Assembly: GCA_964558645.1 (NCBI GenBank)
Contig: CAZLEV010000003.1
Span: forward strand, 1-64,000
DNA: 64,000 nt
Direction of reading: 5' to 3'
Source: an uncultured archaeon
Lineage (GTDB): Archaea; Asgardarchaeota; Thorarchaeia; Thorarchaeales; Thorarchaeaceae
In this document: one piece after another, positions 1 through 64,000 of the stretch
Layout: each line of letters opens with the position of its first letter
Position numbering within the stretch: position 1 is the first letter of the stretch
Program-made: the position numbers and the translations under genes
Notes under the pieces: model-generated
Seen by the model: only the letters and a program-made list of their open reading frames with translations
The model's database searches: none
Told to the model about the DNA's origin: nothing

Positions 1-316
1 GCTATGATTCTTCTCCTTTCCACTCGAAGATGCATTACACCATATCCCCTGCGTGCGGTTTTCGTCAAGTAACCGACCGTTTCCTATGAGGCTCTTCCCT
101 CTTTTCCTATTTAAGAATACAAGCCATCTGGATGGCCACCACGTGGCCGAGGACTGGCTTCATTCGCGCTCTAGACGGTATATTCAGGGTGCTTCGTCTG
201 TCTGTTGACTCAGGACACGACATCCCTCCAATCTTGCCAGAAGTAGTACACAATTCGAGGGTCATTTCTTAACAAACGGCCACGCCCAATCATGCCTGCT
301 TGGAAAATAGAGAGGG

Positions 317-1201
317 GTGATCCAGTACGTGGGCATCCTTGGCAATCGTCACTCCAGCTATGGGCTGGTGGACATGCGCATCCACGACATCAGCGTGGTC
401 TGCGACCTCAGCAGGCGTCATCCCGGGACTCCTGATGTGCCCGCACCGAGTGAGGATCCGGACCAGAGTAATCTGTCAGCACTAGATGGTACTCAGAAAG
501 GATGCGCTTCATCATCTCTCGAAATCCAAGCTAAAACAGATTTCAGTCAGGCTAAGGCCGATCTGGTTCAAACATCTTGGTCTCCAGGATGGCCGAAACT
601 CAACTTCAAAGTACTGGATCCTCTTAGCACTGGTACAGCATTGATTCATTTCTCCATTGACCTCCTAAATGCAATTGCCATCTATGCGGAGGATATAGCT
701 CTCTGGATACATGATTGCATTAATTTCGTCGGGGATAAGGCGGGTTATGTCATATCACTTCTGGAGGAGATCTTCGAGCTCGGATTTGACTATCTTGTCA
801 TCCGATACACCATGAATATGGCACTATCCTCTTGGGTACTTGTTGATACTGTAAAGATGATGGATATTTCGACGACCGTTCTACTGGCCAGTATAGCGGG
901 TGCGACCATAATCACAGCCGGCCTAATCGGGTTCTTGTACGCGTGGAGTGCAGCAGCAATCGAATTGTTTGGTCTTCTATTCATGCTCTTCCCAAAGCTG
1001 ATTCCTTCGTTGATGAATGCCAACCGATTGCTAGGATTATGTTGGAGGTTCCGAGATGCAGGTTGGGGTGGGAACGCAAATATACGTAAGGGAATCTGGT
1101 ATGCAGCAGTATCCCTTGTAAAGGTGATTGCAGTGATAGTTGCTGGCTACTCCCTCTTCTACTTCTATACGCTCGGTGTGGTCATGGGAGGCGGCGAATA
1201 G
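317..1201 (+). CDS. Hypothetical membrane protein, possibly the C-terminal remnant of a larger protein
   Basis: 294-aa ORF. The C-terminal half has several hydrophobic Gly/Ala-rich helices. The N-terminal ~70 aa look unstructured and the GTG start is uncertain. The stop overlaps the next start by 1 nt. Confidence 0.45.
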   Translation: MIQYVGILGNRHSSYGLVDMRIHDISVVCDLSRRHPGTPDVPAPSEDPDQSNLSALDGTQKGCASSSLEIQAKTDFSQAKADLVQTSWSPGWPKLNFKVLDPLSTGTALIHFSIDLLNAIAIYAEDIALWIHDCINFVGDKAGYVISLLEEIFELGFDYLVIRYTMNMALSSWVLVDTVKMMDISTTVLLASIAGATIITAGLIGFLYAWSAAAIELFGLLFMLFPKLIPSLMNANRLLGLCWRFRDAGWGGNANIRKGIWYAAVSLVKVIAVIVAGYSLFYFYTLGVVMGGGE

Positions 1202-1758
1202 TGGTTTGGCCCAGCATCATCCTTATTGTTCTCGCCATTCTCATTGGACTCATATTCCTCATTTCAGATTGGGCATATCGAAGGATGAGAGGGCCCTCTT
1301 TTCTGCTGAAACTGAGGGACTGGTTTTTTGGAACATCGAGACGTGCCATCTTGGCCATAGAAACAGTTCTCGCAATCTTTCTGTTAGCACTCTCTCTGCC
1401 GGCGCTCTGGTATACCGGAGAGTATTCCAAAACCCTTAGACTCGTAGTTCTGGTGAATGCACTGGTCTGGCCCTCACTAGTCTACTTATTCGTCACCGTT
1501 GTCTATAGTAAAAGAATGACGGGAACGGTTCCCGGTGATGAACTCATTTCCCTAATCGAAGACCGCTACAACGAAAAAGGGCAAATCGAGGACGTTGCAG
1601 AGATCTTACTCGAGAAGTATGAGGCACCACCTGAGCAAACCGTTTCCGATGAGTACCTTCACGCCAAAAGGCGATTGATGGAAAGAGATGATGAAGTCGG
1701 TACAGCCTTCCGTACGTCCCTAGAGAGATGGAGGACGCAACGTCCTAGGAGAAGCTAG
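1201..1758 (+). CDS. Hypothetical 3-TM membrane protein with charged C-terminal domain
   Basis: Three hydrophobic segments, then a soluble helical tail. GGAGG SD upstream; coupled to the previous ORF (TAG/GTG overlap). Confidence 0.7.
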   Translation: MVWPSIILIVLAILIGLIFLISDWAYRRMRGPSFLLKLRDWFFGTSRRAILAIETVLAIFLLALSLPALWYTGEYSKTLRLVVLVNALVWPSLVYLFVTVVYSKRMTGTVPGDELISLIEDRYNEKGQIEDVAEILLEKYEAPPEQTVSDEYLHAKRRLMERDDEVGTAFRTSLERWRTQRPRRS

Positions 1759-2058
1759 TTTGCTTCAGGTCGGGACACTAGAAGTCAAATCATTTTGCAG
1801 GAGATTCTGTTTCTAGGTGCAAAGGGGGAACTCAGACAGACCAGACTGGAGAGAACCTTTCCAAATTTCTGACGCGGTGGATAGGTTCGGTTGACGAAGC
1901 GATTTAGTGTCCCCAGAAGATATACTTATGGCAGAAGCCGATTCAGGCATTATTAGTTAGTGGTTCGTCACCAGCATCGGAGTTCATCAGAGATGAGAAT
2001 ATCGCTTCGTAGCGAGGAGGTCATAAGATGCAGCCACTCCAAGATATGAGTCACTAAG

Positions 2059-2289
2059 ATGGATACGCTCTTAGACTGGCTATTCCCCTACCGGGTGTTT
2101 GTCTTGCTTCTGATAGGCGCACCGGCCCCTCTTATTTGGGCGTTTGGCCAATATGTCGAGGCCGTTATCTATAACCCTCAACGACTTGACGCAATCGTTC
2201 TTGTGAACAAATGCCACGAGCGGTTATCTGAGTCCCGCCGGGAACATCGCAGTCTATTCGACATCCTCCTCTATCCAAAGGGGATATAG
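2059..2289 (+). pseudogene. Probable degenerate fragment paralogous to 1201..1758
   Basis: LDWLF..LIWAFGQY..AIVLVN lines up by eye with LRDWFF..ALWYTGEY..LVVLVN. Flanking DNA is rich in stop codons. Confidence 0.35.
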
Positions 2290-2351
2290 CACCACAACTC
2301 TAAATAGAAATCAACGACTCTTCGACTCTCAGTAACTTATTCAGGAGACAA

Positions 2352-3386
2352 TTGGATATGGCATCGGAAACAGCCGCAGCGGACACAATGAAATGCCCAG
2401 TCTGCAACGGCAATGTCCGGTTAGGCCCAGACGATGTTGTGATTACGTGCTCATTCTGCGGTAGCACCACCACTATCGAAGGCAAGGCTATCGGCGAACA
2501 CTTGATGGAGGCCGCCAAGGATAGCGATGCTCGGCTCAAGGCTTTTCGAGATTTCTTGGACAAGAACAAGGGAATCAACAAGGCATTGATCGACTCGGCC
2601 GAGGTTGTGGAGAACACACTCATCTATGTGCCTGTCTGGACAGCAAAAGTGAAGGCTGACACTTGGTACAAAGGCTACAAGACGGTCCAAGTACCGGTTC
2701 AGCGTCAAGAGACCTATAAAGATAGCGAGGGAAACACTCGAACTCGCACTGTGACAGAGTACGAGACTGGCTACGTCCCGGTTCAGGATGAGATTCATAC
2801 TGATACAGATGAACGTCTTGTGGCACGAAAGGGTGCGAGATTCTATGGTCTGGAGGACTATCTTGAAACCGTCGATGTGAAGAACACCGAGCCCTACAAC
2901 TTCGAGAAAATCAAGGATCTCGAGCCCATGCTTCTCAATGCAGAGATTGGCCAGGAGGAGTTTGAGAAGACCGTACACGGTCGTGTGGCAGACAGACATC
3001 GCAGTCAGGCCAAGTCAGGACTGCAGGAACTCTTTGACTGTCGTACAAACACAAACGTGCGCGGAACGACCTACCTTCAGACTCCTTTTGCCTTGGTTCG
3101 ATACAAGTTCGAGGGTCAGCTCTACAAGTGTGCCCTTAATGGTCACAGCGGAAAAGTGGTTCGGGGTGAGATTCCTATCACTCGGGCTCAGAGAATACTC
3201 TGGACTGTTATGGGTCTCATCGGAATAGTGCTGGGTGGAGCGGGCGGCCAAATGGCTTACTGGGGCTTCGCAGCTGACATAACCGAACTGAGCCTGATAG
3301 GTATTCTGGCTTTGGTCATCGGAGTTGTCATGACGTTCTTCGGAATGAAAGTGCTGCTTATGACGCAGCGGGAGAAGAAGGGGTGA
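2352..3386 (+). CDS. Zn-ribbon membrane protein (YdjG-like), paralog 1
   Basis: N-terminal CPVC..CSFC, 'YVPVW' motif, 'YKCALNGHSGKVVRGEIP', two C-terminal TMs. AGGAG SD. Confidence 0.75.
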   Translation: MDMASETAAADTMKCPVCNGNVRLGPDDVVITCSFCGSTTTIEGKAIGEHLMEAAKDSDARLKAFRDFLDKNKGINKALIDSAEVVENTLIYVPVWTAKVKADTWYKGYKTVQVPVQRQETYKDSEGNTRTRTVTEYETGYVPVQDEIHTDTDERLVARKGARFYGLEDYLETVDVKNTEPYNFEKIKDLEPMLLNAEIGQEEFEKTVHGRVADRHRSQAKSGLQELFDCRTNTNVRGTTYLQTPFALVRYKFEGQLYKCALNGHSGKVVRGEIPITRAQRILWTVMGLIGIVLGGAGGQMAYWGFAADITELSLIGILALVIGVVMTFFGMKVLLMTQREKKG

Positions 3387-3391
3387 AGTAA

Positions 3392-4351
3392 ATGGCTAGA
3401 TGTGCTTTTTGTGATGCAGACTTCGAAACAGGACGCGGGGATGTTCTTCTCGTTTGTCCCTATTGTGGTACTGCTCAGACTACTGAGGGAGCGAAGTTCA
3501 AGGACCACTATATGATCCGTGTTCACTTCAACCAAAGTGAATCTCAACGAACCTTGCTTGACTGGTGTTCAAAGCAACTTGGCACCCCAGGGGACCTCTC
3601 TGTGGCGGCTAGGTTCCTCGAATACAGACTCATCTTCTATCCCTTCTGGATCAGCCGAGTTGACTCCCATACTACCTACACGGGTATGGGCAAAGATGCG
3701 AACTTCTATGACGAGTGGCCACAGAGGCGCGGGGCCTACAAACGGATAGACTTCTTCTGGAAGCCAGAATCAGGTTCGTTCACACGTCGGCATGAGATCA
3801 GTATCCCGGGTGTCCCCAGTATTGACGAGGACATCCGAAACTTTCCGATTCCAACGAGAGCAAAGGAATACTTCAGCAACGCACATGCAGACGAGTTCGA
3901 TGGCAAGGTGCTGCACAGCAAAATCGGTGAGGATGAGGCCCGAGAGGCTGCGAAGAAGGCTGCCTACGACCGGCAGACTAGATTAGTTCTTGATGAAGTC
4001 GACAAGATTGAGACACGCGACGACAACTTGGACGTCGGTGAGACCTTCTTGATACATGTCCCGATCTGGGAGCTCACCTATAGATACGGCAAGAAGAAAT
4101 ACAAGGCTTCCGTTGCTGCTGCGACTGGTTATGTCATCGAGAGCAAGTATCCTCGTTCCATGGCGTTCAGGGCAATGGGCATCGGCTTTGGACTCATCGC
4201 CTTGCTTGCGGGTATCGGCCTACTCACACTGGCCTTCTACCTCGGAATCCTGGTTGGAGCTGGTGTTGTTTCAGGGAGCATGCTTTCCATCATTGGTCTG
4301 GCATTGCTCTACAAGGGAGTCTCCCGAAAAGAGGCAAAAGAGCTGATCTAG
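3392..4351 (+). CDS. Zn-ribbon membrane protein (YdjG-like), paralog 2
   Basis: CAFC..CPYC, 'FYPFW', 'HVPIWELTYRY', two C-terminal TMs. Same architecture as the upstream gene. Confidence 0.75.
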   Translation: MARCAFCDADFETGRGDVLLVCPYCGTAQTTEGAKFKDHYMIRVHFNQSESQRTLLDWCSKQLGTPGDLSVAARFLEYRLIFYPFWISRVDSHTTYTGMGKDANFYDEWPQRRGAYKRIDFFWKPESGSFTRRHEISIPGVPSIDEDIRNFPIPTRAKEYFSNAHADEFDGKVLHSKIGEDEAREAAKKAAYDRQTRLVLDEVDKIETRDDNLDVGETFLIHVPIWELTYRYGKKKYKASVAAATGYVIESKYPRSMAFRAMGIGFGLIALLAGIGLLTLAFYLGILVGAGVVSGSMLSIIGLALLYKGVSRKEAKELI

Positions 4352-4353
4352 GC

Positions 4354-4398
4354 GAGACCGAGAGGTCTCACCCCTCTTTCTTTTTTTCTTGTTCTTTT
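4354..4398 (+). terminator. Hairpin plus long pyrimidine/T tract between convergent genes
   Basis: GAGACC-gaga-GGTCTC followed by TTTCTTTTTTTCTTGTTCTTTT. Confidence 0.55.
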
Positions 4399-5553
4399 CT
4401 ATACAAGCAGTGGATAGACCGCTTCGCTATCATTCTCGCCAGTGATGCGATGTAGTATGGGGACATCGCGAATCCATTTGTCGAGTTCATTGCCGAGAAT
4501 CGAATCTAGGGCAACAAGCAGATCCTTTTCCTGATTGACGACTAGAGGCTTGTTCTCAAGCGATTTCTCTATTCCGGCGCGCACGGTCCAAGGTCCTAAG
4601 ATGGCATCATTTCCGCTGCGGATGTGATGGAACACCGTGATGTGCGAAGACCGTTGATGCTGCAACATTTTCTTATAAATCACGAAACGAGCATGGTCCG
4701 CATAGAGAGATGTCTTTGGGTCTGATGGTGTTGATTGAGGGCTCTCTATGCTATGCTTGGTCTTTCTTGGAGTGTCCGAGTCATCGAGTTGAAGATAGTC
4801 AACTCTCGGAGGTCCCGGTCGTATTGCCACAACCACGAGAGAGTCCAGATGGCTGGCAATGTGGACTTGGGTTTCATTGACGTGTTTCATTTCAGATAGT
4901 TCGAAAATCGCTCTACTCACGAATGAATCGATTACTGCTTTGTAGGCTCCGTGGAGTGGTACAAATCGACGCGAGCCATGTCTTCCAAGTAAGCCTGCCG
5001 CCATGATACGGGCCACTTGATCAAGAGAGTAGTCGTAGTCCATGAGTCGCCAGATGCCTTCGGCTGCAGGAATGTCTCTCTGAGTGATTCTCTCGGCGAC
5101 GGTACTGATTTCTGGCTCGGTGAGAAGGTCTATCGATTTCACCTGAACGCGCGGGCTCGTAGGAAGAAGGCCAGCCTGAGACTGGAGATGGGGTGGAGGC
5201 AGGGTGGGACCTTCCACGCCTATGGCAAGAGGATTGACGGCAAGGGCGATTCTCTGAATGAGATGCGCCAGTCGTTCGGGTTTTCCATTACGTGCATTCA
5301 AGGGAAGAACAAATCTGTAGAGACTTCGCCGCATGTTTAGAAGGGTCTCTCTGTCTAGGCCTTGCCATGCCTCAGGATGATTGAATATCGAGAGGTGTTT
5401 GGAGGGCCTGAGAGATCCGAGAATGCCCGCAAAGACCAAGGGATACCTCGCAGTCTCGATGACTATTCCCGGAGGTGTGAAGATTGTCACCTCTGTCGTC
5501 AGCTCTGCCGGTTCAAGGACCGTTTGGTTTCCAAGAGCCTGTGTCGTGTACAT
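4399..5553 (-). CDS. Divergent Nre-family (archaeal DNA repair) protein
   Basis: 'PPGIVIETARYPLVFAG', 'HPEAW', 'MAAGLLGRHGSRRFVP..AYKAVID' and 'LGPWTVR' resemble Nre motifs (PPSVFVG.YGYP, LSxGLLG..RRLVPTRWSITAVD, GVWQVRE). Confidence 0.6.
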   Translation of the reverse strand: MYTTQALGNQTVLEPAELTTEVTIFTPPGIVIETARYPLVFAGILGSLRPSKHLSIFNHPEAWQGLDRETLLNMRRSLYRFVLPLNARNGKPERLAHLIQRIALAVNPLAIGVEGPTLPPPHLQSQAGLLPTSPRVQVKSIDLLTEPEISTVAERITQRDIPAAEGIWRLMDYDYSLDQVARIMAAGLLGRHGSRRFVPLHGAYKAVIDSFVSRAIFELSEMKHVNETQVHIASHLDSLVVVAIRPGPPRVDYLQLDDSDTPRKTKHSIESPQSTPSDPKTSLYADHARFVIYKKMLQHQRSSHITVFHHIRSGNDAILGPWTVRAGIEKSLENKPLVVNQEKDLLVALDSILGNELDKWIRDVPILHRITGENDSEAVYPLLV

Positions 5554-5761
5554 TTTCTGACCCCTTCTGTAGACTAGGACAGGCTTAAGTATGAAGTCCG
5601 CGTGCTTTGTCGCTTCTTCTGGATGGTTGTCTGATTGGTGAAACAGTGTGGCGGTGGAGTGAGGTGACCGAAACTATTCTCGTGCATGATTAGATTGATA
5701 TTGGTCAAATACAACGGCTGATGTTGAATCCCTGAGGTTGAATTGAGGTATTGGATGGGCT

Positions 5762-7366
5762 TTGTCGATGACGAATCTCGTGAGTGAAGATAATGATTGG
5801 ATGGGTAAGCTTGATTCATGGATTGATTCTCGTTTCCATGTGGACAGAATAGCCACACCACATAGAATACTCATACTAATCATTGCAGTAGTCGTGACAA
5901 CCACAACTGTCATCCATTATCTGGCAGCCATGTTTGGCTGGACAAATCCAGGGTTCAGCTTGGATGATTCGTGGATACATCTTGAATATGCGCGCAGTAT
6001 ATTCGAGGGCCGAGCGTGGGAGTATTCTCCTGGAGTTCCTTCGACAGGGTCCACAAGCCCGTTGTGGTCGATTGTTCTGAGTCCACTATTCTTGTTCACG
6101 AGCAACTCGTTGCTTCTTGTTCTGGGTGTTCATCTGATTGCGTGGATCTTGTACACTGCAACATCGTTCCTTGCAGGCCTTGTTGTCTTGGAACACACAA
6201 ACAACCTGATGGTTTCTGCTCTTGCCATAGTGGGATTCGTGCTGGTACCGGGAAACACGTGGCTCATGCTCTCGGGAATGGAGTATCCTCTCTTTGGGTT
6301 CATTCTCATTGCTGGAATCTGGACAGCCGCACAGGACGGAGAAGCATATGATGTAGTGCTGGGGGTTCTGTGGGGCGCTGCATTTCTGGCTCGACCTGAG
6401 GGTCTGGTGCCCTTAGGACTCTGTGTTCTCGCCCGTCTTCTGGTACGGCTTGTTCGATCAGAAAACAAATCTCGTCAGCTTGGTCTGTTTGCCATGAAGA
6501 TTCCAATCGCACTGCTTATCATGCTTCCTTGGATTCTGCATTGTCTTAGCGTCACGGGCCATCCACTTCCAGACACGTTCTATGCCAAGACAGGCACTCC
6601 CACAGCGTTTGAGATTGAGGCATGGAATTCATGGTGGATATATTGGCTCAGTGTCTATTTCTTCTTAGGCATCGGTGCCATAACAGGCGTTTATACACTC
6701 AAGAATCTGAGGCCATACGTCTGGGTAGTGCCTCTGTCCTTGATTGTGCTCTACAGGCTCGTTATCCCCTATCAGGCTCTCGTCAACAACGCTAGATACC
6801 TCACTCCAGCTTTTGCCCTCCTGATGCTCTGTGCAGTGATTGGCTTATCGGGGGCTGTCTATGCGATTCTGAAGCGGTTAATACCAAGTGCTACCCTACA
6901 TCACACTGCAGTGACCTTTCTTATCGTAGGTCTTCTACTAGCTCCAACTGTCGGAACCTACAACCACCAGGCACACTTCTTCGGTAACGCGGTCAAGAAC
7001 ATAAATGAAATGCAGGTAACAATCGGTATCTGGATTAACGAGAACACGCCTTCAGATGCAGTACTGGCTATCAGTGATGTCGGCGCCATTCGTTTCTTCT
7101 CAGAGCGACAAGTCATCGATCTCTTGGGTCTTGTCACCCCGGATATAACCCACATGAACCTGACTCCGTCCCAAACCCTAGAGTATCTGCGTGATCACGG
7201 CTGTGAATATCTCGTCCTGTTCGAGGTGTGGTATACACTCTGGAAGCCTGCTCTTGGAAATGCGGCTCACCGTCTTTATACTGTGAATCTGACAGACAAT
7301 GTAATTTGCGCTCGACCAGTTATGTCCGTCTTCTGGGTGAACTGGAGCATGGTGCCTCTCTCATGA
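5762..7366 (+). CDS. GT-C-fold multi-TM glycosyltransferase (lipid-linked sugar donor)
   Basis: 'DDSWIHLEYAR', 'GSTSPLW', 'SGME', 'ARPEG', about 11 TMs, C-terminal 'DVGAIRFFS..IDLLGLVTP' domain. True start may be ATG 5801. Confidence 0.7.
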   Translation: MSMTNLVSEDNDWMGKLDSWIDSRFHVDRIATPHRILILIIAVVVTTTTVIHYLAAMFGWTNPGFSLDDSWIHLEYARSIFEGRAWEYSPGVPSTGSTSPLWSIVLSPLFLFTSNSLLLVLGVHLIAWILYTATSFLAGLVVLEHTNNLMVSALAIVGFVLVPGNTWLMLSGMEYPLFGFILIAGIWTAAQDGEAYDVVLGVLWGAAFLARPEGLVPLGLCVLARLLVRLVRSENKSRQLGLFAMKIPIALLIMLPWILHCLSVTGHPLPDTFYAKTGTPTAFEIEAWNSWWIYWLSVYFFLGIGAITGVYTLKNLRPYVWVVPLSLIVLYRLVIPYQALVNNARYLTPAFALLMLCAVIGLSGAVYAILKRLIPSATLHHTAVTFLIVGLLLAPTVGTYNHQAHFFGNAVKNINEMQVTIGIWINENTPSDAVLAISDVGAIRFFSERQVIDLLGLVTPDITHMNLTPSQTLEYLRDHGCEYLVLFEVWYTLWKPALGNAAHRLYTVNLTDNVICARPVMSVFWVNWSMVPLS

Positions 7367-7436
7367 AGCAAGCTGGAGATGGCTTGTCGCATCATACTTA
7401 AAATGAGAGTGGACCTCTGACGAAGTGGTGAGTTGA

Positions 7437-7889
7437 TTGGACGTTAAGGAACAGATTGCCGATTACCTAGACCTTCTCGAGATGAAGCACACATGGAACG
7501 AGAAGAAAGAACGGTTTGAGTTGACATTTACTGAACGCAAGGACGAGAAACCAGCCAGCCCTTCCGCGACAGGAGATGATGTCCAGTTCAGGTATACTGT
7601 TTGTATCCAACCCACCGATAAATGGGTCCAAGTATATTGTGACGTGATTCCCCTGAAAGAAGTACCAGATGAGGTACGGGAGGGGTTGTTCCTCGATTTG
7701 CTCGCGATGAACCGTAAGTATGCCGAAGTATGCTTCGACTACCACGACGAGAGAGAGGTCATCGGAACATCACAAGAGATGATGGTACAGGGCTTTCATT
7801 TCGATAGTTTCAGGGCAGAATTCTTGGCGGTTCCTTGGGCTGTGAAGAAATTCTGGACAGAGGTCGCAGCGAAATATGGCCTTAAATGA
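7437..7889 (+). CDS. YbjN/CesT-like domain protein
   Basis: 150 aa, acidic. The 'LFLDLLAMNRKYAEVCF' helix-strand pattern is typical of the YbjN/type III chaperone fold. Confidence 0.55.
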   Translation: MDVKEQIADYLDLLEMKHTWNEKKERFELTFTERKDEKPASPSATGDDVQFRYTVCIQPTDKWVQVYCDVIPLKEVPDEVREGLFLDLLAMNRKYAEVCFDYHDEREVIGTSQEMMVQGFHFDSFRAEFLAVPWAVKKFWTEVAAKYGLK

Positions 7890-9143
7890 TCAGAGAGTCT
7901 GCAGGCGAGATCTGATTCTTCCTAGCATCTTCTGATACAGCTCTAAAGGTTGTTCGACTTCAGAGAATCCACCGGTATAGACATCACGACTTCCCCCACC
8001 TCTCCCTCCTAGGTCTTCCACCACATCTGCAATCAGGTTCTTTGCCTCTTTGTCAAGCTCATTTGTGACGAAGATGAAACTTGACTTCTCGCTCGGAACA
8101 AAGAAGAGGACTGCACCTGCGCCTGTGAAGGGGATTTGCCTGATGAGTGTCCTTAGCTCTCCAATATCGAATCCCGCGAGGTACTCAGCATCGAAGTTGA
8201 CTTTGCCCACGCGTTCCCACTTTATTGCTTGAATCAGTAGCTCTTTTGATGTGTCAAGCAATAGGTTCAACTGGTTATCGAGCGTCCTGCTCTTTTCGAT
8301 TATCGCTCCGAGCTGTTCCATCTCGAAGGAGTACTCATGCTTCTTGTCCAGAGCGATGTTGTACACCTCGGTTGCAGCTTGCTTCGCACGGGACCCCGTG
8401 AGGAACTCAACTCTGATACCGTCTTCAAGTCGTCTGAAATCTACAATCTTGAAGAATCCTATCTCGGCCGAATTGGAAACATGGGTTCCCGAACAGGCTG
8501 AGCTGTCCAGATCTCCAAAAGATACGACCCGGATCCGTTCGTGTTTCGCCGCGATTCCGTCCCGTGCGCGAACTTCTTCTGGCAGTTCATGTGGAGCAAC
8601 CAGATTCCATGTCATTGGTATGCCCTGGTCGATTGCGTTATTGACTCTCTTCTCTCCTCTCACGAGCTCATCGAATTGAAGCGAGTCAGCATGAATGTCC
8701 ACTACGCCTTTCTCACCAGTAATCCAGATGTAACCCAGTCGGGTTTCCGCTCTGATACTCTTCATCATCATCACGAAGAGATGCTCAGCAGAGTGATTCT
8801 GCATGAGGCCTCTTCGCCAACCCCTGTTGATTTCCAGAACTGCATCGCTCCCTTCAGCTATGGGCTGGTTGCACATAAGGACTGTTTCTCCGTGTCTATC
8901 AACAACGTCAAAGACATCGACGACATTCTGGCCAGAGCGTAGATGACCACGGTCTCCAGCCTGACCACCTCCTTCGGGACGCGCCACTGGTTGATCGATA
9001 CGTACCTCGAAGTGTTCGTCTTCTTTGTTACACTGCTGAACTCTGACTTGAAATATGCTCTTCTCAGGATTTCTCCAGTAGATGGGTGTATCTTCCAAAT
9101 GCATCACCACGGCCGAAAGCGATAAAACATCTCTTGAGGCCAC
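7890..9143 (-). CDS. alaX: Alanyl-tRNA editing protein (AlaX) with C-terminal DHHA1 domain
   Basis: 'PEGGGQAGDRG', 'HSAEH' and 'CSGTH' zinc editing motifs; C-terminal 'GGRGGG'. Confidence 0.85.
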   Translation of the reverse strand: MASRDVLSLSAVVMHLEDTPIYWRNPEKSIFQVRVQQCNKEDEHFEVRIDQPVARPEGGGQAGDRGHLRSGQNVVDVFDVVDRHGETVLMCNQPIAEGSDAVLEINRGWRRGLMQNHSAEHLFVMMMKSIRAETRLGYIWITGEKGVVDIHADSLQFDELVRGEKRVNNAIDQGIPMTWNLVAPHELPEEVRARDGIAAKHERIRVVSFGDLDSSACSGTHVSNSAEIGFFKIVDFRRLEDGIRVEFLTGSRAKQAATEVYNIALDKKHEYSFEMEQLGAIIEKSRTLDNQLNLLLDTSKELLIQAIKWERVGKVNFDAEYLAGFDIGELRTLIRQIPFTGAGAVLFFVPSEKSSFIFVTNELDKEAKNLIADVVEDLGGRGGGSRDVYTGGFSEVEQPLELYQKMLGRIRSRLQTL

Positions 9144-9179
9144 TAACGAGTCTATTGGTACTAAGTGGAGTTAAATCTC

Positions 9180-10430
9180 ATGTTCAGCTTCTTCAGAAGA
9201 GACCCAGAGAGCAAAGCCAAGAAGCACGTCGAGAAGGCACTTGATGAAGCTATCGAGGGGTATCCCGATTACGCGAGCAGTGAATACGAGAAGGCTGCAA
9301 GTCTATTCGTCGAAGCGGAGCAGATCGACTTCGCTATCAAGTACTACAGAGAGTCTGCATATTGCGCACTGGAATACGAAGATCACGTTCGTGCTGCCCG
9401 CATGAAGTTGGAGGCGGGAAGACTCCTTGCTCAGGACGCGCAATACCTCCAAGCAGGTTCACTCTATTCGGAGGCTGCAGACCACTTGTTTCGACAGAAG
9501 AAGCCGAGTGAGTCTACGCGTGCGTTGGCAATTGCTGCACTCTGTCACCTAGCCGCTAGGAGTTTCGATACAGCTGTTAATCTCTTCAAGAAATCAACAA
9601 AACGACTCAGCGGGTTCAGTGGTAGCCCCGGTCATGCCCACGAGCTTGCACGGATTGCTGTTGGAGTTCTGTGTGAAGGTGACGAGATTCCAGCAAAGGA
9701 AATTGACGATGCGGTTCGCCGTTTCAAACCTGATGAGAGGGAGAAGACACTAATTGAATTTGTTGTTGCCTCAGTACGACTAGCTCAGCAGACCGAAGTG
9801 GCAATAGAGTGGGCAGGAAAACCCAGAGAGAGCGTTCAGTCAAGGACCCCTCTTGAATTCGAGTTGAAATATGACTGCCCTGTTCCTGTACGAGTTATAG
9901 ATAAACGCTTCAGTTTGTCGAACAGCCTCAGTCTGGTGAAGGAGCCTGACATAGACAGTAATCTTTCCAAAACTGGTTCGTGGTTAGTTGTTGTTAATCC
10001 GGTGTTGAGCGGTGACGGGGTATTGGGTCCGATAAGACTGACACTCGAGGGTCAAGAGGTCTTGGTCAACAAACATAGCAATACCCTCCGATTTGACATA
10101 GAGCCCGCCCCATCGGATGTTGATATTCAGCTCTCGCCAGCTGATATCACCTGCGGGCTAGGGGATGAGCTAGTCTTCGACATCGAGTTGTTCAATGAAG
10201 GTCGAGGTGCTGCAAACAATGTCAATGTGGAATTGAATCTCACGCCCGGGCTAGAGATATCCATCGGAAGTGAATCGAAGTCTATCCAGTTCATAGGTGT
10301 GGGAGAGAAGATGAGACTGCAGTTCTACATCCGGGCAGTACAGGTTGGGGACCAGTCCCTAGTGGTGACAGCGAAGTCAGCAGACGGATCTGTTGACCTT
10401 GAGAGGACAGGGATTGTCCATGTTGATTAG
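9180..10430 (+). CDS. SNAP-like alpha-helical domain fused to two Ig-like (CARDB-type) domains
   Basis: Helical repeats with 'PDYASSEYEKAA', 'AALCH', 'GFSGS'. C-terminal beta-sandwich 'FDIELFNEGRGAANNVNV'. ATG 9180 has a GGAG SD; the ORF track starts at 9165. Confidence 0.6.
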   Translation: MFSFFRRDPESKAKKHVEKALDEAIEGYPDYASSEYEKAASLFVEAEQIDFAIKYYRESAYCALEYEDHVRAARMKLEAGRLLAQDAQYLQAGSLYSEAADHLFRQKKPSESTRALAIAALCHLAARSFDTAVNLFKKSTKRLSGFSGSPGHAHELARIAVGVLCEGDEIPAKEIDDAVRRFKPDEREKTLIEFVVASVRLAQQTEVAIEWAGKPRESVQSRTPLEFELKYDCPVPVRVIDKRFSLSNSLSLVKEPDIDSNLSKTGSWLVVVNPVLSGDGVLGPIRLTLEGQEVLVNKHSNTLRFDIEPAPSDVDIQLSPADITCGLGDELVFDIELFNEGRGAANNVNVELNLTPGLEISIGSESKSIQFIGVGEKMRLQFYIRAVQVGDQSLVVTAKSADGSVDLERTGIVHVD

Positions 10431-10440
10431 TATCGTGTTC

Positions 10441-11223
10441 CTATGATTCTTTCTTCTTATGCCTCTCATGCACTATGTCTAGGCAGGCACCCATGACTTC
10501 TTGGATTGTTTCTTCTTCGTTGAACGATCTGTGTATGTCCTCTGCCATCTCAAGGTGCCCCTCTGTCAGAGCCTTACTGAATGAGAGCAGGGTCTTCAAC
10601 CAGCCCCATCGAGTCTTGTCTATTATCTTCTCTGCCTTTGAAATGCTCTCGCGGGCAGTATCCTTCTCTTCGATAGTTGCATACCCCATGGCAGCAAGAG
10701 ATAGGTCAATCACTGCTCTCTCGGCCTTCCCATCTTGAAGTGCCCTCTCTGCAGCCTGATTGTACAGGTCACCCATGTTCTTAGCACATGTAAGGAAGTA
10801 CTCCCTGTTGCCGAGTCTATGGCATGCATACGCCGCCCAGAGATATGCCTGTGCAGCTGTTTCAATCATATCTTCTTCAAGTGCATACTCGGCCGCGTTC
10901 TCGAAAAGCGTCAGTGCGGTGTCATGTTCACTGACCTTTCGGTATTGGCTCGCCGCCTCGAAATATGCTCGTGCGGCGGTCTTGTGGTCGTCTTTCTCTA
11001 CGCTTGCCTCAGCGTGAATGTGATAATTCTCAGCAGCAAGTCTGGTCATGGCTATGGCCCTGTCCAAGTAGCATTCAGCAGCCTGTTTGTATTGATTGCC
11101 GGCTTGGTAGAACTTCTCTGCTTCTGCAAATTCTCCAGCCAGTCTTTCCCACTGAGAGCATTCGTCTTCCATATCGTGTTCGACCCCTGTAATATCAGCT
11201 AGACCTGTTTCCCACTGACTCAT
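10441..11223 (-). CDS. SNAP-like (alpha-SNAP/Sec17-type helical repeat) protein
   Basis: All-helical, 260 aa, with repeated 'A..Y..AA..Y' units (QAGNQYKQAAECY, TAARAYFEAASQY, TAAQAYLWAA). Confidence 0.6.
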   Translation of the reverse strand: MSQWETGLADITGVEHDMEDECSQWERLAGEFAEAEKFYQAGNQYKQAAECYLDRAIAMTRLAAENYHIHAEASVEKDDHKTAARAYFEAASQYRKVSEHDTALTLFENAAEYALEEDMIETAAQAYLWAAYACHRLGNREYFLTCAKNMGDLYNQAAERALQDGKAERAVIDLSLAAMGYATIEEKDTARESISKAEKIIDKTRWGWLKTLLSFSKALTEGHLEMAEDIHRSFNEEETIQEVMGACLDIVHERHKKKES

Positions 11224-11301
11224 TTCGTCTATTTAGAGGTGTGCTGTACAAATATGTTGCTAGTGCGAACAACATCTAGGAAATTTCGAAAGGACGTTCG
11301 G

Positions 11302-12570
11302 TTATTCGGACAGTTTGAGCTCGGCAAGAATCTCCTTTGCTCTCTCTACATTGATTCGTCCTTCTCTTACTAGCTGCTCCGCAACTCTCTCAACCTCGTC
11401 ACCCTTTGCACCGGCTGTGGCTGCAACATTCCTTGCATGCAGTGCCATATGTCCCTTCTGGATGCCTTCTGAAGCCAGGGCTCTAAGTGCGGCAACATTC
11501 TGAGCGAGACCTACCGAGGCGATTATATGGCCGAGCTCGGTTGAGGTTTCTACCCCTAGAATCCTGACACATGCTCGTGCGACTGGATGGACCTTGGTGG
11601 CCCCTCCAACAAGACCAACTGCCATCGGTATCTCTATGCTTCCTGCGAGGTGCCCCTCGGAGGTCTTTTCGAATTTGGTGAGAGAGCTATAGCCGTCTTT
11701 TGCAGCAAAGGAGTGCGCTCCTGCTTCAATGGCTCTGAAGTCATTACCAGTTGCTATAACAACCGCGTCGATTCCGTTCATGATCCCCTTGTTGTGAGTG
11801 GCACAACGGTAGCGGTCAGCTTCGGCAAATGCCCATGCTGCGATGATACCATCAACCACTTCCTCTCCGCCCAGCATCTCCTTGTCGAAGACTGCTCTCG
11901 AATTCACCAATCGCAGATCTGCAAGATTAGAGAGAATACGGAGCAGGACCTTACCTCCTGATATCTTCTCAATCGTGGGTGCGATGGCCTCAGCCATGGT
12001 GTTGACGGCATTTGCTCCCATTGCGTCTCTTGTATCAACGAGTAGTTCGGTTATGAGCATGGGCCCCACAATTGAGTCGATGACTCGGACTCGGACGTCT
12101 CTTGCCCCTCCTCCGAATTTTACAAGAATCGGATCCTGCTCATTCGCCAAGTCGATAATGTCACGCTTTTTCTCAAGTATTCTCACCTTTGCTTCGAAGG
12201 GTGCGGGTACTTGGACCGCTTGGATTTGAGCTATCATCACCGACCCACTGTCTGTTGCGTGAAATCCTCCGTGAGAGCGAGCAATCCTCGCCGCATTGCT
12301 AGCGGCAGCAACCACAGATGGCTCTTCAATGGCCATGGGAATGAGATAGTCTTTATCATTAACACGGAAATTTGTGGCGATACCAAGGGGAAGAGTCATG
12401 GTGCCAACAACATTCTCTATCATATGGTCAAGAATGTCCATGTCTACTTCTGAGGGATTGACAAGGGGTGCCATCTCTTCTTCGGATAGACCAGTCAGTT
12501 TCTTGAGCCGCTCGATTCTCTCTTCTCTGGAGAGTTTGTAATAGCCCGAAATTCTGGAGTCTTCAACCAT
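11302..12570 (-). CDS. mvaA: HMG-CoA reductase, class II
   Basis: 'IENVVG', 'EEPSVVAAAS', 'DAMGAN', 'HNKGIMNG', 'GIQKGHMALH'. Confidence 0.95.
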   Translation of the reverse strand: MVEDSRISGYYKLSREERIERLKKLTGLSEEEMAPLVNPSEVDMDILDHMIENVVGTMTLPLGIATNFRVNDKDYLIPMAIEEPSVVAAASNAARIARSHGGFHATDSGSVMIAQIQAVQVPAPFEAKVRILEKKRDIIDLANEQDPILVKFGGGARDVRVRVIDSIVGPMLITELLVDTRDAMGANAVNTMAEAIAPTIEKISGGKVLLRILSNLADLRLVNSRAVFDKEMLGGEEVVDGIIAAWAFAEADRYRCATHNKGIMNGIDAVVIATGNDFRAIEAGAHSFAAKDGYSSLTKFEKTSEGHLAGSIEIPMAVGLVGGATKVHPVARACVRILGVETSTELGHIIASVGLAQNVAALRALASEGIQKGHMALHARNVAATAGAKGDEVERVAEQLVREGRINVERAKEILAELKLSE

Positions 12571-12685
12571 ATTCCATCCCGCAAGAAGGTTCCTCGGCAG
12601 TTGCCTAATAAGGCCTGTGTCCGCTCAGATGTCAAGACCATAGGTTTAAGAAATAGCCCCGCAGACCTGCGTTTGGTATTATGAC

Positions 12686-14194
12686 ATGACTTCAGAAGAG
12701 GACTTTGCCGAAACAATATACGGCCTGAGCAAGAAGAGAGGTTTCTTCTGGGGCCCGTCCCCTGAGATCTACGGGGGAAGTGCGGGTTTCTATGACTTGG
12801 GGCCTCTGGGGAAGCTTCTCAAGAACCGGCTCGAGGCTGTTATTCGCTCTTCGTTCGTCAAATCAGACTTCTGGGAAGTGGAGTGCCCCACAGTTTCGCC
12901 CAGGGTTGTCTGGGAGGCATCAGGTCACATTGAAGGATTCATCGACCCTATTACTGAATGTACGAAGTGCGGTCAGACCTATCGTGCAGACAATCTCATA
13001 GAGGAGTTCATCCCTGAAGAGAAGGTAGCCGGGCTGGAGATTGACGAGCTCACAGAGAAGATAGAGCAGTTAGAGATTGTATGTCCTTCTTGCAAGGGCG
13101 AGCTGGGCCCTGTTCAAGAATATAATCTCATGCTGAAAACTGAGCTCGGTCTGGACCAGGAGGCATATATGAGACCCGAAACTGCTACTTCCACTTACCT
13201 GTTGTTCAAGAGACTTCTGACGTTCTTTAGGCAGAAGCTTCCGGGATCAGTGTTCCAGATTGGCAAGGCCTATCGCAATGAGATATCGCCTAGACAGGGT
13301 ATGCTACGATTGCGTGAGTTTACTCAAGTTGAGGGACAGATATTCCTCGTTGAATCGGACGCGAAAGAATGGTCTGGCTTCGAGTTGATCAAGAATGAAG
13401 AGATTCCCCTTCTCCCTGCAGAGGTTCAGAAGACAGACCGTAACGATGTTATGTGGATTTCAGTCGGCGATGCCCTTACGAAAGGGTACTTCCACAGTCA
13501 AGCCTATGCCTGGTGTGTGCATCTTGCTTATCTGATATTCTCAGGGATGGGATTCCCCAAGAACGCAATACGACTACGCCAGCATCTTGATAACGAGAAA
13601 GCTCATTATGCCATAGACGCATGGGATGTCGAGATTTTGACGCGAAGCTTCGGCTGGGTTGAGTGCTGTGGAGTTCATGATCGTGGTGATTATGACCTGA
13701 AGCGCCATCAGGAGTACTCGGGTGAGAATCTCTCAGTCAAGGTGAACAAGAAGCCTGTTGTTCCCAATGTACTGGAGATTGCATTCGGAGTAGAACGTCC
13801 TCTCTATGCACTGCTTGACAATGCCTATGCGGAGGATGAAGAGCGGGTCTGGCTGAAGTTTGCTCCTGAGGTCGCGCCCATTCAAGTTGCTGTGTTCCCT
13901 CTGATGGGAAAGGACGAGCTCATGAAGCCTGCCCTCGAGATATACGAGGAGATCAATGACAGTGGTCTCATTGTCTATTTTGATAAAGGCGGTTCAATTG
14001 GAAGAAGATACCGCCGTCAAGATGAAATTGGAACTCCATTCTGTGTCACAGTGGACTACGATACACTGGAGGATACAACTGTCACTATAAGAGAGCGCGA
14101 CTCCATGGAGCAGGTTAGGGTGAGGCGTGAGAACCTCGTAATGACCCTGAGGAACTTGGTTCGAGGCCGAGTCGAGTTCGAATCGCTTCAGTAA
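12686..14194 (+). CDS. glyS: Glycyl-tRNA synthetase (alpha2, archaeal/eukaryotic type)
   Basis: 'EIYGG.AGFYDLGP', 'RPETA', 'RNEISPRQGMLRLREFTQ', anticodon domain 'SIGRRYRRQDEIGTPF'. Confidence 0.95.
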   Translation: MTSEEDFAETIYGLSKKRGFFWGPSPEIYGGSAGFYDLGPLGKLLKNRLEAVIRSSFVKSDFWEVECPTVSPRVVWEASGHIEGFIDPITECTKCGQTYRADNLIEEFIPEEKVAGLEIDELTEKIEQLEIVCPSCKGELGPVQEYNLMLKTELGLDQEAYMRPETATSTYLLFKRLLTFFRQKLPGSVFQIGKAYRNEISPRQGMLRLREFTQVEGQIFLVESDAKEWSGFELIKNEEIPLLPAEVQKTDRNDVMWISVGDALTKGYFHSQAYAWCVHLAYLIFSGMGFPKNAIRLRQHLDNEKAHYAIDAWDVEILTRSFGWVECCGVHDRGDYDLKRHQEYSGENLSVKVNKKPVVPNVLEIAFGVERPLYALLDNAYAEDEERVWLKFAPEVAPIQVAVFPLMGKDELMKPALEIYEEINDSGLIVYFDKGGSIGRRYRRQDEIGTPFCVTVDYDTLEDTTVTIRERDSMEQVRVRRENLVMTLRNLVRGRVEFESLQ

Positions 14195-14201
14195 CTCTCG
14201 C

Positions 14202-14435
14202 TCATTTCAGTGGCCCGTGTCGCCGCACGCCAGGAAACAAGCTCTGGATTGTTTCTTTCAACGCGTCCTTGTTCACAGTGACGCCTTTGCGCTTCAGAGA
14301 ACTCCAGACGTCATCGGTCACTTCAGAGATGATCCGGTCCTTGTAATTGAAATCCTCTACGACCTTACCAGCTTTCTTCAATTCGAGGGCATGTGATTTC
14401 TTCTCTAGCGAGTATTGGGTGCCAGCGATTCTCAA
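14202..14435 (-). CDS. Small basic hypothetical protein
   Basis: 77-aa ORF filling the intergenic gap. GGAGG SD upstream of a TTG start. Confidence 0.65.
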   Translation of the reverse strand: MRIAGTQYSLEKKSHALELKKAGKVVEDFNYKDRIISEVTDDVWSSLKRKGVTVNKDALKETIQSLFPGVRRHGPLK

Positions 14436-14568
14436 TGTGCATCAAGTCCTCCTTAGCTGTCTGACTTGTTCACCTCTGGTATTAAACGCATCTATGGCCT
14501 AGAGACGTGTGTCTGGAGAAAGAGAGATATAGGCTATCATCTATCTGGCTTATGAGAGAGGGTAACAG

Positions 14569-15018
14569 ATGACCATCGATTTAGAACCGGTTGAAATCAA
14601 GACCATCCTTATAGCGGTGGATGGTTCCGAACACTCAGACAAGGCCGTCTTATATGGTTCTGCCATAGGACCTCCTCTGGGAGCAGAGGTTCTTCTGTTG
14701 TACGTGGTTCCTATGCTGGTGAGCGCGACCCCCTATCAAGATACAGTCTCTGATCAGCCGTTTCTTGCTCTTCAAAAGGTGGGTGAGGACATACTGAAGA
14801 AATCCAAGAAACTAGCTGAGGAGCACGGATGTGAGGTGACGGATCTGATCTCACATGGAGATCCAGCCGGTAGGATTATTGAGATAGCTGAAGAACGGGA
14901 TGTGGATATGATTATAATGGGATCTCGAGGGGTCAGTGGAATCAAGAGGCTCTTTGTTGGGTCTGTGAGTGACAAGGTCACCAAGGATGCCCCATGTCCA
15001 GTTCTTGTTGTCCGATAG
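14569..15018 (+). CDS. Universal stress protein (UspA family, ATP-binding type)
   Basis: 'ILIAVDGSEHS', 'IIMGSRG..GSVS', 'CPVLVV'. Confidence 0.93.
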   Translation: MTIDLEPVEIKTILIAVDGSEHSDKAVLYGSAIGPPLGAEVLLLYVVPMLVSATPYQDTVSDQPFLALQKVGEDILKKSKKLAEEHGCEVTDLISHGDPAGRIIEIAEERDVDMIIMGSRGVSGIKRLFVGSVSDKVTKDAPCPVLVVR

Positions 15019-15065
15019 CCTCCACAATCCAACTTCATGTTACCCAGTGAACGGATGTAACCTCT

Positions 15066-16331
15066 TTGGGGCCTTCGAAGCTAGGACTCTCCGTTGACCT
15101 TGGCACTTCCACAATTCGAGTGCGTCTTCTGGACTTGGAGCATGCTGCTCTTGTGTCTGATGCATCTCTGCCGAACCCGCAGAACCTGATTGGTCTAGAC
15201 ATCATGACCCGGGCGCGATATAGTGCTAAATCCGATGCACATAGAAGAGAAACTCGAAAGATGATTCGGAATGCTGTTGGTGATGCAGTGCTTCAACTTC
15301 TTCATCGCCTTGGTTCAGACATATCTGCAGTCGAACAAGCCGTGCTGGTTGGAAATACGGTCATGCATCATCTCTTCTTCGGCCATGCCGTTGACTCACT
15401 TCTTGACCCACCCTACGAGTCGCAAGTGCATGAGCCCGAAGTAGGAGAGATATCCGATTTGAATATCTGGGCGGGAGCTAGTGGGACCTACTACACACCG
15501 GCTCCTCTCCAGTCCTTTGTTGGCTCTGATGCATTGTGCATGCTGCTAGGGTTCAAGGTGTTGGAACACTCGGAAGCTGACCTCTTCATTGATGTAGGCA
15601 CAAACACTGAGGTCTCTGTTTTCAAAGATGGAACGGGATGGATAGGCTCTGCAGCATCTGGACCAGCATTTGAGGGAATGAGTCTAGAATGTGGTGTTGA
15701 GGCTGTTCCCGGCAGCATAATCGGGTCTTCCATAGACTCTCGGACATTCCGTCCTCAGAACGAAACACTTGCGGATGAACGCCCCATCGGTATATGTGGC
15801 ACAGGGGCTGTGTCAGTACTCGCGGAGCTCAAACGCAAAGGACTCATGAATAGAGCTGGTTCACTCGACAGGTCCACCGATTCGTTATGGCTGACAGAAC
15901 TTGGGGGTTCTAGGTCATACGTCCTATCTCAGGCAGTGGACTCAGGGACTGGAAGACCCATCTACATAAGCCAGCGTGACATCAGAATGCTGCAAGAGTC
16001 AAAAGCTGCCATCGCGGCGTCAATTGTGTCACTCTTGGCACACAGCGGACTTGACGCGGATGAAGTCAGGGGCGTGCATATATCAGGGGCCTTCGGAATC
16101 AATCTTAGCATCGATGATTCGGTTAAGATAGGTCTCTTTCCAAGAATGCAAAATGCAGTCATCGAACGGGCCGAGTCCGCTGCGATAAGGGGTGCAGACA
16201 GGCTCTTGCTTTCCGCCGATTCATTACGTGATCTCGAGAGGATTCGCAGGCAACTGCAATATGTGGACTTCGAGAGTGATGCCTTCTTTCAGAATGCGTA
16301 TGCCGACGCCCGGTTTTTTGAACCGCTCTAA
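15066..16331 (+). CDS. ASKHA-type reductive activator of corrinoid proteins (RACo/DUF4445), without Fe-S domain
   Basis: 'DLGTST', 'GNTVMHH', 'FVGSD', 'DVGTNTE', 'GPAFEG', 'GICGTG', 'QRDIR..QESKAAI', 'SGAFG'. Confidence 0.85.
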   Translation: MGPSKLGLSVDLGTSTIRVRLLDLEHAALVSDASLPNPQNLIGLDIMTRARYSAKSDAHRRETRKMIRNAVGDAVLQLLHRLGSDISAVEQAVLVGNTVMHHLFFGHAVDSLLDPPYESQVHEPEVGEISDLNIWAGASGTYYTPAPLQSFVGSDALCMLLGFKVLEHSEADLFIDVGTNTEVSVFKDGTGWIGSAASGPAFEGMSLECGVEAVPGSIIGSSIDSRTFRPQNETLADERPIGICGTGAVSVLAELKRKGLMNRAGSLDRSTDSLWLTELGGSRSYVLSQAVDSGTGRPIYISQRDIRMLQESKAAIAASIVSLLAHSGLDADEVRGVHISGAFGINLSIDDSVKIGLFPRMQNAVIERAESAAIRGADRLLLSADSLRDLERIRRQLQYVDFESDAFFQNAYADARFFEPL

Positions 16332-16362
16332 TGGGTGTTCGTTCATGAAGCCTGGGTGCCCA

Positions 16363-16851
16363 CTAGTAGATCAGCTGAACACCATCGAACTTCTCCCCTT
16401 TGCGTCGTCTTGATGAAGAGAGAGGTCTTCCGTCCTTTGTACGTACTCTTGGTACCACGATGATATGAAACCTCTTCAGGTTATTCTCAGCCCTGAGGTC
16501 ATTGATCCTGAATGCATTCTTGACTACACTGATCTCATCGGAGACTATCAGGGCATCCAGGTCTTCCATCTTGTCTGCTCCGCCCTCCACTGTGTCAATA
16601 GGAAAAATCATGCACCGCCCCGCCTGTTCTTCCGACTCCAGAAACTCCCATAAAGCCTCTTCTCTCTCTTGATAACTCTCCATCTTGTCGTTCATGTCTT
16701 TCTTCTGAAGGAGCTTCTGGGTGGTGAGACCTACTGCAACTTGTTGCCCGAGGCTCAATGCTGTCCTCAGCAGGTGCTTATGCCCCTCATGCAGATGATC
16801 AAAGGTTCCGGCAAACACGACCTTGTCGTAGGGCCACCATCTGTCGGTCAA
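16363..16851 (-). CDS. coaD: Phosphopantetheine adenylyltransferase (archaeal/eukaryotic type)
   Basis: 'GTFDHLHEGH' (HxGH), 'LIVS', 'DGRPLSSS'. Confidence 0.8.
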   Translation of the reverse strand: MTDRWWPYDKVVFAGTFDHLHEGHKHLLRTALSLGQQVAVGLTTQKLLQKKDMNDKMESYQEREEALWEFLESEEQAGRCMIFPIDTVEGGADKMEDLDALIVSDEISVVKNAFRINDLRAENNLKRFHIIVVPRVRTKDGRPLSSSRRRKGEKFDGVQLIY

Positions 16852-16854
16852 AAG

Positions 16855-18846
16855 CTACATCTCCCGAGTTTCTAGGATGCCAACATCTTCAAGGTCTCTT
16901 ACCAGCATTGAGAGAGTTTCTGGGTTGAACGAGTCAAACTGGAAGCATAGCCTGTCATAGATCTCGGAAAGAGGAGTCCAATCTTCTGAGAGATTCAACA
17001 ACTCATCGACTCTGTTCATGATTCGGGGATCTTCTTCCAAGAGAGGAGCATATTCTGCCAGCTTCTGAGGCTTCTCCTTGATGATGTGAGTTGGCGACAT
17101 CGCATACTTGAGTTTCCTCTTGACTTCGATATCAAATGCGCTGGGATCGAGTTTGAGTTGGTCCTCATCCTTTGCCTCGAGGCCCACTTCTGCGCATGCC
17201 CCCTCGTATGCCTTCCTCAGCACCATCATCTCAGTGGTATACGACATCTCAAGACTGGCCTTCAGTGATTGCAGGAGTGCCTTCTGCTCAGAGATGAGTG
17301 ACCATTCGTCGGCTGCCTTTTCCAGAGTTCTGCGGCCCAGTTCATATGCATACTCGAGCCATCTCATATACCTCGGATAGAGCTTCTCAGGGTTGTCAAG
17401 ACACCTGGATAGCTCGCGAACTCCTCGGAGACCAACTCTCTGAATTATGTCTATTATCTCGTTTCTACAGGAGGCAAGAACTTCCTCCTTGATCACATAG
17501 CTTGGCATTGCAAGACTGAGACCTGTCAGGACTAGCACACTTGACACATACCCCATCTGGCGTTCACATATCTTATCCGGTGTGTCTTCCGAGGTATGGT
17601 AGAACCTGTCTGGATGCTGGTTCAGCATTACCGCTGGAATGGCAAGAGTAGCGTCGGTGAACATGAAGTGGTCGCTGCCGGCCGAATATTCGTCATACTT
17701 CCAAGACAGGGGACATCGAGTACCTCCGTCTGAGTCCTTCCTTTCGTTGCCCGCCAGTTCCGAAAGATAATGCTTGACGACATTGTTCAGTGTGGAGGGG
17801 ACAGAATATGGCGTTCTGAAGAGATGCGTGGTGGAGCCTGACTTACATGGATCAGCGCCGACCATGTCAACGTTTACCACACCCTTGCATCTTGCCAAGA
17901 GCTTCTTCTCTGAGTCTATGAACTGTATCGTTCCATGCCATTCTGGAACCCACAGGAATCTGAGGGAGTGCTTCGGCTTTTCGATGGTTCCTTCTCCAAT
18001 GAGCCGAGATATCACTCGGAGAGTCTCAAGTATTGCTCCTGCTCCAGAGGCGTTATCATTGGCGCCGGGATGGGGGTGGCAGATATGGGCCATAAACCAG
18101 TACTCCTTGGACGGGTCGGTGCCCTCGATGAGAGCTGATAGCACCTCGGCTTTTCCTGCCCCAAGTTCTGCATCAACACTGGCTCGCACTATTACTTCCT
18201 TACCGTTCTGGAGCCACTCCTTCATCTTGACCCCGTCTGCCTGTTTGAGTGAGAAACCGATCCCCGTCTGTTCTCCTTTATCGGGTTCAGGCCAGAATCC
18301 CTCATACCGCCGCAGCTGTGCAATCGCATCATTACCGCTTGGCGGTGTGAAGGTCAGGACACCTGCAGCACCTTGCTCAAGGACGGCCATGCGATGTATC
18401 CGGGAGGCCTTGGACTCGGTAAGAACCAGTTTTCCCTTTACGTCTTTTTCTTCATAGTCATCAGGAGCAAGTCCCTTACCCACATACACAACTTCTCCTT
18501 CGTAATCTCCCTTCTGCGAGTGAGCAATAAGGGAAATAGGCTCAGATTGATAGTCTGCTAGAATCCGCTGCTCAGGGCTGAGTAATTCTAGAGTGGCTGA
18601 TCTGGCCGACCACGCGTAGAGATCATCCCAGGTTTCGATTGAGCCCTTACCTCTGATGTCATAGGAGAATATCTCGGTCTGGACATCGGGGTATCCCGCG
18701 GCTATATCATGAACCGCCTGTATTGCATCGTGAATTCCTGGACTACCTTGAATCCTGTGAAACTGTGAAAAGCGAGCAACAAAGTCTGCAGCTTTCCGTC
18801 CGGATACCAATTTCAATGCGGGTTTTCGTATCTCATCAAGTATCAT
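16855..18846 (-). CDS. M28-family metallopeptidase with PA domain (DUF4910-like)
   Basis: 'HRIQGSPG', 'AHICHP.PGANDNASG', 'VPE', 'DMVG', 'GSDH', 'YHTSED'. Confidence 0.85.
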   Translation of the reverse strand: MILDEIRKPALKLVSGRKAADFVARFSQFHRIQGSPGIHDAIQAVHDIAAGYPDVQTEIFSYDIRGKGSIETWDDLYAWSARSATLELLSPEQRILADYQSEPISLIAHSQKGDYEGEVVYVGKGLAPDDYEEKDVKGKLVLTESKASRIHRMAVLEQGAAGVLTFTPPSGNDAIAQLRRYEGFWPEPDKGEQTGIGFSLKQADGVKMKEWLQNGKEVIVRASVDAELGAGKAEVLSALIEGTDPSKEYWFMAHICHPHPGANDNASGAGAILETLRVISRLIGEGTIEKPKHSLRFLWVPEWHGTIQFIDSEKKLLARCKGVVNVDMVGADPCKSGSTTHLFRTPYSVPSTLNNVVKHYLSELAGNERKDSDGGTRCPLSWKYDEYSAGSDHFMFTDATLAIPAVMLNQHPDRFYHTSEDTPDKICERQMGYVSSVLVLTGLSLAMPSYVIKEEVLASCRNEIIDIIQRVGLRGVRELSRCLDNPEKLYPRYMRWLEYAYELGRRTLEKAADEWSLISEQKALLQSLKASLEMSYTTEMMVLRKAYEGACAEVGLEAKDEDQLKLDPSAFDIEVKRKLKYAMSPTHIIKEKPQKLAEYAPLLEEDPRIMNRVDELLNLSEDWTPLSEIYDRLCFQFDSFNPETLSMLVRDLEDVGILETREM

Positions 18847-18920
18847 TGAGTCCGACCACCGAGGTGCAACGGACTTACAGCTATTAAAGTAGTATTCTAC
18901 TAGTGTGAAAAAGAGTAATG

Positions 18921-18961
18921 AGGACCGATCAGACCAGAATCTGGTAGTCGGTCCTTTTTTT
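18921..18961 (-). terminator. Two-stem hairpin downstream of the ferritin gene
   Basis: Outer stem AGGACCGA/TCGGTCCT, inner stem ACCAG/CTGGT. A-tract before and T-rich tract after on the minus strand. Confidence 0.5.
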
Positions 18962-18983
18962 GGTGTTCATCTTGGATTGTCTT

Positions 18984-19478
18984 TCAGTCCTCGCGAGCAC
19001 CAAGCTTGGCATCTAGCTGAAACAGTGCAGGTATAGAGTCACCAATCTTCTTGAGCAGGTCCCTGATCCTTGCTGTCTGCTCTTCTTCCTCTACTTGCTC
19101 ATCATAGAACCATTTCAGGAAGGACTGGGTTGCCTTGTCGCCCTCCTTCTCAGCCATCTCGCCGATGTCGTAGATCCGCTTTGAGACCTTCTTCTCGTGT
19201 TCATAGGCGTCTTCGAATGCCGCAAGGGGCGAATCCCATTCTGTCTGTGGTCCTGCAATAGGTTTCATTGTTACCCGCCCGCCTCTATCAAACACGAACT
19301 TGTAGAACCTCATTGCGTGCTCATATTCTTCTTTAGCTTGCATCTCCATCCATCTGGCCATGCCTGCTAGATTCTGTTCCTCCAGCCAGGTCGCCATTGA
19401 CAGATAGATGTATCCGCTGTATAGCTCGAAGTTGATCTGATCATTAATGGTATCTTGTAGGTCTTTGCTAATCTCCAT
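18984..19478 (-). CDS. ftnA: Ferritin (non-heme, prokaryotic)
   Basis: 'QINFELYSGYIYLSM', 'EEYEHA', 'HEKKVS', 'EQVEEE' ferroxidase residues. Confidence 0.95.
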   Translation of the reverse strand: MEISKDLQDTINDQINFELYSGYIYLSMATWLEEQNLAGMARWMEMQAKEEYEHAMRFYKFVFDRGGRVTMKPIAGPQTEWDSPLAAFEDAYEHEKKVSKRIYDIGEMAEKEGDKATQSFLKWFYDEQVEEEEQTARIRDLLKKIGDSIPALFQLDAKLGARED

Positions 19479-19638
19479 TGTTTTGTCCTCTGGATCTTTT
19501 ATCCCGTAGGTCTGAATCTTTAACTATTGTTTATTATAGCTTTCGGTCGCACATTGGAGTTTGGCTTCTCAATCCGTCCAACGAACCTTTTTTACCCGCG
19601 ATATGAGTGAAGGGTAAGAAAGTAGGACGTGCTAGCCC

Positions 19639-22356
19639 ATGTCAGTTTTAAACCCCCTAACAATCATGCTTGAGTTTATCCCTCCGCTTGTTGTGTCGCT
19701 TGCCTATCTTGTGGTATTCAGAGGGAAGAGAAACAGATTCGTGGAAGCATTCATCGCGCTGATGTTCATCAAGACCGTCACCTTCTTCCTCTACGGTATC
19801 TGGTACAATGCCCCTTATCCGTCGGTAGATCAAGGGTTTGACCCAGTCGTGACCTCAAACACATTCTACTGGCTATTGCTCACAGATTTCCTGTTCCAGT
19901 TCTCGTATGCATTACAGGAAATACTGACGTGGGTCATGCTGTCATTCATAGCAGTCTTCTTCGGTATGCTTGTCTTAGCACTCAAGATGGCGCTCCAAGA
20001 CCCGCTCAAGATGAAGTTCAAGAACATCATAAAGCGTATCACAGGGAGTCCTCCCGAGACCGACGGATACTCTGGATTTCGCGATAGGCTTGATCATCTC
20101 TCATTTGAAGGGGTCGATCCCCAGCCACTGGACCCGGAGGTTCAGTCCCGCGCATGGAGTGAGGCGTGGAAGGACTATTTGATAGTTGGTCTAGCTACAC
20201 TTCTCCCATCAATCCCTGTTTATGTCGGCTCGCTCGGCGAATACGTTCTCAGAGTGACGGGTTCTCCAGCATACACTCCGCCAAACGCATACATACTGGG
20301 AGTGCTCATCTTCTTGACATGGATCTATCGATTTGCCTATCCTGCTTCTAACAGAATCGCCAAGGGGGCAGGCCTGAAACTCGGAGACCGTGATATCGGT
20401 TCCGAAATGATGCGGGGCGTACTTGGCTGGTTCTTCAGACTCAATATCCTCCTTACTCTCTTCTCCCTTGCCTCCGACGTTTGGAGGGCAATTCGGACAG
20501 ACACACTTGAGTATCTGGGAGCCTACTACGTAGAGGGCATATTCTCAGCAGCCCCAGCTATTCTATTTGCCATCATAGTTCTCCCTCTTGCGGAGAGATT
20601 CGCTGTGGTTCTCTATAAGACGATATTCGATCGTTTGAACAACTTCAGACAGAAGGTTGCAGGAATCGGCTGGAAGAAGGCTCTCGCCAATTTTGCAGGT
20701 GCTCTTGGAACAGGAGGGATGATTTCAGCCGCCTTCCTTGGAGCAATCATGGGTGTGACTCTGCATACTGCTTTCTGGCTGGGACGGGGCTTTAGGTTAC
20801 TGCCCGGAACTATCGACAGTTTTGTTGCAGACTTGCTCTTCGCGCCCGCCAACAATGCCCAGACCTTGCTTCCAGGATTCTGGGTTCTTCTGATGTTCGG
20901 CCTTCCGCTGGGCATGATGCTTTTGAACGGAGTCATAGGGCACTACGTTCGTGATCGGATTGGAGGAGGGATGGAGGCCTTCGCATTCATCTCGGGTTTG
21001 GTCGTTTCCGTAAGTACGTATTTTGCTATGCCAGGAGTTGACTACATCATCGGTGGCCTTACAAACGAGGTGCAACTAGGAGGTAGCACCTTCTCCAGAT
21101 TCCGTCCTGTATTGGTGATTCCTGGAACGTCTCCACAGGAGTATCTTTTCCGTCTTGCTTTCCAGTTTGTGGTGAACGTTCCAATCTACATATCCGTGTC
21201 ACTGTTTGTTCTCTACTATTTCGAGTACAGGAAAAGATGGAGAGAAGCAACAGGAGATGCTGGGGGGCCGCTGCTCAATGTCGAGCTTCCCGATGTGAAG
21301 CACGCAGTTGGAATGTTCTTTGGCGGACTCGTGATCTCTGCAGGTATTGCATATGTGTTCTCTCTGGTGCTAAATCCTGCCCTACTGAGCTCCATCATCA
21401 CGGGGTTAATCAACGAGATTGGCCTCCCAGACGGGCTAGAGCTAGTACTGGCTGTCACAGGAAGCGAGTTCATCATATTAGCTCAGCATAACATCATTCG
21501 CACGTTGTTGATTCTCGTGATAGGCCCCATCTTCTGGGCACTCGTCCTTTGGCTGGTTGCTGTGGAAAAGCCGAAGTCGGAGGAAAACGTAGCACTCAGC
21601 GCTCTGGTCATGACCGTTTTAGGGTCTGCCATTGCTGTAGTCTGGACCTACCACGATTACGTGACCAGAGTCTTTGTGCCGAGTTACATTGTTGGTGACG
21701 CTAATTGGCCATTCACCTATGCCGCTCATCTTGGTCTTCGTGCCGCAATTGTACTTGGGGCAATCTTTGTTGTCTATGCAATTGTTCTCATTGTCAGGAA
21801 TGCGACTGGTAGAGGTACCGGTGCGTGGTGGTTCCCACCGCTTCTCCTGCTCATCGCAATCGAGTATTTCGTCTACGATGACCAGTTCACATTGATAGCC
21901 ATCATAGTGATGCCGATGATTCTTGCTGCTCTGTACAAGGGCATATTCCACGGAAATGAAGAGATCAGACAGGAGGACGTTCTCATAACTTACATTCGGT
22001 TCAGTCTGATATCTCTGGCAATAGCGGAGGTACTATCAACAGCACTCTGGCTCGGTGGAGAGTTTACACTCCATGTGCTCTTTGCCAACCCCGTTCACTT
22101 CGTTGCCAGGATACTACCCCACGCAATTGTGGAGATTCCTGCGTTTCTTTTCGCGGCCGCGGCCTCGATTCGGATAGGTAGAGAACTGGCACCCATAATC
22201 AAAGAAGAGAACTGGGCCATGATTCCTCAGAAGACAAAGGAGCTACTCAGCAGTGGTCGCCTATGGCGGACTTTTGCTCTTGTGGTGTTCTTCCTCTTGG
22301 TTTCTGCTCTCATCGAGACCAATGTTTCATGGTTGGTCGGTCTATTGTTCAGATAG
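19639..22356 (+). CDS. Large polytopic membrane protein with C-terminal SpoIIM-like domain
   Basis: 905 aa with about 20 hydrophobic segments. C-terminal 'ILPHAIVEIPAF' and 'LLVSALIE' match the SpoIIM (stage II sporulation M) signature. Confidence 0.7.
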   Translation: MSVLNPLTIMLEFIPPLVVSLAYLVVFRGKRNRFVEAFIALMFIKTVTFFLYGIWYNAPYPSVDQGFDPVVTSNTFYWLLLTDFLFQFSYALQEILTWVMLSFIAVFFGMLVLALKMALQDPLKMKFKNIIKRITGSPPETDGYSGFRDRLDHLSFEGVDPQPLDPEVQSRAWSEAWKDYLIVGLATLLPSIPVYVGSLGEYVLRVTGSPAYTPPNAYILGVLIFLTWIYRFAYPASNRIAKGAGLKLGDRDIGSEMMRGVLGWFFRLNILLTLFSLASDVWRAIRTDTLEYLGAYYVEGIFSAAPAILFAIIVLPLAERFAVVLYKTIFDRLNNFRQKVAGIGWKKALANFAGALGTGGMISAAFLGAIMGVTLHTAFWLGRGFRLLPGTIDSFVADLLFAPANNAQTLLPGFWVLLMFGLPLGMMLLNGVIGHYVRDRIGGGMEAFAFISGLVVSVSTYFAMPGVDYIIGGLTNEVQLGGSTFSRFRPVLVIPGTSPQEYLFRLAFQFVVNVPIYISVSLFVLYYFEYRKRWREATGDAGGPLLNVELPDVKHAVGMFFGGLVISAGIAYVFSLVLNPALLSSIITGLINEIGLPDGLELVLAVTGSEFIILAQHNIIRTLLILVIGPIFWALVLWLVAVEKPKSEENVALSALVMTVLGSAIAVVWTYHDYVTRVFVPSYIVGDANWPFTYAAHLGLRAAIVLGAIFVVYAIVLIVRNATGRGTGAWWFPPLLLLIAIEYFVYDDQFTLIAIIVMPMILAALYKGIFHGNEEIRQEDVLITYIRFSLISLAIAEVLSTALWLGGEFTLHVLFANPVHFVARILPHAIVEIPAFLFAAAASIRIGRELAPIIKEENWAMIPQKTKELLSSGRLWRTFALVVFFLLVSALIETNVSWLVGLLFR

Positions 22357-22548
22357 AGCAATCGCATTCTTCGGTCCCTCCGACTCGTATCGTTGGAGGG
22401 ATCCTCTGGTTTCTGGTATCCAACGTGTTGTCCCAATCCTGTTAGTGGACGGCTGTTCGACTCGGATAAGGAGGTCAGACGGCGACGGGTCGGAGGCAAG
22501 AAGATATCCCCAGAAGAGTCATAGACGTAACAGTATGTCGGAATTTTG

Positions 22549-22690
22549 CTTATATTATCTCATAGCTGCTATTCTACCTGTAAGATAATCAGGCGCGCTG
22601 TTGCTAGTTGCTCTAGAAGTTCGAAGCCACCGTTGAACTGACTTTGACTTGAAGCTAGGGAACCAGAACGCGCTAGGAGAATCGAGAGTC
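22549..22690 (+). promoter_or_regulatory. Putative TATA box and long structured 5' leader of the surface-protein gene
   Basis: CTTATATTAT at about 22549; nested complementary segments 22593-22673; GGAGA SD before ATG 22691. Confidence 0.35.
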
Positions 22691-25600
22691 ATGCAATCAC
22701 GAAGGACAAAAAAGCAAGCTCTTTCTCTAGTTGCTGTTATTGTTTTCATGATTTCCATGGTCTATGGAGGTACGTCGGCTGCTGTACGCAGTCCTCTGGC
22801 AACCATTGCCAGTTCACGACCTTCCGCTTCGAGCGAAAATCCATGGTCACATCTTTCCTACGAACTATCCCAAGACTATCCAGATAATGGGACTTTTGTG
22901 GGTTGGAATCAGAATTCAAATAGCACTAGTGATGAGTGGACCTGGGAACATACTAATTGGCTATTCGGACCCAGTCCGAGTTTCAAGGTATATCATGAGA
23001 ATGGATCGCTTCTGACAGCTGATAGCTATGCAGAGATTGACGAAACGATCATCTTTGAAGTAACCATTCCCAACAGCATTTTCACCGGCGGAGCATCATT
23101 AGGCAGAGTTGGGTTCAACGGTTGGTATTTGACATCTGACTGGAACTTTTCAGCGAACTTCGACTTCAGCTTCGATGCCGGACCATATGTTTCCGACCCG
23201 TGGTATGGCTGGAGCAGTCAGTGGAACATGTCAGACGAGGGTGGAACGCCGCTACCCGGTTTCATGGACTTGGTTGTGGAGGGATGTTCCAACCACAGCG
23301 ACTCAACCCACCATTACGTGAACTTCGCTGTAAGGTTCAATGAACACGCTCCGTTGGGTCTCTACGAACTCCACATGAATGTCCAAGACACAGACTACAA
23401 CTGGATTGGATCCTACAACTTTGGATCCGGCTGGGAGTTTCAGGGAATTGCGGTTGGAATCCCACCAGATGAAGCATGGAGCTTCAGCTATGGTGGAAGC
23501 TACACACTTCAAAAGATTGACATGAAAGGTGACGTTCTATATTCGATCAGTCGCGAAGAGGACTTCATCATGCGCTTCAACGTGAGCGATGATGATTTCG
23601 AGTACATAATCCTGAATTTCGACATGCCCGGTGGCATTGACAAACTAGTGAATGTCACAGGATGGCACACAGCAGAGAGAACGACCCCAGGTGCCTGGGA
23701 ATACAACGCAGATCAGGACACCTATGTGTGGAATGCCAGCAAGGAAGTCACCTATTTCGAAGAGGTCTACGGCCCATATCAGGAGCGACGATGGAGCGAT
23801 CTCGGTAACTACATGGAGGTCAACGTGACAGTCATGCGTGAGCAATGGAATGAAACGACCGCTACCTGGGACCGATGGCTTGAGAATGAAACCCAATGGG
23901 TTCAGAAACGGCTGTACTTCATCTATAATATGACAACTGGTTTCGAAACGAGGTTTGGCTACACCTACTGGGGCTGGCCCCACGACGAGCTTAACTATGA
24001 GGACTGGAATGAAGAGATAATGGTATTTGAACCAATTCCTCCCGAACTGCCAATCTTGTATGAGCTAAATACAACCGAGTGTGTTGCACGCCCACTAGGG
24101 AAGGACTATGTTGTTGACTTTGTGGGACACTTTACAGAGAAGATGCCGACGAGCAATCAGTATAGCAATTTCCGGTTCAGGGATACTGTCATGGGCGCAG
24201 AGAACATGTGGTATTCTCCTGCAATTTGGGGTGATAATCCGCGTCAGACGCAAACCGAATACGAGATGGCCAAGCAGATTGCAATTGAGATTCCAGTGAC
24301 AATCGCCAAGCTTCTCCTAGAAGACGGTAGCGAACCAAATGGATGGATGTTCCACGTAGACAAAGGTGAGAACTTCATGGTCCGTGGACGCCTTCAGGGC
24401 GGCAGCGATGTTGCTACTGATATCGACGGCGTTATGTTCGAACTTAATGCCTATGACGGCCACTGGAGCGAAGACGAATCGCGATGGTCAGAGCTCATCT
24501 ATGTCATTCAGTTTGACGCTTCGGGAGTCGCAACTTACAAGGCTTTCAACCATACCCAGAAGTACAACTTCACCTATGGTACATATTGGGACTGGGTGTA
24601 CACCAATAAGACAGGTTGGCACTACGTCTACAATGAAGATACGAATATATGGGAGTGGCAATACGGAGAATACTGGGAATGGGATTGGATGGAGGTTGAG
24701 GACTGGCACTGGCAGTGGTGGTACTACAACCAGAAGGAAGGTAAATGGCAGAAGAACTGGATCAACCGGCGTAGTGCAGAAACAAGAGTTGACGATATCT
24801 TCTGTATGACCTCCGACTACACCAAATGGACATCGGAGGGAGACCTCTTCGTGACATTCCTTGTCAACATGAGTCAGAGTGTTCCTGATACCAACTACTG
24901 GTGGGACTTCGCATTCTTGAACAACACCTGGTATACGGACTACTCCAGTGAATACGGTCAGCACGAGATCATGACTTGGAACCGTGAATGGGTCTATAGC
25001 TTCATGCATGGTGGTCAGAAGGTCTATGTTGAGCCCGTTGACCCCGCTCAGCTTGCATTCGAGTTCGTGGATGGTATTCCAACAGGTGAGACCCAGCTTG
25101 GCACCGAATCTCCCTACATCATCATAGATGGAGTGAAGGAGCCAATAAAGGTCATTGAGAACTACGACCCATGGAGCGGATATACTTGGGAGGAGATGTT
25201 CTTCTATGATCACTGGGATCCTGCGACAGGGAAAGACCACTACAAGTACATACTCAAGAACAATACTGAGATTCCTGTCACATATGCTGAGGCAATCAAC
25301 CTCTACAATGTGACCACTTCCACAGGGGATACTTTCATCACAGCGATGGAATACGAGCGCTGGTGGGATTATGGCGGGACCAGCTATGCTTGGTGGATGG
25401 ACATAAATGGTCAAATCCATCAGGGCAGTTCTGGTTACGAGAAATGGAATCTGGATAGCTTTAGTTTCTACGACAAGGTTGACCTTGAGTTCAGGACTGA
25501 ACGTAAGTACGTCAGGTACGGACTCGATGGAGTCCTGAACATCTCACAGTGGTGGTGGGAGAGCAAAGACAGCACCTACTACATGACTGACCTCGACGGA

Positions 25601-28555
25601 AACCTCCACAAACTTGTCTATGACCCAGCAGACTACAGGTATATGGCCTACCTAGACGGTGCTTGGCAGCATGTCAGCTGGCCTGAGTATTACTACGAGG
25701 GAGAGTATGGAGGCAATGATGTCATACTTGCTACCTGGAACGTTCGACGTTCATGGTACTATGATGATGGTGCTAAGAAACATGAGATGCCATATCCCGG
25801 AGCAAATGCTTACGGTAGCTGGGACCTCAATACCAAGGAGTCTAGTGGCGGCAGCGTTCCGACGGCCAAATCCTTGCTCTACAGCGGCAATGCTTACACG
25901 GTCAATGAGTTGAATGAGACTCACGGGACGGTGAAGATTGCTGGGACTGTGTATACTGTCTATATACTAACAATGCCTCATACAATGGCGAACGGAACCA
26001 GTATCTGGGATCCGCTGCAGGTAGGCTATACAGCCTCCATAGGCACCTACGACAATAGTCTAGGATTCAGTGAGATCGACAAGGTTGCGTACCATGACGA
26101 CTGGGATGGTAATGCTCACTACGACCACTATGATGACTTCTACTACCTACCTCTGGTAAATGGGACCACCTGGATTGTCAATGAAACATACGTGGCCTCT
26201 GTCTTCGAATATGACTACTACGGCGAATCGGTCTATTCGATGCAAGAGTGGCCGTACTGGTATTCATCCGGCAATGAAACGTGGCACGAGTACGAGCTAA
26301 TCAATGGAACTATCATCATTGTGGATGACTACGTAGAGCTCCCCAGAATCGCCTCCTACAGAGTTGAGATCTACTATGATGGATACGACTGGTATGAGTT
26401 CATGGGTCAGCAGTACAACACCACCTATTGGGGAACGAGCTTCCGGGCCTACAAGCTCTTCAATGCAACAATGGGTGGCGATGTCTATGTGAACATGCGC
26501 TGGGGACAATACCAACCATACTACGAGTTCATGTACGATGGTGAACTGAAGGTAGCCAATGCCAGCTATGAGAGCATCAACAAGATGCGTCTCAGGTGGG
26601 GACACAAAATCGTCTATGGGCCCACCCCAATCGAGTCCACCGTGTACAAGAACTTCTACGATGTTGTGATTGGTGTGCCGAAGTGGGGTATGTGGGGCGT
26701 CCAGAGATGGACTGTGAACCAGGACAATGGTGCCCTCGACCTCGACGGCGACCTATCTACGACAGATGACCAGTTCTTCATACGTGAGGAGTACTCCTCC
26801 ACTGATAGCTGGACACACGAGTGGGAATGGATGAACGTCTGGATCGAGTGGAACCCCAATGGTACGCTCTTCGGCGACGAGATGCACATTCAATCTTGGA
26901 TGGGCCTTGATACGTTCACCTGGAGCTACGAATGGAACCAGACATTCTACTGGTACCACGCCTCAGACTTTTCATCTCTGAGCGAAGAAGACATGGAAAG
27001 CGTCAGAGACACACTTCTGACCGAGAATGATGATCCCAAGCCCGGCTATTGGGACATAGCTTGGATGGCCAAGAATGTCACATGGGCAGACATCGTTGCA
27101 GAAGCTGAAGAGCACGGCTGGGACTGGATTACCTCGAACGAGCAGAGCTGGACGTGGCTCTCATTCGGTGTCGGACAGAACTACGGCACCACTGTCATGC
27201 AGGATGATGTAGAGCATTGGCTGGACATCGGAATGCATTACGAGTACAGTGGTCTGATGATCTGGGAGGACAAGAATGAGAACGATATGATGGACGTAGA
27301 CCTCCTGAATCCCGGAAGTGGCGAGTTATCTCACTACTTGATTCCTGACTCTGTGGACGCAGTCAGTTTTGTCACGCCCGGTCAGGCCTACGGAAACTCT
27401 AATTCGTCTGGCTTCATGCACCTGGGTATTACCGACGAGGTCACATGGGGGGTAACATTCTCCGGAATCAACGGAACTGTCTTTCCCTTCACTCTCAGAG
27501 GTTACTGGGGCTGGTATGATGGTATGATGACGGGAAGCGACATGACGACATTCGACGAGCGACCGACCAAGGTGACTGTGGACGAGCTATCGTTTCTTGT
27601 TCACTTCAAAGGCTATCTGAACAGCACCACGATGAACAACTATGCTGATATCAAGGTTGACAACTATGTTGGCAATTGGGAAGTGCACAGACTTGGCGGA
27701 AGAAGCAATCTTGAGAACAGATCTCTCGCTTTGAACTACTTCGCAGATGTGCGCATGTCGGATTTCGCATTCAAGGCGAATGGAACCATGACTGACAGTG
27801 AGTCAACGGTCAGCTCGGATAGTTTCGAGTTTGAAACCGCTGGAGCACGTTTTGCGGAGATGATAATGGGTGGTGTGACGTACGATTGGGGCAAGAACAC
27901 CACTGCTCCTTACGATGTCGTTAGCTACACCACACCCGTGGGAACGTTCCGGACTGCCTTCGAGTCTTCAAGCGGTAAGTCCGCCACTACTTGGTCATCC
28001 AGTTCTAGTATGTTCTATGTGACCATTGGGTTCCCTGAGTGGGGTGGATATAGTGTGTTCCAAGATCCTGTATTCGTGAGCTACGTGTCCAATAGAGGCA
28101 CCACTGGTGGCCCTGGCGAACCTGTGCAGTTCGGCACCTTCAGCATCTCACCCACCGTACCGACAGGTGAAGACACCGTCAGAATCAATGCAGAAGTGTT
28201 TTCAAGTGTCGAGGTGTTTGACGTCGAGTTAGTCTACTGGACTGACACGGAACCGCCAACGGTTGTGAGCATGTGGGAGGAGTCTTCTGGAGTATTCGCC
28301 GGTGACATACCACCCTTTGCTGAAGACACGCAGGTCTACTACAAGATCGTCGTACATACCGAGGCTGGTGTCTATGAATCAGAAGCCCAGTCGTACATCG
28401 TGGGGCAGGGTATCGTTATCACAACGACTACAACTACTACTACGACAACTGGCGAGCCCGGACCCGGTCTGGACCTCGATATGATGGTCCTTCTGGGCGG
28501 TGTCGCACTTGTCGTGGTGATTCTTGGAGTCCTGGTTTCCAGACGCAGAAAGTAG
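22691..28555 (+). CDS. Giant cell-surface/S-layer-like glycoprotein (about 1950 aa)
   Basis: Signal peptide (RRTKK plus hydrophobic stretch). Very W/Y/D/E-rich, many N-x-S/T sequons, DxDGD-type loops, poly-Thr linker, C-terminal TM plus SRRRK. The ORF track starts at 22649. Confidence 0.8.
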   Translation: MQSRRTKKQALSLVAVIVFMISMVYGGTSAAVRSPLATIASSRPSASSENPWSHLSYELSQDYPDNGTFVGWNQNSNSTSDEWTWEHTNWLFGPSPSFKVYHENGSLLTADSYAEIDETIIFEVTIPNSIFTGGASLGRVGFNGWYLTSDWNFSANFDFSFDAGPYVSDPWYGWSSQWNMSDEGGTPLPGFMDLVVEGCSNHSDSTHHYVNFAVRFNEHAPLGLYELHMNVQDTDYNWIGSYNFGSGWEFQGIAVGIPPDEAWSFSYGGSYTLQKIDMKGDVLYSISREEDFIMRFNVSDDDFEYIILNFDMPGGIDKLVNVTGWHTAERTTPGAWEYNADQDTYVWNASKEVTYFEEVYGPYQERRWSDLGNYMEVNVTVMREQWNETTATWDRWLENETQWVQKRLYFIYNMTTGFETRFGYTYWGWPHDELNYEDWNEEIMVFEPIPPELPILYELNTTECVARPLGKDYVVDFVGHFTEKMPTSNQYSNFRFRDTVMGAENMWYSPAIWGDNPRQTQTEYEMAKQIAIEIPVTIAKLLLEDGSEPNGWMFHVDKGENFMVRGRLQGGSDVATDIDGVMFELNAYDGHWSEDESRWSELIYVIQFDASGVATYKAFNHTQKYNFTYGTYWDWVYTNKTGWHYVYNEDTNIWEWQYGEYWEWDWMEVEDWHWQWWYYNQKEGKWQKNWINRRSAETRVDDIFCMTSDYTKWTSEGDLFVTFLVNMSQSVPDTNYWWDFAFLNNTWYTDYSSEYGQHEIMTWNREWVYSFMHGGQKVYVEPVDPAQLAFEFVDGIPTGETQLGTESPYIIIDGVKEPIKVIENYDPWSGYTWEEMFFYDHWDPATGKDHYKYILKNNTEIPVTYAEAINLYNVTTSTGDTFITAMEYERWWDYGGTSYAWWMDINGQIHQGSSGYEKWNLDSFSFYDKVDLEFRTERKYVRYGLDGVLNISQWWWESKDSTYYMTDLDGNLHKLVYDPADYRYMAYLDGAWQHVSWPEYYYEGEYGGNDVILATWNVRRSWYYDDGAKKHEMPYPGANAYGSWDLNTKESSGGSVPTAKSLLYSGNAYTVNELNETHGTVKIAGTVYTVYILTMPHTMANGTSIWDPLQVGYTASIGTYDNSLGFSEIDKVAYHDDWDGNAHYDHYDDFYYLPLVNGTTWIVNETYVASVFEYDYYGESVYSMQEWPYWYSSGNETWHEYELINGTIIIVDDYVELPRIASYRVEIYYDGYDWYEFMGQQYNTTYWGTSFRAYKLFNATMGGDVYVNMRWGQYQPYYEFMYDGELKVANASYESINKMRLRWGHKIVYGPTPIESTVYKNFYDVVIGVPKWGMWGVQRWTVNQDNGALDLDGDLSTTDDQFFIREEYSSTDSWTHEWEWMNVWIEWNPNGTLFGDEMHIQSWMGLDTFTWSYEWNQTFYWYHASDFSSLSEEDMESVRDTLLTENDDPKPGYWDIAWMAKNVTWADIVAEAEEHGWDWITSNEQSWTWLSFGVGQNYGTTVMQDDVEHWLDIGMHYEYSGLMIWEDKNENDMMDVDLLNPGSGELSHYLIPDSVDAVSFVTPGQAYGNSNSSGFMHLGITDEVTWGVTFSGINGTVFPFTLRGYWGWYDGMMTGSDMTTFDERPTKVTVDELSFLVHFKGYLNSTTMNNYADIKVDNYVGNWEVHRLGGRSNLENRSLALNYFADVRMSDFAFKANGTMTDSESTVSSDSFEFETAGARFAEMIMGGVTYDWGKNTTAPYDVVSYTTPVGTFRTAFESSSGKSATTWSSSSSMFYVTIGFPEWGGYSVFQDPVFVSYVSNRGTTGGPGEPVQFGTFSISPTVPTGEDTVRINAEVFSSVEVFDVELVYWTDTEPPTVVSMWEESSGVFAGDIPPFAEDTQVYYKIVVHTEAGVYESEAQSYIVGQGIVITTTTTTTTTTGEPGPGLDLDMMVLLGGVALVVVILGVLVSRRRK
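28421..28450 (+). repeat. ACN codon run encoding a poly-Thr linker
   Basis: acaacgactacaactactactacgacaact = 10 Thr before the membrane anchor. Confidence 0.8.
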
Positions 28556-28562
28556 CACTAGA

Positions 28563-28598
28563 AAGAGGGGCTACGTCCCCTCTTCATTCCTTTTTCTT
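28563..28598 (+). terminator. Hairpin plus T-rich tract after the surface-protein gene
   Basis: AAGAGGGG-ctacgt-CCCCTCTT then CATTCCTTTTTCTT. Confidence 0.65.
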
Positions 28599-28636
28599 AG
28601 AGTCTATTCATTTGAGTAAGCCCATCGATAGCTCAG

Positions 28637-29047
28637 CTAGATTTCTATCTTAGGTCTTAGGTTCTCGTGGAAGAACTCGATGCCATTGAGATGAGACTCA
28701 TAGGTAGCTCCGAATGCGTCGTAGGAGATTCCTGTGACCGGAATAGCGTTACGAATGGTGATGTAGCCCTTCTTGTCCAAGCCGAAGTTCACACCGACCA
28801 GCTTCGCGTTGGTTTTCAAAAGCAGTTCGAACACGGACCCTTGGTTTTTCTCAGGCACTTCGGACACACAAAAGAGCCTGGTTGTGAGTGTGATCCATTT
28901 CGTACCCGGAAAGACCTCTATCTCCTCGGTCTTTGTTGGACCATGTGGGAATAGGCTGAAGGTCTTTCGCCCTCGCTCTTCGAAGTTGATGTCCAGCCTC
29001 TTCAGATATTCCTTGGCTATGAACCAAGTCGTGCTCATTTTGTTCAC
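28637..29047 (-). CDS. YbjN/CesT-like domain protein (second copy)
   Basis: 'KWITL', 'VFELLLKTNAKLVGVNFGLDKKGYI'. Similar layout to 7437..7889. Confidence 0.6.
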   Translation of the reverse strand: MNKMSTTWFIAKEYLKRLDINFEERGRKTFSLFPHGPTKTEEIEVFPGTKWITLTTRLFCVSEVPEKNQGSVFELLLKTNAKLVGVNFGLDKKGYITIRNAIPVTGISYDAFGATYESHLNGIEFFHENLRPKIEI

Positions 29048-29282
29048 TCAACTTGAGTTTTCTGGTCAACTAGGCCAGCGGCTCTCAAACTGCCTCATAT
29101 TATATGCACAAATTCTAGTAAAAGTCTTCGCTTTTCTATTGCTGTTTAGATCATTGTGTTGTTGGCTATCACGCATTCTCTGTCCTGCGTAGTCGATGCT
29201 CAGCAGAGTTGGAGATATGGACTCAGCTCTGAAGACGGCCCTTGCTCAGGGAATGCCCGTTATCGTGGTGCTGTGCTGCTGA

Positions 29283-31040
29283 CTATGCTATACCTCTCTT
29301 TTCCAGCTCCTGCTTCCGCAGTTCTCGGCGGAGTACCTTACCCACTTGACTTAATGGAAGCTCATCGACGATATCGACCTCTTTCGGCCGCTTGTATCCT
29401 GCCATTTTGTTGCGGGCCCATTCGATGAACTCTTCCGGAGTAGCCTCAACTCCCTCTTTCAGGACAACGAAGGCCTTCACGAACTCGTTCGTGGGATCGT
29501 CTTCACGGGGCACACCGATGGCAGCAGCCATTGCAACCTTGGGGTGCTCATAGAGATAGTCCTCAATCTCTCGCGGGTATGCCTTGAGTCCTCCGACGTT
29601 GACCATGTCTTTCTTCCTGTCACTCACTACGAAGAAGCCCTCTTCGTCCATGTGACCGATGTCGCCGGTCAAGAAGAACTTCTTTCCCTCTATCTTGTGC
29701 ATGACGTTAGCGGTTTCATCAGGTTTTTGCCAATATCCGCCGGCCATGACCTGAGGGCCATGTATGGCAATCTCTCCCGTTTCACCAACAGGTAGTTCCC
29801 GTGTACCGGTTTCTAAATCAACTATCTTGGCAATTGTGTCTGCAACCGGCAGTCCGATAGAACCAAACTTGCGGTCTCTCCTGTTGGTAGGATTGACATG
29901 GGTGACCGGTGCGGTCTCGCTGAGTCCGTAACCCTCGAAGATGATGGCTCCAGTCACCTCTTCAAAGTTCTTGGCCAGTTCCGGTGGCAAGGGAGCAGCT
30001 CCTGAACTGCATACCTTGATCGAACTCAGGTCATATTTCGTGACGTGAGGGTGGTTTACGATACCTGCATAAAGGGCGGGCACACAGTTCAGTATAGAAC
30101 CACGGTATTTATCGATATCCTCAAGCATCGCTGACAACGGTGGGTCTCCTGCCCGCGGGTCTGGGATGCATATCAGTTGACCTGCATACTGCGTGGCCAT
30201 CAGCATTGTAAGCGTCAGACCGTAGCTATGGTACCATGGTAATGCTCCTACGAAGGATTCTTCTCCATAGACTATCTTTCTCGGAGCATCAATGTCTTCA
30301 GGGGAGAGGTTGACAAACTCGTAGACCTGATGTACATTTGAGACCATGTTCATGTGACTCAGAGATGCCCCCTTGGGCGTGCCCGTTGTCCCTCCAGTGT
30401 ACAGAATGAGGGCTATACTCTCCGGGTCGGCCTCCACATCAGGCGCTGTTGGGTCATATTCCTCCATTATGTCATCATACATGACAGTCTTGTCTTCTTC
30501 ATAGTAAGGGCTCTTGGGTATCTTGCCTAGTAGTCCTCCTAGTATCGCCTTCACCTTTGGCAAGAAGCTCTTGACACTGCAAACAACCACTGTATCCACA
30601 TCTGTGCCTTTTACGGCCTCATAGCATGTGGGTGTGAACTTCTGATGATCCATCACAAACACTGCCCTCGCACCGCTGTCTTTCAACTGGTAGTTCAACT
30701 CACCTGCTTTATACATGGGATTACACGTCACACAGGTAGCTCCAGTCTTCAGGATACCAAAGAACACCGGTGGATACTGGGGCAGATTAGGTAAGAAGAT
30801 TGCGACTCTATCCCCCGGACCAATTCCTCTCTCAGCCAGGAAGTTTGCAATCTTGTTCGCACTATCTCGCACCTGGCCAAATGACTTGGAAACACCCTCC
30901 CATACTGTGAATGGGTGTTCCTCTCTTGCTTCAGCCGTTCTGTCGAGCATTGCAAAGAGGGGTTCCTTTGGATAGTCAATCGTCTTCGGCGCATCTTTCG
31001 GCCACTTATGCTTGTGCCACAAATAGTCCTCCATATTCAT
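29283..31040 (-). CDS. fadD: Long-chain acyl-CoA synthetase (AMP-forming)
   Basis: 'YTGGTTGTPKG', 'EGYGLSE', 'TGDIG', 'DRKKDM', 'GKVLRR'. Confidence 0.88.
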   Translation of the reverse strand: MNMEDYLWHKHKWPKDAPKTIDYPKEPLFAMLDRTAEAREEHPFTVWEGVSKSFGQVRDSANKIANFLAERGIGPGDRVAIFLPNLPQYPPVFFGILKTGATCVTCNPMYKAGELNYQLKDSGARAVFVMDHQKFTPTCYEAVKGTDVDTVVVCSVKSFLPKVKAILGGLLGKIPKSPYYEEDKTVMYDDIMEEYDPTAPDVEADPESIALILYTGGTTGTPKGASLSHMNMVSNVHQVYEFVNLSPEDIDAPRKIVYGEESFVGALPWYHSYGLTLTMLMATQYAGQLICIPDPRAGDPPLSAMLEDIDKYRGSILNCVPALYAGIVNHPHVTKYDLSSIKVCSSGAAPLPPELAKNFEEVTGAIIFEGYGLSETAPVTHVNPTNRRDRKFGSIGLPVADTIAKIVDLETGTRELPVGETGEIAIHGPQVMAGGYWQKPDETANVMHKIEGKKFFLTGDIGHMDEEGFFVVSDRKKDMVNVGGLKAYPREIEDYLYEHPKVAMAAAIGVPREDDPTNEFVKAFVVLKEGVEATPEEFIEWARNKMAGYKRPKEVDIVDELPLSQVGKVLRRELRKQELEKRGIA

Positions 31041-31075
31041 CTCTCCGTTTTGCTTTCTCTTCTCTTGGTTTCATT

Positions 31076-31099
31076 ATCTAAGCGAATCAGCGCTTAGAT
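31076..31099. promoter_or_regulatory. Perfect 9-bp inverted repeat in a divergent promoter region
   Basis: ATCTAAGCG-aatcag-CGCTTAGAT between fadD and the dehydratase operon. Confidence 0.45.
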
Positions 31100-31222
31100 T
31101 GTTGTTTACGTACAGCTTCTTCCCTCATATGTCCTTCTACATAAGTTACTAAGGGACAACTGTCCATAACTGAGTAAGAAGACGGCGTAAGAGATAAGTC
31201 TGTTACCGCTAAAGAGTTTCCA

Positions 31223-32461
31223 GTGTCTTCTCTCAACAGAAGGAAGGTAATCCCACTGACCCGCATAGAACTCGCCGAAAGCTCAGCCCAACTCGTACGC
31301 GATGCTGTAGAGCATGGCAATCCCCTCGTTGGTTACGTGTACCCTCATGTCCCGTTTGAGCTATTTCTGGCACATAGTGTGACACCATCGCTGATTCGGG
31401 CGGATCCGTCACAGAGGGGGGATTTCGAGGACAGTCTGCAGACCTTTGCATGCTCTCTGACAAGGAACCTTTTTTCTCAGAGAATGAGCGGTACAATGCC
31501 GCTATATGATGGGTTTCTCTTCCCAGGGAACACCTGTGACTCCCTTCAGAATCTGGCGGATGTCTGGCGGCACCGCTTTCCGGATGACCGTGTATACAGG
31601 TTGACCTATCCCGCAACGAAACCCGATGACGCAGCTGTCCGCTACTTCGCAGAGGAGTTGAGGAACCTGAGCTATTGGCTTGAGACTTCTTTCGGCACAT
31701 CATTCACTCAGGACCGATTCGAGGCTGCATGTGCTTTTGTTTCAACCTTCAGAGATGTTCTTACCTATCTTTATTCTGCCAGAGCGTGTAATCCCGGCCT
31801 GGTAAGCTACTCGGCCCTTGTTGGTCTGCTTGGTGATTTCTTGGCTGACCCTTCTGAAGGTACTCTGAAAGGAGCACAAGATGCACTCGATTCGGTAAAG
31901 GCGGCTACCTCTAGTATGGAATGCAGCGGGACGGTTGAATCAATCCGGCGAGGCCTGCTACAGGGAAGTCTGGATGGCATCAATCTCGAGAGAAACAGTT
32001 CAAGCAAGAGAATTGTGGTGGCGGGTGGCATGGTGGATCCACGGGTTCTCTCGGATGTGGTTGAGAGGCGGAACAAGTCTGAACGGGTAGACATCGTTCT
32101 CGACTTGTTGTCATTTGGTTTCAGGACCGTATTCACTCATGCCCCGTCCCTAGATGGGGACCCATTCGAGTCGATGGCCAGATCTGTGCTGAGTGCACCA
32201 CTTGAGCCAACTCAAGAGGGTCTCTCTGCGAGAAAGCTGTTCCTGCAGAGTGTTCTAGCAAGCCTCTCTGTAGACGGACTCATGGTATGTGAGCAGTCTT
32301 TCTGTGACCCCGACGAGTTCGAAGGACCATCGCTGGAGAGGGTTGCGAGAGAGATGGGCATCCCTGTTGTCCGTGTTCCGTTAGACCCTGAACTCTCTGA
32401 TAGTGCACGAATTGAGACAAGAATACAGACTTTCTTGGAGAACATCAACCTGGAGGTATAG
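31223..32461 (+). CDS. 2-hydroxyacyl-CoA dehydratase/benzoyl-CoA reductase family subunit (HgdB/BcrC/BzdN-like)
   Basis: 'LQTFACSL', 'NTCDSLQN', 'SFCDP', 'TRIQTFLE'. Confidence 0.8.
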   Translation: MSSLNRRKVIPLTRIELAESSAQLVRDAVEHGNPLVGYVYPHVPFELFLAHSVTPSLIRADPSQRGDFEDSLQTFACSLTRNLFSQRMSGTMPLYDGFLFPGNTCDSLQNLADVWRHRFPDDRVYRLTYPATKPDDAAVRYFAEELRNLSYWLETSFGTSFTQDRFEAACAFVSTFRDVLTYLYSARACNPGLVSYSALVGLLGDFLADPSEGTLKGAQDALDSVKAATSSMECSGTVESIRRGLLQGSLDGINLERNSSSKRIVVAGGMVDPRVLSDVVERRNKSERVDIVLDLLSFGFRTVFTHAPSLDGDPFESMARSVLSAPLEPTQEGLSARKLFLQSVLASLSVDGLMVCEQSFCDPDEFEGPSLERVAREMGIPVVRVPLDPELSDSARIETRIQTFLENINLEV

Positions 32462-32464
32462 ATT

Positions 32465-33676
32465 GTGACAGAGTATGCAGAGAAGGATTACAGACCTCTG
32501 GAGAGTCAGAGTCTCCTGCAACAGGTGATGTTCAGGTACATGCTTGAGGGACACGCAGCCAGTGAGGAAGGCAGACTTGCATGGGTGACCTCAGGTTTTC
32601 CGGTAGAAATACCGCAGGCAATGGGCGTTACTTCAAGCTATCCGGAGCAATATGGTGCAGTTGTTGGTTCACAGAAGGTAGGTCCCATGATATGTGGCTT
32701 TGCGGAGGAGCTCGGATACTCTCAAGAGCTCTGTTCATACGCACGTTCCGGTATCGGCTCTACTCTTCGTCCTGGCGATAGCCCTCTGGACGGGCTTCCC
32801 ACTCCGCAGGCGTTGCTTGCCTGCAACAACATCTGTGGAACTGTACTGCGTTGGTATGATGCAGTGTCTGAAATTACAGGCGCACCCGTGTTCCTGTTGG
32901 ATTCACCACCTCTTGATGACGGGCAAAGCTCCTATCACCTGGAATACGTCAAGAGCGGCATCCAAAAGCTCGTGGGTTTCTTGGAGAAAAGGTTCAAGAC
33001 CGAATTAGAGGTCGACCGTCTACGTCGTGTCGCACATTTCTCCACTCGGGCAATCAGACTCTGGACGAAGTCCCTGGAGGCCTGTAAGAACACCCCCAGT
33101 CCACTGAACTGCGCAGATCGGTTTCTCACGATGGCACCTGTGGTTTCCATGAGAGGGACTGAACACATAGTTGAGTTCTACGAGGCTCTCCTCAACGAAG
33201 TCAGAGATAGAGTGAAACAGAATCTTGGAGCCATAAGAGAGGAGAAGATACGACTCCTCTGGGACAATATACCTCCGTGGTTCAACATATTCAAGTTCTT
33301 CAACGGCTTAGCGAAGAGGGGTGTGGTGTTTCCAGCTGACACATATACTCACGCGTGGTCTGGCTCAATATCAGGAGATGACCTGTTCGAGAGTGTAGCG
33401 AGAATCTACAGCAATGTGTATCTGAACAAAGGGCTCGATGCGAAAGTGGATAAGATGTGTGAGCTCATCAGAAACTACGATCTGGACGGTTTTGCATTAT
33501 TCTCGGTGAGGTCGTGTAAACGATACTCACTAGGGCAACTCGTTTCCAAGGAACTTGTGACTGAGCGGACCGGAGTACCGGGTGTGGTCATCGAGGGTGA
33601 CATGGTCGACAGCCGCCTGTTCAACGAAGCACAGGTTCAGACAAGGATTGACGCGCTGCTTGAGATGTTGATGTGA
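32465..33676 (+). CDS. 2-hydroxyacyl-CoA dehydratase/benzoyl-CoA reductase family subunit (HgdA/BcrB/BzdO-like)
   Basis: 'AWVTSGFPVE', 'LCSYAR', 'CNNIC', 'RSCK', 'IEGDMVDSR..QTRIDA'. Confidence 0.85.
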   Translation: MTEYAEKDYRPLESQSLLQQVMFRYMLEGHAASEEGRLAWVTSGFPVEIPQAMGVTSSYPEQYGAVVGSQKVGPMICGFAEELGYSQELCSYARSGIGSTLRPGDSPLDGLPTPQALLACNNICGTVLRWYDAVSEITGAPVFLLDSPPLDDGQSSYHLEYVKSGIQKLVGFLEKRFKTELEVDRLRRVAHFSTRAIRLWTKSLEACKNTPSPLNCADRFLTMAPVVSMRGTEHIVEFYEALLNEVRDRVKQNLGAIREEKIRLLWDNIPPWFNIFKFFNGLAKRGVVFPADTYTHAWSGSISGDDLFESVARIYSNVYLNKGLDAKVDKMCELIRNYDLDGFALFSVRSCKRYSLGQLVSKELVTERTGVPGVVIEGDMVDSRLFNEAQVQTRIDALLEMLM

Positions 33677-33688
33677 GGAGCTGAGAGC

Positions 33689-34477
33689 ATGACTGGAGAG
33701 CCTGAGTACGGAGTCGGACTAGACATAGGCTCAACCAGTACGAAGGCTGTGTTGATTGACAAAAACTGTCGTGTGCTAGGAAGCCATCTGTTGCCCACTG
33801 GGGCTTCTGCAGTCGTGGCTGCGGAGAGATGTCTTGATGCAGTAGCGCATCAGATGGGCGTCGATTGGAGTAGGACTGTGACAGTAAGCACGGGCTATGG
33901 GCGGTCTCTCATCGAATCGGTTGACAGAAACATCACCGAGATAACCTGTCACAGTGTTGGAGTAAATCATCTTAACCCAGACATCCGACTTCTCATCGAC
34001 GTTGGTGGACAAGACTCGAAGGTGATCCGGATCGGTGCAAATGGTCGCCCCGAGAACTTCGAGCTGAATGACAAGTGCAGTGCTGGGACTGGTAGATTTC
34101 TCGAAGTCATGGCTGGAGTTCTGGAGATATCCCTGAGCGAATTCGGGCAGTTGGCTCTCAAGTCGGAGAATCCTTGTGATATAAGCAACACATGTACTGT
34201 CTTTGCTGAGAGTGAAGTTGTGGGTCATATCGGAGCTGGCAAGAGAGTCGAAGACATAGCCGCCGGCATTCATGCATCGATGGCTTCAAAGATTGCCTCA
34301 TTGTCGAGGCGAGTCCGAAGCACGGGGCCATTCGGTCTGACCGGTGGCGTTGCATTGAATCCCGCTTTCGTCCATTACCTTTCAACTGAACTCGATGCTT
34401 CGATATGGGTCCCGGAGGAGCCCCAACTGACCGGAGCCCTCGGTGCAGCGATATTGGGGCTTCATGACAGGAAGTGA
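33689..34477 (+). CDS. ATP-dependent [4Fe-4S] activase (HgdC/BadFG family, single domain)
   Basis: 'GLDIGSTSTK', 'TGYGR', 'DVGGQDSK', 'NDKCSAGTGRFLE', 'CTVFAESE'. Confidence 0.92.
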   Translation: MTGEPEYGVGLDIGSTSTKAVLIDKNCRVLGSHLLPTGASAVVAAERCLDAVAHQMGVDWSRTVTVSTGYGRSLIESVDRNITEITCHSVGVNHLNPDIRLLIDVGGQDSKVIRIGANGRPENFELNDKCSAGTGRFLEVMAGVLEISLSEFGQLALKSENPCDISNTCTVFAESEVVGHIGAGKRVEDIAAGIHASMASKIASLSRRVRSTGPFGLTGGVALNPAFVHYLSTELDASIWVPEEPQLTGALGAAILGLHDRK

Positions 34478-34625
34478 GACGCTCCAGCCCATTGAAGCAC
34501 AAGCTATTCTTCCACCTTTTACTGGCTGTTTTCAGCCACCATTCATGTCTTTCGTGCATATGACCTCCTGCGTCCATCGAATGACTTTTTGGATGATGTG
34601 TGAGCGGTGGAGTAGGTTTTGTCTG

Positions 34626-35399
34626 ATGACCGGCAATAGGGTGGAGATAAGCACAGAGGATCTCAGGAAAAGCTTTGGTGACATTCAAGCTGTCAGACCT
34701 TTGAATCTCGACGTGGAACGTGGAACAACATTCGGCTATCTGGGACCTAATGGTGCAGGGAAGACAACGACCGTACGAATGCTCTCTGGTCTACTTCGTC
34801 CCACTGGTGGAAGTGCAACGGTGTGTGGTCTTGACATATCTAACCAGAGAGACCAGATTAAGGCAATCACTGGTCTTCTCCCCGAGGCACCAGGCCTGTA
34901 CTCAAAGCTTTCTGCCTATGAGTTCCTGGAGTTCATTGGAGCCCTGTATGATTTGAGCGGCGAAGCACTCGCACGCACAATCAATAGGCTACTCAATCTT
35001 CTGGATCTAACTGAGCGTCAGAACGACCTGTTGGAGAGCTACAGCTCTGGAATGAAGCAGAAGGTACTGATTGCCTCGACGCTGATCCATGAACCACGGC
35101 TTGTCTTTCTTGATGAGCCTACCGCCCGACTTGATCCGGCCGCGAGTGCTCTTGTGAAGGAGATCATCATTGCTCTCGCTGAGGAAACGGACACGACCTT
35201 CTTCATCTGTACACATCTCACTGATTTCGCTGAGGATGTATGTGACGTCATCGGGATACTGGTTGAAGGTGAGCTCGTGGAACATGGACCCCCACAGGAG
35301 ATTATCAGTCGTACGGATTCTGAAGACCTTGAAGATGCATATCTCAAGATAGTCGGAGGAAAAATCGACCGAGAGGAACTGCTCAGCTGGAGGGAATAG
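34626..35399 (+). CDS. ABC transporter ATP-binding protein
   Basis: 'GPNGAGKTT', 'YSSGMKQK', 'LDEPT'. Likely start ATG 34626; the ORF track extends to 34443. Confidence 0.92.
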   Translation: MTGNRVEISTEDLRKSFGDIQAVRPLNLDVERGTTFGYLGPNGAGKTTTVRMLSGLLRPTGGSATVCGLDISNQRDQIKAITGLLPEAPGLYSKLSAYEFLEFIGALYDLSGEALARTINRLLNLLDLTERQNDLLESYSSGMKQKVLIASTLIHEPRLVFLDEPTARLDPAASALVKEIIIALAEETDTTFFICTHLTDFAEDVCDVIGILVEGELVEHGPPQEIISRTDSEDLEDAYLKIVGGKIDREELLSWRE

Positions 35400-35402
35400 C
35401 TC

Positions 35403-37046
35403 TTGGCACGTGGTTGGTGGGCAATCGCAAAAGCCGAGTTTCGTGTTTCCACATCCAACTTCAGAAAGAATCGGGCAGCTGCTTTTGCAGGAATCTATGC
35501 CTTTGCTATCGTTTGGGCATTGTTTCTTGCACCTGAAGTGCTCTCTGCTTTCTTCTGGATGCTTGAGGTTGACCCAAACCCGCTGATTCAGGGAGGGCTG
35601 CCGGGAATCATGCGCACACTCCTGCTCATCCTCTGGTTGATGATTCTACTCTATCCTCTCTCATATTCACTTCAGGAGATCAAGATCGGTCAATGGGAGA
35701 TCATGCTCAGCAGCAATATCCGAACACGTGACATGCTTCTCGGAATGTTTGTTGGGAAGATTCCAGTATACTTTCTCATTGCCCTCTTCATGGCTCCGCT
35801 CTTCTTCTCAGTGGTTGTGAGTGCCTTCTCCATGACACTAGTGGGACAAATCCTCATGTATGGTGTAGTCTTTCTCTTCGTGCTTGCAACCATCTGGGTC
35901 TCGAATCTTCTCTCAGTAGGCATCCAGGCAAAGCTCGGTGATTCGTCCAGGGGCAATGATTTGGCCAAGGCTCTCAGCATTGTGGTAGCACTAGTCTTTT
36001 TGGTTCCGGTTTACGGACTGATGTACTTTGCAGGGCCCCTCACCGAGATCATGGGGTGGGACATTTTTCTCATTCTTCCATCAACGTGGTGCGCCGACCT
36101 TTTGAGTTGGATTGCTGTGTCTACTGCAAGTCTAGCTCTTCCTCCTGCCCTCATCGCCCTCTACAACACTGTCCTTGTCCTGCCACCGATTCTCTATGCT
36201 CTCTTGCTTTCTCTCCTCGCATGCGTGACAGTCATCGGTGGGTTTGCCGCCTCTGAGAAGATGTTTTCTCTGGAAAGCACGAGAGGTGCCGAAAAGGTGA
36301 TCACGGTCAAGGGAGAGAATGCCATACTCAGAGGGCTCAGACGTCTTATGCCCGGTCCATCTGGAACTCTTACCGTTACCTCCGTCAAGGAGTTCAATCG
36401 AAAGGCTCAGAATATCTCTCGAGTTGCATATGGAGCCATTCTAGCCATCATCCTCCCTGTAATCCTCAATGCGTCGTCTCTTGGCGAAATTGGTGACCCG
36501 CTATTTGTCCTTGTACTATCAACCTTCATGGTGAGCATGATGCTCGGTCTGATTGCGGGACTCACGTTCGGTGGGGTAGGTTTCTTGGAGTCAAGGGACC
36601 AGCTCTGGATCATTCAGAGCGGACCATCAGGCGCCTGGAAATACATGAAGGCTAGGCTGATACAGTCATTCTTGATTTCCATTCCCTTGGCTCTGTTTCC
36701 CACCGCAGTCGTTTCATTTGTTATGGGGCTTACGATCATCGATGGACTGCTGATGAGTCTGCATAGCTACGTACTCATGTGTGGTTGTGTCATGATTGCC
36801 ACAGGGATTACGGCGCTCAATCCTGCCTATGAGGATACCAAGAGCAGTGCTTTCTATGTCAATACATTCGTCAGCATGACCATCATTATGTTTCTGGTGT
36901 TGGGGTCTTTGATATTGGGAATAAGAGTTGGCACAGTATTCGAAAACGTCTATCTGCTCTTGATAACAGCGGCAATGCCAGCTGTCTTGCTCGGAGCTGT
37001 CATTGCAGGCGCAGGTGCGTACAGGCTATCATCTCCCGAATCATGA
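35403..37046 (+). CDS. ABC exporter permease (about 12-14 TM)
   Basis: Highly hydrophobic, two-fold internal organisation ('AKAEFR', 'VKEFNRK'), 3 nt after the ATPase gene. Confidence 0.75.
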   Translation: MARGWWAIAKAEFRVSTSNFRKNRAAAFAGIYAFAIVWALFLAPEVLSAFFWMLEVDPNPLIQGGLPGIMRTLLLILWLMILLYPLSYSLQEIKIGQWEIMLSSNIRTRDMLLGMFVGKIPVYFLIALFMAPLFFSVVVSAFSMTLVGQILMYGVVFLFVLATIWVSNLLSVGIQAKLGDSSRGNDLAKALSIVVALVFLVPVYGLMYFAGPLTEIMGWDIFLILPSTWCADLLSWIAVSTASLALPPALIALYNTVLVLPPILYALLLSLLACVTVIGGFAASEKMFSLESTRGAEKVITVKGENAILRGLRRLMPGPSGTLTVTSVKEFNRKAQNISRVAYGAILAIILPVILNASSLGEIGDPLFVLVLSTFMVSMMLGLIAGLTFGGVGFLESRDQLWIIQSGPSGAWKYMKARLIQSFLISIPLALFPTAVVSFVMGLTIIDGLLMSLHSYVLMCGCVMIATGITALNPAYEDTKSSAFYVNTFVSMTIIMFLVLGSLILGIRVGTVFENVYLLLITAAMPAVLLGAVIAGAGAYRLSSPES

Positions 37047-37091
37047 ATCACTATGAAGAAAGGATTCTGAATACGGGGTGACTGGGAATCT

Positions 37092-38846
37092 TCAGACTCT
37101 TCTTCTGAATCGCTTTTCCAGTTCAGCAGCTGTGATCTTGAAAAGAGTTGGACGTCCATGCGGGCAACTGTATCTGTCCTGGGTACGAGCAAGCTCAACA
37201 AGGAGTGCTCTAATCTCTTCGTTGTTGAGTGGCTGTCCGCTTCGGATTGCGTTGTGACATGCAGTAACCTTTACGAGTTCATCCATGAAATGCTCAGTGG
37301 CGTGGTCACTTCCGATATCTAGGATTTGGTCCATGAGCGCGACCATGTCCTCTTCAGAAACACTTCGTCCAAGTATTTCAGGCACTGCCGATATCAGCAC
37401 TTCATTTCCACCGAAGAAGCTGATATCATATCCGATCTCTGCCAGATCGTCGGCCACCTCCAGTATCCTTTCTACGTCAGTCGTGCTGAGCTGCAAGACG
37501 ATGGGCTCAAGCATTTCCTGAATCCCAATCGAACCCTCATTGGCTTCTCTTCTGAATCGCTCATACATCACTCGCTCGTTTGCTGCGTGTTGGTCAACCA
37601 CAAGAATGCCATCATCGGTCTCAAGCAGGATGTACAGATTCATTACCTGTCCTATGATTCTGAAGCTGCCTCCGAGGGGGCCGAGTTCCATCACTTCGTC
37701 TTGGAGCCCGATTTCGGGATCATCTAGGAGCGTCTGATGTTCTACAAGGGGCTGGTTATTCTTCATCAATCCCCTCACAGAACCTGAAGAGGTTGTGCTG
37801 TGACGGATGGTGCCATTGCCCCTATCTCCGTGGGGCATCCCCAAAGAATGAGGTATCTCATCTTGGTGTAAGACTCTTCGGACCGCGATTCTGAGCGTCT
37901 TCGCGATCTCGTGGAGGTCTGTCACTCGGACTTCCTTCTTGGTTGGATGTACATTAGCGTCAACATCCGTTGCTTCTAATGAGATGTCTAGCACACACAC
38001 AGGGTATCTGCCCCGCATCAAGAGAGTCGCGTAAGCGGCCTCGACAGCTTTACTCAAAGATTCCTCTTCAATCGGGCGCCCCAAAACATAGAAGAACTCT
38101 CTACTTCTGTTTCCTCTGGATATTGGCGGTCTCGCCACGAAGCCCTGTATTCTTACTCTCTTCCCCTCATGATTTACCTGAACAAGATTCTGACCGATTT
38201 CCTGCCCCATGATGTCGGAAATCCTGTCGCACCAGTCTTGATTGGGCGGCACTTCAATTGCGGTCTGTCCATCACGCACAAGGCGGAATCCGACATCATT
38301 TCTGACCGCGGCATGGCGCATGACAACCTCATTGACTTTCATTCCTTCGTGTCCCGGACTGCCAAGGTGTTTCTTTCTGGCGGGAACCCGCGCAAATAGG
38401 TCCTCCACAATGACGGTAGTGCCTCGTGGTCTTGAAGCATCAGTAACGATCGGTTTCTCACCTGCCCTTGCTGTCAGTTTTGCTCCGACGGTCTTGTCAG
38501 AAACACTGGATAGAATCTGTATATCTGCAACGGCTGACATACTGGCCAGCGCCTCTCCTCTGAACCCATAAGTCTTGATCCTATCGATGTCAGACTTGCT
38601 GGATATCTTGCTCGTCGAGTGTCGAAGGATGGATATAGTTAGATCATCTTTCTCTATCCCTTCTCCGTTATCTGAAACAAGAATCTTAGACAGTCCACCT
38701 CTCTCAATCTCGATGTCTATCAGAGAGGCCTCTGCATCGAGTGAGTTCTCTATCAGTTCCTTGACAACTGAAGAGGGGTTCTCGATGACTTCACCTGCAG
38801 AGATGAGAGAAACCAGGTCATCATCCAAAACCCTGATTCTAGTCAA
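37092..38846 (-). CDS. mutL: DNA mismatch repair endonuclease MutL
   Basis: 'AGEVIENP', 'GFRGEAL', 'NVHPTK'; endonuclease motif DQHAANERVMYE; 'CPHGRP'. Confidence 0.97.
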   Translation of the reverse strand: MTRIRVLDDDLVSLISAGEVIENPSSVVKELIENSLDAEASLIDIEIERGGLSKILVSDNGEGIEKDDLTISILRHSTSKISSKSDIDRIKTYGFRGEALASMSAVADIQILSSVSDKTVGAKLTARAGEKPIVTDASRPRGTTVIVEDLFARVPARKKHLGSPGHEGMKVNEVVMRHAAVRNDVGFRLVRDGQTAIEVPPNQDWCDRISDIMGQEIGQNLVQVNHEGKRVRIQGFVARPPISRGNRSREFFYVLGRPIEEESLSKAVEAAYATLLMRGRYPVCVLDISLEATDVDANVHPTKKEVRVTDLHEIAKTLRIAVRRVLHQDEIPHSLGMPHGDRGNGTIRHSTTSSGSVRGLMKNNQPLVEHQTLLDDPEIGLQDEVMELGPLGGSFRIIGQVMNLYILLETDDGILVVDQHAANERVMYERFRREANEGSIGIQEMLEPIVLQLSTTDVERILEVADDLAEIGYDISFFGGNEVLISAVPEILGRSVSEEDMVALMDQILDIGSDHATEHFMDELVKVTACHNAIRSGQPLNNEEIRALLVELARTQDRYSCPHGRPTLFKITAAELEKRFRRRV

Positions 38847-38855
38847 TGGACCACC

Positions 38856-40427
38856 TCATTCCTTGATGGCCGAATACTCCTCTATTCCACCGACGAAGGT
38901 GCTTTCGACTCTGATATCCTTGATCTTCTCAGGAGGGCACTCCAGGATGTGATCGGAGAGAACCACGAAGTCCGCCCTCTTTCCTACTTGGATGCTCCCT
39001 GCAATCCGTTCCATGAATGAAGAGTATGCTCCCTCGAGAGTATAACACCTGAGCGCCTCTTCGACTGTGAGGCGAACGCGATCATTTGGATGAGTTGCGG
39101 CTGCCCAGATACCATAGAGCGGATCGTAGGGCATTCCATCAGATCCAAAGGCTACTCTTGCGCCATTATCGAGTGCAACCCTGAACATATTCATCCCTCG
39201 AACGCGTTCCTCGTCGAAGCGTCTTTCATAGAGTCCGTCTTCGAGCTGCCACTGTCCAACGAAGTTGGGCTGCATTGAAAGGATGACCCCGAGGCTCACT
39301 GCTCTCCTGATCTGGTACTCGGATATCATCTCGGCATGTTCTATCCTGTGTCTTTGGCCTCGAATCTGGGCCTTTTGCTCCTCTTCCAGTGATTCAAACG
39401 CATTCAGGACAGTCTCGATTGCAGCGTCTCCGATTGCATGAGTAAGTGTCTGAATACCATGCTCTATTGCTTTGGAAAAGATATCCCGAATATCATCCTC
39501 TGATATGAACATCTTGCCCGTGTTCTTGGGGTCATCTTTGTATGGTTCCGAGACTGCGGCCGTTCGGGCTCCAATGGATCCATCCACAAATAGCTTCACT
39601 CCTCCGATGCGTACCATTGGTCCGCCTAGGCCTGATGTAATGCCGAGTGCTATCATGTGTTCCAGATTCTCAACACGGGGGTTTACAACAAGGCGTGCAG
39701 TCAAGAGCTCCTTACGTTCGCAATCACGAATTGCTTTGAGAAAGCCAGATTGGATGTTGTCGACTGCTGTCGTTATGCCGTGCTTGTTTGCAAGGCGTGT
39801 TGCTGCACAGACTGCATCTTGAAGATTCGTTGAAGCGGGTGCATCCTCGCCGAAGAGCCCAACTACGTCTTTCAGTACCCCTGTGGGTTTTCCATCTTCG
39901 TCAGTCATGACCCCCTCGCTCTCTGACGGCAGATTGAACTTGCGAAGAGCAAGCGTATTCGCGCTCGTGAGATGCATATCGACTCTGTCGATGGCTATGG
40001 GATGTTCTGTGGAAACCTCGTCAAGGTCTTCAGCAGTGATGTATCTGCTCTCTTTCCATTTGCTTTCATCCCAGTTGTAACCCCTTATCCATTCCCCGGG
40101 ACTGTAACGTGGAAGCGCATCCTTCAAAATTTTCTTGACTTCGTCAATCGACCTTGCATCTTCAAGGTCGATGTGGGATGATCTCATGCCTGCATAGGTT
40201 ATGTGTGTGTGAGCATCGACAAACCCTGGGACTACAGTCTTCCCTCCTAGGTCAATTACCCGTTTTGCTGTCCCCACAAGATCAATCACGGAGTCATCGT
40301 CTCCAACCACCAGGAACTTGTAGTTCTTCACAGCTATGGCGGTAGCATCTGGATTCTCGGGGTTCATCGTCAGGATTTTACCGTTGATTACCACGAGTTC
40401 TGCTTCAAGCTCCATTTGAGAACACAC
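38856..40427 (-). CDS. Amidohydrolase family 3 (YtcJ-like)
   Basis: 'PGFVDAHTH', 'KLFVDGSIGARTA', 'HAIGD', 'RIEHAE', 'FGSD'. Confidence 0.9.
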   Translation of the reverse strand: MCSQMELEAELVVINGKILTMNPENPDATAIAVKNYKFLVVGDDDSVIDLVGTAKRVIDLGGKTVVPGFVDAHTHITYAGMRSSHIDLEDARSIDEVKKILKDALPRYSPGEWIRGYNWDESKWKESRYITAEDLDEVSTEHPIAIDRVDMHLTSANTLALRKFNLPSESEGVMTDEDGKPTGVLKDVVGLFGEDAPASTNLQDAVCAATRLANKHGITTAVDNIQSGFLKAIRDCERKELLTARLVVNPRVENLEHMIALGITSGLGGPMVRIGGVKLFVDGSIGARTAAVSEPYKDDPKNTGKMFISEDDIRDIFSKAIEHGIQTLTHAIGDAAIETVLNAFESLEEEQKAQIRGQRHRIEHAEMISEYQIRRAVSLGVILSMQPNFVGQWQLEDGLYERRFDEERVRGMNMFRVALDNGARVAFGSDGMPYDPLYGIWAAATHPNDRVRLTVEEALRCYTLEGAYSSFMERIAGSIQVGKRADFVVLSDHILECPPEKIKDIRVESTFVGGIEEYSAIKE

Positions 40428-40580
40428 TGGTCACCTATCATGTACTCTTAGTTTATATTCTTGATGCATAGTCACCCGAAACTCTCATGGACGCAGAATA
40501 TCTGCTGATGGGTGACTCTTGGTGAGGAACTCTTGGCAAGATACTATTTTGCTCGGGTCATTCTGCTCTTAGAGGACCGT

Positions 40581-41234
40581 TCATTTCTTGGCTTTTTTCC
40601 AATCATCAAGAAATCGCTTGATACCAACATCCGTGAGGGGATGATTGATCATCTTGTCAAGCACTGCAGGGGGGATTGTGGCGATATCCGCGCCGACAAC
40701 TGCAGCCTCATAGACATGTACTGGATGTCTGATGCTAGCCACGATGATCTCGGTATCAAATGCGTAGTTGCTGTAGATCTCTGCAATGTCGACCACTATT
40801 TGCATGCCAACGTGACCGATATCATCCAAACGACCAATGAAGGGGGAAACGAAGGATGCCCCGGCCTTGGCGGCGAGGAGCGCTTGGTTTGGGCTGAAAC
40901 ACAAGGTGACGTTTGTATGGATTCCCTCATCCGAGAGAACCTTGACGGCTTTCAAGCCTTCCCAAGTCATTGGAATCTTGATTGCTGCATTGTCTATCCA
41001 AGTGTTCAGTTCTCGAGCTTCCTCAATCATTCCATCTGCCTCTTCACTGATCACTTCAAGACTGATAGGTCCGTCAACAAAAGAAGCAATCTCATCCACA
41101 ATCTCCCTGAAATTGCGGCCTTCTTTTGCTACAAGGGACGGGTTTGTGGTCACCCCGTCAACCATACCTCTCTCATGTGCTTGCCTGATGGCCTCGACGT
41201 TTGCGGTGTCTATGAAGAACTTCATCGCTATCAA
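40581..41234 (-). CDS. tal: Transaldolase (small, FSA-like subfamily)
   Basis: 'FFIDTAN', 'TTNPSL', Schiff-base 'IKIP'. Glu in 'SLEV' and Phe in 'TLCFS' indicate transaldolase rather than FSA. Confidence 0.88.
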
Positions 41235-41322
41235 CTCTTATGATTTTGAAGGCCAGTTATATCTTCTTGTCTTTGGTGGTAGAATTGTTAGATGATATTC
41301 ATTTTGGTGATTCCAGTCTAGC

Positions 41323-41994
41323 CTAGTCTGGTGACCAACTCTTTGCAGCATTTCTCAGGTCCCTGACTGCTTGAGCTATGTCTTTTGCTTTGAATATCGA
41401 AGATCCTGCAATGAAGAACTCAGCACCTGCAGCATGCAGGGCCCCTATGTTCGCCATTGTCACTCCTCCATCGACAGCAATCTTCACTTCAGGCTTTTCA
41501 TCATCCAAGATGTGCCTGAGCTTCTTGATGCGAGTAATGGATGACTCGATGAATTTCTGCCCCCCAAATCCAGGGCAGACGCTCATAATCAGGACCGAGT
41601 CGATCAAATCGAGCAGGGGAACGACCCATTCGACGGGAGAGCCGGGATTCAGGGTGATTCCTGCCCTTGCTCCTTCGTGAACAATCAGCTGCACCGTCCT
41701 GTAGACATCATACGATGCCTCTGCATGTGGATAGATCAGCTCTACTCCGGCATCAACAAACTTGGGGATGTACTTGTCTGGATTCGAAATCATGAGATGT
41801 GCATCGAGGGGTCTTTCTGTGATTCTATTCATCGTTTCTGCAATCATTGGTCCATAGGAGATGTTTGGCACAAAGTGACCGTCCATGATATCAAGATGGA
41901 AGTAGTCGGGTTCTCCGTTCTCCGCCTTACGTATGTCTTCTTCGAGTCGAGCGAAGTCTGCAGAGAGAATTGATGGGGAGATGATGACTTCCAT
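41323..41994 (-). CDS. rpe: Ribulose-phosphate 3-epimerase
   Basis: 'SPSILSADF', '[12 protein letters not shown]', 'DAHLMI', 'PGFGGQKF', 'VDGG'. Confidence 0.97.
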
Positions 41995-42009
41995 GACAGT
42001 AGCCTCGCG

Positions 42010-43003
42010 GTGTTTATGATTCCCAAGTCTATTCTGGCATATTTAAGATTCGCCTATGTTGGCGGCACGTCTTTGACTAGTCCAGATGCTCTCCTCGGTT
42101 TTGGACTCGGACGCACACTCCTAGCCCTGTTCATGCGAGTAGGTGGAGGAATCTATATCAAGACGGCAGATGTTGGTGCAGACCTTGTGGGCAAGGTGGA
42201 ACAGCGGTTCCTGAGGGCGACCCACGGAATGCTGCTGTCATTGCTGCGGTGAGTCTGTTTGAAACCTATTGGTCATCGGCGGGCTTCACCACCTGCTCCT
42301 GGACAGCCCAACTGTGTTCTCTGGGCTACTCCTGGGTGCTGTGCTCCCATGGTTGTTCTCAGCTCTGAACATCAAGGCGGTCTCACGTGCAGCGGGTCAG
42401 ATGGTCAGGATATCCGACGCCAGTTCAGGATACCCGGAATCCTGGAGGGCACGAAGGAACCAGACTATGATCGTGCTGTGGACATCTCAACGAGTGCGAC
42501 TCAGAAGGAGGTCATCGCCCTCTCAGCCATTACCACCTCGATACCCCTCATTTTAGGGATTCTGTTTGGTGTCGAGGCTCTGGGTGGATTCCTCGGCAGA
42601 ATCATCGTGTCCGGACAGCTCCTAGCTGTGCACATGTCCCACCGTGGTGGCGCATGGGACAACGCCGAGAAGTACATCGAAGACCGCCCTGTGCTCCTGA
42701 GAAACACCTTGGCAAAGGCTGGGAGCGTGACCAGTGTGGTGTTATTCGCGACACCATCAGTGACCTTCAAGGACACTGCTGGTCGGCTCTTGGCCCATGC
42801 TCAAGGTCGTGAATCTTGTGTTTCTCATCCTTGCTCCCCTTATGGTCACTTTCCGGTGCGGCGCTGAAATGAAGGTCAACCTTGCTCTTCTAGGTGTCCT
42901 CTTGATCCTCTTGCTAATGACCTATTGGGCCATTCGTAAGAGCAGAGCAGAGGCAGGCTCCGGCGCCGATATGGAAGTACGGACAGAGATCCACGAACAA
43001 TAG
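42010..43003 (+). pseudogene. hppA: Membrane-bound H+/Na+-translocating pyrophosphatase pseudogene
   Basis: Motifs '[21 protein letters not shown]', '[12 protein letters not shown]' (shifted frame), 'RRQF..PDY', 'GGAWDNAEKYIE' and 'FKDTAG' are spread over several frames. N-terminus and central part are missing. Confidence 0.9.
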
Positions 43004-43016
43004 GACTAGACTAGAT

Positions 43017-43045
43017 GGTGGCCTTGTGCCACCTCCTCCTTTTTT
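43017..43045 (+). terminator. Hairpin plus T tract after the hppA remnant
   Basis: GGTGGC-cttgt-GCCACC then TCCTCCTTTTTT. Confidence 0.55.
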
Positions 43046-43120
43046 CTGGAAACAGAGCAATACTCGATTACCACTCACAGACTGCGTGCTAGTTATTAGG
43101 CTCGATCAACAGATACACTC

Positions 43121-43339
43121 ATGACAGTTGAGTGGCGATGGCGACGTATAGGCGGAGAGGTATTTCGTCTTGCTGAGCTCTTTGACTCACTTGCTGACAC
43201 CAGAGAGCTGGTCACCGAACTGAGAAAGCAGAAGTACTATATACTTCTGTCCATAGTTGATGAGAGATGGGCAATGTTCTGGCGGCCTCATAAAGAGAAG
43301 ACGCCTTGTGATGCTCATTGCTACAACATCTTGATCTAG
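43121..43339 (+). CDS. Small hypothetical protein
   Basis: 72-aa ATG ORF with a TTATTA box about 25 nt upstream (leaderless-type spacing). Confidence 0.55.
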   Translation: MTVEWRWRRIGGEVFRLAELFDSLADTRELVTELRKQKYYILLSIVDERWAMFWRPHKEKTPCDAHCYNILI

Positions 43340-43375
43340 ATACCGGTCAATCGGAGAAGCGTAAGGTTCTTTGTG

Positions 43376-43906
43376 TCAAGCTCCCGGTATCATGGGTACC
43401 TCCCACCTACTCTTCATCCTCCTCCAGGGATTTCTCACCAGATTGGGATTGACGACTATACCAGCCACTACAAGCAGTGTCCCAGTCCAGAGCACTCTGA
43501 GGTGTGGTGTTGCTCGCCAGATTGTCATGGATACACTCTTGCGTCTTGATGTGTTGTCATCGTCCAGCGTCACCACAAGAAGATACGCACCAGATGAAGG
43601 AAGGTGTACCACTCCCACAAACTCATTGACATGCTCTATAGAGGCCAAGGCAGTGACGTTGTCCATTGAGCCCTCCTTCCAAACTGTGGCTCCAACTTCA
43701 AAGTCAAACAGGTGTAAAGAAAACGTATCGTCACCATTTCCCTTGGCACGGACAAAGAGATCACCTGTGTGCATCACAAGGAGGCCCACATGCTCTCCAT
43801 CATCCGATGAGATCCCGTAGGAGAGTAGATACGTTCCAGACAAGAACGATAGAACCACCAGAAAGACTCCCCCAAAGACCGCCATCTTTGATACTCTCTC
43901 TCTCAC
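43376..43906 (-). CDS. Membrane protein (N- and C-terminal TMs, beta-rich middle)
   Basis: Two TMs flanking a soluble domain; last gene of the ABC cassette. Confidence 0.65.
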   Translation of the reverse strand: MRERVSKMAVFGGVFLVVLSFLSGTYLLSYGISSDDGEHVGLLVMHTGDLFVRAKGNGDDTFSLHLFDFEVGATVWKEGSMDNVTALASIEHVNEFVGVVHLPSSGAYLLVVTLDDDNTSRRKSVSMTIWRATPHLRVLWTGTLLVVAGIVVNPNLVRNPWRRMKSRWEVPMIPGA

Positions 43907-43913
43907 TCTCTAA

Positions 43914-44756
43914 TCACACTCCCGTGTACTTGAAGATGACATGGCTCAAAAGCAGGAGCAGGAGTGCTAATGCACATGACAGGACCATCCCAGTCAGGAC
44001 ATCTGTCAGTACAAGTTCGGTTTCGAACAGTCCTGCCCACCAAGAAAACATACCATCATAGTTGGCAGCATAATTGGCAGCGGCGAACGGGGGAAAGAGT
44101 ACCATCTTCACCAGTTCATCTGTTTCCGGACTGGTCACTCCGATGAAGGCCATGAACCAGAGCGATACACACCCAAAGGAGGTCACAAGTGCATTCCTCG
44201 AGATGACAGCAACAAGTCCAGCCACTGACACCATCAGTAGTGCAAGGGTCCAGATGGAGAGGAGGAGGAGCAGGGTATGCCCAAGGTCGGGAGCCACAGG
44301 GACGAAGAAGAAGACCCCGGCCAGACTGCCAAGGCAGGCCGAACATGAAACAAGGAGGAAGATGGGAAGGAACTTCATCAGGAGGAGACTCGCACGGCTT
44401 ATGGGATAGGTCAACAGCGTCTGCATCAGGCCTGAACTATATCCTGTGGTGAAGTTGTAGGCCACCAACAAGGGCACTAAGAGGATAAGGACAAAGACAC
44501 AGTTCGACACACAGCTTCCCAGCACTGCAAGGCCATGGGTTAGAATGAGCTCAGAGAAGTACTCCAGCCGGTCAGCAGACCCTGGCGCCGGGGTCTGATC
44601 TATACGTATGTCGAAGTTGAAATAGTTGTGAGTCACTGCGGCATGGATGCCTACTGCAATAAACACACACAACACTGCAACAATCGAGGGAAATCGGTAC
44701 GAGCTCTCTCTCTCAAACTGAAGGACTGTATGAATGCGCTCTCGCAGACTACTCAC
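43914..44756 (-). CDS. ABC-2 type permease
   Basis: 6 TMs, 'QTLLTYPISRASLLLMKF'. Overlaps the ATPase stop. Confidence 0.85.
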   Translation of the reverse strand: MSSLRERIHTVLQFERESSYRFPSIVAVLCVFIAVGIHAAVTHNYFNFDIRIDQTPAPGSADRLEYFSELILTHGLAVLGSCVSNCVFVLILLVPLLVAYNFTTGYSSGLMQTLLTYPISRASLLLMKFLPIFLLVSCSACLGSLAGVFFFVPVAPDLGHTLLLLLSIWTLALLMVSVAGLVAVISRNALVTSFGCVSLWFMAFIGVTSPETDELVKMVLFPPFAAANYAANYDGMFSWWAGLFETELVLTDVLTGMVLSCALALLLLLLSHVIFKYTGV

Positions 44757-45708
44757 TGCGGTTCACCTTCCTGTATACGTCCTCAAGGGTTCCGGTTGGC
44801 TCGACCCGGTAGACTGTTATACCACTTGGTGTGGCCATGGTATTTACAAGTTCCTCTATAGCAACATCGGCCTCATCTGAAACCTCTGCAACGACGCTCG
44901 CGGTTCCTATGATTGTCACATCAACTATTCTCTTGTCAGCCCTGAGTAACTTGGAGAGACGACTCGAGTCCGATGCTATGATCAGGTATCGGTCCTTGGT
45001 GTATCGCGTGACCAGCTCACTGACCGTGCCTGAGTCCACTACCTTTCCTGCTCTGACAAAGGCGACTGTGTGACAGGACCTCTCAAGCTCGGACAGGATG
45101 TGGGATGCGATAAAGAACGACACACCAGCCTCGCGATGGACTCTTGCAAGGAGGCTCACAACATCATCGCGACCACCGGCGTCAAGATGTATCGTCGGTT
45201 CGTCCAGAAAGACGAGTTCGGGATTCCCACAGAGTGCCTGAGCCAGCCCAAGCCTTCTGTGCATTCCAGCTGACAGTTGGCCAATCTTCCTCTCGGCTGC
45301 GTGTTCCAGACCAACCAGCGATAATATCTCATCAATGGAGGTTGTTGAGTTGTAGACTCTATTGACCACTCTTAGATAACTCGTTGGACTCATGGACACT
45401 GGGAAATAGGCCTTCTCATGGAGAACGCCGATTCTCTTACGTATCTGAATGGACTCTCTTGAAACATCATGACCCAGGACCTTAGCACGCCCCCCATCCG
45501 GTTTCAACAGACCAAGCAAGATCTTCAAGAGCGTTGTCTTTCCAGCACCATTTGGGCCAATCAGTCCGAAGATCCCGTCACTCACCTCAAGTGAAAGGCC
45601 ATCAAGTGCAGTGACGCTGCCAAATCTCTTGTAGAGATGATCTATATCTATTATCGCGTTTCTTTTCTCCACTCTAGACACACCACGCCTCATAACTCGC
45701 ACTTTCAA
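44749..45708 (-). CDS. ABC transporter ATP-binding protein
   Basis: 'GPNGAGKTT', 'LSAGMHRR', 'LDEPT', 'SHIL'. True start is probably slightly downstream. Confidence 0.92.
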   Translation of the reverse strand: MKVRVMRRGVSRVEKRNAIIDIDHLYKRFGSVTALDGLSLEVSDGIFGLIGPNGAGKTTLLKILLGLLKPDGGRAKVLGHDVSRESIQIRKRIGVLHEKAYFPVSMSPTSYLRVVNRVYNSTTSIDEILSLVGLEHAAERKIGQLSAGMHRRLGLAQALCGNPELVFLDEPTIHLDAGGRDDVVSLLARVHREAGVSFFIASHILSELERSCHTVAFVRAGKVVDSGTVSELVTRYTKDRYLIIASDSSRLSKLLRADKRIVDVTIIGTASVVAEVSDEADVAIEELVNTMATPSGITVYRVEPTGTLEDVYRKVNRSE

Positions 45709-45721
45709 AACTAAGAGATAG

Positions 45722-45768
45722 GGGTCTTGGGATAACTACAGACATGGTCATCCCTGACTCCAAGACCC
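45722..45768 (-). promoter_or_regulatory. Long hairpin between the secreted-protein gene and the ABC ATPase gene
   Basis: Outer GGGTCTTGG/CCAAGACCC stem with an inner GATGAC/GTTATC stem (minus strand). Confidence 0.45.
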
Positions 45769-45787
45769 TCATATTGACCCATTAATC

Positions 45788-46279
45788 CTAATAGTCAACC
45801 GCGACATATGGAGTATCACTGGAATACCATGTGTGCTTCGTAGAGTCGCTTGAAGGTGCAGCGTTTTTGAATCGTAGGTAGAGAGTGTCCTCATCACCTG
45901 GATCATTGATTGACCAATCTTTATCACTTACTACATAATCGAACCATGCAATGAGTATCCACTCACCTGATCCCCACTTGTAATGTGCGTAAATACTCTC
46001 ACAGTTCCAGGGGTAACCAGGATCACACCCATCATAGTCAATGTTGATGTAGTAGGCAGAACCATCAGTTCGTATCTCAGTGAATACAAACAGCATTTCA
46101 CACTGATATGCGCCATTCGCATACTCCTCATAGCAATCATCAGATGCAGTCCATGTGCCAAAGGTCGCGTCAGGCGTGTCATCATTATAGGTTTCACGTC
46201 CTGCCTCGACAAAGAACATTCCACTGACGACAACAAGACAAAAGACTAGTACTAGAAGCACCTTCTGGTTCTCTTTCAT
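45788..46279 (-). CDS. Small secreted acidic protein
   Basis: Signal peptide MKENQKVLLVLVFCLVVVSGMFFVEA. Mature part is D/Y/W-rich with 4 Cys. GGAG SD. Confidence 0.7.
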   Translation of the reverse strand: MKENQKVLLVLVFCLVVVSGMFFVEAGRETYNDDTPDATFGTWTASDDCYEEYANGAYQCEMLFVFTEIRTDGSAYYINIDYDGCDPGYPWNCESIYAHYKWGSGEWILIAWFDYVVSDKDWSINDPGDEDTLYLRFKNAAPSSDSTKHTWYSSDTPYVAVDY

Positions 46280-46484
46280 CTAGACGTATCATCTCCACCC
46301 ATTCTAACAAGAGTTACCTTGTGAGAGCCAAGTAACTGTCTAACAGAATAATCATTTAAGGATTCCTTATGATTTCTGTGACTGCATCAAGCATACCAAA
46401 ACCGGGCTTTATGATTTCGGTGCAGTATACCTGGACCTCCATTCTTTCAGATACGCATCATACCATGATCTAGATGCCGATTCG

Positions 46485-47590
46485 ATGATTCCAGCAGATG
46501 GAAATATATTCTTTGACATGGAGTTGGTAGGTAATGATGGATACTCATTAGGAAATGATTGGACGATCCAGACAATGCCTAACGGTGGGGATATCAGTGG
46601 CCACGGGACGGCCCCCAGGGGTGTCGATTATCCCCTCAGGATTCAAGCTGGTGATTACACACCGGCCGTAAGAAACGGTTATGCAGCGTTGCTTACAGGC
46701 TAAACGGAGTTCTCTATGGGATGATTGAGCGAACAACCCCAGAGATACATCCGGAACGTGCTAGTGCAGCTGCTTCTGAGTTCTATATCGATCTTCCAAC
46801 AGATTTTCAGGTTCGTCATCTATGATGAGGACGGGATTGCTCAACCAGGATTCGCCATCAATTGCAGTATCGGTAGTACGATGAAAAGCCAAGTAACTGC
46901 TTCATTCAGTGGTGAGAAGTCGTCGGTCGTCTATGAGAATCCCATTCCTGCATATGCTGGTAGATTGCCTGTCACTGGTTCATGTCCGAAGACAACATAT
47001 TTCGATGTTGGTTTTGCTGACCTTTCACTGCGTGCCTATCATAGAAACGTGAACGTGAGTTCTAGCTCATTAAGTATGGACTATGCTCATCGGTCTGATA
47101 AAATGAATATTTGCTTGGAACTCCTTGATGCGTTGACAGGAGAAGCGATAATCGCTGGCATCGAGGTAAGTCGATTCTCGGCATTTTCGTCCCTGATTCA
47201 GAATCCTTCACTCTGCCCGAAACACTCCAATCCGGGGACTACTCGGTCAAAATTCTCGTGTCGCAAGGTCGCGTCTACAGTGCTGTAGATGATGACTTGA
47301 GTTTCGTGGGATATACGTTATCACCCTTGAATTTCAAATATCGGAAGAACCGGGAAACATTAGATGAATATGACCTTCGTGTGACATTGACTGCTGAGGA
47401 AGAATCACTCTTTGAAGTCGAATACATATCACCCTACGCTCGTGGTGGAAAACCAGTTCTCACAGTAGAGACTCTTTGGATATCTGAAGAGGAGCAAAAG
47501 CTAGAAAATCCAGATTATATTCTGCATGGGCCACGCGTCATACTATCTGCACAGGTCGACTGGTTCTCGATGACTTACAGCAGGCCCTAA
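46485..47590 (+). pseudogene. Fragmented remnant of a large extracellular protein gene
   Basis: 46485..46703 and 46725..47288 are in the same frame, separated by TAA and TGA. 47258..47590 continues in a shifted frame. Beta-rich surface-protein-like composition. Confidence 0.5.
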
Positions 47591-47738
47591 CAGTCTCATG
47601 TGAACGCAATGAGTCTTCAAGCGAAGCTGTCAGCTGATGGGATTACCCCTTCGTCATTGAATCGAGAAAAAGGAGCCTCTCCTATCCATGATTATTCAAT
47701 CACTATCCACGTTTGTAGCCGCAGCAAATGACATTCCA

Positions 47739-47942
47739 TTATTCCTGATGAAGTCTGCCTGATTCGAAATCGATAAGACCCTCACCTTCAATCTCTAGGA
47801 TGCCGCTGAAACCCGGCAAGGAGTACTTTTCCTCAAGATGCGCGTTTACCCAGAAAACCCCGATGTGTCTTCCATCACGATGGACATTGTACCAGACTGC
47901 GGTCAGGACGAAGATTGATCCTATTCGTGCCCCCTTCTCCAT
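47739..47942 (-). CDS. Possible small hypothetical protein or fragment
   Basis: 67-aa ATG ORF just downstream of mutS; no recognisable motif. Confidence 0.3.
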   Translation of the reverse strand: MEKGARIGSIFVLTAVWYNVHRDGRHIGVFWVNAHLEEKYSLPGFSGILEIEGEGLIDFESGRLHQE

Positions 47943-47996
47943 GATTATGGTCTACAGTCCTGTGTTGCGCCCCTATTGGAACAAGAGGTCGTGTAG

Positions 47997-50600
47997 CTAG
48001 GCGTCACGCCGTCGAATCTCATCTCGCATCTCCTTGAGCCGAAGGAGTGCATCGATTGGAGTGACGCGCTCAAGGTCAAGGTGTCTGATCTGCTCTATAA
48101 TCGGGTCTTCCACCGTGAGTGGTTCCAGAGATGTCTGAACCTCTTGGACCGCATCCCCCTCCGATTCTCCGATTTCAACGCGGTTTTGTTTCTCTAGGAG
48201 ACTGAGTAATTGTCTGGCTCTGTTCACAACGTCTTCAGGTACCCCCGCTAGAGCAGCGACATGGACGCCGTAGCTCTTGTCTGTACCACCCTCGACGACC
48301 TTATGGAGGAAGACGATTGAGTCACCGCTCTCCTTTGCCAGCGTATGCACGTTCTTGACACCGTGATACTTGGAGGCCATATCTGTCAACTGGTGGAAGT
48401 GAGTCGCGAAGATGGTACGCGTCTTCCTCTGTACAATCCGTTCGGCGACGGCCCACGCAAGAGCCATTCCATCGAATGTGGAGGTCCCTCTGCCAATCTC
48501 ATCCAGAACAACGAAACTCCTCTCTGTGGCATTGTTTAGGATGTTCGCAGTTTCTATCATCTCCACCATGAAAGTGCTTTGTCGTGCCGTCAGGTCGTCA
48601 AATGCACCAACTCGTGTGAAGACTCGGTCAATGACCCCTATTCGCGCCTGTTTGGCTGGAACAAAGGAGCCCATCTGGGCCATGATTGCAATGATTGCAG
48701 CCTGTCTGCCATATGTGGACTTGCCGCTCATGTTAGGACCTGTTACGATGAGTAGCGTACAATGCCCGTCCCCCATCTCCAGACTGTTGGGAACAAACTC
48801 GTTTGGCCCTAGAATCATCTCCATGCATGGATGGCGACCATCAATGATTTCGATGCTTGTATCCTCTTTCAGGATAGGCCTACAGTACCTTCTCTTCACG
48901 GCAGTTTCTGCTAGTGCGGCTATGACATCAATTGTTGCGAGGGCGTCGGCGTTGCTATGCAGAACCTTAGCTACTTCACGAACCTTCGATCTCAGCTCTT
49001 CGTACAACTCGTACTCTAGGCTGTTTATCTGGTCCTCACCTGCGAGAACAGAGGCCTCTTTCTCTTTGAGCTCTGGCGTGATGTATCTCTCGGCGTTTGT
49101 CAGAGTCTGTTTCCTATCGTAGTCCTCTGGTACTCGGTTCACGTTTGCCTTGGTCACCTCGATATAGTAGCCAAAGACCTTGTTGTAACCGACCTTGAGC
49201 GACTTGATACCTGTTCTCTTCCTTTCCCTGGCCTGGAGTGAAGCAATCCATTTCTTATCAGATGCAATTGACTCACGGAGCTTGTCCAGTCTATCACTGT
49301 AGCCATCTTTGATTATTCCTCCTTCCTTCACGGTTGTTGGAGGGTCATCAACAATGGCACGCTTGAGTTCTTCGCGAAGCTGATCCAGAGGATCGATTCT
49401 CTCTCTCTCTCGGACGAGGACCTCGCTTGTACACTCCTCGAGAGCTCCAAGGATACGCGGAATTCTCTCTATCACATACCGAAGTGATAGTAAATCTCTT
49501 CCACTCGCAGATCCAAAGGCTATCCGACTCGTTATTCTCTCGAGGTCAGCCACAGGCCTGAGGCTGTCTAAAATACCCTGCCGAACAATTGCAGCTCTTG
49601 ACAATTCCTCCACTGCATCGAGTCTGCCTTCGATTCTATCGATATCAGATAGTGGTTGTAGTATCCACTGCTTTATCTTGCGCTTGCCCATAGCAGTCTG
49701 TGTGTCAGATAGCACAGAGAGCAGGGTGCCCCGTTGAGATCCATCTCTAGCATTCCTGACGAGTTCTAGGTTTCGCTGTGTAGTTGCATCAACTATCATG
49801 TATTCTTCGATGGAGTAGGTCCGAAGGCCCGTAACGGTAGAGGTGTTTGCCTTCAACACCTCATGAAGATACTCCAAGATGGCTCCAGCGGCACCTAATG
49901 CAACCCTCTTATCATGGATGCCATAGCCTTCCAGAGTCTTGACACCGAATTGCTCCTTCACTCTCTGTTCGGCCGTTCTTGCTGAGAAGGCCAAATCGTT
50001 TCTGTAGGTGAGCTTCTCACACACATGCTTCAAGCGTGCTATGAATCCTTGTTTCTTGCCAAATGAATCCGGTAATAGGATTTCGGAAGGTGAGATTCGG
50101 TCAAGTTCGTTGAGAACCTCCTCCGATACGGGATCTCCCTCAATCTCAGTTGCCTGAAACTCTCCCGTGCTGATGTCGATTGAGGCGAGGCCCACCCTGT
50201 CATCATGCTCAACTAACGCCAAGAGGTAGTTGTTCACCTCGTCTCGAAGCATGCTCGGTTCCAGAAGAGTACCCGGTGTTATTACGCGGACCACATCTCT
50301 CTTGACAAGCCCCTTTGCCTGGGACGCATCTTCTACCTGGTCAGCTAGTGCGACTGTATGGCCTCCTCTGAGCAGCTTTGCAATGTAGTTATCAACAGAA
50401 TGATGGGGAACTCCACACATGGGCCACTTATCTACACCTTCTCCGCGCGCGGTCAAGACGATGTCAAGCACCTTGCTCGCGGTCTTGGCATCTTCGTTGA
50501 ACATCTCAAAGAAATCGCCAAGACGAAACATCAGTATGCTATCAGGGTATTGGCGTTTCAGCTCAAGGTACTGACGTTGCATGGGGGTGTATTTGGCCAA
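47997..50600 (-). CDS. mutS: DNA mismatch repair protein MutS (MutS1)
   Basis: 'TPMQRQY', 'FRLGDFFEMF' (F-x-E), 'TGPNMSGKST', 'DEIGRGT', 'SYGVHVA'. Confidence 0.97.
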   Translation of the reverse strand: MAKYTPMQRQYLELKRQYPDSILMFRLGDFFEMFNEDAKTASKVLDIVLTARGEGVDKWPMCGVPHHSVDNYIAKLLRGGHTVALADQVEDASQAKGLVKRDVVRVITPGTLLEPSMLRDEVNNYLLALVEHDDRVGLASIDISTGEFQATEIEGDPVSEEVLNELDRISPSEILLPDSFGKKQGFIARLKHVCEKLTYRNDLAFSARTAEQRVKEQFGVKTLEGYGIHDKRVALGAAGAILEYLHEVLKANTSTVTGLRTYSIEEYMIVDATTQRNLELVRNARDGSQRGTLLSVLSDTQTAMGKRKIKQWILQPLSDIDRIEGRLDAVEELSRAAIVRQGILDSLRPVADLERITSRIAFGSASGRDLLSLRYVIERIPRILGALEECTSEVLVRERERIDPLDQLREELKRAIVDDPPTTVKEGGIIKDGYSDRLDKLRESIASDKKWIASLQARERKRTGIKSLKVGYNKVFGYYIEVTKANVNRVPEDYDRKQTLTNAERYITPELKEKEASVLAGEDQINSLEYELYEELRSKVREVAKVLHSNADALATIDVIAALAETAVKRRYCRPILKEDTSIEIIDGRHPCMEMILGPNEFVPNSLEMGDGHCTLLIVTGPNMSGKSTYGRQAAIIAIMAQMGSFVPAKQARIGVIDRVFTRVGAFDDLTARQSTFMVEMIETANILNNATERSFVVLDEIGRGTSTFDGMALAWAVAERIVQRKTRTIFATHFHQLTDMASKYHGVKNVHTLAKESGDSIVFLHKVVEGGTDKSYGVHVAALAGVPEDVVNRARQLLSLLEKQNRVEIGESEGDAVQEVQTSLEPLTVEDPIIEQIRHLDLERVTPIDALLRLKEMRDEIRRRDA

Positions 50601-50656
50601 ATCGCATCCCTGCTGGCCCGCTCTTGAAAAACTACTCTAATAATCGCATCGGAATC

Positions 50657-51313
50657 TTATGCCCCGGTCGCGAGTGCCAACACCACTAGTATCGCGATTG
50701 TGAGGACTCCCGCTGCAATAGTTCTCATAGTGTTTTTCAGGATACTATCTTCTCCTATTCTCGCATAGTATGATCCCAGGATGATAAGCATCACAAATCC
50801 AACCATTAGAGATGCATAGAAAGACTGCACGTATGTGAGCACACCTATCAGGGGCAGGAGCATGGGGCTGAGTGTCGCTAATGCTGTCAGTGAAGGAACC
50901 GCCCCATCTAATAGCGCGATATAGAGTGTTGTATGGTGTTCTGCTCGGACTATGACTGAGTGGCTCAGTCTGGTACGCCCTGTTTCTTCAAGTTCTGATA
51001 CAATCTTCTTGCCCTCAGCAGTCTCGGTCAGGTATGCTGCAAAGAAACCCTCAACAAAGAAAGCTATAGCAGTACCTACCGAACCTAGAACCGTTGCTTC
51101 ATAGAAGAGACTGAATTGCAGACTGTGAGCCGTGATGATGCCCGCAGTCGCGATACCGAGAATTGGAAGGACACCACGGAATATGTCCATTCCAACATGG
51201 CGCCGTGCGACCTCTGCTCTGTGGGTGAGGTTGAGTTCATCGACGATCTGTTTTAGCCGGCTGTGTTTTCCGTTCTCGTCGTAGCCGAATGGATAGTCGC
51301 ATTGCTCATTCAT
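50657..51313 (-). CDS. VIT1/CCC1-family membrane protein (divergent)
   Basis: 5 TMs, 'ARRHVGMDIFRGVL', 'AYLTETAE..ELEE'. Layout of archaeal VIT-family proteins. Confidence 0.65.
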   Translation of the reverse strand: MNEQCDYPFGYDENGKHSRLKQIVDELNLTHRAEVARRHVGMDIFRGVLPILGIATAGIITAHSLQFSLFYEATVLGSVGTAIAFFVEGFFAAYLTETAEGKKIVSELEETGRTRLSHSVIVRAEHHTTLYIALLDGAVPSLTALATLSPMLLPLIGVLTYVQSFYASLMVGFVMLIILGSYYARIGEDSILKNTMRTIAAGVLTIAILVVLALATGA

Positions 51314-51603
51314 GAAACATCACTATACTCTTTCTGATTCCTGTCTTATGTCAGACCGTAGCAGGATTTTTTCGAGTGCTCTCCAGTTGGTTTCTTATCT
51401 CCACATGTCTGTTAATACCTGATATACTGTCGGGAAATGCCTAATTTCACCGTCAAACGAAATTGCAATCTGATTCTTGCCAACCGTGGCACATATCATC
51501 AAAATGCCCGGTTTTTCGGGTATATCAAGGTTATGTCGACGGCCAGATGTTGGTCAGGGGACATACTGATATGGCCAATCGCACCTGTCAATCTTGAACT
51601 GAT

Positions 51604-52002
51604 TTGCGGATATTCGATAGCTCAGGAAGCGCAATAGGGCACATAGAAGGCCCATTGATCATGGATGGTTCTCGAAACGTATTGGGTCGTCTCTCTCGGT
51701 CCGGTGTTGTATCGACTAGAAGAGGTAGTACTCTGGGGAGGGTCTTCAAACAATCTGTAACTGACGCTACGGGTGTTTCAGTTGCTCGATACAGTGCCTC
51801 TTCGGCAAAGAATAGCGATGGCTCAGTGTGCTTCCAATTCAAGCATGATAGGATTCTCACACCAGATGGTCTCACGCTATTCAGAGCTGACAAAGGCCTA
51901 GAAGAAATGTTGGAGTCGGTAGCTGCGTGGCTTGTGTTCTTTTCGGAACACTGGCAGCCTACAGTCTCTGCGGCTACCGCGAGCATGGCAGATGACCGCT
52001 AG
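51604..52002 (+). CDS. Hypothetical protein with short beta-hairpin repeats
   Basis: Repeating 'I.D.SG..IG.I' units (IFDSSGSAIGHI, IMDGSRNVLGRL, VTDATGVSVARY). Confidence 0.55.
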   Translation: MRIFDSSGSAIGHIEGPLIMDGSRNVLGRLSRSGVVSTRRGSTLGRVFKQSVTDATGVSVARYSASSAKNSDGSVCFQFKHDRILTPDGLTLFRADKGLEEMLESVAAWLVFFSEHWQPTVSAATASMADDR

Positions 52003-52046
52003 TCTTGAAGAAAACACCTTTCGGACTGTGCGACGAATCCGTTCCT

Positions 52047-53387
52047 TTACAGACGCCCCCAGAACTCATCTGTTCGCTTTTGCCTGCCAAATCCGAGCAT
52101 ATCATCAAATGCAACTATCAGTCTGTGCAGCCATGGAAACCGCTCTACAATGAATGTGACAGTTTTGTGAAGCCAGCCATTTCTCTTATTGAACGGGCAA
52201 GATCGTATGCAGTTGGAGCAATCGCATCCATTCTCAATCCAGAAGTTGTAGCAGGATTCGACATCAACGTACCACTTCTTTGCACCCGGATTGTTCGATT
52301 TGCTTTGTCCTGTCCAAGTTCTCTCTCTTTCATACGGGATTGACTGAGATGGACACATCTCTGCACATTTGCCACATATCTCACAGAATCGAGTCACCGC
52401 TTCGCAGAATCTTGTGTCGATTCGGCTGGGGACAAGTGGCATGTCAGTCAGCACCTTGGCCAACCTGACTCTTGGGCCATATTCTCGAGTTATCAGCAGT
52501 CCATGTCTGCCGTACTGCCCCAACCCAGCATCGATCGCAAGCGGAACGCTGAGTGCTATATCATTTCCACAGGGCACTGCTCGGTAGCCAAGTCTTCGCA
52601 ATAATGCAGAGACCTCGGTTTCCAAGAAGGCCATCCATGAGTAGCCCAATCCCGTCTCTGCGGAACTCGTGAAACTTGGGGACGTGGCTATGGCGTCATA
52701 GTTCATCTCTATGGCCATAACAATCGCATACTCGATCCCATCCGGAATATCGAATGTGTTACCTTCTCTGTCAGTGGAGTATATCCAGCGTTGATCAATC
52801 TGTGTTATCCCAACCAGATCTGCACCAAGAAACTTGGCGGCCCGTTTCACCATACTGGTGAGTGTCAATGGGCTAGCCTCTCTTCTTGTTCCTCTCTTGG
52901 TGCCCCTCGAGTCTTGTTCTATGATCTTTCGTTTATCATAATACTCCCAAGCGGCTCTTGTTAGTTCGTGCTCAAAGCGCGAGTATCCGGAAATCTGCCG
53001 AGAGATCATCTCGTCAGCACCGAAGAATTCTGACTTGCGGTGGTTCTGAAAGGTTGGATCGTTGTGTACTCTTGCAAAGACCATGTCAGACTCGGGAAAC
53101 CGTTTCAGCCGACTCGAGGTTTCATAGACTGCTATATCTCTGTCATCAGGTAAGAAAACTGATCTCTGAGACGGCGACTCCTCAGCTCGATTGTCTATCA
53201 GGATGGCATCAAACGGGCACGCTCTAGCACAGGCGAGGCAATTTGTGCACCTTGCTTGGTCAATCACGGGAAGTAGCGATTTCTCCTCCGCAACTAGGGG
53301 GGATTTCTCTCCATGGATATTCTGACAGGCATCTGCACATTCATATTGACAGTTTCTTGGGGCGCATCTGCTCGTATCGATCCTCAT
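52047..53387 (-). CDS. rdhA: Reductive dehalogenase-family protein with extra N-terminal 2x[4Fe-4S] domain
   Basis: 'VKRAAKFLGADLVGI', 'VPLAIDAGLGQYGRHGLLITREYGPRVRL', 'FCEICGKCAEMCP', 'C..CSNCIRSCPFNK', C-terminal 'DDMLGFG'. Confidence 0.85.
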   Translation of the reverse strand: MRIDTSRCAPRNCQYECADACQNIHGEKSPLVAEEKSLLPVIDQARCTNCLACARACPFDAILIDNRAEESPSQRSVFLPDDRDIAVYETSSRLKRFPESDMVFARVHNDPTFQNHRKSEFFGADEMISRQISGYSRFEHELTRAAWEYYDKRKIIEQDSRGTKRGTRREASPLTLTSMVKRAAKFLGADLVGITQIDQRWIYSTDREGNTFDIPDGIEYAIVMAIEMNYDAIATSPSFTSSAETGLGYSWMAFLETEVSALLRRLGYRAVPCGNDIALSVPLAIDAGLGQYGRHGLLITREYGPRVRLAKVLTDMPLVPSRIDTRFCEAVTRFCEICGKCAEMCPSQSIPYERERTWTGQSKSNNPGAKKWYVDVESCYNFWIENGCDCSNCIRSCPFNKRNGWLHKTVTFIVERFPWLHRLIVAFDDMLGFGRQKRTDEFWGRL

Positions 53388-53438
53388 TGAATGTTTGCCC
53401 TCCTCTGGAGTCCCCTACAGGGCAGCATAGTCAATGAC

Positions 53439-54875
53439 CTATTTCCCGTCATTTCTGAGTTTCGACCTCGTCTGACTGAGTTTGAGTGCATTGGCCAAGG
53501 CTCTACCGGCTCTTTGAGGGCTTGAAAAGAACGGAATACCCCCCTGTTCAAGAATTTCAACCTTTGGTGGTGCTCTGTCCTGGGGAGAGTTGAGCACACT
53601 GACAACCAGTTTCTCCCACCTGTTCGTGACTTCAACAATCCTCTCTACTGGCATCCCTCCACCGATTCCCTCTTGGTAGTTTGGTGAGAAGACGGTTAGT
53701 AGAGCATCATACTCAGGCCTTTCGGCTATTATCTCAAAGGCCTTGGCAAAAACATCTGGTTCGGCCCAACCCTTGGCAAGGAGATCTATGGGATTCTTGA
53801 TGGGCACATGTACGGGCATTTCCAGGAGTTCTTCAATCCTGACCGCTGTATCACTATCCGGAACGGGCAATTCCATTCCATTCTCCTCCAATGTCTGTGC
53901 AGCAATCAACGCAATCCCCAGACTGTGGGTTATCACCGCCACCTTGTTGCCTATGGGTATTGACTTGGCTGTCGAAACAACCTTTGCTGTATCCATCATG
54001 TCTACTATGCTCGGGAGTTCTAACGCACCAGCCTGCTTGATTGCGGCAGAGTATATTTCTGCCTTGCCAGCCATACTCCCTGTGTGACTCAGCGCCGCTT
54101 CTCTTGATGCAGGTGTCTTGCCGACCTTGAACACAAGAACCGGTTTCTCTCGGGTTGTCTTGCGCATCTCCGAATACATGTCCCTTGCCTTTTCTGTTCC
54201 TTCAATGAACATACATATAGTACTGGTCTCTGAGTCATCTCGGAAGTATCGGAGAAGATCTGCAAAGTCTATGTTCACACGGTTCCCGACGCTCGCGAAT
54301 TTTGATACTCCCAGTCCATTGTCCGATGCTCTGTATAGCATGAGGCCGGATACACCGCCGCTTTGACTCACAATGGCAACAGACCCTTTTCGCAGGCCTA
54401 CAGGGTGTGGGAAGAACGTGGCGTTAAGATCTAGGTTCACATTTCCAGCCCCAAGGCAGTTGGGGCCAATTACTGCAATCTTCCCCGAATCTGCAACACT
54501 CTGAAGCTCACGTTGAGCTTTAGCACCTGCCTTGCCGAGCTCCTTAAATCCCGCTGAGAAGATGATTGCTCCGCCGACGCCTGCATCGGCGCACTCCTGC
54601 ATGGTCGGAAGTATGTGCTTCGGGCCAAGAGCTATGATTGCAAGATCTACCCTTTGACCAATCGCACCTATCTCAGGGTAGCATTCTAGGTGTCCAATCC
54701 TGTCTAGCCGCGGGTTGACAGGGAACACTTTGCCTCTGTAGTCTGATAGAGCAACAAGAGTGAGAGCCCCGAGTTTTTCGGCCTTGTCCGAAGCCCCAAT
54801 CACTGCAACCGAATCTGGATTGAAGAGCCTGTCAAGCGAATCATTCTTCCACATGAGTCCGTCTCCATCTCCCAA
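53439..54875 (-). CDS. acdA: ADP-forming acyl-CoA synthetase alpha subunit
   Basis: 'SVAVIGAS', 'GPNCLG', 'SQSGG', phospho-His 'SHTGSMAG', 'NPIDL'. Confidence 0.85.
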   Translation of the reverse strand: MGDGDGLMWKNDSLDRLFNPDSVAVIGASDKAEKLGALTLVALSDYRGKVFPVNPRLDRIGHLECYPEIGAIGQRVDLAIIALGPKHILPTMQECADAGVGGAIIFSAGFKELGKAGAKAQRELQSVADSGKIAVIGPNCLGAGNVNLDLNATFFPHPVGLRKGSVAIVSQSGGVSGLMLYRASDNGLGVSKFASVGNRVNIDFADLLRYFRDDSETSTICMFIEGTEKARDMYSEMRKTTREKPVLVFKVGKTPASREAALSHTGSMAGKAEIYSAAIKQAGALELPSIVDMMDTAKVVSTAKSIPIGNKVAVITHSLGIALIAAQTLEENGMELPVPDSDTAVRIEELLEMPVHVPIKNPIDLLAKGWAEPDVFAKAFEIIAERPEYDALLTVFSPNYQEGIGGGMPVERIVEVTNRWEKLVVSVLNSPQDRAPPKVEILEQGGIPFFSSPQRAGRALANALKLSQTRSKLRNDGK

Positions 54876-54925
54876 GCGGCCTCAACTGGATAACTGCCAC
54901 AAGGGGGCTACGCAGAGAGCGGGGG

Positions 54926-55840
54926 CTACTTATCCTCTACGGTCTGTAGCATACTCTTGATCTTTTTAGTCACAATCTCTGCCAGCTCAAGAGACACAGA
55001 CCGATAATCGTCAAGACCGAGTCTGGCTACACTCCCACTTTCTGCTTGTTGTCTAAGGTAGTATTGGATTTCTCTTGTCGCGTTGAATTCATCAAGTCTT
55101 TGTTGAGAGCTGCCCTGCACGCTTCTTAGACCGGTTGCAGAGAGCTTGGTAAGGAACATTGACCTATGAGTCTCCTCTGAGGGGTCTACTAGTATATCTA
55201 GGACACCCTGCGATAGATGTGAATACCGGCTTGGCTCAATATGGACCCCTTCGACAATCGAATGTATCCCCTCACCGAGAATGCGTTGTATCGTGGATGA
55301 GATATCTTCCCTCATCAACTGGCATTGCGCCAGATATCCGCGTACAACTGGCGACAGACTCTTGGCTCCTTGCTGCCTGAATTCGTAAGCCTGATAGGTA
55401 TGCACAAATAACTCCGGGTGAATGGACTCGTCGGATCTGGTTCGAAGCAGTTGGCGGACTGTGTCTGTGCTTATGATCCTAGTTATCGCTAGCAGCTCGA
55501 TTGCCATCAATGCAACCATGGATTTTCCAGTAGCAGATGCACCCTCAATCATTAGTGTCAGGGGAGGTACTTTGCCTTCCCGGCGAAGGGCTTCATAGCG
55601 AAAAAGCATCTCAAGCAAATCGGCATATTTCGCGTTAAGTCCTGAGGCCTTCGTCTTCAGTTCCTCGATGAGGTTCATCTCTGATTCAATAACACTGCCC
55701 CTATGTACGGAGAGAATTTCGTCGAGTACTCGCTCGCATTCAAGTCGGTTCATGCCAGCAAGAAGCAGCCAGCCCCGAAGTGGAGCAATAGGATAAGGAA
55801 TGATCTCATCTTGAAACGCCACACGCAATAGGCACACCAC
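54926..55840 (-). CDS. 2-phosphoglycerate kinase-like P-loop kinase
   Basis: 'IEGASATGKS', 'ISTDTVRQLLR', 'IVEGVHI'. Confidence 0.7.
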   Translation of the reverse strand: MVCLLRVAFQDEIIPYPIAPLRGWLLLAGMNRLECERVLDEILSVHRGSVIESEMNLIEELKTKASGLNAKYADLLEMLFRYEALRREGKVPPLTLMIEGASATGKSMVALMAIELLAITRIISTDTVRQLLRTRSDESIHPELFVHTYQAYEFRQQGAKSLSPVVRGYLAQCQLMREDISSTIQRILGEGIHSIVEGVHIEPSRYSHLSQGVLDILVDPSEETHRSMFLTKLSATGLRSVQGSSQQRLDEFNATREIQYYLRQQAESGSVARLGLDDYRSVSLELAEIVTKKIKSMLQTVEDK

Positions 55841-55888
55841 TTCCCGTCCGGTCTATCCTCATTCAAAAGGTATTCGGCATGATTGCTA

Positions 55889-56362
55889 TCAGAAGTCCTT
55901 CTGCACACAATACCCTCTATTCTCCCGAGCGGGTCGTCCCGAGAAGGTTCTCCCTATGGTTGCTCCCTTCTTCTTTGTGCCTTTCCAAGCGAACGGTTTG
56001 CTCATGTCTCTGGAGGAGACTGGTGAGAAGCGAGAGTTCATGAGGGAACGGATAGTACCGTCAGGACCCTTCTTCAACTGCATAGCCTCATTGTATACGC
56101 CCACATGGGCGTTGGTCAGAAGATAATGGTGCCCCCTCTCAATCAAGTCGATGTCGTTATCCCATAGGACAAGCTCTATACGTCCTGTAGTGTCTGCAAT
56201 TCTGGCTACTGCTACTCGATGGTGTCGTCCAGTTCTTTTCGAGGTAACAACTCGGTGTCCATTGATATCTAGTACCTTGAACCTGATCCTGAGAGACGCC
56301 ATAGAGGGTTGCAGCTCTCCGATAGTGGTAGCCTGCTTCTGCTCAGTGAGGTGTTCGTTCAA
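55889..56362 (-). CDS. Single OB-fold ssDNA-binding protein (SSB/RPA-like)
   Basis: 'IGELQP', 'IADTTGRIELVLW', basic unstructured tail. Confidence 0.8.
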   Translation of the reverse strand: MNEHLTEQKQATTIGELQPSMASLRIRFKVLDINGHRVVTSKRTGRHHRVAVARIADTTGRIELVLWDNDIDLIERGHHYLLTNAHVGVYNEAMQLKKGPDGTIRSLMNSRFSPVSSRDMSKPFAWKGTKKKGATIGRTFSGRPARENRGYCVQKDF

Positions 56363-56591
56363 ACTACTCTATTCCTGCTGAGATACTGTATCTCTAGATG
56401 ATAGATAAGCACCACAAGGAATCGAATGGGAATACACTTGACATATCTTCTGGGTATTGTGTTCGATTTCGATACGAATAGATGCAGTCCTTTCCAAACC
56501 GATAGAAAAAACATCGAATATGTATGTTTGCGATTCCCTAATCCTTATTGGGAAACTTACAATCCGAAACCCGGACGATAGACAAGGACTG

Positions 56592-57659
56592 ATGAGAATG
56601 TGTCCCTCATATGTGATGAAACAAGATGATATCACCAAGCTGATCGAGTCTGTAAAAGACAGCTTCGATATCTTTGGTCCGGTCAAGAAGCGCACCAAGC
56701 ACGTCTTCGATAAGATTGATGACCCTGCGCAGATTGACATGGCCTATGACAGTACAATCCTGTCACCTAGGAAATTCTTCCAACCACCCAGTGAGGTCAT
56801 GATGACTTTCAATCTGGAAGATAAGAATGTCGAAGACACCCTCAACGCCCTTAGGGCGGAGCGCCCCCGACTGATTCTTGGTGTTCATTCGTGTGACCTC
56901 AATGGCATTCTGCTTCTTGACAAGGTGTTTGGGGGGCAGTATGTGGATCACTATTACAGGATACGACGAGAGAACACCACTCTGGTCGGCCTTAATTGTC
57001 TGGAGCCTTGTGAATATGGCTTCTGCCGATCGATGAACACACATCATGTGATTGAAGGATACGACCTGTTTCTGACGCCCATAGATGGCGACCGGTATTT
57101 CGTCCAGGTGGGAACCGCAAAGGGTGAACACCTCATCCACATGGCGGAGGATCTATTCGAAACGGCTAATGAGAACGATATTCAATCCTTCAAAGATGCT
57201 CTAAAGCATAAACAGGAATCTCTTCCTCATGAGCTAGACCTAGAGGGCATAAATGAATACCTCGACCTCTCTTTCTCGCATCCTATATGGGACGAGATAG
57301 CTGAAGACTGCGTCAATTGTGGAGCCTGTGCAATGGTGTGTCCCACTTGTTACTGCTATGATGTTATCGACGAGCTTGACATCTCTCTTACCTCGGCTGA
57401 CAGAACACGCAAATGGGATGCCTGTCTGTTCCAAGAGTTCGCTCTTGTGGCAGGAGGACATAATTTCCGAGATACACCTGCAGCTCGTCTCAAGTATCGG
57501 TTCTATCACAAGATGCGCGGCTTTGCTAACGAGCACGGCATCATTGGATGTACGGGATGCGGTCGATGTACCGCTGCTTGTCCGAGTGATATTAGCATCA
57601 AAGAGGTTCTGAGAGAGCTCTCCACCCTCTGGGAAGTCCCATTGAGTGAGGTGAAGTAG
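56592..57659 (+). CDS. Group 3b [NiFe]-hydrogenase (sulfhydrogenase) beta subunit, Fe-S protein
   Basis: 'GVHSCD', 'CVNCGACAMVCPTCYC', 'CTGCGRCTAACP'. Start is probably ATG 56592 or 56598; the ORF track starts at 56457. Confidence 0.9.
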   Translation: MRMCPSYVMKQDDITKLIESVKDSFDIFGPVKKRTKHVFDKIDDPAQIDMAYDSTILSPRKFFQPPSEVMMTFNLEDKNVEDTLNALRAERPRLILGVHSCDLNGILLLDKVFGGQYVDHYYRIRRENTTLVGLNCLEPCEYGFCRSMNTHHVIEGYDLFLTPIDGDRYFVQVGTAKGEHLIHMAEDLFETANENDIQSFKDALKHKQESLPHELDLEGINEYLDLSFSHPIWDEIAEDCVNCGACAMVCPTCYCYDVIDELDISLTSADRTRKWDACLFQEFALVAGGHNFRDTPAARLKYRFYHKMRGFANEHGIIGCTGCGRCTAACPSDISIKEVLRELSTLWEVPLSEVK

Positions 57660-58502
57660 ATGCAACTGCAAGTCAAGAAAGAAAATGTGTATGTTCCAGA
57701 CCTGGCCAAGCTGGTCTCAAAAAGGAAGATGAGTGATACTGAATCCCTCTTTGAATTCGAATTCGTGGATTCCAAGTTACGTGCCCTGTTCGACTATCGA
57801 CCTGGCCAGTTCGTTCAGTTGAGCATGTTTGGTATTGGTGAGGCTCCGTTCTCGATCAGCTCAACTCCTACGAGAAAAGGGTTCATCGAGCTCGGAATTC
57901 GCAGAACCGGCAGTGTTACCAATGCAATCCATAATCTGGAGATTGGTGATGTCGTTGGAATCAGAGGACCCTATGGCAATGGCTTTCCAATTGAGAATCT
58001 CAAGGGACGAAATCTCCTCTTCGTTGCGGGAGGTATTGGGCTTGTCCCGTTGCGTTCGCTGATCAATTACGTCATTGATAGACGTTCTCAATTTGGAGAT
58101 GTGACAATCTTCTATGGTACGAGGAGCCCATCCGAGATTATCTTCAAGGATGAGATTGCCGCATGGGATGCATTGGACGATGTGGACTTTCTGATGACTG
58201 TGGACGCGGGCGATAAGAACTGGAACGGCAATGTCGGTGTTGTCACGACCCTCTTCCAGAAGCGAGATATTGACCCTGATACAGTTGCTCTGGTCTGCGG
58301 TCCGCCGGTGATGTACAAGTTCGTCGTCAAGGAACTCTTGAAGATTGGTATTGGACGTGATGAGATTCTTGTTTCACTCGAGAGACGAATGAAGTGTGGA
58401 GTGGGTAAGTGCGCTCACTGTCAGATTGGCCATAAGCTCACGTGCATGGATGGACCAGTCTTCTCTATCTTTGAGGTAGAGCAATTGCAGGAGGCGATCT
58501 AA
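57660..58502 (+). CDS. Group 3b hydrogenase gamma subunit (FAD/NAD(P)-binding)
   Basis: 'GEAPFSISS', 'RGPYGNGF', 'AGGIGLVP', 'MKCGVGKCAHC..CMDGP'. Confidence 0.93.
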   Translation: MQLQVKKENVYVPDLAKLVSKRKMSDTESLFEFEFVDSKLRALFDYRPGQFVQLSMFGIGEAPFSISSTPTRKGFIELGIRRTGSVTNAIHNLEIGDVVGIRGPYGNGFPIENLKGRNLLFVAGGIGLVPLRSLINYVIDRRSQFGDVTIFYGTRSPSEIIFKDEIAAWDALDDVDFLMTVDAGDKNWNGNVGVVTTLFQKRDIDPDTVALVCGPPVMYKFVVKELLKIGIGRDEILVSLERRMKCGVGKCAHCQIGHKLTCMDGPVFSIFEVEQLQEAI

Positions 58503-59276
58503 TTGGGTAACAACGGAAAGCCCACTGTCGGCATCTTTGGCCTTACAGGCTGTGCTGGCTGTCAGTTGAACATCCTCAATATTGAGGATAACCTTCTGGA
58601 CATTCTGAAGCTGGTTGACATCACCAGTTGGGTCATGGCGAAGCAGGACAACAGCGAAGGCCCTTGGGATGTCGCTTTTGTGGAGGGGTCTGTCGCAAAG
58701 CAGTCTGAAGTGGATCGGGTGAAGAAGATTCGTGAGAAATCAGGGGTTCTAGTTGCCATTGGAGCGTGTGCCACTCATGGTGGATTGCCTGGCCTTCGCA
58801 ATTTCAGGGACATCGACGAGATGACGAGGATTGTCTACGGCGAGGATAACGAGCGCATCGACGCAATTCCCATCAAACCCGTTTCTGCCTATGTCGATGT
58901 GGACTATGAACTACCTGGCTGTCCGATGGAGAAGAGCGAGTTCGTCGAGATTGTTAAGTCACTGGTCATGGGCAAGAAACCGTATATTCCTCAATACAGC
59001 GTCTGTGGAGAGTGCAAGGCGCTTGAGAACATCTGCCTGTTGAAGGAAGGTAAGTTTTGCATGGGCCCAATCACACAGGCCGGATGCAATGCTCTCTGCC
59101 CCTCACACGGAGCTGCCTGTGAGGGCTGTAGAGGGCCTGCACCTGAGGCTAACTGGGCCGCCGAAGTGAAGATCTTGAAGGAGATAGGTGCTACAGGCGA
59201 TGATGTACGACGGAAATTCTTGAAGTATTGCCCGTCCGTGGCTGACATGCCTGCGTTTAAGGAGTTGGAATTCTAA
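58503..59276 (+). CDS. Group 3b hydrogenase delta (small) subunit
   Basis: 'TGCAGCQ', 'GACATHGG', 'GCP', C-terminal Cys cluster. Confidence 0.93.
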   Translation: MGNNGKPTVGIFGLTGCAGCQLNILNIEDNLLDILKLVDITSWVMAKQDNSEGPWDVAFVEGSVAKQSEVDRVKKIREKSGVLVAIGACATHGGLPGLRNFRDIDEMTRIVYGEDNERIDAIPIKPVSAYVDVDYELPGCPMEKSEFVEIVKSLVMGKKPYIPQYSVCGECKALENICLLKEGKFCMGPITQAGCNALCPSHGAACEGCRGPAPEANWAAEVKILKEIGATGDDVRRKFLKYCPSVADMPAFKELEF

Positions 59277-60556
59277 TGGGTACTGAGAGTATTGACATTA
59301 AACATATAGCTCGTGTTGAAGGACATGGGTCCCTCTACGTTACGACGAAGGACGGCGAGCTAGTTGACGTGAAGATGGCTGTTGATGAGGGGGCTCGGCT
59401 CTTTGAGGCATTCCTTCAGGGTAGAGAATATACCGAAGTCCCTGAGATAGCATGCCGGATCTGCGCCATCTGCAGTGCATCTCATAGAGTTGTTTCTACA
59501 AAGGCTGTAGAGAAGGCAATGGGCATTCAGGTCGACCAGCAGGTGACAGACCTTCGAAGGTTGCTTGTCTGGGGTGAATACATAGAGTCGCATATTCTCC
59601 ATGCGCTATACTTGGCGCTTCCCGATTATGTTGGTCATGAGAGCGTCATTTCCGCCGCTGCGGACTTCCCCGATGTCGTCAAGATTGCCCTGAAACTCAA
59701 GAAACTGGGGAACGATCTCCAGATTCTCACAGGAGGACGTGAGGTTCATCAAGTGACTCCCATGGTGGGGGGCTTTTCGGCTTACCCTGCACATCAAGAT
59801 TTGGAAGTGCTTCATGACAGACTTCAAGATGCACGACCTGACCTACAGACCTGCCTCGATGTCTGGGCCAGTCTTGAGGAACCGGAGTTCGAACGCAAAA
59901 CAGACTACTTTGCTCTTCGGAAAGATGATGAATATGCTCTTGTTGGTGGTGACCTCGCATCACTGAGCGGTGTTCGGGCGCCTGTTGAAGACTACAAGCA
60001 ATACATCACCGAGAGGGTTCCTGAGTATAGCTACGCAAAGGCTGGAATCAGAGATGGTCACGGCATCTTTGTCGGTGCTTTGGCTCGTTTGAATATCAAC
60101 CGAGACCTACTCTCTCCCTTTGCCAAGTCTGCACTGAAGACCCTGGGCATCGAACTACCCAGCTACAACACGTTCCACAACAATGCTGCTCAGCTCATCG
60201 AGACGGCTCAAGTGTTTGATATGGCTGATGAAACGATAAGCAGTCTCTTGTCATCAGACCTGGAGTGGCACGAGCCTGAGACTGTTCCCAAGGCTGGGAA
60301 GGGCACAGCAATGACAGAAGCTCCTCGAGGAACTCTTGTCCATTCGTACGAGTTCGACAAAGATGGTCTGCTCAAGACTGCGGATATCATCGCTCCGACT
60401 ACCATGAACTACACGAACATGGAAGAGGATGTCAGAGCCCTGTTTCCGCAGATTGCCGGCAAGAGTCGTCAGGAGATCGAGCTTATGCTCAATCGCCTAA
60501 TCAGGGCATACGATCCCTGTATCAGTTGCTCTTGTCATCTGGCTGAAATCCTGTAG
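59276..60556 (+). CDS. Group 3b [NiFe]-hydrogenase alpha (large) subunit
   Basis: 'ARVEGHG', L1 'RICAIC', L2 'DPCISCSCH' followed by a short cleavable tail. Confidence 0.95.
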   Translation: MGTESIDIKHIARVEGHGSLYVTTKDGELVDVKMAVDEGARLFEAFLQGREYTEVPEIACRICAICSASHRVVSTKAVEKAMGIQVDQQVTDLRRLLVWGEYIESHILHALYLALPDYVGHESVISAAADFPDVVKIALKLKKLGNDLQILTGGREVHQVTPMVGGFSAYPAHQDLEVLHDRLQDARPDLQTCLDVWASLEEPEFERKTDYFALRKDDEYALVGGDLASLSGVRAPVEDYKQYITERVPEYSYAKAGIRDGHGIFVGALARLNINRDLLSPFAKSALKTLGIELPSYNTFHNNAAQLIETAQVFDMADETISSLLSSDLEWHEPETVPKAGKGTAMTEAPRGTLVHSYEFDKDGLLKTADIIAPTTMNYTNMEEDVRALFPQIAGKSRQEIELMLNRLIRAYDPCISCSCHLAEIL

Positions 60557-60565
60557 TTCATCAAT

Positions 60566-60598
60566 GGGGGTTACCACCCCCTTCCCTCTTTCATTCTT
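60566..60598 (+). terminator. Hairpin plus pyrimidine tract after the hydrogenase operon
   Basis: GGGGGT-tacc-ACCCCC then TTCCCTCTTTCATTCTT. Confidence 0.55.
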
Positions 60599-60726
60599 GG
60601 ACTCCTCCCAATATCAGAGTGATTGCCTTGCCGTGTATTGCAGTTTAGTGATTCAGGGGGCAGCTGCAAAATGCTTTTGTGACCAACTTATTATATTGCA
60701 GGAATGACTCTGCAGGAAGAGAAACA

Positions 60727-62298
60727 ATGATGCTCAGAGGAAGACGATCTTTCACCTTGGTTGCGTTTGTCACCTTATTGGCCTTTCTCATGTTTGTGGG
60801 GACTAGCACTGCACAGACCGATGATGACTGGTTCGGAGACGAACACGTTCAACTCTATGTTACACTGAACGGGCAGTCTCTTACGGATGCGAACCAGCTC
60901 AACCCGATTGTAATCGATATGGAAGCCCCTATGACTCTGCACCTAGAAGTTGATGTTATTGGAGCAGAATCAGTCTACAACCTGAGTGGAGCCATTGGCT
61001 TCTACTATCAGGGTTTTCGTATATTCACTATTGGAATCCAACAGAATGTAACACAGATGATTTCTCCCGAGATTACGATTCCTCCCGTTGAGGCGGATGT
61101 TGACTTCGCATCTATTATCGAGACCGAGGTCTCAGGCTTTCCAGTTCAGATTGCCACCGGAACATTTCAGGCAGGCGTCGATTTCCAGTACTACCTCGAA
61201 GGTGAGACTCTGGGTGTGGACGATCCACACACATTCACCTTGGACTTCTACTTCAACATTCCGTCGGAAGACCTGACTGATGTCCTCTTCACTGTTGCCG
61301 GCGCTGCAACCGCGGTCGCAACAGTGAGTGCCGTTGCGGGATTCGGATTCAATTTCAAGTATCTTTTCGATGGCATCCAGACTGCCCATAAGGTCCGTTC
61401 GATTCAGAAGAAGGCTGGAGAGATACGTTCTCTGCCCAACTTGACAGTCATCGGTGCGATGCCAGCTCTATTCTCTGCGGTCAAGGAGATGAAGAAGAAA
61501 GATGAATCACCTGAGCAGTCACAAGTCAGTGAATACATGTTGAAACAACGTCTACGTGAAGTAGCACCTGATGCTTGGCCTATGAAGAAATGCCCACGCT
61601 GCGTACGCAAATGGAACAGCAAAGAGGGCAGGTGTAAGAAGTGTGATTTTGATGTTGAGGAGGCAAAGCGAGAGTATGCTGAGGTTCTTATTGAAAAAGT
61701 TCCCCGCGCCATGCGGGTATTGGACAAAAAGAAGGCGCTCTCGGTCAGGAATCTTGCAAAGAAGACAAAGTCCAATGAGTACAACGCGGGAGTCATCTCG
61801 GCAGCCATGGTTGACACTGGACTGACTGAGATCACCAAAGTAGAAACCCCGTTACGTAGCTTCGTGATGAACATTGGAGGTCTCGTCTTCCTTGTGCTGA
61901 CTTGGCAGCAATTGCTTGGAGGTGCTGCCAGTGAGTTTCAGACAACATTGACATTTGTTGGTGCTGCGCTTTCTGTTGCCGTCATTGTCGCCTTATACTT
62001 CGCCAGAAAGTCACAGATAGAGAAGTTACAGGTGGCAATCGATGAAGGGAAACCAATGATGCCAACCAAAGAAGAGGTTCTTGGGGAGGAAGAACGTACT
62101 GAAGCAGTCGAAGAGGAGACCGTATACGAGGGAGATAGCGAATATCCCTCTGAGTTCGAGCCAGCAGAGGAAGGCTATTCCGAATCAGAGCAAGAGGTCG
62201 ACGAAGCCCTTCTAGAGGACGAAGAAGGCCTTGAGTCCTTGGATGAGAGAGGCCGTGACGACACCCCCTCTTCGGATTACACGGTCACCGAAGATTAA
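60727..62298 (+). CDS. Membrane protein: signal peptide, extracellular beta-domain, TM, Zn-finger, helical domain, 2 TMs, acidic tail
   Basis: Signal 'MLRGRRSFTLVAFV..STA', CPRC..CKKC, Glu-rich C-terminus. The ORF track starts at 60679. Confidence 0.75.
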   Translation: MMLRGRRSFTLVAFVTLLAFLMFVGTSTAQTDDDWFGDEHVQLYVTLNGQSLTDANQLNPIVIDMEAPMTLHLEVDVIGAESVYNLSGAIGFYYQGFRIFTIGIQQNVTQMISPEITIPPVEADVDFASIIETEVSGFPVQIATGTFQAGVDFQYYLEGETLGVDDPHTFTLDFYFNIPSEDLTDVLFTVAGAATAVATVSAVAGFGFNFKYLFDGIQTAHKVRSIQKKAGEIRSLPNLTVIGAMPALFSAVKEMKKKDESPEQSQVSEYMLKQRLREVAPDAWPMKKCPRCVRKWNSKEGRCKKCDFDVEEAKREYAEVLIEKVPRAMRVLDKKKALSVRNLAKKTKSNEYNAGVISAAMVDTGLTEITKVETPLRSFVMNIGGLVFLVLTWQQLLGGAASEFQTTLTFVGAALSVAVIVALYFARKSQIEKLQVAIDEGKPMMPTKEEVLGEEERTEAVEEETVYEGDSEYPSEFEPAEEGYSESEQEVDEALLEDEEGLESLDERGRDDTPSSDYTVTED

Positions 62299-62305
62299 AG
62301 GCATA

Positions 62306-62335
62306 GGAGCTGGCCGTGCTGACCAGACCAGCTCC
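62306..62335. terminator. Hairpin between convergent genes
   Basis: GGAGCTGG...CCAGCTCC 8-bp stem. Confidence 0.45.
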
Positions 62336-62342
62336 CCAATTC

Positions 62343-63722
62343 CTACTGAGTTGCTGCAGTCAGGGTACAGTCCGAAACTCGAACATGCGGGATAATGGTA
62401 GGAGTAGGCACTTCCCACCAGTAGATCTGCTTCAGATCCTGTCCCAGTGCAGTGATCTTGGAGAACATCCGCATGAGATTGTCGCTAATTCTCAGATTCT
62501 TGATAGGTTTCATGTCTCCTTGCTCCACCAGAAACATGGCATCGCGAGGTATCGTTGAGAACTCACCTGTCTGATAGTTCTGGAACCTTGTGTACCAGTT
62601 GCAGGTCACATATATTGTGGGCTTGTTTCCTTCGAGTAGCTCTTCAAAGGAGTGGTCTCCCTCATCAAAGACGATATTCGAATTGCCGGGAAGCAGCATC
62701 TTCGAACCTTGACTTATGGACTGAAGCGAGGAGCTCCCAGTCGATTCCGTTTGAAACATCTTTGCAGTTGTGGTATTGTGAACAAGCGACTTGAGGACAC
62801 CATTCTCAACAATCTCAACCTCTCGAGTTGGTGTACCTTCGAAGTCGAATCTCTTGCTTCCCAAAGCACCTGCAAAATGTGGGTTGTCTTTCACGGAGAC
62901 AAAATCGGGGCCTATGCTCTCACCCATGCGGTCTCCCAATGGTGAAAGACCAATAAGAATAAGAAACGGGTTGGCACTTCCTGGTACGCCAGCAATGATA
63001 TCCGCTGCGACCGTGGGGCTGAGCACCAAATCGTATTTGCCGGGTTCTCCCTGTTTTGCTCCAATTGCCTGTTTCGACAGACGACCTGCTTCCGCCCCTG
63101 CTTCTACCATCTTCTCTTTGTCCTCTGTCGGCATAGTGCCACAATGAAGTCCTTGTCCTGAGTAGTCCAGTTCATCTTGGAATGCTCTCACATTGAGGTC
63201 GAACGACGTTGACCTGGTCAATCCTTCAGGACCGTAGCTTGATCTGAAGTACTTCTGCACTTTTCCAAACTTTAGTGCACCAGCCACTCTCTTAGCTCCC
63301 TTGGTTATGGCAGCATCTATGGACGAGTTGACTATCTCTGGTGCCTCTGCAGTGAAACTATCGATATTCTCGTCGAAGGTTCCGTGGATAGGCGAGTATT
63401 CACTGACAGTCCCCTCGACTCCTTGGAAGAACTGTGACTCGGGAAGAATCCTCGTGAATTCTAGCGCTGTGTCGACTGCGCTTCTCACCTCGTCCTCGTT
63501 GGAAACAGACCTCTCAATCGAGCCGATTTGGGCCCCCGTGCGAATGAGGAATATTTCTAGCTTGAGTTCTTTCCATCTCTTGCTGATATCTATTGCATTC
63601 TGCGAGAAGCGTATCTGGGACGTTGATGACTCGATCCCATGGACGATAATCCCCTCTGTTCTATCTTCTGCATAGTCAACAGCAAGGTCGACAAAGGTCT
63701 TCATGTCTTCGAAACCAGTCAT
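62343..63722 (-). CDS. TldD/PmbA-family protein (PmbA/TldE-like partner)
   Basis: 'QIRFSQN', 'PGKYDLVLSP', 'FDFEGTPT', 'VENGVLK', 'GEFS'. Confidence 0.88.
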   Translation of the reverse strand: MTGFEDMKTFVDLAVDYAEDRTEGIIVHGIESSTSQIRFSQNAIDISKRWKELKLEIFLIRTGAQIGSIERSVSNEDEVRSAVDTALEFTRILPESQFFQGVEGTVSEYSPIHGTFDENIDSFTAEAPEIVNSSIDAAITKGAKRVAGALKFGKVQKYFRSSYGPEGLTRSTSFDLNVRAFQDELDYSGQGLHCGTMPTEDKEKMVEAGAEAGRLSKQAIGAKQGEPGKYDLVLSPTVAADIIAGVPGSANPFLILIGLSPLGDRMGESIGPDFVSVKDNPHFAGALGSKRFDFEGTPTREVEIVENGVLKSLVHNTTTAKMFQTESTGSSSLQSISQGSKMLLPGNSNIVFDEGDHSFEELLEGNKPTIYVTCNWYTRFQNYQTGEFSTIPRDAMFLVEQGDMKPIKNLRISDNLMRMFSKITALGQDLKQIYWWEVPTPTIIPHVRVSDCTLTAATQ

Positions 63723-64000
63723 TGACCAACACCTCCCAATCTAATGTTCCTCAGTCTAAGTTCGCCGCCTCCCGCGTAGACCGGAACTCCCTGCATGGGA
63801 TCGCTTTTTCCGCATGTCCCGGGGAAGTCGAACTTTAGCCGCTTCGAAACTGCATCGATTGCGCTGAGAAGCCCCACGCTTGTGGTTTCCAGAACCGGCC
63901 TGCTTACCATCTCGTCTGTCACCTCACCCTCACGGATAACATAGGCCACGGAGCCTTTGTACTTGGATTGGTATCGTCTGTCATCAATATTCCACTCGGC
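63719..64000 (-). CDS. tldD: TldD metalloprotease, 3' part (runs off the window)
   Basis: C-terminal 'GTCGKSDPMQGVPV..GG' motif; overlaps the start of the PmbA-like gene. Confidence 0.8.
   Translation of the reverse strand, partial: AEWNIDDRRYQSKYKGSVAYVIREGEVTDEMVSRPVLETTSVGLLSAIDAVSKRLKFDFPGTCGKSDPMQGVPVYAGGGELRLRNIRLGGVGQ

Follow-up and report, generated by a model that had tools for sequence, protein, structure and literature searches.

Does a gene in a 64,000-nucleotide stretch of archaeal DNA (the window) encode a member of the SNAP family, and if it does, what would such a protein do with two immunoglobulin (Ig)-like domains attached to its C-terminal side? SNAP and NSF together recycle SNAREs in every eukaryote. 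Asgard archaea have been reported to carry homologues of SNARE-like, TRAPP, COPII, adaptin, longin and small-GTPase proteins. SNAP is absent from those Asgard eukaryotic-signature-protein (ESP) lists that were consulted. A sequence-only reading of the locus had proposed a SNAP-like domain fused to tandem Ig-like domains, in a cytosolic archaeal relative of membrane-trafficking factors.

Gene, protein and distribution

The open reading frame list places an ORF at 9165/9180-10430 on the forward strand of the window. Comparison with approximately 100 homologues of 415-416 aa identifies the ATG at 9180 as the start codon, giving a gene of 416 codons plus stop (9180..10430, +) and a 416-aa product in which a SNAP-like domain precedes two Ig domains. 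The motifs that had been quoted are present in the translation, with MFSFFR at residue 1, PDYASSEYEKAASLF at residue 29, AALCHL at residue 119 and SGFSGS at residue 144. The AF2 model of the whole protein (pLDDT 92.2, pTM 0.76) contains ten helices at residues 9-204 and two all-β domains at residues 206-309 and 310-416, in agreement with the helices and β-sandwiches expected from the letters.

Residues 1-9 (MFSFFRRDP; 9180..9206, +) form an N-terminal hydrophobic patch followed by Asp-Pro, and are disordered in the model, with pLDDT < 50 for residues 1-5. The pattern of Met, hydrophobic residues, basic residues and Asp-Pro is retained in the Thor, f12, f21 and Heimdall orthologues and is missing from many Loki ones. 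A Pfam match of residues 1-25 to DUF6435 (21.7-23.4 bits, under the cut-off) was put down to a short helical pattern at this end of the protein. No transmembrane helix was found in the 416-aa protein, where Kyte-Doolittle means over 19 residues peak at 1.33, and its short, charged N-terminus does not qualify as a signal peptide. With neither feature, the protein is predicted to be soluble and cytosolic, as had been proposed. The suggested archaeal origin is likewise borne out, the DNA being from Thorarchaeota. Among the sequencing runs listed as containing this stretch, none is recorded as RNA.

Full-length, stop-free orthologues occur in 195 of 268 Asgard genomes with a completeness of 85% or more, spanning Thor, Loki and Heimdall lineages, which is conservation far beyond chance. 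There is one copy per genome, 412-445 aa long, and the domain order is constant. Genomes that bear an orthologue include named Heimdallarchaeota and Harpocratesius (Loki), and the gene is present in 15/15 genomes of the family that contains a named Heimdallarchaeota genome. Two or three Asgard strains in culture or with closed genomes seem to bear it, including closed Loki-family genomes of 4.3 and 6.0 Mb. No functional link emerges from the gene neighbours, either in the window (an AlaX-like editing protein, HMG-CoA reductase and a class II tRNA synthetase) or around 18 non-Thor orthologues, whose neighbourhoods hold lineage-specific housekeeping genes only (MBL-fold hydrolase, NTP-transferase, AMP phosphorylase-like protein, ferredoxin, M24 peptidase and SAM synthetase). 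When longer fusions that might hint at a pathway were sought, only generic long TPR proteins came up.

SNAP kinship of the helical domain

The helical domain (residues 1-205; 9180..9794, +) comprises ten helices and corresponds to approximately SNAP positions 93-285, on the evidence of Pfam, VIA-align, profile and hhalign comparisons. Against the Pfam SNAP model (PF14938, cut-off 25), the whole protein scores 27.9 bits and residues 1-205 score 31.0 bits, in a partial match to model positions 85-232 of 282. PF14938 also matches generic TPRs, and its score by itself is weak evidence of membership. SNAP is the leading Pfam family in 29/34 Thor members and in 19/25 pan-Asgard N-domains.

When the predicted model was compared with 48,161 chains by VIA-align, Sec17 and γ-SNAP ranked first and second. 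Sec17 (9cru_G) aligns over 201 residues (Z 17.7, rmsd 3.7), with model residues 1-204 on chain residues 49-289, and γ-SNAP (2ifu_A) over 191 (Z 17.7, rmsd 3.1), on chain residues 47-275; the next match is the TPR domain of LGN (Z 15.0, rmsd 6.3). The predicted structure has both elements of the SNAP fold, namely a twisted sheet of antiparallel helices and a globular C-terminal bundle.

A profile of the pan-Asgard helical domain, searched against the PDB, retrieves Sec17 at E=9.9e-13, γ-SNAP at 6.6e-12 and α-SNAP at 3e-7, with the top non-SNAP match at 2.2e-4. Its alignment to Sec17 spans the non-TPR C-terminal bundle and includes an ‘EGD’ loop common to both. In an exhaustive search of 1.84e9 proteins the same profile matched canonical eukaryotic SNAPs at E 1e-17 to 1e-12, and these were the sole short non-family matches to cover about 165-175 of its 208 positions. 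hhalign against eukaryotic SNAPs gives 99.3% and E=3.8e-20, against 96.6% and E=5e-10 for a generic TPR control, with some bias in these profile-profile and reciprocal tests, for which the eukaryotic SNAP alignment was picked from matches to the Asgard profile. Across the PDB profile, the exhaustive search and hhalign, similarity to bona fide SNAPs clearly exceeds the TPR-clan background.

Of the short motifs that had first suggested SNAPs, ‘AALCHL’ and ‘SGFSGS’ sit inside this statistically supported alignment; the pairing of ‘PDYASSEYEKAA’ with ‘PDYDSAASEY..’ of γ-SNAP proves to be an alternative repeat register, insignificant alone (5.1 bits). The preference for SNAP over generic TPR/MalT repeats holds, as the top structural matches are Sec17 and γ-SNAP, through the C-terminal bundle, and SNAP profiles lead by about 8-10 orders of magnitude. 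Profiles and predicted fold together indicate that the helical domain is a genuine but shortened member of the SNAP/Sec17 lineage, and not a generic TPR/MalT repeat.

Missing SNAP features and proposed function

The model has only ten helices, compared with 14 in SNAP. Alignments begin at about SNAP position 93 (hhalign) or at Sec17 residue 49 (VIA-align), and the N-terminal ~90 SNAP residues, helices 1-4, have no counterpart. What is kept corresponds approximately to SNAP helices 5-14, namely the final five of the twisted sheet and all five of the C-terminal bundle. The membrane loop of SNAPs lies between helices α1 and α2 (F21/M22 in Sec17). The FSFF patch had been likened to this loop, a comparison that does not survive: helices α1-α2 are absent, and many Loki orthologues are without the patch.

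In Sec17, K159 contacts the SNARE 0-layer (PMC5643095). No conserved lysine was found at this point in the HMM alignment, where profile position 77 is Glu in 12/25 sequences and Lys/Arg in 3/25. γ-SNAP is likewise charge-reversed at the K159 position (PMC5643095), and the loss therefore counts against an α-type function and not against family membership. The C-terminal leucines of Sec17, L291/L292, are needed for stimulation of Sec18/NSF (PMC5643095); the alignment stops at Sec17 residue 285, leaving no equivalent free leucines, and in the AF2 model the last helix (186-204) leads straight into β-strand 206-211 of the first Ig domain. Without the 0-layer lysine, the membrane loop and free C-terminal leucines, a canonical SNAP cycle is improbable for this protein. 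This Thor genome has two Cdc48 genes, and no SNARE domain in it scored over the cut-off. The suggested relation to trafficking factors is upheld as kinship with SNAP/Sec17; none of the analyses connected the protein with Cdc48/NSF-type ATPases or with trafficking itself, and the residues for 0-layer contact and NSF stimulation are absent.

We consider it fairly probable that the protein is a soluble cytoplasmic adaptor or scaffold, in which a true, shortened SNAP lineage is joined to two DUF11/CARDB-type Ig domains. It would bind other proteins in the cytosol, having lost the first four helices with their membrane-inserting loop, or never having possessed them. Its elongated helical surface would grip an α-helical or coiled-coil segment of a partner, much as SNAPs hold SNARE bundles and HAP40 holds huntingtin, while the Ig pair, rigidly joined to the helices, would provide a further surface for binding. 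The short hydrophobic peptide at the N-terminus may contribute a weak contact with membrane or partner in Thor, Heimdall and some other lineages. Within this account, homology and fold, fixed architecture, distribution and the lack of export signals are demonstrated, the structure is a prediction and the binding mode is drawn by analogy.

A more far-reaching alternative, which we judge improbable, is that of a working proto-SNAP. Here an archaeal Cdc48-type AAA+ ATPase would be bound at its N-domain by the SNAP-like C-terminal bundle, perhaps aided by the Ig domains. Coiled-coil assemblies, whether SNARE-like, ESCRT-like or of another kind, would be presented to the ATPase and taken apart with ATP, in a functional forerunner of SNAP-NSF. 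The retained half is the one turned towards NSF in the 20S complex and includes the acidic ‘EGD’ loop, shared with Sec17, as well as the C-terminal bundle; however, the Leu-Leu pair for Sec18 stimulation is without counterpart where the chain goes on into the Ig domain, and the 0-layer lysine is not conserved. NSF is a paralogue of Cdc48, of which this genome has its two genes, yet no AAA ATPase adjoins any of the orthologues examined. The family is in all 15 genomes of the named-Heimdallarchaeota family, and Heimdallarchaeaceae form SNARE-like complexes, although the family is far more widespread than known SNARE-like proteins and this Thor genome yielded no SNARE domain. The Heimdallarchaeaceae complexes resist murine NSF; an archaeal Cdc48-like disassemblase has been hypothesised, and the manner of disassembly was left open (bioRxiv 10.64898/2026.10.19.760048). 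That the family stands to eukaryotic SNAPs as their archaeal sister or ancestor, already coupling a Cdc48-type AAA+ ATPase to membrane coiled-coil assemblies, is in our view similarly doubtful.

A single-copy, phylum-wide SNAP homologue is a concrete candidate for disassembly of the Heimdall SNARE-like complexes, and the origin of the SNAP fold gains a prokaryotic anchor. If the protein is a proto-SNAP, the SNAP-NSF disassembly module would predate eukaryotes and SNAP would be a missing entry among Asgard ESPs. If it is only a scaffold, the SNAP fold would still have existed in Asgard archaea in another architecture, fused to Ig domains of a normally extracellular kind.

A second SNAP-like gene lies 10 bp away and convergent with the first (10441..11172, −; 28 bits on Pfam SNAP), encoding a stand-alone helical protein of 243 aa (P0002 from Met18). 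SNAP is its best Pfam and PDB-profile match (E=3e-4 to PDB α-SNAP), and hhalign returns 97.4% and E=1.4e-11 against SNAPs, and 80% and E=1.4e-5 against the family described above, a distant similarity to its helical domain. In structural comparison its preference for Sec17 is not separated from that for other repeat proteins (Z 13.3 versus 12.8). Unlike its neighbour, the 243-aa protein keeps the N-terminal part of the fold, aligning to SNAP positions 28-225; Ig domains are absent from it and its range is a single order, whereas the 416-aa protein has two such domains and occurs more widely. Within the Thorarchaeota order, to which it is confined, it occurs in 70/76 f1 genomes and 1/1 f2 genomes, adjacent and convergent to the fused gene in nearly all f1 (Thor) genomes. 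In Thorarchaeota, the putative adaptor and this paralogue-like protein, encoded tail-to-tail, may serve the same process.

TPR background, Ig domains and known systems

The SNAP signal stands on a high TPR background. With 53 bits, a generic TPR protein encoded in the same genome outscores the protein studied here on the Pfam SNAP model, and PF14938 matches are present in 4/14 control prokaryote genomes, so that some of the signal belongs to the clan as a whole. The ESM Atlas has numerous archaeal TPR clusters annotated in part as SNAP (including Bathyarchaeota and methanogens), and leads from its feature search were all sub-0.9. Weak matches to MIT, RPN7, CSN4 and GET4 were set aside as TPR-like background.

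It is conceivable, but quite unlikely, that the protein is an ordinary TPR scaffold whose SNAP likeness reflects common TPR-clan ancestry or convergence of helical hairpins, with no special eukaryotic tie. Such an origin would suit a Pfam SNAP score barely over threshold (27.9 versus 25) that covers only positions 85-232, and the many partly SNAP-annotated archaeal clusters. It would also suit the fact that PF14938 picks up generic TPR proteins, both in this genome and in control bacteria and archaea, and the 96.6% that a generic TPR already attains in hhalign, yet by independent methods the SNAP excess amounts to 8 orders (PDB profile), 10 orders (hhalign) and a Z gap of 2.7 at half the rmsd (structure). 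The match, moreover, takes in the non-TPR C-terminal bundle. Canonical TPR models stay under threshold on residues 1-205 (TPR_12 13.9 bits versus a cut-off of 30.1), and a generic TPR of the same genome reaches 107 bits.

Behind the helices, the first Ig-like β-sandwich (residues 206-309; 9795..10106, +), delimited by DSSP strands in the AF2 model, finds matches only jointly with the second, in the tandem C-terminal barrels of transglutaminase and in tandem DUF11/CARDB arrays. The second (residues 310-416; 10107..10427, +) is placed with DUF11/CARDB/MG-type Ig domains by sub-threshold Pfam matches, VIA and invariant columns, and the family is most strongly conserved there, at N339, G363 and K367. 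Its DUF11 scores of 18.7-20.5 bits fall short of the Pfam gathering cut-off of 24.6, with E<0.01 in 15/34 members, and VIA aligns it with MG-type and glycosidase-accessory Ig domains at Z 13.2-13.5 and rmsd 2.0-2.4. The pair superposes on DUF11/CARDB tandems with TM 0.43-0.49 and, by predicted structure, is DUF11-like; the domains first described simply as Ig-like turn out to be of DUF11/CARDB type. Their combination with SNAP, which had been called unusual, was found only in Asgard clusters.

In a whole-model Foldseek search of the PDB, this Ig pair dominates the ranking (transglutaminase barrels, hydin/ASH, S-layer) and the helical domain remains uninformed. The resemblance to TRAPP and adaptins noticed in the sequence-only reading appears to be architectural only (Foldseek TM 0.31, no profile signal). 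It is very unlikely that the protein is a miniature tether or coat subunit, an archaeal counterpart of large TRAPP subunits or of the adaptin trunk-plus-appendage working with Asgard TRAPP-core or coat-like proteins: the fold order is identical (solenoid, then Ig-like sandwiches), Foldseek places large subunits of yeast TRAPPII at ranks 7, 8 and 26 (TM 0.22-0.31) and a BBSome GAE-type domain is among the matches of the second Ig domain (Z 12.1), but the TM is only 0.31 across gapped alignments of >600 columns in a ranking driven by the Ig pair, TRAPP/adaptin Pfam matches are absent, the solenoid is specifically SNAP-like and the Ig pair is nearest to bacterial DUF11/CARDB tandems.

Set beside known systems, the putative adaptor shares with the SNAP family (α/β/γ-SNAP, Sec17; PF14938; PDB 1QQE, 2IFU, 9CRU) the helical fold, the C-terminal bundle, the ‘LC.L’ and ‘EGD’ motifs and a soluble, cytosolic character. 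SNAPs are ~90 residues longer at the N-terminus, with helices 1-4 and the membrane loop, and have no Ig domains; the archaeal protein has two of these in place of a free C-terminal Leu-Leu or an acidic tail. At the Sec17 K159 position about half of the family has Glu, like γ-SNAP. Unlike SNAPs, it is archaeal and occurs in genomes without a recognisable SNARE or NSF.

HAP40 (F8A; PDB 6X9O) also has a SNAP-type fold and is a structural match at Z 12.1. This SNAP-derived partner of huntingtin is a static binding scaffold and not an NSF adaptor (PMC7725122). It differs from the Asgard protein in being eukaryote-restricted and without Ig domains, and it is a far weaker match than Sec17 or γ-SNAP. 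TRAPPC8-11, Trs120/130 and the adaptin trunk-plus-ear likewise place Ig-like/ASH domains after a cytosolic α-solenoid, but they are 2-3 times longer and show no apparent sequence or profile relation to the Asgard protein, whose solenoid is SNAP-type. Tandem DUF11/CARDB arrays (PF01345, PF07705), finally, have the fold and an N-x-G-x-x-A-type motif in common with its second Ig domain; those are secreted or surface proteins of many repeats, whereas the Asgard protein has exactly two such domains, in the cytosol, behind a helical domain.

Domain architecture of the protein encoded at 9180-10430

The gene at 9180-10430 (+) (9165/9180-10430 in the ORF list) encodes a real, conserved Asgard protein in which a truncated SNAP-family domain is joined to two Ig domains of the DUF11 type. 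In ~100 homologue clusters at 90% identity (415-416 aa) the start is the Met at 9180, which sets the length of the protein at 416 residues. Nearly all of its close homologues carry a Thorarchaeota label. With a 19-residue hydropathy mean that peaks at 1.33, it has neither a TM helix nor a signal peptide, as the sequence-only reading had claimed; the four motifs quoted in that reading are likewise all found, at residues 1, 29, 119 and 144. The gene is flanked by an AlaX-like tRNA-editing gene and by HMG-CoA reductase. Just upstream of the AlaX-like gene lie two ORFs in the same orientation, 534 and 150 aa long (5762-7366 (+) and 7437-7889 (+)), in which no Pfam family was found at E ≤ 1e-5.

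The AlphaFold2 model, based on an alignment of 34 Thorarchaeal sequences, achieved a pLDDT of 92.2 and a pTM of 0.76. It comprises ten helices at residues 9-204, seven of which are regular 17-residue hairpin helices, followed C-terminally by two all-β domains (206-309 and 310-416), bearing out the helical repeats and two β-sandwiches expected from the sequence. The second sandwich matches Pfam DUF11 below threshold (18.7-20.5 bits; E < 0.01 in 15 of 34 members) and in structure fits Ig domains of the MG and glycosidase-accessory types (Z ~13, rmsd 2.0-2.5). The Ig pair as a whole superposes at TM 0.43-0.49 on tandem DUF11/CARDB arrays from Planctomycetes. The combination of SNAP and tandem Ig domains had been called unusual, and indeed only two ESM Atlas clusters, both Asgard, show it at full length. 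The accompanying comparison with TRAPP and adaptins is treated here as one of architecture only; TRAPPII large subunits match in Foldseek at no more than TM 0.22-0.31.

The family is apparently undescribed. SNAP, Sec17 and NSF-attachment homologues are unmentioned in the searched Asgard papers on eukaryotic signature proteins (ESPs), supplementary tables aside; these covered Eme 2023, the 2026 structure-based ESP papers, the trafficking-ESP list of the Arf paper and the Heimdall SNARE preprint.

Relationship of the helical domain to SNAPs

Taken alone, the target sequence gives weak SNAP signals, with 27.9 bits on the Pfam SNAP model (PF14938; cut-off 25; about model positions 86-232) and γ-SNAP as the sole match in a PDB sequence search (E = 0.0024). 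A single-sequence match of this kind is insufficient, because the SNAP model also gives 53 bits for a generic TPR protein of this genome that belongs to TPR_12 (107 bits on that family's model), and 4 of the 14 prokaryote genomes used as controls contain PF14938 matches. That TPR_12 protein (286 aa, canonical, ending in ~20 acidic residues; L001:1339-2199 (-), contig C19) is the genome's best Pfam-SNAP match, yet was rejected as a SNAP, being generic TPR. Immediately upstream of it is an ORF of 321 aa with a P-loop (GxxxxGKS) motif (L001:2263-3228 (-)), which may be a small GTPase. A further ORF of 665 aa in this genome (C2:12902-14431 (+)) is a long helical-repeat protein that the SNAP model matches weakly at three or more separate places; a 600-aa Thorarchaeal cluster labelled SNAP-domain-containing in the ESM Atlas may include it. 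Members of the target family already carry a PF14938 tag from some database pipelines.

The sequence-only reading had named generic TPR or MalT repeats as the result that would speak against SNAP kinship; structure, profile and exhaustive searches all favour SNAP. A Foldseek-independent aligner, run with the model against 48,161 PDB representatives, placed Sec17 at the top (Z 17.7, rmsd 3.7 over 201 residues; model residues 1-204 on 49-289 of the chain), tied with γ-SNAP (Z 17.7, rmsd 3.1 over 191 residues) and followed by an LGN TPR (Z 15.0, rmsd 6.3). The match takes in the C-terminal bundle of SNAP up to its end. For the helical domain, a pan-Asgard profile built from Thor, Loki, Heimdall and other Asgard orthologues matched Sec17 in the PDB at E = 9.9e-13, γ-SNAP at 6.6e-12 and α-SNAPs at 3-7e-7, against 2.2e-4 for a designed consensus TPR, the top match outside the SNAPs. 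Its positions 48-203 align to Sec17 130-285, the non-TPR bundle included, and an ‘EGD’ loop is common to both.

Searched exhaustively against 1.84 billion representative proteins, the same profile ranked family members on top, then long multi-repeat TPR proteins, whose scores add up 4-26 stretches, the best listed stretch covering at most ~150 positions. The other matches were proteins of 284-329 aa, aligned over ~165-175 of 208 positions with E values from 1e-17 to 1e-12. Pfam scans of ten such short proteins identified all ten as canonical SNAPs (55-279 bits), with Branchiostoma γ-SNAP and Anaeramoeba α-SNAP among the source names. In a profile-profile test, somewhat circular because the SNAP alignment was assembled from matches of the Asgard profile, the Asgard family matched eukaryotic SNAPs at 99.3% (E = 3.8e-20; Asgard 14-191 to SNAP 93-269 of 295); the value for the generic TPR control was 96.6% (E = 5e-10). 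The TPR background is thus real, but these values point to a SNAP-specific excess of about ten orders of magnitude. The reciprocal search with that SNAP alignment, somewhat circular for the same reason, returned the target as the top match in its own genome. We conclude that the helical domain is a specific relative of SNAPs and corresponds roughly to helices 5-14 of the 14 in the Sec17 fold, with the helix numbering of 1QQE.

Distribution in Asgard archaea and a Thorarchaeal neighbour

A Thor-only profile matched ORFs of 412-445 aa in other Asgard families. Of these, 18 were aligned, all of them end to end and with identical domain order; their holders include Candidatus Harpocratesius repetitus (Loki), a closed Heimdallarchaeota genome and Lokiarchaeota/Promethearchaeota MAGs. 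Among genomes at least 85% complete, the pan-Asgard profile matched 195 of 268 (E ≤ 1e-15), almost always in exactly one copy: 56/57 in Thor family f1, 15/15 in Heimdall family f22, 9/9 and 97/106 in Loki families f24 and f9, and 6/7 in family f12. No member was found in several other searched Asgard families (e.g., f5, 0/21; a family with 1.4-Mb genomes, 0/4), and a search for longer, fused forms found none. Orthologues lie among housekeeping genes that vary by lineage. At L025:1994-6050 and the syntenic loci L021, L023, L024 and L027 of one non-Thor family, the same-strand flanks are constant (an MBL-fold hydrolase upstream, a sugar-nucleotidyltransferase with a hexapeptide domain downstream), and in Loki families a polyferredoxin gene and an AMP-phosphorylase-like gene flank the orthologue. 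Such gene order is particular to each lineage and carries no evident functional message.

Convergent with the target and 10 bp downstream of it lies a gene for an all-helical protein of 243 aa (10441-11172 (-), counted from Met18); the first 17 codons of its ORF are probably untranslated, since homologues begin at MEDEC. SNAP is its best match in both Pfam and the PDB-profile search, and hhalign aligns it to SNAPs at 97.4% (E = 1.4e-11; SNAP 28-225), while its model matches Sec17 at a Z of 13.3, unseparated from other repeat proteins. The neighbour is found in the Thor order only (f1, 70/76; f2, 1/1); in almost every f1 genome the two genes stand tail-to-tail, and in the sister family they are 7 kb apart. 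Identity across the order is 64-72%, higher than for the target. The protein is strongly acidic (net charge -17), and its cysteines (C22, C51 and C247 invariant, C134 nearly so) could indicate metal binding or some redox feature.

Missing SNAP features and proposed function

The C-terminal Leu-Leu of SNAPs is needed for Sec18 stimulation; the target has no counterpart, because helix 10 passes directly into the first Ig domain. By structure and profile alignments, it also lacks the first ~90 residues of SNAP, and with them the helix 1-2 loop, which inserts into membranes (F21/M22 in Sec17; PMC5643095). The N-terminal Phe patch of the target, which the sequence-only reading set beside that loop, is not its counterpart. 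The peptide MFSFFRRDP is disordered in the model. Orthologues from Thor, f12, f21 and Heimdall keep a similar hydrophobic-basic-DP pattern and many Loki representatives lack it, so the role of the peptide may be lineage-variable. Sec17 K159 contacts the 0-layer (PMC5643095); 12 of 25 family members have Glu at the aligned position, where γ-SNAP is likewise charge-reversed (PMC5643095).

That the protein is a functional proto-SNAP, recruiting an ATPase of the Cdc48 type, is a minority reading, which we consider unlikely because SNAP functional residues are missing, the C-terminus of the SNAP domain is blocked by an Ig domain, and no SNARE domains were found above the cut-off in this Thor genome. 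Against these stand the retention of the NSF-facing half of SNAP, the universality of the family in the searched genomes of the family with the named Heimdallarchaeota genome, and the SNARE-like complexes of Heimdallarchaeaceae, which resist murine NSF (bioRxiv 10.64898/2026.10.19.760048). The genome also encodes two full-length Cdc48-type ATPases (C6:37813-38055, 748 aa; C17:45669-45920, 735 aa), and a third ORF of 453 aa (C5:21960-22175) has a weak CDC48_N match; none of the three lies near the SNAP-like genes.

The function of the target is best read as that of an adaptor or scaffold. Beyond homology, fold, architecture, conservation and cytosolic location, which the analyses here establish, we infer by analogy that the protein is most likely bivalent. 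The Ig pair would bind one partner or mediate assembly, while the SNAP-type helical surface would bind another, a helical or coiled-coil client, in the manner of SNAPs on SNARE bundles and of the SNAP-derived HAP40 on huntingtin (PMC7725122).
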